Shown here: positions 1 through 64,000 of the stretch, piece after piece
Layout: every line of letters begins with the position of its first letter
Position numbering within the stretch: the stretch's first letter is position 1
Assembly: GCA_964016885.1 (NCBI GenBank)
Contig: OZ024751.1
Coordinates: forward strand, 12,648,001 to 12,712,000
Reading direction: 5' to 3'
Length of the DNA: 64,000 nt
Source of the DNA: Eledone cirrhosa
Lineage: Eukaryota
Position numbers and translations under genes: made by a program
Notes under the pieces: generated by a model
The model's database searches: none
What the model saw: only the letters and a program-made list of their open reading frames with translations
Told to the model about the DNA's origin: nothing

Positions 1-39785: not shown

Positions 39786-40327
39786 CTCCACCTACCCCCC
39801 ACTCTCCTGAGCGTGAATTTAATAAACATTTATCGTACTGCCTCTCTGTTCTGTCCCTGTTCAATTTTTCATTATATATATTTATATATATATATCATAT
39901 CTACATTATAAAACTCTTTTTTTTTAAAGAATTTCCCTCTCATTTTTTCAATAATGTCACTTTGGTGAATCAAAGAAAATACAAAAATAGATCCCTAAAT
40001 ATATTTTCCGTGCTATTTCCAATTTCACCTTTTCTCTATAACCACTGTTTTGTATAGAACTTTATTTCCCTTTTCAAATATATATATTATATATATATAT
40101 ATATATAATCTATTTTAACCTGTTATTTCTTTTGTTACTTTGGTATTGTGTGGTTAGGTTTTGCCTACCGCAATGTTCAATTTGTCAAGCTATTTAAACG
40201 TATGTTATTGCTCTAAGGACCTACCCTTATTGAGTGCTTTGCTAACTCATTCCTATTGTATGTCGACTTTGCTTGCCCACAGCCAAAGTTTCGATTTTAC
40301 TAAGCTTCCACTTGTATATATATATAT

Positions 40328-40519
40328 AACGAAGGAAATGTGGTAAGGAACCAGGTGGACCCTAACGTACCAAAGTACTCAATACTTAGGGTAGTAGAGT
40401 GGGTAATAGGAACCAGTAAGACCCCGACGGCTGAGCTCAAGCCGTTTCGACGGCTAATTCTGGTCCAGAATTAGCCGTAGAAACGGCTTGAGCTCAGCCG
40501 TCGGGGTCTTACTGGTTCC

Positions 40520-40521
<2 letters not shown>
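40328..40521 (-). mobile_element. Family P1 palindromic element
   Basis: Near-identical to 7371-7578; centre 40464. Confidence 0.78.
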
Positions 40522-40554
<33 letters not shown>

Positions 40555-40811
40555 AAATGAAGTAATTCCGTCGGAAAAGTCCAGGAAAAAAGAGTGCTCT
40601 ATGTAGGTAACAGAGCTTAATAGTTATGTAATAAACAACATAAGGCAATGATTCCATTTATGGAATCATTGCCTTATGTTGTTTATTACATAACTAAATA
40701 TATATATATATATATATATTTAATACATTAACAGAGAAAGCTAATAGCGATACTCCGACCAAATATATATAAAATTGCAAGTTTGAAGAACTATTAGATA
40801 AAATATAATAA

Positions 40812-40996
40812 TTGTGTCTACATTTGGCACAAGACCAGCAATTACCCAGTGCATTACTGGTACTTTATTTTATCGACTGCGTAAGGATGAAAAGCAAAGT
40901 TAACCTCGGCGGGATTTGAACTCAGAATGGCAAGGGCCGTAACTCTATGCGTCAAAGTTTGGCGTCCGACCCTCTACCGATACTACCAATCCACCA
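40812..40996 (-). mobile_element. Octopus-type SINE
   Basis: Shared core and head. Confidence 0.85.
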
Positions 40997-41915
40997 TATA
41001 TACATACTTACACACACATTATAAACAGTGAGTCTTGTTACACTGGAGTTTCGCCTGATTCTCACAGGGTCATCATAGATATATATATAAGAATAGTATT
41101 TATAGTTATGTATATACTATAAACAACCATAAACAGGAAGGTCAGTAATTTCTACTACCTTATTACCAGTAAGAGAAAAAGCTCAATGTAAACAGGAAAA
41201 TAAAATATATACAATAGTATTTCCTCTTATTAATGATTATTTGCTTAATTAATTCTTCATTGAGCCACACCGTGAAAGGTAGCCAAACTCATATATGTAT
41301 CTGTGACTTTGTCTAAGTATATACATATATCCCTTTGAATTTATATATGTGTATATATATATATATATATATAAAAAACATGAGAAGAAAGAAGAATACT
41401 GCGTGGTTGCACATGGGTTACATATGATAAAAATAGTCCTTCGTCAGTGATTTTCCGACCATCATTGGTATTTCATCGCATTAAAAATCATATACCTCAG
41501 GTTGGTGCGAGCAATAACTAAAAAAAGTTATTGGGACCAGTAAATCGCGTAAAGCGAGGGGGACAAGTAAACAACATAGAAGGATAAAAGCAAACCAAAG
41601 ATAGGAAAAAAACAAGCAACATATATATATAAATATATATAAATCCAGGGAGTGTAACTTGGAGTGACTGTAAGTTCACCCGGGTGAGTACACGATGTTT
41701 AGGTTCACTTCAGTGTCGAGGTGTAGAGCTAGACAGTGTATTATAGTGAAATAAAATAACAAGACGATTGGTTACTTCTTCATTACGTTTATTGGTTGGG
41801 GACGCGCGTTTCGCCACTGATCAGCTCAAGGTTCGATCTGTATCGATCTGACCCGACTCGATAATCCGCGGCTCGTCAGACCTTTTACAATGGTAATGGA
41901 AAAATACACACACAC

Positions 41916-42015
<100 letters not shown>

Positions 42016-42018
42016 CAC

Positions 42019-42141
<123 letters not shown>

Positions 42142-42190
42142 CACATACATATATATACACATACATATATATATACACATATATATGCAC

Positions 42191-42221
<31 letters not shown>

Positions 42222-43096
42222 TATATATACACACATATATATATATACACATATATATATATATACACATATATATACACATATGTATACACATATATAT
42301 ATATACACATATATATATATATATACACACATATGTATACACATATATATATATATACACACATATATATATGTACACACACACACACATACATATATAG
42401 AGAGAGAGAGACAGGGGTGGGGGTTGTATATATATATAGAGAGTTGTATAGGGAGACGGGGAGAGAGAGAGAGTTGTAAGACAAGGGGAGAGAGAGATGT
42501 GGAGAGAGAGAGAGAGATGTGGAGAGAGAGAGGGAGAGAGAGAGACTTCCATTCTTGTAACATCTCCAGATAATATAGATATTTCAAAGGACCCTACGTA
42601 GTGCCACTGGCATATATTACCATAGTGTGTGGTCCTTAACATGAAGGCAAATCTGTCATAGAGGGTATTGTTGTGTTTATATTAAAATATGAAGGGTCGG
42701 TGGTGGTGGTCACCGGAAGATTGAGGGTCAAAGAGATAATATAGAAAGTTCTGTGGGGAATATATTTATTTAAATGTGTGTGTATGAGTATATATACACA
42801 CACACACACACACACATACACATTTATATGCTTGAGTGTGTATACACACACACATACACATTTATATGCTTGAGTGTGTGTATATTTACGTGTTTTTATA
42901 TATGTATATATGTATATATGTCTGTATGTATGTATATGTATGTCTGTATGTATGTATATGTATGTCTGTATATATGTATGTATGAATGTATATGTATGTC
43001 TGTATATATGTATATGTATGTCTGTATATATGTATATGTATGTCTGTATATATGTATGTGTATATATGTATGTATGTATGTATGTATATATTTATG

Positions 43097-43173
<77 letters not shown>

Positions 43174-43579
43174 ATGTATTTATATACACTCACACATATA
43201 TATATAATATAACATGTATATAATTATGCACACTTCAACACTAGTATGCTTTCATAACATACACAGAAAACAAATACAGACACATGGAAAATACGAGTAT
43301 ACACATACAGCCACCCACATACACATACAGCCACCCATATACACATACACATACAGCCACCCATATACACATACAGCCACCCATAGATACATAAATACGG
43401 AAGAGAGAGATTCCTTTCATCTCTATCATCTCCCTCTCCACACATGTACCTTAAACTCTTGTCAATGTTGATATCTAAAACAGATTGTATCATTGGTGGA
43501 AGCCATACAAATATTGAGCAAAACACGGAGCTGCTAGAAATAGCAGCCACATTTCTTTCAAATCTCTTTCAACTTTACA

Positions 43580-44165
43580 GTCTTCTTATTATTTTTATTT
43601 TTATTTATCTTCTTTTCTTATCTTCTTTTTGTCTTGTTTTTATCTTCTTTTCTTATCTTCTTTTCTTATCTTCTTCTTTTCTTTTCTTTTTCTTTTTTTT
43701 CTTTTTTTTCTTTTTTTTCTTTTTTTTCTTTTTTTTTCTTTTTCTTCCTTTTCTTCTTTTTCTTCCTTTTCTTCTTTTTCTTCCTTTTCTTCCTTTTCTT
43801 CTTTTTCTTCCTTTTCTTCTTTTTCTTCTTTTTCTTCTTTTTCTTCTTTTTTTTCTTTTTCTTTTTCTTTTTCTTCTTTTTCTTTTTCTTTTTCTTCTTT
43901 TTCTTTTTCTTTTTCTTTTTCTTCTTTTCCTTTTTCTTCCTGGGAGGGTCGTAGGTGCAGAGTCCTCAAACTCTCCTTCCAGCAGGTCCTATCACAAGCA
44001 ACCGTCTCCAACTGATCCAACCGGATCCCCAAGCCTGACCAGCCAAGCTCATGGATGTTATCCAACCATCTTGCTAGGGGTCTACCCCTGGATCTCTTAC
44101 CGGTTGGTTTTGCCCATAAAATCTGTCCAGCGATTTGAGGAAGACAAGACAAAGCTCTACCGTCT
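43580..44165 (-). mobile_element. RTE-like LINE 3' end with expanded GAA/GAAAAA tail
   Basis: QILWAKPTGKRSRGRPLARWLDNI...ACDRTCWK is a typical RTE C-terminus and runs into the purine-rich repeat. Confidence 0.75.
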
Positions 44166-44371
44166 TTAACAAAAAAAAAACACAAAAAAAAAAGGAGATA
44201 TTGGATAATACAGTAGTTGAAACGATCGTCTGTTTCGACGATGAGTATTCCTCTTGCTCGATCAATTGAACAAAACTACAAACCCATTGTATAACATGTA
44301 AGTAGCTGAGTATTCCATAGACATATATGTGTATATATATGTGTGTATATATATGTGTGTATATATGTATA

Positions 44372-44600
44372 TGTATGAAAGACGTAAAATAAGAAAATTT
44401 TAAAAATTAAAAATTAAAAACTAAAATTTTAGTAAGTAAGTTAATTTTTAATTTTTAAAATTTTCTTATTTTACGTCTTTCATATAATTGTTCTGCATCC
44501 CCCCTGCATAGAACCACCTAGGTACTTTGACATAACTTATATATTTGTTAGCATTAGTGTACATCTGTACGCATATGTTGGTAGATGTACTAATTCTCTA
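44372..44600 (+). mobile_element. Short diverged relative of the 556-bp unit with a 5' fold-back
   Basis: 44460-44600 matches the reverse complement of 55972-56110 (for example GAACCACCTAGGTACT); 44372-44420 is the inverted arm. Confidence 0.75.
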
Positions 44601-44957
44601 TATATGTATACATATAACACACACATATATATCATACATATATGTGATAGGAAAATTAACTCTCTCCAGCAATAACACAACTAGTATGTTGGTATAATGT
44701 AAGTTTATTAAATTCTAGATTATAGAATTCTCTCCGTCTATTTCAATATTATGTTCATCAACGATCTGGACGCCTAAATTTCCAGTGGTACAGCTAGTTC
44801 GGGACAATACATGTATGCATGTATATATACATGTACACACGTATGCATCTATATAAAAAAAAATGTATATATATATTATATATATATATCCAGCGAACCT
44901 TCAACCGTCAGGGTTGTTTTTCTACGGGTATGTCAACATTTATAAAACATATTTTGT

Positions 44958-45020
44958 ATTTTATCTGATGAAAGCGCACCAAAATTGCCTTAGTTGCCCT
45001 TGAAATATATATAATAAAAT
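44958..45020 (+). ncRNA. Type I hammerhead ribozyme motif
   Basis: attttat-CTGATGA-aagcgca...tgccctt-GAAA-tatata-TA-ataaaat; perfect 7-bp stem I. Confidence 0.78.
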
Positions 45021-45064
45021 AATTATGGTTTTATAAATATAGTTTCCATTTATTAATATATTGC

Positions 45065-45099
<35 letters not shown>

Positions 45100-45159
45100 A
45101 ATGAATAATAACAGGTAGACATCATAAAAAGGTAATTTATTCCGTGTGCTTACAAATAC

Positions 45160-45585
<426 letters not shown>

Positions 45586-45935
45586 GTGAAGGCGCATGGC
45601 TTAGTAGTTAGAGCATTGGGCTTGCAATCGAAAGGTTGTGAGATCAATTCTCGGACCGGGTGATGTGTTTTTTTCCTTGAGCAAGACACTTTATTTCACG
45701 TTGCTACAGTTTACTCAGCTGTAGAAATGAGTTGCGACGTCACTGGTGCCAAGCTGTATCGGCCATTGCCTTTCCCTTGGACCTCATCGGTGGCGTGGAG
45801 AGGGGAGACTGGTATGCATGGGCGACTATTGGTCTTCCACAAACAACCTTGCCTGGACTTGTACTCGGAGGAAAAACTTTCTAGGTGCAAATCCCATGGT
45901 CATTCGTGACCGAAGGGAGTCTTTACCCTTTTTTT
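45586..45935 (+). mobile_element. CORE-like tRNA-derived SINE
   Basis: Homologous to 17727-18030. Confidence 0.8.
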
Positions 45936-46925
45936 TATGTATGTATGTCGGGTCACTCTTGAGTGCTACTGGTAACATGTAACCCAGTACAACCTGTCGC
46001 ATGGTCGGGTCGTCGCCGACTAAACCGGCAACCCCACCAAGTTTACTTGGTGAGGAGGGTGATTTTGGACACCCTGCAGGACAAAAAATCAAAACCTGAC
46101 AAAGGGCGGAAGAACTCATAAGAGTCAACGGCCATCCAAAAGTGTGTAAATATGTATACACATGTATGCATGTGTATGTATATGTGTATATACATGTATG
46201 CATGTGTATGTATATGTATATATATGTATTGTATGCATGTGTATATACATGGGTGCATGTGTATGTATATGTGCGGGGAGATAGAAATAGTCGGACTGGA
46301 CACTCGATCGCGCGGTTAAACCACTAGGAGTGAAGGACCCCTAGCCTTTGTCAGGGCATTCTTCTAGAAGGCAACTCAGGAAACTGGGATAACTCCGACA
46401 TAAAACCTGCGGCTCAATAGTAACCGATGATGTTGATCTTTTCATCTTTTCGGGTTATAGCTACTGTTGCCCAGAGAGTGGGATTGGTTCAGTGCACAGT
46501 CTTTCCTCATTTAAAAAAATATCTTCACGCACAGGCATTGCACGATAGAATTAATTAATAATTATTAATAACGGTATATCGTGCAATGGCCTTACTCGAT
46601 AATGAGGGGACAGCCATCATGTATGTATAAGATATATGTATATACTTCGTTTGTGTATTTGTTTTGCAAGATATTTGATGTGAAAACGTGTGTTGAAACA
46701 GATATTGTTATACTTTGGGTGAACCATGCTGCCAACAAAAACATTATTATAATCTCCCAGTTGTGTAGTTTAATAACTGGGTGGTTGTTTAGCTGTTGAT
46801 TGACAATCAACAGCTAAACAACCACCCAGTTATTAAACTACCCAACTTGGAGATTATACTAATAAGTTGAAGTAGAACTCAACTGGTGCTTGTGTTTTTA
46901 TTGGCATCATAACCCTTCCAATATA

Positions 46926-46963
<38 letters not shown>

Positions 46964-47311
46964 TTAGGTTTGTTGGTTAACCACTGGATAAAATTGGTCA
47001 TTCCGTATATAAAATTATGGAGAGTACTCAACGTAATGCAGCTCACCCGTCTTCGTTGTGTAGTTGGTGGTGCGAGTACGGAGTTAATTATAAAATAAGA
47101 TAACAGGAGGCTGGACTTGTGTAAATTCTTGAAAGGTTTATTATACTATGATCATTTCAATGACCGGGTTCCGTATGAATCCGGTGACATCATCAGGTAT
47201 TCGAAATATAACAAAGGAATATAACAGATAAAATCCATGGTCGATCGTCTTCTTGGCTATGATTTTCGGCCCCATGGATTTTATCTGTTATATTCCTTTG
47301 TTATATTTCGA

Positions 47312-47369
47312 ATACCTGATGATATCACCGGATTCATACTGAACCCGGTCATTGAAATGATCATAGTAT
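47312..47369 (+). ncRNA. Type I hammerhead (mirror copy 47143-47200 on minus) in palindrome 47090-47422
   Basis: atac-CTGATGA-tatcaccggattc..gaacccggtcatt-GAAA-tgatca-TA-gtat, then AATAAA. Confidence 0.75.
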
Positions 47370-47414
47370 AATAAACCTTTCAAGGATTTACACCAGTCCA
47401 ACCTCTTGTTATCT

Positions 47415-47454
<40 letters not shown>

Positions 47455-47688
47455 TATACATTGACTTTCTACCTAAGTTAAAGGTCATATGTTGATAGAG
47501 ATAAAATTAATTGGATTGACACACATATATTACTGGTATATATTTTTACATTTTAATAATCCCGGAGGGACGAGCGGCCTTCCCAGTTAAAATACTGTAA
47601 ATATAAATGGACCTGCGTATTAAGAGTGTATGCTACGTAATCGCTATCAAAATTTCTAGCGCACACATACATATATATTTAAAAATAC

Positions 47689-47723
<35 letters not shown>

Positions 47724-47740
47724 CGTATATATATATATAT

Positions 47741-47787
<47 letters not shown>

Positions 47788-48085
47788 ACTTCTGTTATAT
47801 CAAAATATCGTGAAACAAGTAACGTCGAACATCGTGACATATACATATATACACATACATACATACATGTATACACATACATACATACATACATACATAC
47901 ACCCGTTTAAAGTGATTCAGGTGAGACGCCATAAACAGTTGTGGAAATTTCCTGACCGGAAACATTCAGCAGAACTCTCCAGAAGTCGGCACACATGTTT
48001 TGTAAGCTCTACTTAATAACCATCACCGCTCTCACATAACAATCCACAATGTTTGGCACCCACCTTACACTACCAATACACACAC

Positions 48086-48144
<59 letters not shown>

Positions 48145-48463
48145 GTGTGTATGTGTATGTATATATACCGACATTTTGATCTTCGTCCTTATCTACACCA
48201 CCAACATCGTAAACCACACGCGCGCACGCACACACGCACACACGCACGCACACACACACACACGCACATACACACATACACACACACACATATATAACTG
48301 TTTGTATGAATATAGAGGCACCTGCTGATTAAGTTGGCAGTCTTTCAGAATACATGGTCAGGCTTCCTGGTTACTATTGACGGGAGAATGAATACAGAGG
48401 AAGGGAAGAGGTGGGGTGGAGGAGGGATGGTTTGGAATAACAACAACAATTATAGTAATCATC

Positions 48464-48500
<37 letters not shown>

Positions 48501-48666
48501 TGTGAGAGTTTGTGTGTGTGTGTGTGGCGTGGTTTGTGTGTGTGTCTATGTCTGTCTGTGTAAAACCTAAATGAATAAAATACGTGAACTTGTTTGGCAC
48601 CGTTAAAGAGAAGTAAAACTAATGAGCCACAACACTAACAACATTATCAGAAACAGCAGCAAGTGT

Positions 48667-48704
<38 letters not shown>

Positions 48705-48714
48705 ATGATAATAA

Positions 48715-49255
48715 TTGTTTCTACTTTTTGGCACAAGGCCAGCAATTATATCAGTGTATTACTGGTACTTTATTTTATCGACCCCCCCGTAAGGATTTAA
48801 AGGCAAAGTTAACCTCGGCGGGATTTGAACTCAGTCCGTAAAGGGACGTAACTCTATGCTGCAAAGCATGGCGTCCGAGCCTCTACCGATACTATGGTTT
48901 CTTATATAGGCACAAGGCCAGTGATTTGGGGGGTGGGGGTGGGAGGGGGAAATTGATTAAATCGACCCCAGTGCGTGACTGGTACTTTGTTTTATCGACC
49001 GCATAAGGATGAAAGCCAAAGTTAACCTCGGCGGGATTTGAGCTCAGATCATAAAGGGCCGTAACTCTATGCTGCAAAGCATGGCGTCGGAACCTCTACC
49101 TATATTGCCAATCCACCGCTCACTACTACTACTAATAATAATAATGATAATTTCTGATTTAGGCACAAGGCCAACAATTGTGGGGGTAGAGGAAAGTTGA
49201 TTAAATCGACTCCAGAAGATTACTGGTACTTTTTTATTGACCCCGTAAAGATAAA
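48715..49255 (-). mobile_element. Three tandem octopus-type SINE copies
   Basis: Shared core; separated by (ACT/AAT)n tails. Confidence 0.85.
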
Positions 49256-49342
49256 TGACAGTGCTGGCATTAGAACTAGATGGTGATATATGTCCAGCAA
49301 CATATCCCCGTGAATGCATAATTTCAATTATAATTGTATAAG

Positions 49343-49391
49343 CGTCTGATGAAGTCACATGCATAACCATGTAACAGAAATATATATCATG
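49343..49391 (+). ncRNA. Type I hammerhead motif
   Basis: cgt-CTGATGA-a-gtcacatg-cataac-catgtaac-a-GAAA-tatata-TC-atg, then AATAAA. Confidence 0.68.
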
Positions 49392-49762
49392 TAATAAAGC
49401 AATTATGGGGAAGTAACCCCGTCTTAACTACTCTTAATTTGATATATATATATATATATATATACTTGTAAGATGTTGGTTTTTGTTCTACTGGGAGGTC
49501 TTGGGACATCATTTTGAAGGACGTGTCTTAGTTTTATATATACTTATTTTCTTGGTCCCATTTTTTGCGCTAAGTTACCAGTCATAAACACTGGTACGAA
49601 ACAGAAGTAAACACACAGGAAACACACATACATGCACACACACGTGTGTATGTATCCCGGGTTCAATCGGTGGTAACCACAGTTAGGCTTTCCTGATGAT
49701 TTCCTTCGAATAGAACAGTTTAGTCCTGTAGAAGCCATTTCTTTATTACACACACCACACAC

Positions 49763-49806
<44 letters not shown>

Positions 49807-50014
49807 GGGTGTCCCAAAAATGTATTCACACTGCAACTGCATTACATTTTATTGGACATCCTGTGTATCTATATATATATAGATGTGTGTGTGTGTATGT
49901 GTGTGTGTTTTCGTAGCTGTTTTTATGACTGGTAACTTACCGCTTCGACAAATTATGATAAAGAAAATAAGTACGGGGCTTGAAAAATATATGAACGGGG
50001 GTTGACATAATCGT

Positions 50015-50512
50015 CTAAATCATTGTTGTACCCCACCCCCAACTGTACCCTAAATCAATGCTGTATTCCAACAGTGCCCTAAATCATTGTTGTACCCCAC
50101 CCCTAACTGTACCCTAAATCAATGCTGTATTCCAACTGTACCCTAAATCATTGTTGTACCCCCACCCCCCAACTGTAACCTAAATCAATGCTGTATACCA
50201 ACTGTTATCTAAATCAATGCTGTATACCAACTGTGCCCTAAATCACGGCTGTATCCCAACTGTACCCTAAATCAATGCTGTACCCCACCCCCAACTGTAC
50301 CCTAAATCAATGCTGTATCCCACCCCCAACTGTACCCTAAATCAATGCTGTACCCCACCCCAACTGTACCCTTAATCAATGCTGTACCCCACCCCCAACT
50401 GTACCCTAAATCAATGCTGTACCCCACCCTCAACAGTACCCTAAATCAATGCTGTACCCCACCCCAACTGTACCCTTAATCAATGCTGTATCCCACCCCC
50501 AACTGTACCCCA
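50015..50512. repeat. ~35-bp minisatellite (AACTGTACCCTAAATCAATGCTGTACCCCACCCCC) with shorter variants
   Basis: Unit starts at 50293 and 50328. Confidence 0.9.
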
Positions 50513-50864
50513 ACATCTCTAGAGACTAATGACTGGTACCCGTAATAAAACACAAAACCAAACCATTATCAGAATAATTAGAGAAAGGAATCCATAAGGT
50601 ATGATAAACGAGGCCCATAGCCAAAGCAGGGACGTTTTAAATCCGTCTAGAAGACAATGTCATTTAAATACCATAACACCACCTCTGCAGGTCATGTGGG
50701 ATTTTAATATCTAATATTTGCGGTAAGGAAAAATCGATTAAATCGACCCAAGTAATTGGCAAATTCCTATGTTATCGATCGCTGAAGAGATGAAAGGTGA
50801 AATCGTCTTTCAGTACATTTATCGTTTATCAGTACAGTTACCTTCAGTCGGTACAGTTTTCGTG

Positions 50865-51840
50865 ATAGTGGTGGTGGTAGTGGTGGTGGTGTTGTTATTG
50901 TTGTTGTTGGTGGTGGTGGTTGTGTTGTAGTTGTTGTTGCTCTTGTTGTTGGTCGTGGTGGTGTTGTTGTTGTTGGTGTTGTAGTTGTTGGTGGTGGTGG
51001 TGTTGGTGTTGTAGTTGTTGTTGCTCTTGTTGTTGTTGGTGGTGTTGGTGTTGTAGTTGTTGGTGTTGTAGTTGTTGTTGCTCTTGTTGGTGGTGGTGTT
51101 GTTGTTGTAGTTGTTGGTGTTGTAGCTGTTGTTGCTTTTGTTGTTGTTGGTGGTGTTGTTGTTGTTGTTGTTGGTGTTGTAGTTGTTGGTGTTGTTGCTC
51201 TTGTTGTTGTTGGTGGTGGTTTGTTATTGTTGTTGTTGGTGTTGTAGTTGTTGTTGCTCTTGTTGGTGGTGGTGTCGTTGTTGTTGTTGGTGCTCGTTGG
51301 TGGTGGTGGTGGTCGTGCTCGTTGTTGTTGTTGGTGGTGGTGGAGCTCGTTGTTGTTGTTGGTGGTGGTGGTGCTTGTTGCTGTTGGTGGTGCTCGTTGT
51401 TGTTGTTGGTGGTGGTGGTGCTCGTTGTTTTTGTTGGTGGTGCTCGGTGTTGGTGTTGTTGTTGGTGGTGCTCGTTGTTGGTGTTGGGTGGTGGTGGTGT
51501 ATGCGATGGTGCTGTTGATTTTTGTGGTTGTCGTGGAGGTGGCGATGGTGATGGATGTGGTGTTGGTGGGGAAAGTGATGGTGCTGGTGGCGGTGAGTGT
51601 TATAGGTAGAAAGATGGCTGTGAAGAAGGTGTTGGTGGTATGGTGGTGGTTGTGGTGGTGGTGGTAGAGAGAATGATAGTTGTGGTGGAGGTAATTCAGG
51701 TAGTGGGTAGAAAGATGGCTGTGGAGAAGGTATTGGTGGTTTTGATGATAGTGGGACGAATGATGGCTGTGGTGGAGGCGATGGCTGTGGTGGAGGCGAT
51801 GGCTGTGGTGGAGGCGATGGCTGTGGTGGAGGCGATGATG
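50865..51840. repeat. (TGT/TGG)n low-complexity tract ending in an 18-bp repeat
   Basis: Direct reading. Confidence 0.9.
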
Positions 51841-52889
51841 ATAAAGGATGTAATGTATGTATCTATCAAACTAATAACCAAAACAGTCAATATTTTGAAC
51901 ACCAGAGACGAGATATTCGCCACTGTCCACAGACAAATGTATTCAACTTGTATCTTTAAAACGTATCCCGTTTTTGGATCCATTTGAATCTCAGAAGGGA
52001 TTTTTTTAAATGTTTTCCCATAAAAGGCTGACAACATTTGCAACATATATGTATTGATAATTATTGATCTGTACCGGGGTGCTAAAAAGTTCTTGGCTTA
52101 AGGGTATCGGGAAACGGTAGAGCTGTTACCTTTACAGGGGAGGTAGGAACCCTGCACTAAATGTATGAATCTGAGAGTGGACTATGTTGAATAAAACAAT
52201 AATTAACTGATCCTCCTGTATTTTCTGTTACCCAAAAACGGGGACCTTTCAGTACCCCGGTTCGAAAAAACCATACACAGCCACATTTCATTAAATTAGT
52301 CCTTTGAGTTATCTCCCATAAAGCCTGTGCCCCACAAATAAAATTCAAAGCGTTAGCACCGACCACATGATATGAGATATCATTTAGAATTAATGTGTGA
52401 AATAACTTGGGTAAGGCACCATTATTTCGTATGATAATTCACTTTACTCTGAATTTTCTGCTTACCCCATTCATTAGGGACGCAGGGAAATAGTAGACTC
52501 GTAACTTATAACTTGCGCAAATGAGTTCACAGTTTGTGTTCTATGAATGTGTGTACAAAAGTCCTCCTTTACTATATATATATATATATATATATATTAC
52601 ATGCATACATATGTATATACATAAGTACACGTATATATTACATGCATACATATGTATGTATATATACGTACATACATACATACATACATATGTACACACA
52701 TGCGTACATGTATACATACATACAGTCGTACATATATACGTATGTATATACATACATAGATACATAACTGCATATGTAGGCGGATGTGTATGGGTCCGTT
52801 TTTAAATATACAATAAATTAATTATACAAAACCAACATCCATAACGTAAAAAAATATATCGAAAATTTGAACGAAAGCTTTGAAAGAAA

Positions 52890-54885
<1,996 letters not shown>

Positions 54886-55591
54886 TGTCAGGTCACCAGT
54901 TGGTGCTACTGGTAACATGTATCCCAGTACAACCTGTCTCATGGTCGGGTCGTTGGCGACTAAAGTGGCAACCCCACCAAGGTTTCTTGGTGAGGAGGGT
55001 GACTTTGGACATCCTGCAGGACTAAAAACAAAACCTGTCAAAGGGCAAAGGAGCTCTTAAGAGTCAATGGCCATCCAAAATCACCGGGAGAGATGACCCC
55101 TTAGCCTTTGTCAAGGCAGAATTCTAGGAGAAGGAAAACTCTGATATAACACCTGCAACCCTGATGGTATCCAATGATGTTGACTTGTTCTTCTTTTTGG
55201 TAAATATCATCTTGGTTAAGAGAGTGGGACTGGCTTTGTGCAATGCCTTTGCTCACTATAAAAGCTTCACGGCACAGGCATTGCTTTATATCTGGAGATC
55301 TCTCTGCACTTGTCATCACATGGTACCATGGGCCCAGCACTGTGTGTCAATAATTGTCACAGGTGTAGTGTTTGTACCAGAGTTTTCAAGTCGCTGGCTG
55401 GACTCAAAAGTCACACTCGTTCAGCGCATCGGTAGGGTTTCTCCTACATGGATATAAAGTAGTGGCTGTACTCGAAAACGAGTTGGCAGCCACCATATAT
55501 ATATGTATATATGTATGTATATATATATATATATATGTATGTATATATATATATGTATATATGTATGTATATATATATATGTATATATGTA

Positions 55592-55627
<36 letters not shown>

Positions 55628-55735
55628 TATATATATATGTATATATGTATGTATATATATATATGTATATATGTATGTATATATATATAGATATATATGT
55701 ATATATGTATATATATATATGTATATATGTATGTA

Positions 55736-55769
<34 letters not shown>

Positions 55770-56165
55770 TATATATATATGTATATATGTATGTATATAT
55801 ATATATGTATATATGTATGTATATATATATATGTATATATGTATGTATATATATATATGTATATATGTATGTATATATATATATGTATATATGTATGTAT
55901 ATATATGTATGTATGTATATATATATACATACATATGTATATATGTATGTATATATATATATGTATATATGTAGATAATTTAATATATCAACTAACATAG
56001 GCGCACAGATGCACGTCCATGCCAGCAAATACACAGGTTATGTCATAGTACCTAGGTGGTTCAATGCAGGAGGGTGCAGAACAATAATATAAAAGACGTA
56101 AGATAAGAAAATATTTTTTAAAAAAATTTTTTTTTTAAATCTTTTACTTACTTACTTAAATTTTC

Positions 56166-56247
56166 ACTCCAACTAATTAGTTTCTGCAATGGGATAAAGA
56201 CAGTTACGTAATCCAACTGTCGAGAATTCATTGCGTCATCAGGGAGT
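56166..56247 (-). ncRNA. Type I hammerhead, extended stem II (copy 1)
   Basis: Reverse complement: actcc-CTGATGA-c-gcaatg..gacagtt..aactgtc..cattgc-a-GAAA-ctaattag-TT-ggagt. Confidence 0.85.
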
Positions 56248-56721
56248 CTATTCTCAGCTGAGTCTCCAGGCAATGCGCGGACACTGGCGGCTCATATAAA
56301 AATAATAATAATTCGGTAGAAAGAACAGCTGGCGAGGACTGGATTCCATGTACTGAAATTCTCACTGCTTCTAGTCAAATGGCCGATTCTAAAGAATCAA
56401 TCACGTGACACAGAGGCTAGTTAGAAGGAATGGGATGGTAAGATGACTGACGCCTACTAACACCCCAAAAAAAATTTAGAAGTGGTTTTGGCAGGTTTGC
56501 TCGACAAATCAGTGATTTGGAGATAAATATAGATAATTTAATATATCAACTAACATAGGCGCACAGATGCACGTCCATGCCAGCAAATACACAGGTTATG
56601 TCATAGTACCTAGGTGGTTCAATGCAGGAGGGTGCAGAACAATAATATAAAAGACGTAAGATAAGAAAATATTTTTTTTAAAAATTTTTTTTAAAACTTT
56701 TACTTACTTACTTAAATTTTC

Positions 56722-56803
56722 ACTCCAACTAATTAGTTTCTGCAATGGGATAAAGACAGTTACGTAATCCAACTGTCGAGAATTCATTGCGTCATCAGGG
56801 AGT
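56722..56803 (-). ncRNA. Type I hammerhead, extended stem II (copy 2)
   Basis: Identical to 56166-56247. Confidence 0.85.
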
Positions 56804-57211
56804 CTATTCTCAGCTGAGTCTCCAGGCAATGCGCGGACACTGGCGGCTCATATAAAAATAATAATAATTCGGTAGAAAGAACAGCTGGCGAGGACTGGAT
56901 TCCATGTACTGAAATTCTCACTGCTTCTAGTCAAATGGCCGATTCTAAAGAATCAATCACGTGACACAGAGGCTAGTTAGAAGGAATGGGATGGTAAGAT
57001 GACTGACGCCTACTAACACCCCAAAAAAAATTTAGAAGTGGTTTTGGCAGGTTTGCTCGACAAATCAGTGATTTGGAGATAAATATAGATAATTTAATAT
57101 ATCAACTAACATAGGCGCACAGATGCACGTCCATGCCAGCAAATACACAGGTTATGTCATAGTACCTAGGTGGTTCAATGCAGGAGGGTGCAGAACAATA
57201 ATATAAAAGAC

Positions 57212-57763
57212 ATATATATGTATGTATATATATATATGTATATATGTATATATGTATGTATATATATATATATGTATGTATATATATATATATGTATGTA
57301 TATATATATATATGTATGTATATATATATATATGTATGTATATATATATATATGTATATATGTATGTATATATATATATGTATGTATATATATATATATA
57401 TGTATGTATATATATATATATGTATATATGTATATATATATATATGTATATATGTATGTATATATATATATATATGTATGTATATATATATATATATGTA
57501 TGTATATATATATATATATGTATGTATATATATATATATATGTATGTATATATATATATATGTATATATGTATGTATATATATATGTATGTATATTATAT
57601 ATATACATATGTATATATGTATGTATATATATATATATACATATGTATATATGTATGTATATATATATATATATGTATATATATGTATGTATATATATAT
57701 ATATATGTATATATATGTATGTATATATATATGTATATATATATATGTATATATGTATGTATG

Positions 57764-57842
<79 letters not shown>

Positions 57843-58011
57843 GTATATATGTATATATGTATGTATGTATATATATATATATGTATATATGTATATATAT
57901 ATATATGTATATATGTATGTATATATATATATATGTATGTATGTATGTATATATATATATATGTATGTATGTATATATATATGTATGTATGTATATATAT
58001 ATATATGTATG

Positions 58012-58062
<51 letters not shown>

Positions 58063-58199
58063 GTATATATATATATATGTATATATGTATGTATATATAT
58101 ATATATGTATATATGTATGTATATATATATATATGTATATATGTATGTATATATATATATGTATATATGTATGTATATATATATATGTATATATGTATG

Positions 58200-58258
<59 letters not shown>

Positions 58259-58315
58259 GTATATATATATATATGTATGTATGTATGTATATATATATAT
58301 ATGTATATATGTATG

Positions 58316-58348
<33 letters not shown>

Positions 58349-58371
58349 ATATATATATGTATATATGTATG

Positions 58372-58402
<31 letters not shown>

Positions 58403-58447
58403 GTATGTATATATATATATATGTATGTATGTATATATATATGTATG

Positions 58448-58496
<49 letters not shown>

Positions 58497-58555
58497 GTAT
58501 ATATATATATGTATATATATATATGTATATATATATATATGTATATATATATATG

Positions 58556-58602
<47 letters not shown>

Positions 58603-58689
58603 ATGTATATATATATATATGTATATATATATATGTATATATATATATATGTATATATGTATATATATATATATGTATATATATATATG

Positions 58690-58720
<31 letters not shown>

Positions 58721-58749
58721 GTATATATATATGTATATGTATATATATG

Positions 58750-58798
<49 letters not shown>

Positions 58799-58837
58799 GT
58801 ATATGTATATATATGTATATATATATATATGTATATA

Positions 58838-58872
<35 letters not shown>

Positions 58873-58923
58873 GTATATGTATATATATGTATATATATAT
58901 ATATGTATATATGTATATATATG

Positions 58924-58968
<45 letters not shown>

Positions 58969-59083
58969 ATATGTATGTATATATGTATATATGTATGTAT
59001 ATGTATATATATATATATGTATGTATATGTATATATATATATATGTATGTATATGTATATATATATATATATGTATGTATATG

Positions 59084-59115
<32 letters not shown>

Positions 59116-59424
59116 TATATACATATATATATGTATATTTGTATGTATATATGTATATATATGTATATATATATATGTATGTATATATGTATATATATAT
59201 ATGTGTATATATGTATGTATATATGTATATATATGTATATATGTATGTATATATGTATATATATGTATATATGTATGTATATATGTATATATATGTATAT
59301 ATGTATGTATATATGTATATATATGTATATGTATATATATGTATATATATATATATGTATATATGTATGTATATATATGTATATATATATATATGTATAT
59401 ATGTATGTATATATGTATATATAT
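57212..59424. repeat. 2.2-kb (TA)/(TATG) microsatellite
   Basis: Direct reading. Confidence 0.96.
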
Positions 59425-59550
59425 GTTTTGGGAAGATGGGACAGGAAGTCGATATCATCCCGGATGAAAATGGGTATGTGAATACATAGTGGTTTCAAAA
59501 TAATGTCAACAAAATTGCTTAGACGGTGAGTGGGGCATGTTGGACCAGTA
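59425..59550 (-). pseudogene. Inverted Penelope-like reverse transcriptase fragment
   Basis: [39 protein letters not shown] resembles the PLE RT segment after the RPI motif. Confidence 0.8.
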
Positions 59551-59909
59551 CATGTGAATCCATACACGCCGGTCAATATATGAAAACAAAAACTGGAAAA
59601 ATATTCCCAAATGCAAATATGAACTGCAAAAGCAGAAATCTAATTTACTGCATTAAATGCCCGAATTGTGAAGAACTATATGTCGGTCAAACTGGCAATG
59701 CACTATCGGAACGTGCACGGGTACACCGTCAACAAATCAGAGACCCAAATGTCCGTCAGATACCCCTAAGCGGCCACCTGGCAACATGTGGTCAGGGAAT
59801 ATTTATAATATTCCCATTCTACAAATTACACAGCCCAAGTGAAATCAAGAGAAAAATCAAAGAAAAGATTTGTATTGATAAATTCAAACCCAAGCTAAAT
59901 GAACAATAA
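59550..59909 (+). pseudogene. Penelope-like (Neptune-type) C-terminal GIY-YIG endonuclease fragment
   Basis: [29 protein letters not shown]...H...H...R.IKEK..I.KF.P.LN. Confidence 0.88.
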
Positions 59910-60289
59910 TAACGCCTAGGGGTATTACTTCTACTACCACTATGACCACGACCACTAACAACAACAACAACAACAACAACAACAATAATAATAATAAAAG
60001 TGATGTTGATGGTGATGATTAATAGAAAATGCTATTTTCAACATTTCAAAAAGCAAAACAATTGATACGTTGGGTATGACTATTGGACGTTAGCATGCTC
60101 AACCAGCCGTGACGCTTAAACCAATCAGCTGTAGTAATTCAGTGAAACTACACACTGATTGGTCGAAATACAGTTTACAGGGCTTTGCATTCTGGAGCCA
60201 CTTTTCTCTGTATAAAATGTATAAAAGGTAGTAAATTTACCCATCTCATTACAGTTGAAAATTGCAAACTCGACTGTCACCACATATCA

Positions 60290-60328
60290 TGAACCTGAAG
60301 ATTGCGAAAGCATGAAAGTACTTGTTCA
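60290..60328 (+). ncRNA. Minimal type I hammerhead in the 3' region of the Neptune-type element
   Basis: tgaac-CTGAAGA-t-tgc-gaaa-gca-t-GAAA-gtac-TT-gttca. Confidence 0.85.
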
Positions 60329-61041
60329 ATTAACACTTAGAATTTAATATTCTATCATACTATTTCATTATAATACCATATTATATATATTTTAAAGGAT
60401 TGTAAATAAAACGAGTAAACACACACACATACTTATACTCGCGCATATAAACCCGTATGCATGCCCACGCATGACACTGAGTAAGTAACAAAAGGGGGAA
60501 GGGGGGGGAGAAGAAAAAAGGAACAAAAACATAAAACCGAAATATCAAAAACACGGATATAAAGACACTTACATATACGCATAATATATACATACGCACA
60601 CGAACAAACACCTGTACACACACACATACATACATACACGCATATATATATATACATATACATACAGGCACGCGCGCGCACATACGTAGTTACTCATATA
60701 CATATATAAAAAGTATACACACATTAAGGCGTTCAGCCATATTGAAATGTGGATAAATAAGTACAAATATAAAATTGTTAGATAGGCTGCGCAAAAATAA
60801 AATAAAAATAAAAATGAAAAATATATCTGGATTGAAAAACACAAAAGACAAGTATAATCAGTTAGTGTAGGAAAAAGGGAAGTAAAAGAAGGGGAAGTAA
60901 AAAATAGAAAATAGGAAGTGGATCGGAGAATAAGGGGGGGGGTTAAATAAAAATAAATAAAAGTGAAAATAAATGAAATTATTGACAAGGAAAAGAATGA
61001 AAGTAAGTCAGAAAGGGTAATTAATAGAGAATAATAAGAGT

Positions 61042-61415
61042 TTATGGAGGATAAGTATCTGAACGTGTGTTAAGTTTATATGAGCTGGAAAGCAGGTGTG
61101 ATTTCATGTGTGGCCAACTGGTAAAAATTTCCGTCTTTGTGTTCAGGCAGGTCTTCGGTGATTTAAGATTTTGCAATATCCAAAATTTTTCATTTATGCA
61201 GAGCGTGCATTTTCTTGATCCTCTAGCATATTTTTTAGATTGGTTCAAAATTGACCAATCTAGTTTATATTGGATACCTTGGTCTTTCAAATCCCAGATT
61301 CTGCTAGCCAGAGCTGTTGTAAATCTTTTTTCTGGATGTCGAAAGGATGCGACATGTGAGTAATAACGCGTTTTGAATCTGTCTTGCGTCATACCCACAT
61401 ATCGTTCACTGGTGA
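61042..61415 (-). pseudogene. Second PLE GIY-YIG fragment (probably Hydra-type, with C-terminal CxxC)
   Basis: YVGMTQDRFKTRYYSHVASFRH...LASRIWDLK...WSIL...KCTLCINEKFWI...LN.KTEI. Confidence 0.82.
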
Positions 61416-61778
61416 CTAAAAACCGGTTTGTCTGTGTGTTTACATACAGAATAGCTGGACACTCACAGTAAAGTGACCAGTGAAAGACTTGGTACATCTA
61501 CATATGTATACGTGTGTGTATTCATATGCATACTAGTATTTCAGTATACATATGTGGATGTACATTTTTAACTTAATTGTTTAAGTGTCAGTCATACAAA
61601 AGTGAGTTACAAACGAAACGAAATTTAATTTCGTTTCGTTATTTGTTTTTATCGTCTCCGTTGAACCGGTACGCACTCACGCTCTATGCAAATTGGTCTG
61701 CTCACTACTAATTTTCATAGAAAAAGCATATGACGATATGTGCTTTTACGATTCTCCAGAAAGGTCGGAAGAAAGGTA

Positions 61779-61823
61779 AATATTGCTGATGAGTTGTAAC
61801 AACAACGAAACTAGTTCAATATT
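61779..61823 (+). ncRNA. Type I hammerhead (copy 1)
   Basis: aatattg-CTGATGA-gttg-taacaa-caac-GAAA-ctag-TT-caatatt; all stems pair. Confidence 0.9.
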
Positions 61824-62243
61824 CCTTGTCTGGCTTTCTGGAGAATAGAGGAAAGGTGTTTCCTCAAAAACCAGTATCACTCTAAAAACCGGTTTGTCTG
61901 TGTGTTTACATACAGAATAGCTGGACACTCACAGTAAAGTGACCAGTGAAAGACTTGGTACATCTACATATGTATACGTGTGTGTATTCATATGCATACT
62001 CGTATTTCAGTATACATATGTGGATGTACATTTTTAACTTAATTGTTTAAGCGTCAGTCATACAAAAGTGAGTTACAAACGAAACGAAATTTAATTTCGT
62101 TTCGTTATTTGTTTTTATCGTCTCCGTTGAACCGGTACGCACTCACGCTCTATGCAAATTGGTCTGCCCACTACTAATTTTTATAGAAAAGCATATAACG
62201 ATATGTGCTTTTACGATTCTCCAGAAAGGTCGGAAGAAAGGTA

Positions 62244-62288
62244 AATATTGCTGATGAGTTGTAACAACAACGAAACTAGTTCAATATT
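62244..62288 (+). ncRNA. Type I hammerhead (copy 2)
   Basis: Identical to 61779-61823. Confidence 0.9.
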
Positions 62289-62580
62289 CCTTGTCTGGCT
62301 TTCTGGAGAATAGAGGAAAGGTGTTTCCTCAAAAACCAGTATGACTCTAAAAACCGGTTTGTCTGTGTGTTTACATACAGAATAGCTGGACACTCACAGT
62401 AAAGTGACCAGTGAAAGACTTGGTACATCTACATATGTATACGTGTGTGTATTCATATGCATACTAGTATTTCAGTATACATATGTGGATGTACATTTTT
62501 AACTTAATTGTTTAAGCGTCAGTCATACAAAAGTGAGTTACAAACGAAACGAAATTTAATTTCGTTTCGTTATTTGTTTT

Positions 62581-62674
62581 GATATGTATATATATATGTG
62601 TATATATATATGTATATATATATATATTTGTATATATATATATGTATATATATATATATTTGTATATATATATG

Positions 62675-62705
<31 letters not shown>

Positions 62706-62731
62706 GTATATATATATATGTATATATATAC

Positions 62732-62802
<71 letters not shown>

Positions 62803-62840
62803 CATATATATACATATATATATATACATATATATACATA

Positions 62841-62878
<38 letters not shown>

Positions 62879-63006
62879 CATATATATATATGTATATATA
62901 TGTATGTATATATATATATATATATGTATATATATGTATGTATATATATATGTATATATGTGTATATATATATGTATATATATGTATGCATATATGTATA
63001 TATATG

Positions 63007-63039
<33 letters not shown>

Positions 63040-63716
63040 GTATATGTATATATGTGTATATATATGTATATATATATGCATATGTATATATGTGTATATA
63101 TATGTATATGTATATATATATATGTATATATATATATATGTATATATATATATGTGTATATATATATGTGTATATATATATGTGTATATATATATGTGTA
63201 TATATATATGTGTATATATGTATGTGTATATATATATATATGTATATGTATATATATATATATGTATATGTACATATATATATATACACATATATATATA
63301 TACATATATATATACATATATAAATATATATATATATACATATATATACATATATATATATATACACATATATATATATACATATATATATACATATATA
63401 AATATATATGTATATATATATATATATGTATATATATGTATATATATATATATTTATATATATATATATATGTATATATATGTATATATATATATATTTA
63501 TATATATGTATATATATATGTATATATATATATGTATATATATATATGTATATATATATATGTGTATATATATATATGTATATATATATATATGTATATA
63601 TATATGTATATATATATATATGTATATATATATATGTATATATGTATATATATATGTATATATATATATGTATATATGTATATATATATGTATATATATA
63701 TGTATATGTATATATG

Positions 63717-63747
<31 letters not shown>

Positions 63748-63830
63748 GTATATATGTATATATATATGTATATATATATGTATATATATATGTATATATA
63801 TATATGTATATATATATGTATATATATATG

Positions 63831-63862
<32 letters not shown>

Positions 63863-63885
63863 TATGTATATGTATATATATATAT

Positions 63886-63938
<53 letters not shown>

Positions 63939-64000
63939 GTATATATATGTATATATATATATGTATATATATGTATATATATATATGTATATATATATGT
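62581..64000. repeat. (TA)/(TATG) microsatellite to window end
   Basis: Direct reading. Confidence 0.96.

What the first reader, a model, noticed from the sequence alone, without database searches (positions are those of the whole stretch)
55972..57211. 556-bp ORF-less hammerhead multimer embedded in a microsatellite
Seen: 2.2 near-identical units between TA/TATG tracts, hammerhead on the minus strand with a ~50-nt two-helix stem II and palindromic AACTAATTAGTT at stem III; a diverged short fold-back relative lies at 44372-44600. Inference: a non-autonomous retrozyme-like family, longer than the metazoan units I recall (a few hundred nt), that inserts both as a multimer and as a palindrome.
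Basis: partly seen in the sequence, partly recalled or inferred. Interest (0 to 1): 0.7.

Follow-up and report, generated by a model that had tools for sequence, protein, structure and literature searches.

The report
Penelope-riding hammerhead retrozyme array
This is one copy of an abundant, protein-free jumping repeat whose half-kilobase unit carries a predicted self-cutting RNA motif; its copies sit in TA repeats with two fixed ends, so it is likely pasted in by the enzyme of a Penelope-type jumping gene, a known kind of element whose copies likely record where its RNA was cut.

Summary
55972-57211 holds 2.2 near-identical ORF-less units (558/556 bp) with a minus-strand type I hammerhead, and 44374-44603 is a fold-back copy of an older subfamily. 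The family has about 10,000 hammerhead copies in several subfamilies. Stem II covaries, and a stem I-stem II pseudoknot is supported. Copies end at two fixed sites 115 nt apart, both abutting (TA)n. Inverted copies pair one end of each kind: 34 A+B, none A+A or B+B among 59 loci. An intact Neptune-type Penelope-like element in the same genome follows this rule (12 of 12), but its ends are not homologous, so the driver is not identified. Inner ends pile up just after the predicted cut (23 of 99, 4.4 expected), which likely records self-cleavage. It is a non-LTR retrozyme, and 556 bp lies within the published 51-972 bp range. Cleavage, circular RNA and expression are untested. This scan reported the same kind of element, end rule and cut-site pile-up before on other DNA.

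The parts
55495..55971 (.). Left TA/TATG microsatellite (target tract)
   Evidence: shares an 18-mer TATG pattern with the right tract (13 and 4 counts) that five other TA tracts of the window lack, so it is likely one tract split by the insertion
55972..56529 (-). Unit 1 (558 bp); its low end is the fixed 'A' end of the insertion (RNA 3' side, 199 nt past the cut)
55972..56086 (-). 115-nt 'tail' between fixed end A (unit position 1) and fixed end B (unit position 116, window 56087)
   Evidence: compare PMC8557442 and PMC11167929
56166..56247 (-). Type I hammerhead 1: 5-bp stem I, core CUGAUGA/GAAA, 51-nt two-helix stem II with C opposite A at its base, palindromic stem III, GUU cut predicted at 56171/56170
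56222..56255 (-). Predicted pseudoknot: GAGAA (56255-56251, 5' of stem I) pairs with UUCUC (56226-56222, internal loop of stem II)
56530..57085 (-). Unit 2 (556 bp)
56722..56803 (-). Type I hammerhead 2, identical to hammerhead 1; cut predicted at 56727/56726
57086..57211 (-). Partial unit 3 (126 bp), the truncated RNA-5' end; single-arm copy with no inverted arm
57212..59425 (.). Right TA/TATG microsatellite
44374..44430 (-). Short B arm of the fold-back relative (older subfamily); stops 6 nt after the cut site
44423..44603 (+). A arm of the fold-back relative; stops 6 nt after the cut site; no hammerhead; the arms meet in a short AT palindrome

Best explanation
The array is a young single-arm copy of a non-coding hammerhead repeat family (non-LTR retrozyme) that is likely copied into (TA)n tracts by the reverse transcriptase-endonuclease of a Penelope-like element, probably of the Neptune type. 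Shown by the sequence: tandem ORF-less units, a conserved and covarying hammerhead fold, two fixed ends (A and B, 115 nt apart) that abut (TA)n, inverted copies made of one A arm and one B arm from the same subfamily, extra CT repeats only at terminal A ends, and inner ends that pile up just after the predicted cut. Inferred: (1) the unit is transcribed on the hammerhead strand and cuts itself at some sites, helped by the pseudoknot and by pairing of two palindromic stems III; (2) the enzyme nicks both strands of a TA tract and starts copying inside the RNA, at site A on one strand and at site B on the other, stuttering as it starts at A; (3) each arm runs until it falls off or meets an RNA 5' end at a cut site, and the two arms are joined, or one arm alone is joined to the target as here; (4) arms of several identical units need a template that can be read round again, either a monomer circle or a linear RNA with a repeated end and strand transfer. 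Odds: family and Penelope-type mobilisation 0.85; self-cleavage in the cell 0.65; pseudoknot 0.7; circle versus linear template about even.
For: Copy number: 4282 exact matches of a 27-mer (control 0), 5698 further hammerheads of sister subfamilies, and 4633 exact B ends followed by (TA)n. End rule, 59 loci covering the first 100 listed pattern hits: 34 two-arm A+B, 0 A+A, 0 B+B, 22 single-arm, 3 other. 45 of 45 A ends and 47 of 47 B ends abut (TA)4+, against 1065 of 10348 background positions. In 57 loci chosen by end sequence (9 shared with the first set): 39 A+B, 14 single, 3 cut by the locus edge, 1 unclassified. Within-copy divergence is 0.55% in one arm and 0.73% across arms, against medians of 1.5-11.7% to other loci. 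In 12 long arrays only 2 variable sites were shared by two units. Fold: 95.7% of cells paired, 10 pairs with changes on both sides, 0 of 500 shuffles as high. Pseudoknot letters agree in 95 of the first 100 listed of 1328 matches (60 G-C, 35 A-U; my count). Stops at -2..+21 from the cut: 23 of 99, next highest 24-nt bin 10, seed arms alone 12 of 56, p 6e-6. CT stutter: 95 of the first 100 listed of 280 A ends carry two or more extra CT (my count), and 0 of 261 internal A sites do. An intact 775-aa element with a C-x4-C-x2-C linker and C-terminal GIY-YIG pairs one short and one long end in 12 of 12 inverted copies and shows CT additions. Literature: two RT start sites make the tail and both strands are cut and extended in vitro (PMC11167929).
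Against: No autonomous partner with homologous ends was found. The best-characterised candidate scores z -0.6 against the tail, and none of the other hammerhead groups seen three or more times exceeded z 2.1. Only 42 short-stem variants exist, all deletion derivatives. The tail is 115 nt, against 30-40 nt in print. The hammerhead has C opposite A next to the core and a GUU triplet, its fold is 4.7 kcal/mol above the minimum, and Rfam does not detect it. Li et al. saw cleavage in only 1 of 9 retrozyme dimers, and the anole element did not need cleavage in vitro. Most stops lie 5-21 nt after the cut, in an AT palindrome, and only about five lie within 2 nt of it, so stalling or microhomology may contribute. 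The hammerhead-selected sample shows a weaker excess (9 of 92, one a mapping artefact). The pseudoknot changes stem from only one to three lineages.
Confidence: 0.85

Rival explanations
1. The copies are truncated ends (pseudo-LTRs) of an autonomous Penelope-like element, and the tandem units are partial-tandem by-products.
For: The tail, inversion, TA target and hammerhead are all pLTR features. One locus joins the unit to the end of a Neptune-type element (L070).
Against: All same-strand hammerhead spacings under 900 bp fall at 471-594 bp with no coding remnant. In 19 of 19 other copies of that Neptune-type end the sequence goes on into its own tail or TA. No locus showed the unit as the regular end of an ORF.
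Confidence: 0.06
2. The hammerhead is kept as a fold that binds or pauses the enzyme but does not cut. The pile-up of inner ends reflects stalling at stem I and joining at an AT palindrome, and the template is an uncut multimer.
For: C.A at the stem II base in all subfamilies (44 exceptions), GUU triplet, ends spread over 0-21 nt, a second smaller peak inside stem II (10 of 99), and uncut RNA was the main substrate in PMC11167929.
Against: The catalytic core is conserved while the helices covary. Some ends fall at the cut itself (L232, L242, L264). Stops are commoner at later cut sites (11 of 31) than at the first (12 of 87; p 0.016), which uniform stalling does not predict.
Confidence: 0.25
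3. The array is a local satellite made by DNA-level duplication, or an assembly artefact within a microsatellite.
For: It lies between long low-complexity tracts, and the two units are almost identical.
Against: Thousands of dispersed copies have fixed ends. Differences in long arrays are star-like rather than nested. The junction is present in public contigs of two studies.
Confidence: 0.03

Closest known systems
Animal non-LTR retrozymes (Cervera and de la Pena 2020, PMC7229834, parts 2-4 of 6 read; Li, Clavereau and Pollet 2026, bioRxiv 10.64898/2026.07.22.740005, parts 1-3 of 5 read)
   Same: Non-coding tandem units with one type I hammerhead each, thousands of copies, proposed mobilisation by Penelope-like elements, length within 51-972 bp. 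A weak pair at the stem II base is known (U.U in axolotl HHR_Amex2).
   Different: Longer than the 170-400 nt circles shown by experiment, with a 51-nt two-helix stem II and a pseudoknot. The parts read do not describe fixed A/B ends, inverted two-arm copies or TA targeting. No homologous autonomous partner was found here.
Penelope-like element insertions with tail and 5' inversion (Craig et al. 2021, PMC8557442, passages; Frangieh et al. 2024, PMC11167929, parts 1-2 of 4)
   Same: Partial tandems, inverted truncated arm, tail at one end only, microsatellite or AT-rich targets, two start sites downstream of the hammerhead. Craig et al. also note non-autonomous multicopy head-to-tail Chlamys elements.
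   Different: No ORF, and a 115-nt rather than 30-40-nt tail. Both start sites here end in AT/TA letters that match the target, whereas the anole enzyme started at a site not homologous to the cut DNA.
[quoted passage not shown] 2011, PMC3088659, passages)
   Same: Short stem I, long stem II, an unpaired base 5' of stem II, palindromic stem III suited to dimers. A stem I-stem II pseudoknot is common (about 40% of the hammerheads examined).
   Different: An extra A also stands 3' of stem II, and the pseudoknot joins an internal loop of stem II to the 5' flank of stem I. Perreault's stem-length analysis left out repetitive type I motifs.

Membership tests
Animal non-LTR retrozyme | Type I hammerhead in each unit, in at least two consecutive units | tested here: met
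Animal non-LTR retrozyme | Head-to-tail tandem repeats, dispersed at many loci | tested here: met
Animal non-LTR retrozyme | No protein-coding capacity | tested here: met
   longest stop-free stretch 48 codons; only self-overlap hits against 513 local ORFs
Animal non-LTR retrozyme | Unit length in the reported range | tested here: met
   471-594 bp, within 51-972 bp; above the 150-450 bp of PMC7229834
Animal non-LTR retrozyme | No primer-binding site or polypurine tract | not tested
   no search made
Animal non-LTR retrozyme | Self-cleavage of the transcript | not testable with these tools
   indirect only: inner ends pile up after the cut
Animal non-LTR retrozyme | Expression as linear and circular monomer RNA | not testable with these tools
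   only contigs of runs of unrecorded kind were available
Animal non-LTR retrozyme | Sequence kinship with the pLTR of an autonomous Penelope-like element | tested here: inconclusive
   none found among the hammerhead groups in the fetched loci; the genome could not be scanned fully
Autonomous Penelope-like element | ORF with RT and GIY-YIG endonuclease | tested here: not met
Penelope-type insertion signature | Tail at one end, inverted truncated arm, AT-rich or microsatellite target | tested here: met
   tail 115 nt rather than 30-40 nt
Canonical hammerhead ribozyme | Core CUGANGA, GAAA, NUH and three helices | tested here: met
Canonical hammerhead ribozyme | Watson-Crick pair of stem II directly next to the core (consensus recalled) | tested here: not met
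   C opposite A, with G-C as the next pair; only 44 genome matches lack the A; no Rfam hit

The most novel reading that the evidence does not exclude
The template is not a circle but a linear RNA cut at its upstream hammerhead and uncut at its downstream one. A Neptune-type enzyme primes the two target strands at two fixed internal sites of this one RNA, stutters like telomerase as it starts, and rebuilds multimers by seamless strand transfer at the cut end. The roughly 10,000 copies would be a fossil record of in-cell cleavage by a pseudoknotted hammerhead variant with a C.A base, and would overturn the rolling-circle model for animal retrozymes.
Probability: 0.3. Interest if true: 0.68.

Novelty: new member of a known kind. 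Interest (0 to 1): 0.42.

Why it matters
How Penelope-like elements insert, what their hammerheads do in the cell and which enzyme moves animal retrozymes are open questions in the papers read. This family supplies exact, testable coordinates: two start sites, an A+B pairing rule, a stutter confined to one start, stops at the cut site, and natural compensatory variants of a ribozyme with an unusual stem II. The class itself is known, and this scan has met it many times in this genome, which limits the surprise.

Tried and rejected
Rfam found no hammerhead: 0 hits on the array, and the 150 listed of 466 whole-window hits were microRNA models on simple repeats and hairpins. Expression: no RNA holder listed; this says nothing either way. 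Autonomous partner: the GIY-YIG genes near copies, short-stem hammerhead variants, the 775-aa family and the L070 junction gave no homologous partner. My first result of no excess of inner ends at the cut (3 of 91) was rejected, because that sample required a hammerhead and so excluded short fold-backs and was mapped to one reference; it was redone on end-selected loci. An apparent excess of ends at unit position 558 was dropped as a BLAST edge effect. Jumping between RNAs of different subfamilies at the cut was not supported: one chimera, L060, switches between unit positions 326 and 450, and 468 of 484 read-throughs of the cut region are exact with 1 insertion. A pure snap-back origin of the palindromes was rejected: only 6 of 34 arm pairs end within 10 nt of each other (1.3 expected). 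Post-insertion serial duplication was not supported. Empty target sites and target duplications were not examined. The look-up of earlier findings by sequence and near this place returned nothing. Paper searches (listings only, unless a paper is cited as read) showed no description of this family. An Octopus vulgaris repeat paper has no mention of ribozyme or retrozyme (PMC13282606, passages). The supplements of the bioRxiv preprint and of the other papers were not seen and may list related consensus sequences.

Full report
Observation. The stretch 55972-57211 is a head-to-tail array of 558, 556 and 126 bp. Units 1 and 2 differ only in one homopolymer tract, and no frame is open for more than 48 codons. 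It lies between TA/TATG tracts that share a compound pattern absent from five other TA tracts of the window, so it likely split one tract. On the minus strand each full unit carries a type I hammerhead: 5-bp stem I, CUGAUGA, a 51-nt two-helix stem II, GAAAC, a palindromic stem III and a GUU cut site. Rfam does not detect it. The relative at 44374-44603 is 77-82% identical, belongs to an older subfamily (95.6% to a unit of locus L138), and has two arms that both stop 6 nt after the cut site. The unit junction is present in public contigs of 3 of 4 runs laid.

Family. The 3.0-Gb genome holds 4282 exact matches of a 27-mer from this hammerhead (control 0) and 5698 matches of a pattern that excludes the window's subfamily, so about 10,000 hammerheads. 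4633 exact B ends followed by (TA)n give a lower bound on insertions. Same-strand spacings under 900 bp are 471-594 bp in all subfamilies, with no coding remnant.

Ribozyme fold. In an alignment of 24 sequences chosen across subfamilies, 95.7% of cells pair and 10 of 31 pairs change on both sides; 0 of 500 shuffles reach the pairing or covariation score, and slid controls pair 37-57% (related sequences inflate this). The first helix of stem II occurs in five fully paired versions. GAGAA 5' of stem I is complementary to UUCUC in the stem II internal loop. Among the first 100 listed of 1328 matches in one subfamily group, 60 are G-C, 35 A-U and 5 discordant (my count). This supports a pseudoknot, though from one to three lineages only; such contacts are common in hammerheads (PMC3088659, passages). 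C stands opposite A next to the core; only 44 genome matches lack that A, scattered over subfamilies. Two stems III could pair over 10 bp (-9.0 kcal/mol), as described for dimer-acting motifs (PMC4209133, passages). Against activity: the hammerhead fold is 4.7 kcal/mol above the minimum, and 8 of 9 Xenopus retrozyme dimers did not cleave.

Insertion anatomy. In 59 loci covering the first 100 listed pattern hits, 34 are two-arm copies with one end at unit position 1-2 (A) and the other at 116 (B). None is A+A or B+B, 22 have one arm and 3 are irregular. All 45 A ends and 47 B ends abut (TA)4+, against 10% of background positions. In 57 loci chosen by end sequence (60 fetched, 3 duplicates dropped, 9 shared with the first set) there are 39 A+B, 14 single, 3 cut by the locus edge and 1 unclassified. 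Both ends are RNA 3' ends on the hammerhead strand, 199 and 84 nt past the cut in the window's subfamily. This is the Penelope 'tail' (PMC8557442, passages), which in vitro reflects two internal start sites, with both target strands cut and extended (PMC11167929, parts 1-2). The tail here is 115 nt instead of 30-40. Terminal A ends often carry added CT repeats: 8 of 45 with three or more, and 95 of the first 100 listed of 280 in an older subfamily with two or more extra (my count). None of 261 internal A sites does, so the stutter likely arises at initiation.

Template. Units and both arms of one copy come from one subfamily: 0.55% and 0.73% divergence within copies against medians of 1.5-11.7% to other loci, with one chimera. 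In 12 long arrays only 2 variable sites were shared by two units, so the units were likely born together. In the end-selected sample 23 of 99 inner ends lie at -2..+21 from the cut (4.4 expected; 18 of 56 loci; seed arms alone 12 of 56, p 6e-6; one end, in L260, is doubtful). The next highest bin, inside stem II, has 10. The hammerhead-selected sample shows 9 of 92, one of them an artefact. Arms stop at 12 of 87 first encounters with a cut site and at 11 of 31 later ones (p 0.016). Read-throughs are seamless (468 of 484 exact). The simplest reading is that many templates have a 5' end at the cut, so the ribozyme likely cuts in the cell; the 44374 fold-back would be two arms run to the end of a cut RNA. 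Stalling at stem I plus joining at an AT palindrome remains a rival, since most ends lie 5-21 nt past the cut. Long uniform arrays need a circle, as proposed in PMC7229834, or strand transfer on an RNA with a repeated end. The higher stop rate at later sites favours the latter slightly; neither is shown.

Driver. [quoted passage not shown] Among 20 loci that I picked as inverted pairs or full frames, 12 show both ends. All 12 pair a short with a long end on (TA)n, one long end being about 15 nt short, and two loci show CT additions. Its tail is not homologous to ours (z -0.6). L070 joins our unit to the end of a second Neptune-type family, but 19 of 19 other copies of that end do not. The class of driver is therefore likely; its identity is open.

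Comparison and verdict. The family meets the sequence-level definition of an animal non-LTR retrozyme, and its length falls within the 51-972 bp reported. It fails as an autonomous element and as a plain pLTR. My nine paper searches showed no description of this family, of the A+B rule in retrozymes or of stops at the cut; supplements were not seen. Earlier unchecked notes of this scan report similar elements, the two-end rule and the cut-site pile-up on other DNA; these are not independent support. I had the end rule before and the pile-up. Verdict: real, a new member of a known kind, with an informative insertion record and an unusual, covarying hammerhead. Interest 0.42.

Noticed in passing
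window 61410-62580 (+): A second tandem array, period about 461 bp and about 2.5 units, with its own type I hammerhead motif at 61786 (GUU site, short stem II), ending in a TA/TG tract; probably another retrozyme-like family.
   Followed up: no
window 59430-60410 (+): 5'-truncated end of a young Neptune-type Penelope-like element (GIY-YIG, PF01541, stop near 59909; hammerhead near 60295) directly after the TATG tract. The family has many intact 775-aa frames.
   Followed up: yes
window 7718, 8213/8227, 20410, 31196, 44965, 47196/47316, 49346: Further hammerhead motifs of unrelated families, two of them as close inverted pairs.
   Followed up: no
L090 (G000:C1:68320500-68328499), after 4286: The opposite arm consists of three to four tandem copies of the last 9 nt of the A end, which looks like repeated re-initiation.
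   Followed up: no
L070 4686-5100: One-off seamless join of this family's arm to the end of a second Neptune-type family, about 10 nt short of that family's usual end; template switch or insertion with deletion.
   Followed up: partly
L045 6900-7550, L070 4690-5100 and L204 5000-5480: The 3' ends of two Neptune-type families show fixed ends on (TA)n but no hammerhead by my pattern scan.
   Followed up: no
L031-L034 (G000:C3:139316000-139536000): Six near-identical copies of one insertion, in two groups of three spaced about 4.9 kb apart; a later segmental repeat rather than separate events.
   Followed up: no
window 56148-56160 (-): Repeated GUAAGU just after the cut site, conserved across subfamilies. 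It pairs with the 5' flank of stem I and also resembles a splice donor (consensus recalled).
   Followed up: partly
window 485-3608 and 10783-15742: Long homogeneous minisatellites, 44 bp x 71 and 21 bp x 236.
   Followed up: no
window 18043-18329: Long inverted-repeat element of about 112-bp arms around TA tracts, forming a near-perfect hairpin.
   Followed up: no

What the first reader, a model, noticed from the sequence alone, without database searches (positions are those of the whole stretch)
61416..62580. 465-bp hammerhead multimer (retrozyme-like) joined in opposite orientation to a GIY-YIG fragment
Seen: 2.5 tandem units, each full unit with a well-formed hammerhead; units differ by a few substitutions; the array abuts a minus-strand PLE endonuclease remnant at 61415, with a short inverted match (TTCACTGGT at 61405 and ACCAGTGAA near 61476). 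Established: tandem type I hammerhead repeats in other metazoans (non-LTR retrozymes) yield unit-length linear and circular RNAs. Inference: a ~465-nt circular RNA copied by rolling-circle reverse transcription, caught still attached to its parent PLE.
Basis: partly seen in the sequence, partly recalled or inferred. Interest (0 to 1): 0.75.

Follow-up and report, generated by a model that had tools for sequence, protein, structure and literature searches.

The report
Retrozyme array fused to Hydra retrotransposon
This is one of thousands of copies of a 466-base non-coding repeat with a predicted self-cutting RNA motif, likely written into the genome from an edited, probably circular RNA by Penelope-type enzymes, and here it is fused head-to-head to a piece of an unrelated Penelope-type jumping gene that is not its parent.

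Summary
Observation confirmed: 2.5 units (466, 465, 237 nt; 61416-62583) with two canonical type I hammerheads. It is no assembly duplication: 5,251 exact hammerhead-core matches occur genome-wide. Sister insertions sit in (TA)n and end at two fixed sites about 70 nt apart; 64 of 65 two-armed inverted sites with both ends at these sites have one of each, the Penelope 'tail' signature. Rare changes shared by all copies of an array are A>G-biased (20 versus 4), and arms cross the predicted cleavage site without scars: an edited, probably circular RNA template. The GIY-YIG piece is a Hydra-clade Penelope element with its own terminal repeat and hammerhead and no homology to the unit, so 'attached to its parent' fails; head-to-head joints with two other Penelope families also occur. 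This scan had already noted the two-arm and A>G signatures for retrozymes of this genome. No RNA data; cleavage and circles untested.

The parts
61416..62583 (+). Retrozyme array, one arm: units of 466 and 465 nt plus 237 nt; GC 36%; no ORF over 50 aa inside (ATG starts, 40-aa floor)
61773..61826 (+). Canonical type I hammerhead, copy 1 (6-bp stem I with UAA bulge, 4-bp stem II with UAACAA loop, palindromic stem III ACUAGU); predicted cut after 61816
   Evidence: cleavage not tested
62238..62291 (+). Hammerhead, copy 2; predicted cut after 62281, so the predicted monomer is 61817-62281 (465 nt)
62509..62583 (+). 'Tail' between the family's two 3' ends (unit positions about 163-168 and 237); this arm ends at the long site, directly against (TA)n
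61685..61692 (+). Octamer ATGCAAAT (also at 62151-62158), kept in the sister family; possible promoter element (name recalled, role inferred)
   Evidence: lost in one spreading variant
61472..61487 (+). Unit positions 57-72, 14 of 16 complementary to the last 16 nt of the Hydra piece
61402..61417 (-). 5' break of the Hydra piece (family position 2297-2312); 2-nt microhomology with the array, 5 nt with a 2-nt slip
60419..61417 (-). Fragment of a Hydra-clade Penelope-like element: C-terminal part of the GIY-YIG endonuclease (61045-61413) and part of the 3' UTR; cut at both ends, its own terminal repeat missing
59425..60419 (+). Neptune-like Penelope element remnant (short inverted 5' piece, GIY-YIG end, 3' UTR with minimal hammerhead at 60295); its last ~29 nt are missing where it is fused to the Hydra UTR
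62584..64000 (.). (TA)n-type microsatellite, the target site

Best explanation
The array is a one-armed insertion of an abundant non-coding hammerhead repeat (a non-LTR retrozyme), likely reverse-transcribed for 2.5 laps from an A-to-I-edited, probably circular 466-nt RNA by a Penelope-type enzyme that would cut (TA)n and start copying at a fixed internal site, and its 5' end is fused to a fragment of an unrelated Hydra-clade element. Shown: tandem units, dispersal, (TA)n targets, two fixed 3' ends with one of each per two-armed insertion, near-identity of units within an insertion, A>G bias, seamless crossing of the cleavage site, lack of homology to the Hydra terminal repeat. Inferred: transcripts self-cleave (probably as double hammerheads, given the 2-bp palindromic stem III) and are ligated; a PLE dimer primes on both strands of the cut, one arm from each start site, and the two copies are joined by microhomology. 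Here the second arm is replaced by Hydra sequence. The joint most likely formed during the retrozyme insertion and was guided by the 14-of-16 match, which can tether Hydra and retrozyme strands 56 nt from the joint (about 0.6). Whether the Hydra strand was DNA already lying beside the (TA)n tract or an RNA copied in the same event is open; a separate deletion removed the Hydra 3' end that could have told.
For: 5,251 exact 26-nt core matches, control 0; 37,555 for a looser motif that includes the sister family. First 67 sites: 49 two-armed, 43 with one short and one long end, 0 short/short, 0 long/long, 6 with one atypical end; 18 one-armed, 11 short and 7 long (6 of the 43 rest on a tiny arm recognised by a 7-10-nt motif). 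Further 40 loci: 21 short/long, 1 short/short, 3 with an atypical end, 13 one-armed, 2 not classifiable. The same rule holds for coding PLEs here: 5 of 5 Hydra and 7 of 7 Neptune-like inverted copies that show the marker on both arms. Units within a site differ by a median of 2 (same arm, 23 sites) and 1.25 (opposite arms, 10 sites) against 19 between 10 sites picked by position; one locus has 18 of 18 identical units over both arms. Array-wide rare changes: A>G 20, T>C 4 of 46 distinct (p 0.0015), 12 versus 2 in the second sample alone; single-copy changes 35 versus 39 of 347. Only 1 of 110 arm 5' ends lies within 395-410, around the cut at 401/402; 217 of 218 crossings have no indel there. 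Duplicated flanks of up to 9-14 nt at 6 of 7 hand-picked non-(TA)n sites. Hydra break at the only position of 2,158 coding positions with a 14/16 match to the unit.
Against: No RNA evidence; cleavage and circles untested, the triplet is GUU (weaker than GUC, recalled), and 8 of 9 predicted Xenopus retrozyme dimers did not cleave in vitro (10.64898/2026.07.22.740005). Four of five marker variants of homogeneous arrays recur in other or longer arrays, so an uncut linear multimer template is not excluded. The enzyme is not identified: no sequence link between the unit and four PLE terminal regions. The 14/16 match was singled out after the fact, and the neighbouring joint at 60419 shows that plain deletions with about 1 nt of homology happen at this locus. 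One short/short case exists, though its arms are 945 nt apart. Samples are not random: 38 sites were chosen by likeness to this unit, 27 by position on one contig, 42 by variant motifs.
Confidence: 0.72

Rival explanations
1. Mixed-template insertion: one Penelope complex copied Hydra RNA on one arm and the retrozyme RNA on the other; the retrozyme cDNA paired with Hydra RNA over the 14/16 match, and the Hydra-copying enzyme jumped there to the retrozyme cDNA 3' end. This would make Hydra a mobiliser of the retrozyme, not its parent.
For: Break exactly at the end of the unique best match; head-to-head geometry and 2-nt overlap like same-family arm joints, most of which overlap by 0-10 nt; ages compatible, private changes 11 of 898 versus 8 of 1,168, p 0.25; Hydra tail 78 nt versus 69-74 nt, same (TA)n target.
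Against: 3 of 31 one-armed sites have such joints, each with a different PLE family; the Hydra 3' end that should be the short type is deleted; no second Hydra joint among the best 40 of 2,335 candidates.
Confidence: 0.3
2. Neighbours by shared target, fused later by an ordinary deletion: Hydra copy, (TA)n, two-armed retrozyme; a deletion removed the Hydra 5' part and the minus arm, and the 14/16 match is chance or merely set one deletion end.
For: That precursor layout exists for the same Hydra family, 199 nt from an array (L166); the locus has had another deletion; PLE families crowd the same (TA)n tracts.
Against: Needs either a 1-in-2,158-type coincidence or a lost arm that began within 2 nt of unit position 57, while arm starts are spread over the whole unit.
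Confidence: 0.35
3. The template is an uncut linear multimer transcribed from another array, or arrays grow by unequal crossover after a monomer inserts; no circle is involved.
For: Marker variants recur in long arrays that could be sources; GUU triplet and short stem III may cut slowly; in the anole PLE, uncut RNA was the main substrate (PMC11167929).
Against: The same A>G change at every lap and on both arms is hard to get from site-by-site editing of a multimer unless inherited from its source; a 1-nt deletion fills 7 of 7 consecutive units at one site and no other run of consecutive units; two public assemblies hold the unit as one closed loop, library type not on record.
Confidence: 0.2
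4. One reading: the unit is the terminal repeat of the adjacent PLE, caught attached to its parent.
For: Adjacency; retrozymes derive from PLE terminal repeats in Xenopus (10.64898/2026.07.22.740005).
Against: The adjacent family has its own, unrelated terminal repeat; opposite orientation; no same-sense ORF directly upstream of a unit in 111 loci.
Confidence: 0.04
5. Assembly duplication.
For: Repeat-rich region; no read spans the locus in the data laid.
Against: Units differ at 7 places; the array ends at the family's fixed site; multimers are the rule.
Confidence: 0.02

Closest known systems
Metazoan non-LTR retrozymes (Cervera and de la Pena 2020, PMC7229834: passages and the Discussion read; Li, Clavereau and Pollet 2026, 10.64898/2026.07.22.740005: parts 1-3 of 5 read, supplements closed)
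   Same: Dispersed tandem non-coding units, GC under 50%, canonical type I hammerhead per unit, highly paired predicted monomer, duplicated flanks longer than 4 nt, co-existence with PLEs.
   Different: 466 nt is above the 170-400 nt of the 2020 paper, within the 51-972 nt of the preprint. Neither text as read describes two fixed 3' ends, two-armed inverted insertions or editing marks ('inverted' occurs 0 times in the main text of PMC7229834; supplements not seen). No homologous PLE terminal repeat was found here, unlike 24 of 57 Xenopus families.
Endonuclease-bearing PLE insertions with tail and inverted copy (PMC8557442: passages; PMC11167929: parts 1-2 of 4)
   Same: [quoted passage not shown]
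   Different: The element is non-coding and multimeric; its tail is 69-74 nt rather than 30-40; its hammerhead is canonical rather than minimal.
Hydra clade of PLEs (PMC8557442: passages), for the neighbouring fragment
   Same: RWK, DKT, CxCX5C linker, C-terminal GIY-YIG with CxxC and CxH, hammerhead-like fold in the terminal repeat, (TA)n targets.
   Different: About 3.6 kb between terminal repeats with a long 3' UTR (paper: generally under 3 kb); no tree was built.
Newt satellite 2 (recalled; double-hammerhead idea seen as a passage in PMC4209133)
   Same: Tandem hammerhead repeat with short palindromic stem III; an octamer in the unit (snRNA-type promoter recalled, the source paper not found).
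   Different: Different sequence and host group; promoter function untested and the octamer is lost in one spreading variant.

Membership tests
Non-LTR retrozyme | Canonical type I hammerhead in each tandem unit | tested here: met
   Rfam score below the gathering cut-off, covariation in stems I and II
Non-LTR retrozyme | Short, low-GC, non-coding tandem unit without LTR organisation | tested here: met
   GC 36%, no internal ORF over 50 aa
Non-LTR retrozyme | Dispersed multicopy family, dimers to long multimers | tested here: met
Non-LTR retrozyme | Highly self-paired monomer | tested here: met
   prediction only, z -8.7
Non-LTR retrozyme | Target duplications longer than 4 nt when visible | tested here: met
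   6 of 7 hand-picked sister sites; not readable at this locus
Non-LTR retrozyme | Self-cleavage | not testable with these tools
   needs in vitro transcription
Non-LTR retrozyme | Unit-length linear and circular RNA in cells | tested here: inconclusive
   closed-loop contigs of 495 and 496 nt in two runs whose library type is not on record
Terminal repeat (pLTR) of the adjacent PLE | Same sequence as that family's terminal repeat, same sense, downstream of the ORF | tested here: not met
PLE-type insertion | Two 3' ends (tail), tail at one end of inverted insertions, microsatellite target | tested here: met
PLE-type insertion | Recognition and copying by a PLE protein | not testable with these tools
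   inferred from the ends only
Hydra clade (neighbour) | RWK, DKT, CxCX5C, C-terminal EN, (TA)n target | tested here: met
   read in longer family copies, against PMC8557442
Hydra clade (neighbour) | Placement in an RT phylogeny | not tested
   no reference proteins at hand

The most novel reading that the evidence does not exclude
The locus is a fossil mixed-template insertion: a Hydra-clade Penelope complex copied its own RNA from one end of a DNA break and an edited retrozyme circle from the other, and joined them where the retrozyme cDNA could pair with Hydra RNA. That would name the enzyme that moves these retrozymes and show how the two arms of every inverted Penelope insertion find each other.
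Probability: 0.3. Interest if true: 0.75.

Novelty: new member of a known kind. Interest (0 to 1): 0.5.

Why it matters
Which enzyme writes animal retrozyme RNAs into DNA, and whether the template is a circle, is proposed but not shown in the papers read. The ends, arm pairing and A>G marks of this family point to Penelope-type copying of an edited RNA and define exact start sites that can be tested in vitro. This locus adds a rare joint between a retrozyme and a coding PLE that may record a template jump. It is not a new class of element, and the family-level signatures were noted before in this scan.

Tried and rejected
Public runs: no RNA holder listed; all four-run layouts were contigs, none spans the locus, so they say nothing on expression or on the joint. 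A joint-spanning DNA search found only this locus among the best 40 of 2,335 candidates. I first took the neighbour for a Naiad; domain order and motifs make it Hydra. Tests for a circle by asking whether a homogeneous array's marker variant has a longer source: four of five markers recur widely, one does not: inconclusive. L071 looked like a same-sense parent ORF but about 1 kb of other sequence lies between. L152, a joint with both outer ends intact, cannot test the short/long rule because all copies of its partner family that reach the end stop at one site. A profile of the retrozyme tail region and short-word BLAST found no link to four PLE terminal regions, so a start signal shared with Hydra was not confirmed for this family. 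Pfam gave no hit for the Hydra piece. Rfam microRNA hits are (TA)n artefacts. Literature searches listed no paper on retrozyme ends, editing marks or PLE-retrozyme chimeras; the library lacks most subscription papers and supplements were not read.

Full report
Observation. The array spans 61416-62583 on the plus strand: 466 + 465 + 237 nt, with 7 differences between the two full units. Each full unit holds a type I hammerhead that matches Rfam HH9 at 34.1 bits, below the curated cut-off of 52. Its build is the canonical metazoan one described in PMC4209133 (passages): 6-bp stem I, 4-bp stem II, 2-bp palindromic stem III. Over 18 distinct variants from this family and a colinear sister family (about 67% identical where BLAST aligns them; alignment) 6 of 15 pairs change on both sides, while the bulge, loop 2 and core are nearly fixed. 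The predicted monomer 61817-62281 folds far better than shuffles (z -8.7). The triplet is GUU here; some more diverged copies have GUC and the sister family GUA.

Family. The genome is 3.0 Gb. A 26-nt core motif matches 5,251 times, and a looser motif that includes the sister family 37,555 times, controls 0. I examined 67 distinct sites (38 by likeness to this unit, 27 by position on contig 1, 2 by a rare variant) and 40 more loci chosen from variant-motif lists (two of them look like one duplicated segment). Nearly all abut (TA)n. 3' ends fall at unit positions about 163-168 (short) or 235-239 (long). Of two-armed inverted sites with both ends at these positions, 64 have one short and one long end, 1 has two short ends (arms 945 nt apart), 0 have two long ends; 9 more have one atypical end; 31 are one-armed; 2 could not be classed. 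Six of the 64 rest on a tiny arm recognised by a short motif. A public contig set shows loose TA ends at the same three positions (X2; it may be the source of the assembly, so not independent). Coding PLEs of this genome behave alike: 5 of 5 Hydra and 7 of 7 Neptune-like inverted copies with the marker on both arms pair short with long, tails 78 and about 53 nt. In PMC11167929 (parts 1-2 read) the tail of an anole PLE is the stretch between two internal start sites of reverse transcription, and the protein cuts and extends both strands; PMC8557442 (passages) says the tail is often at one end only. The retrozyme therefore carries the footprint of PLE-type integration (inference).

Template. Units within one insertion are nearly identical, also across opposite arms, while sites picked by position differ by a median of 19; one site has 18 of 18 identical units. 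Rare changes shared by every copy in an array are A>G-biased on the hammerhead strand (20 A>G, 4 T>C of 46 distinct; 12 and 2 in the second sample alone), whereas single-copy changes are symmetric (35 and 39 of 347): the expected trace of A-to-I editing read as G by reverse transcriptase (established chemistry; editing itself not measured). Arm 5' ends do not pile up at the predicted cut (1 of 110 within 395-410) and 217 of 218 crossings have no indel, so cut linear monomers joined by jumps are unlikely. A circle or an uncut multimer remains; four of five marker tests could not exclude a longer source array, one could. Two public runs of unrecorded type hold the unit as a single closed-loop contig of unit length plus 30, which a circle or a uniform tandem would both give. 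The window's array comes from a rare variant (10 exact matches genome-wide, 2 of them here); its two full units share a 280 A>G change absent from the five closest sites compared, and it has 8 private changes in 1,168 nt.

The neighbour. [quoted passage not shown] Its terminal repeat has another hammerhead-like fold and no homology to the unit. Here it is cut on both sides: its last ~760 nt are gone where it meets a Neptune-like remnant that lacks its own last ~29 nt, so a deletion has acted at this locus. No PLE reading frame lay directly upstream of a unit in the same sense in 111 loci, 28 of which had some PLE protein match. Head-to-head joints occur at 3 of 31 one-armed sites, each with a different family: Hydra here, Neptune-like in L110 and L152. 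The same Hydra family also lies 199 nt from another array (L166). 'Parent' is therefore not supported.

The joint. The pieces overlap by 2 nt, like joints between same-family arms. The last 16 nt of the Hydra piece pair 14 of 16 with unit positions 57-72; of 2,158 coding positions of the Hydra element only this one reaches 14 of 16 against the unit, and the break is exactly there (3 more such positions lie in TG-rich UTR). Allowing a few bases of slack and the after-the-fact choice, I put chance at a few percent. Pairing between Hydra RNA and retrozyme cDNA, or between a Hydra DNA end and retrozyme RNA, would hold the two ends 56 nt apart and explain the position. Private changes are 11 of 898 for Hydra and 8 of 1,168 for the array (p 0.25), which does not separate one event from two. 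The telling feature, whether the Hydra arm ended at its short site, is deleted.

Verdict. A real, new member of the non-LTR retrozymes. The family-level evidence for PLE-type copying of an edited, probably circular RNA goes beyond what I read in PMC7229834 and 10.64898/2026.07.22.740005, which propose PLEs as mobilisers from co-occurrence, tandem layout and terminal-repeat similarity; supplements were not seen. Earlier notes of this scan report the two-arm and A>G signatures for retrozymes of this genome; I had the two-end result before that look-up and the A>G result. What is particular to this locus is the homology-placed joint to a Hydra element, which is suggestive but single. Interest 0.5.

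Noticed in passing
window 59425-60419 (+): Remnant of a young Neptune-like PLE with a minimal hammerhead at 60295; copies elsewhere have open RT-EN frames of 740-775 aa and a second upstream ORF.
   Followed up: partly
L089, L073, L080, L085, L087, L118, L128, L147: Sister retrozyme family (units about 422-490 nt), apparently more abundant, colinear with this unit, same loop and bulge, two homologous 3' ends.
   Followed up: partly
window 55970-57210: Tandem repeat of about two copies of a roughly 620-nt unit between (TA)n tracts, with no plain hammerhead core in the motif scan; another mobile repeat, not examined.
   Followed up: no
window 8213-8227, 17932, 20410, 27645, 28210, 28619, 31196, 39755, 44965, 47196-47316 and others: Many further hammerhead-core-like motifs, some in inverted pairs, probably ends of other PLE families in (TA)n tracts.
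   Followed up: no
window 61042-61497 (-): The joint creates a 151-aa frame from an ATG in the antisense of the unit into the endonuclease C-terminus; it lacks the first half of the GIY-YIG motif, probably incidental.
   Followed up: no
G000:C1:5738327-5752443; L120; L136-L137: Arrays of 20-30 near-identical units in one or two arms, implying many kilobases of continuous copying or later expansion.
   Followed up: partly
L120 variant (7 loci): A variant whose octamer is destroyed by three A>G changes still spread to several contigs.
   Followed up: partly
L152:3647-3770; L110:3250-3436: Two more head-to-head joints between this retrozyme and PLE pieces; L152 has both outer ends in (TA)n and a 7-of-8 microhomology.
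   Followed up: partly
window 485-3608 and 10783-15742: Long minisatellite arrays of 44-nt (71 copies) and 21-nt (236 copies) units.
   Followed up: no
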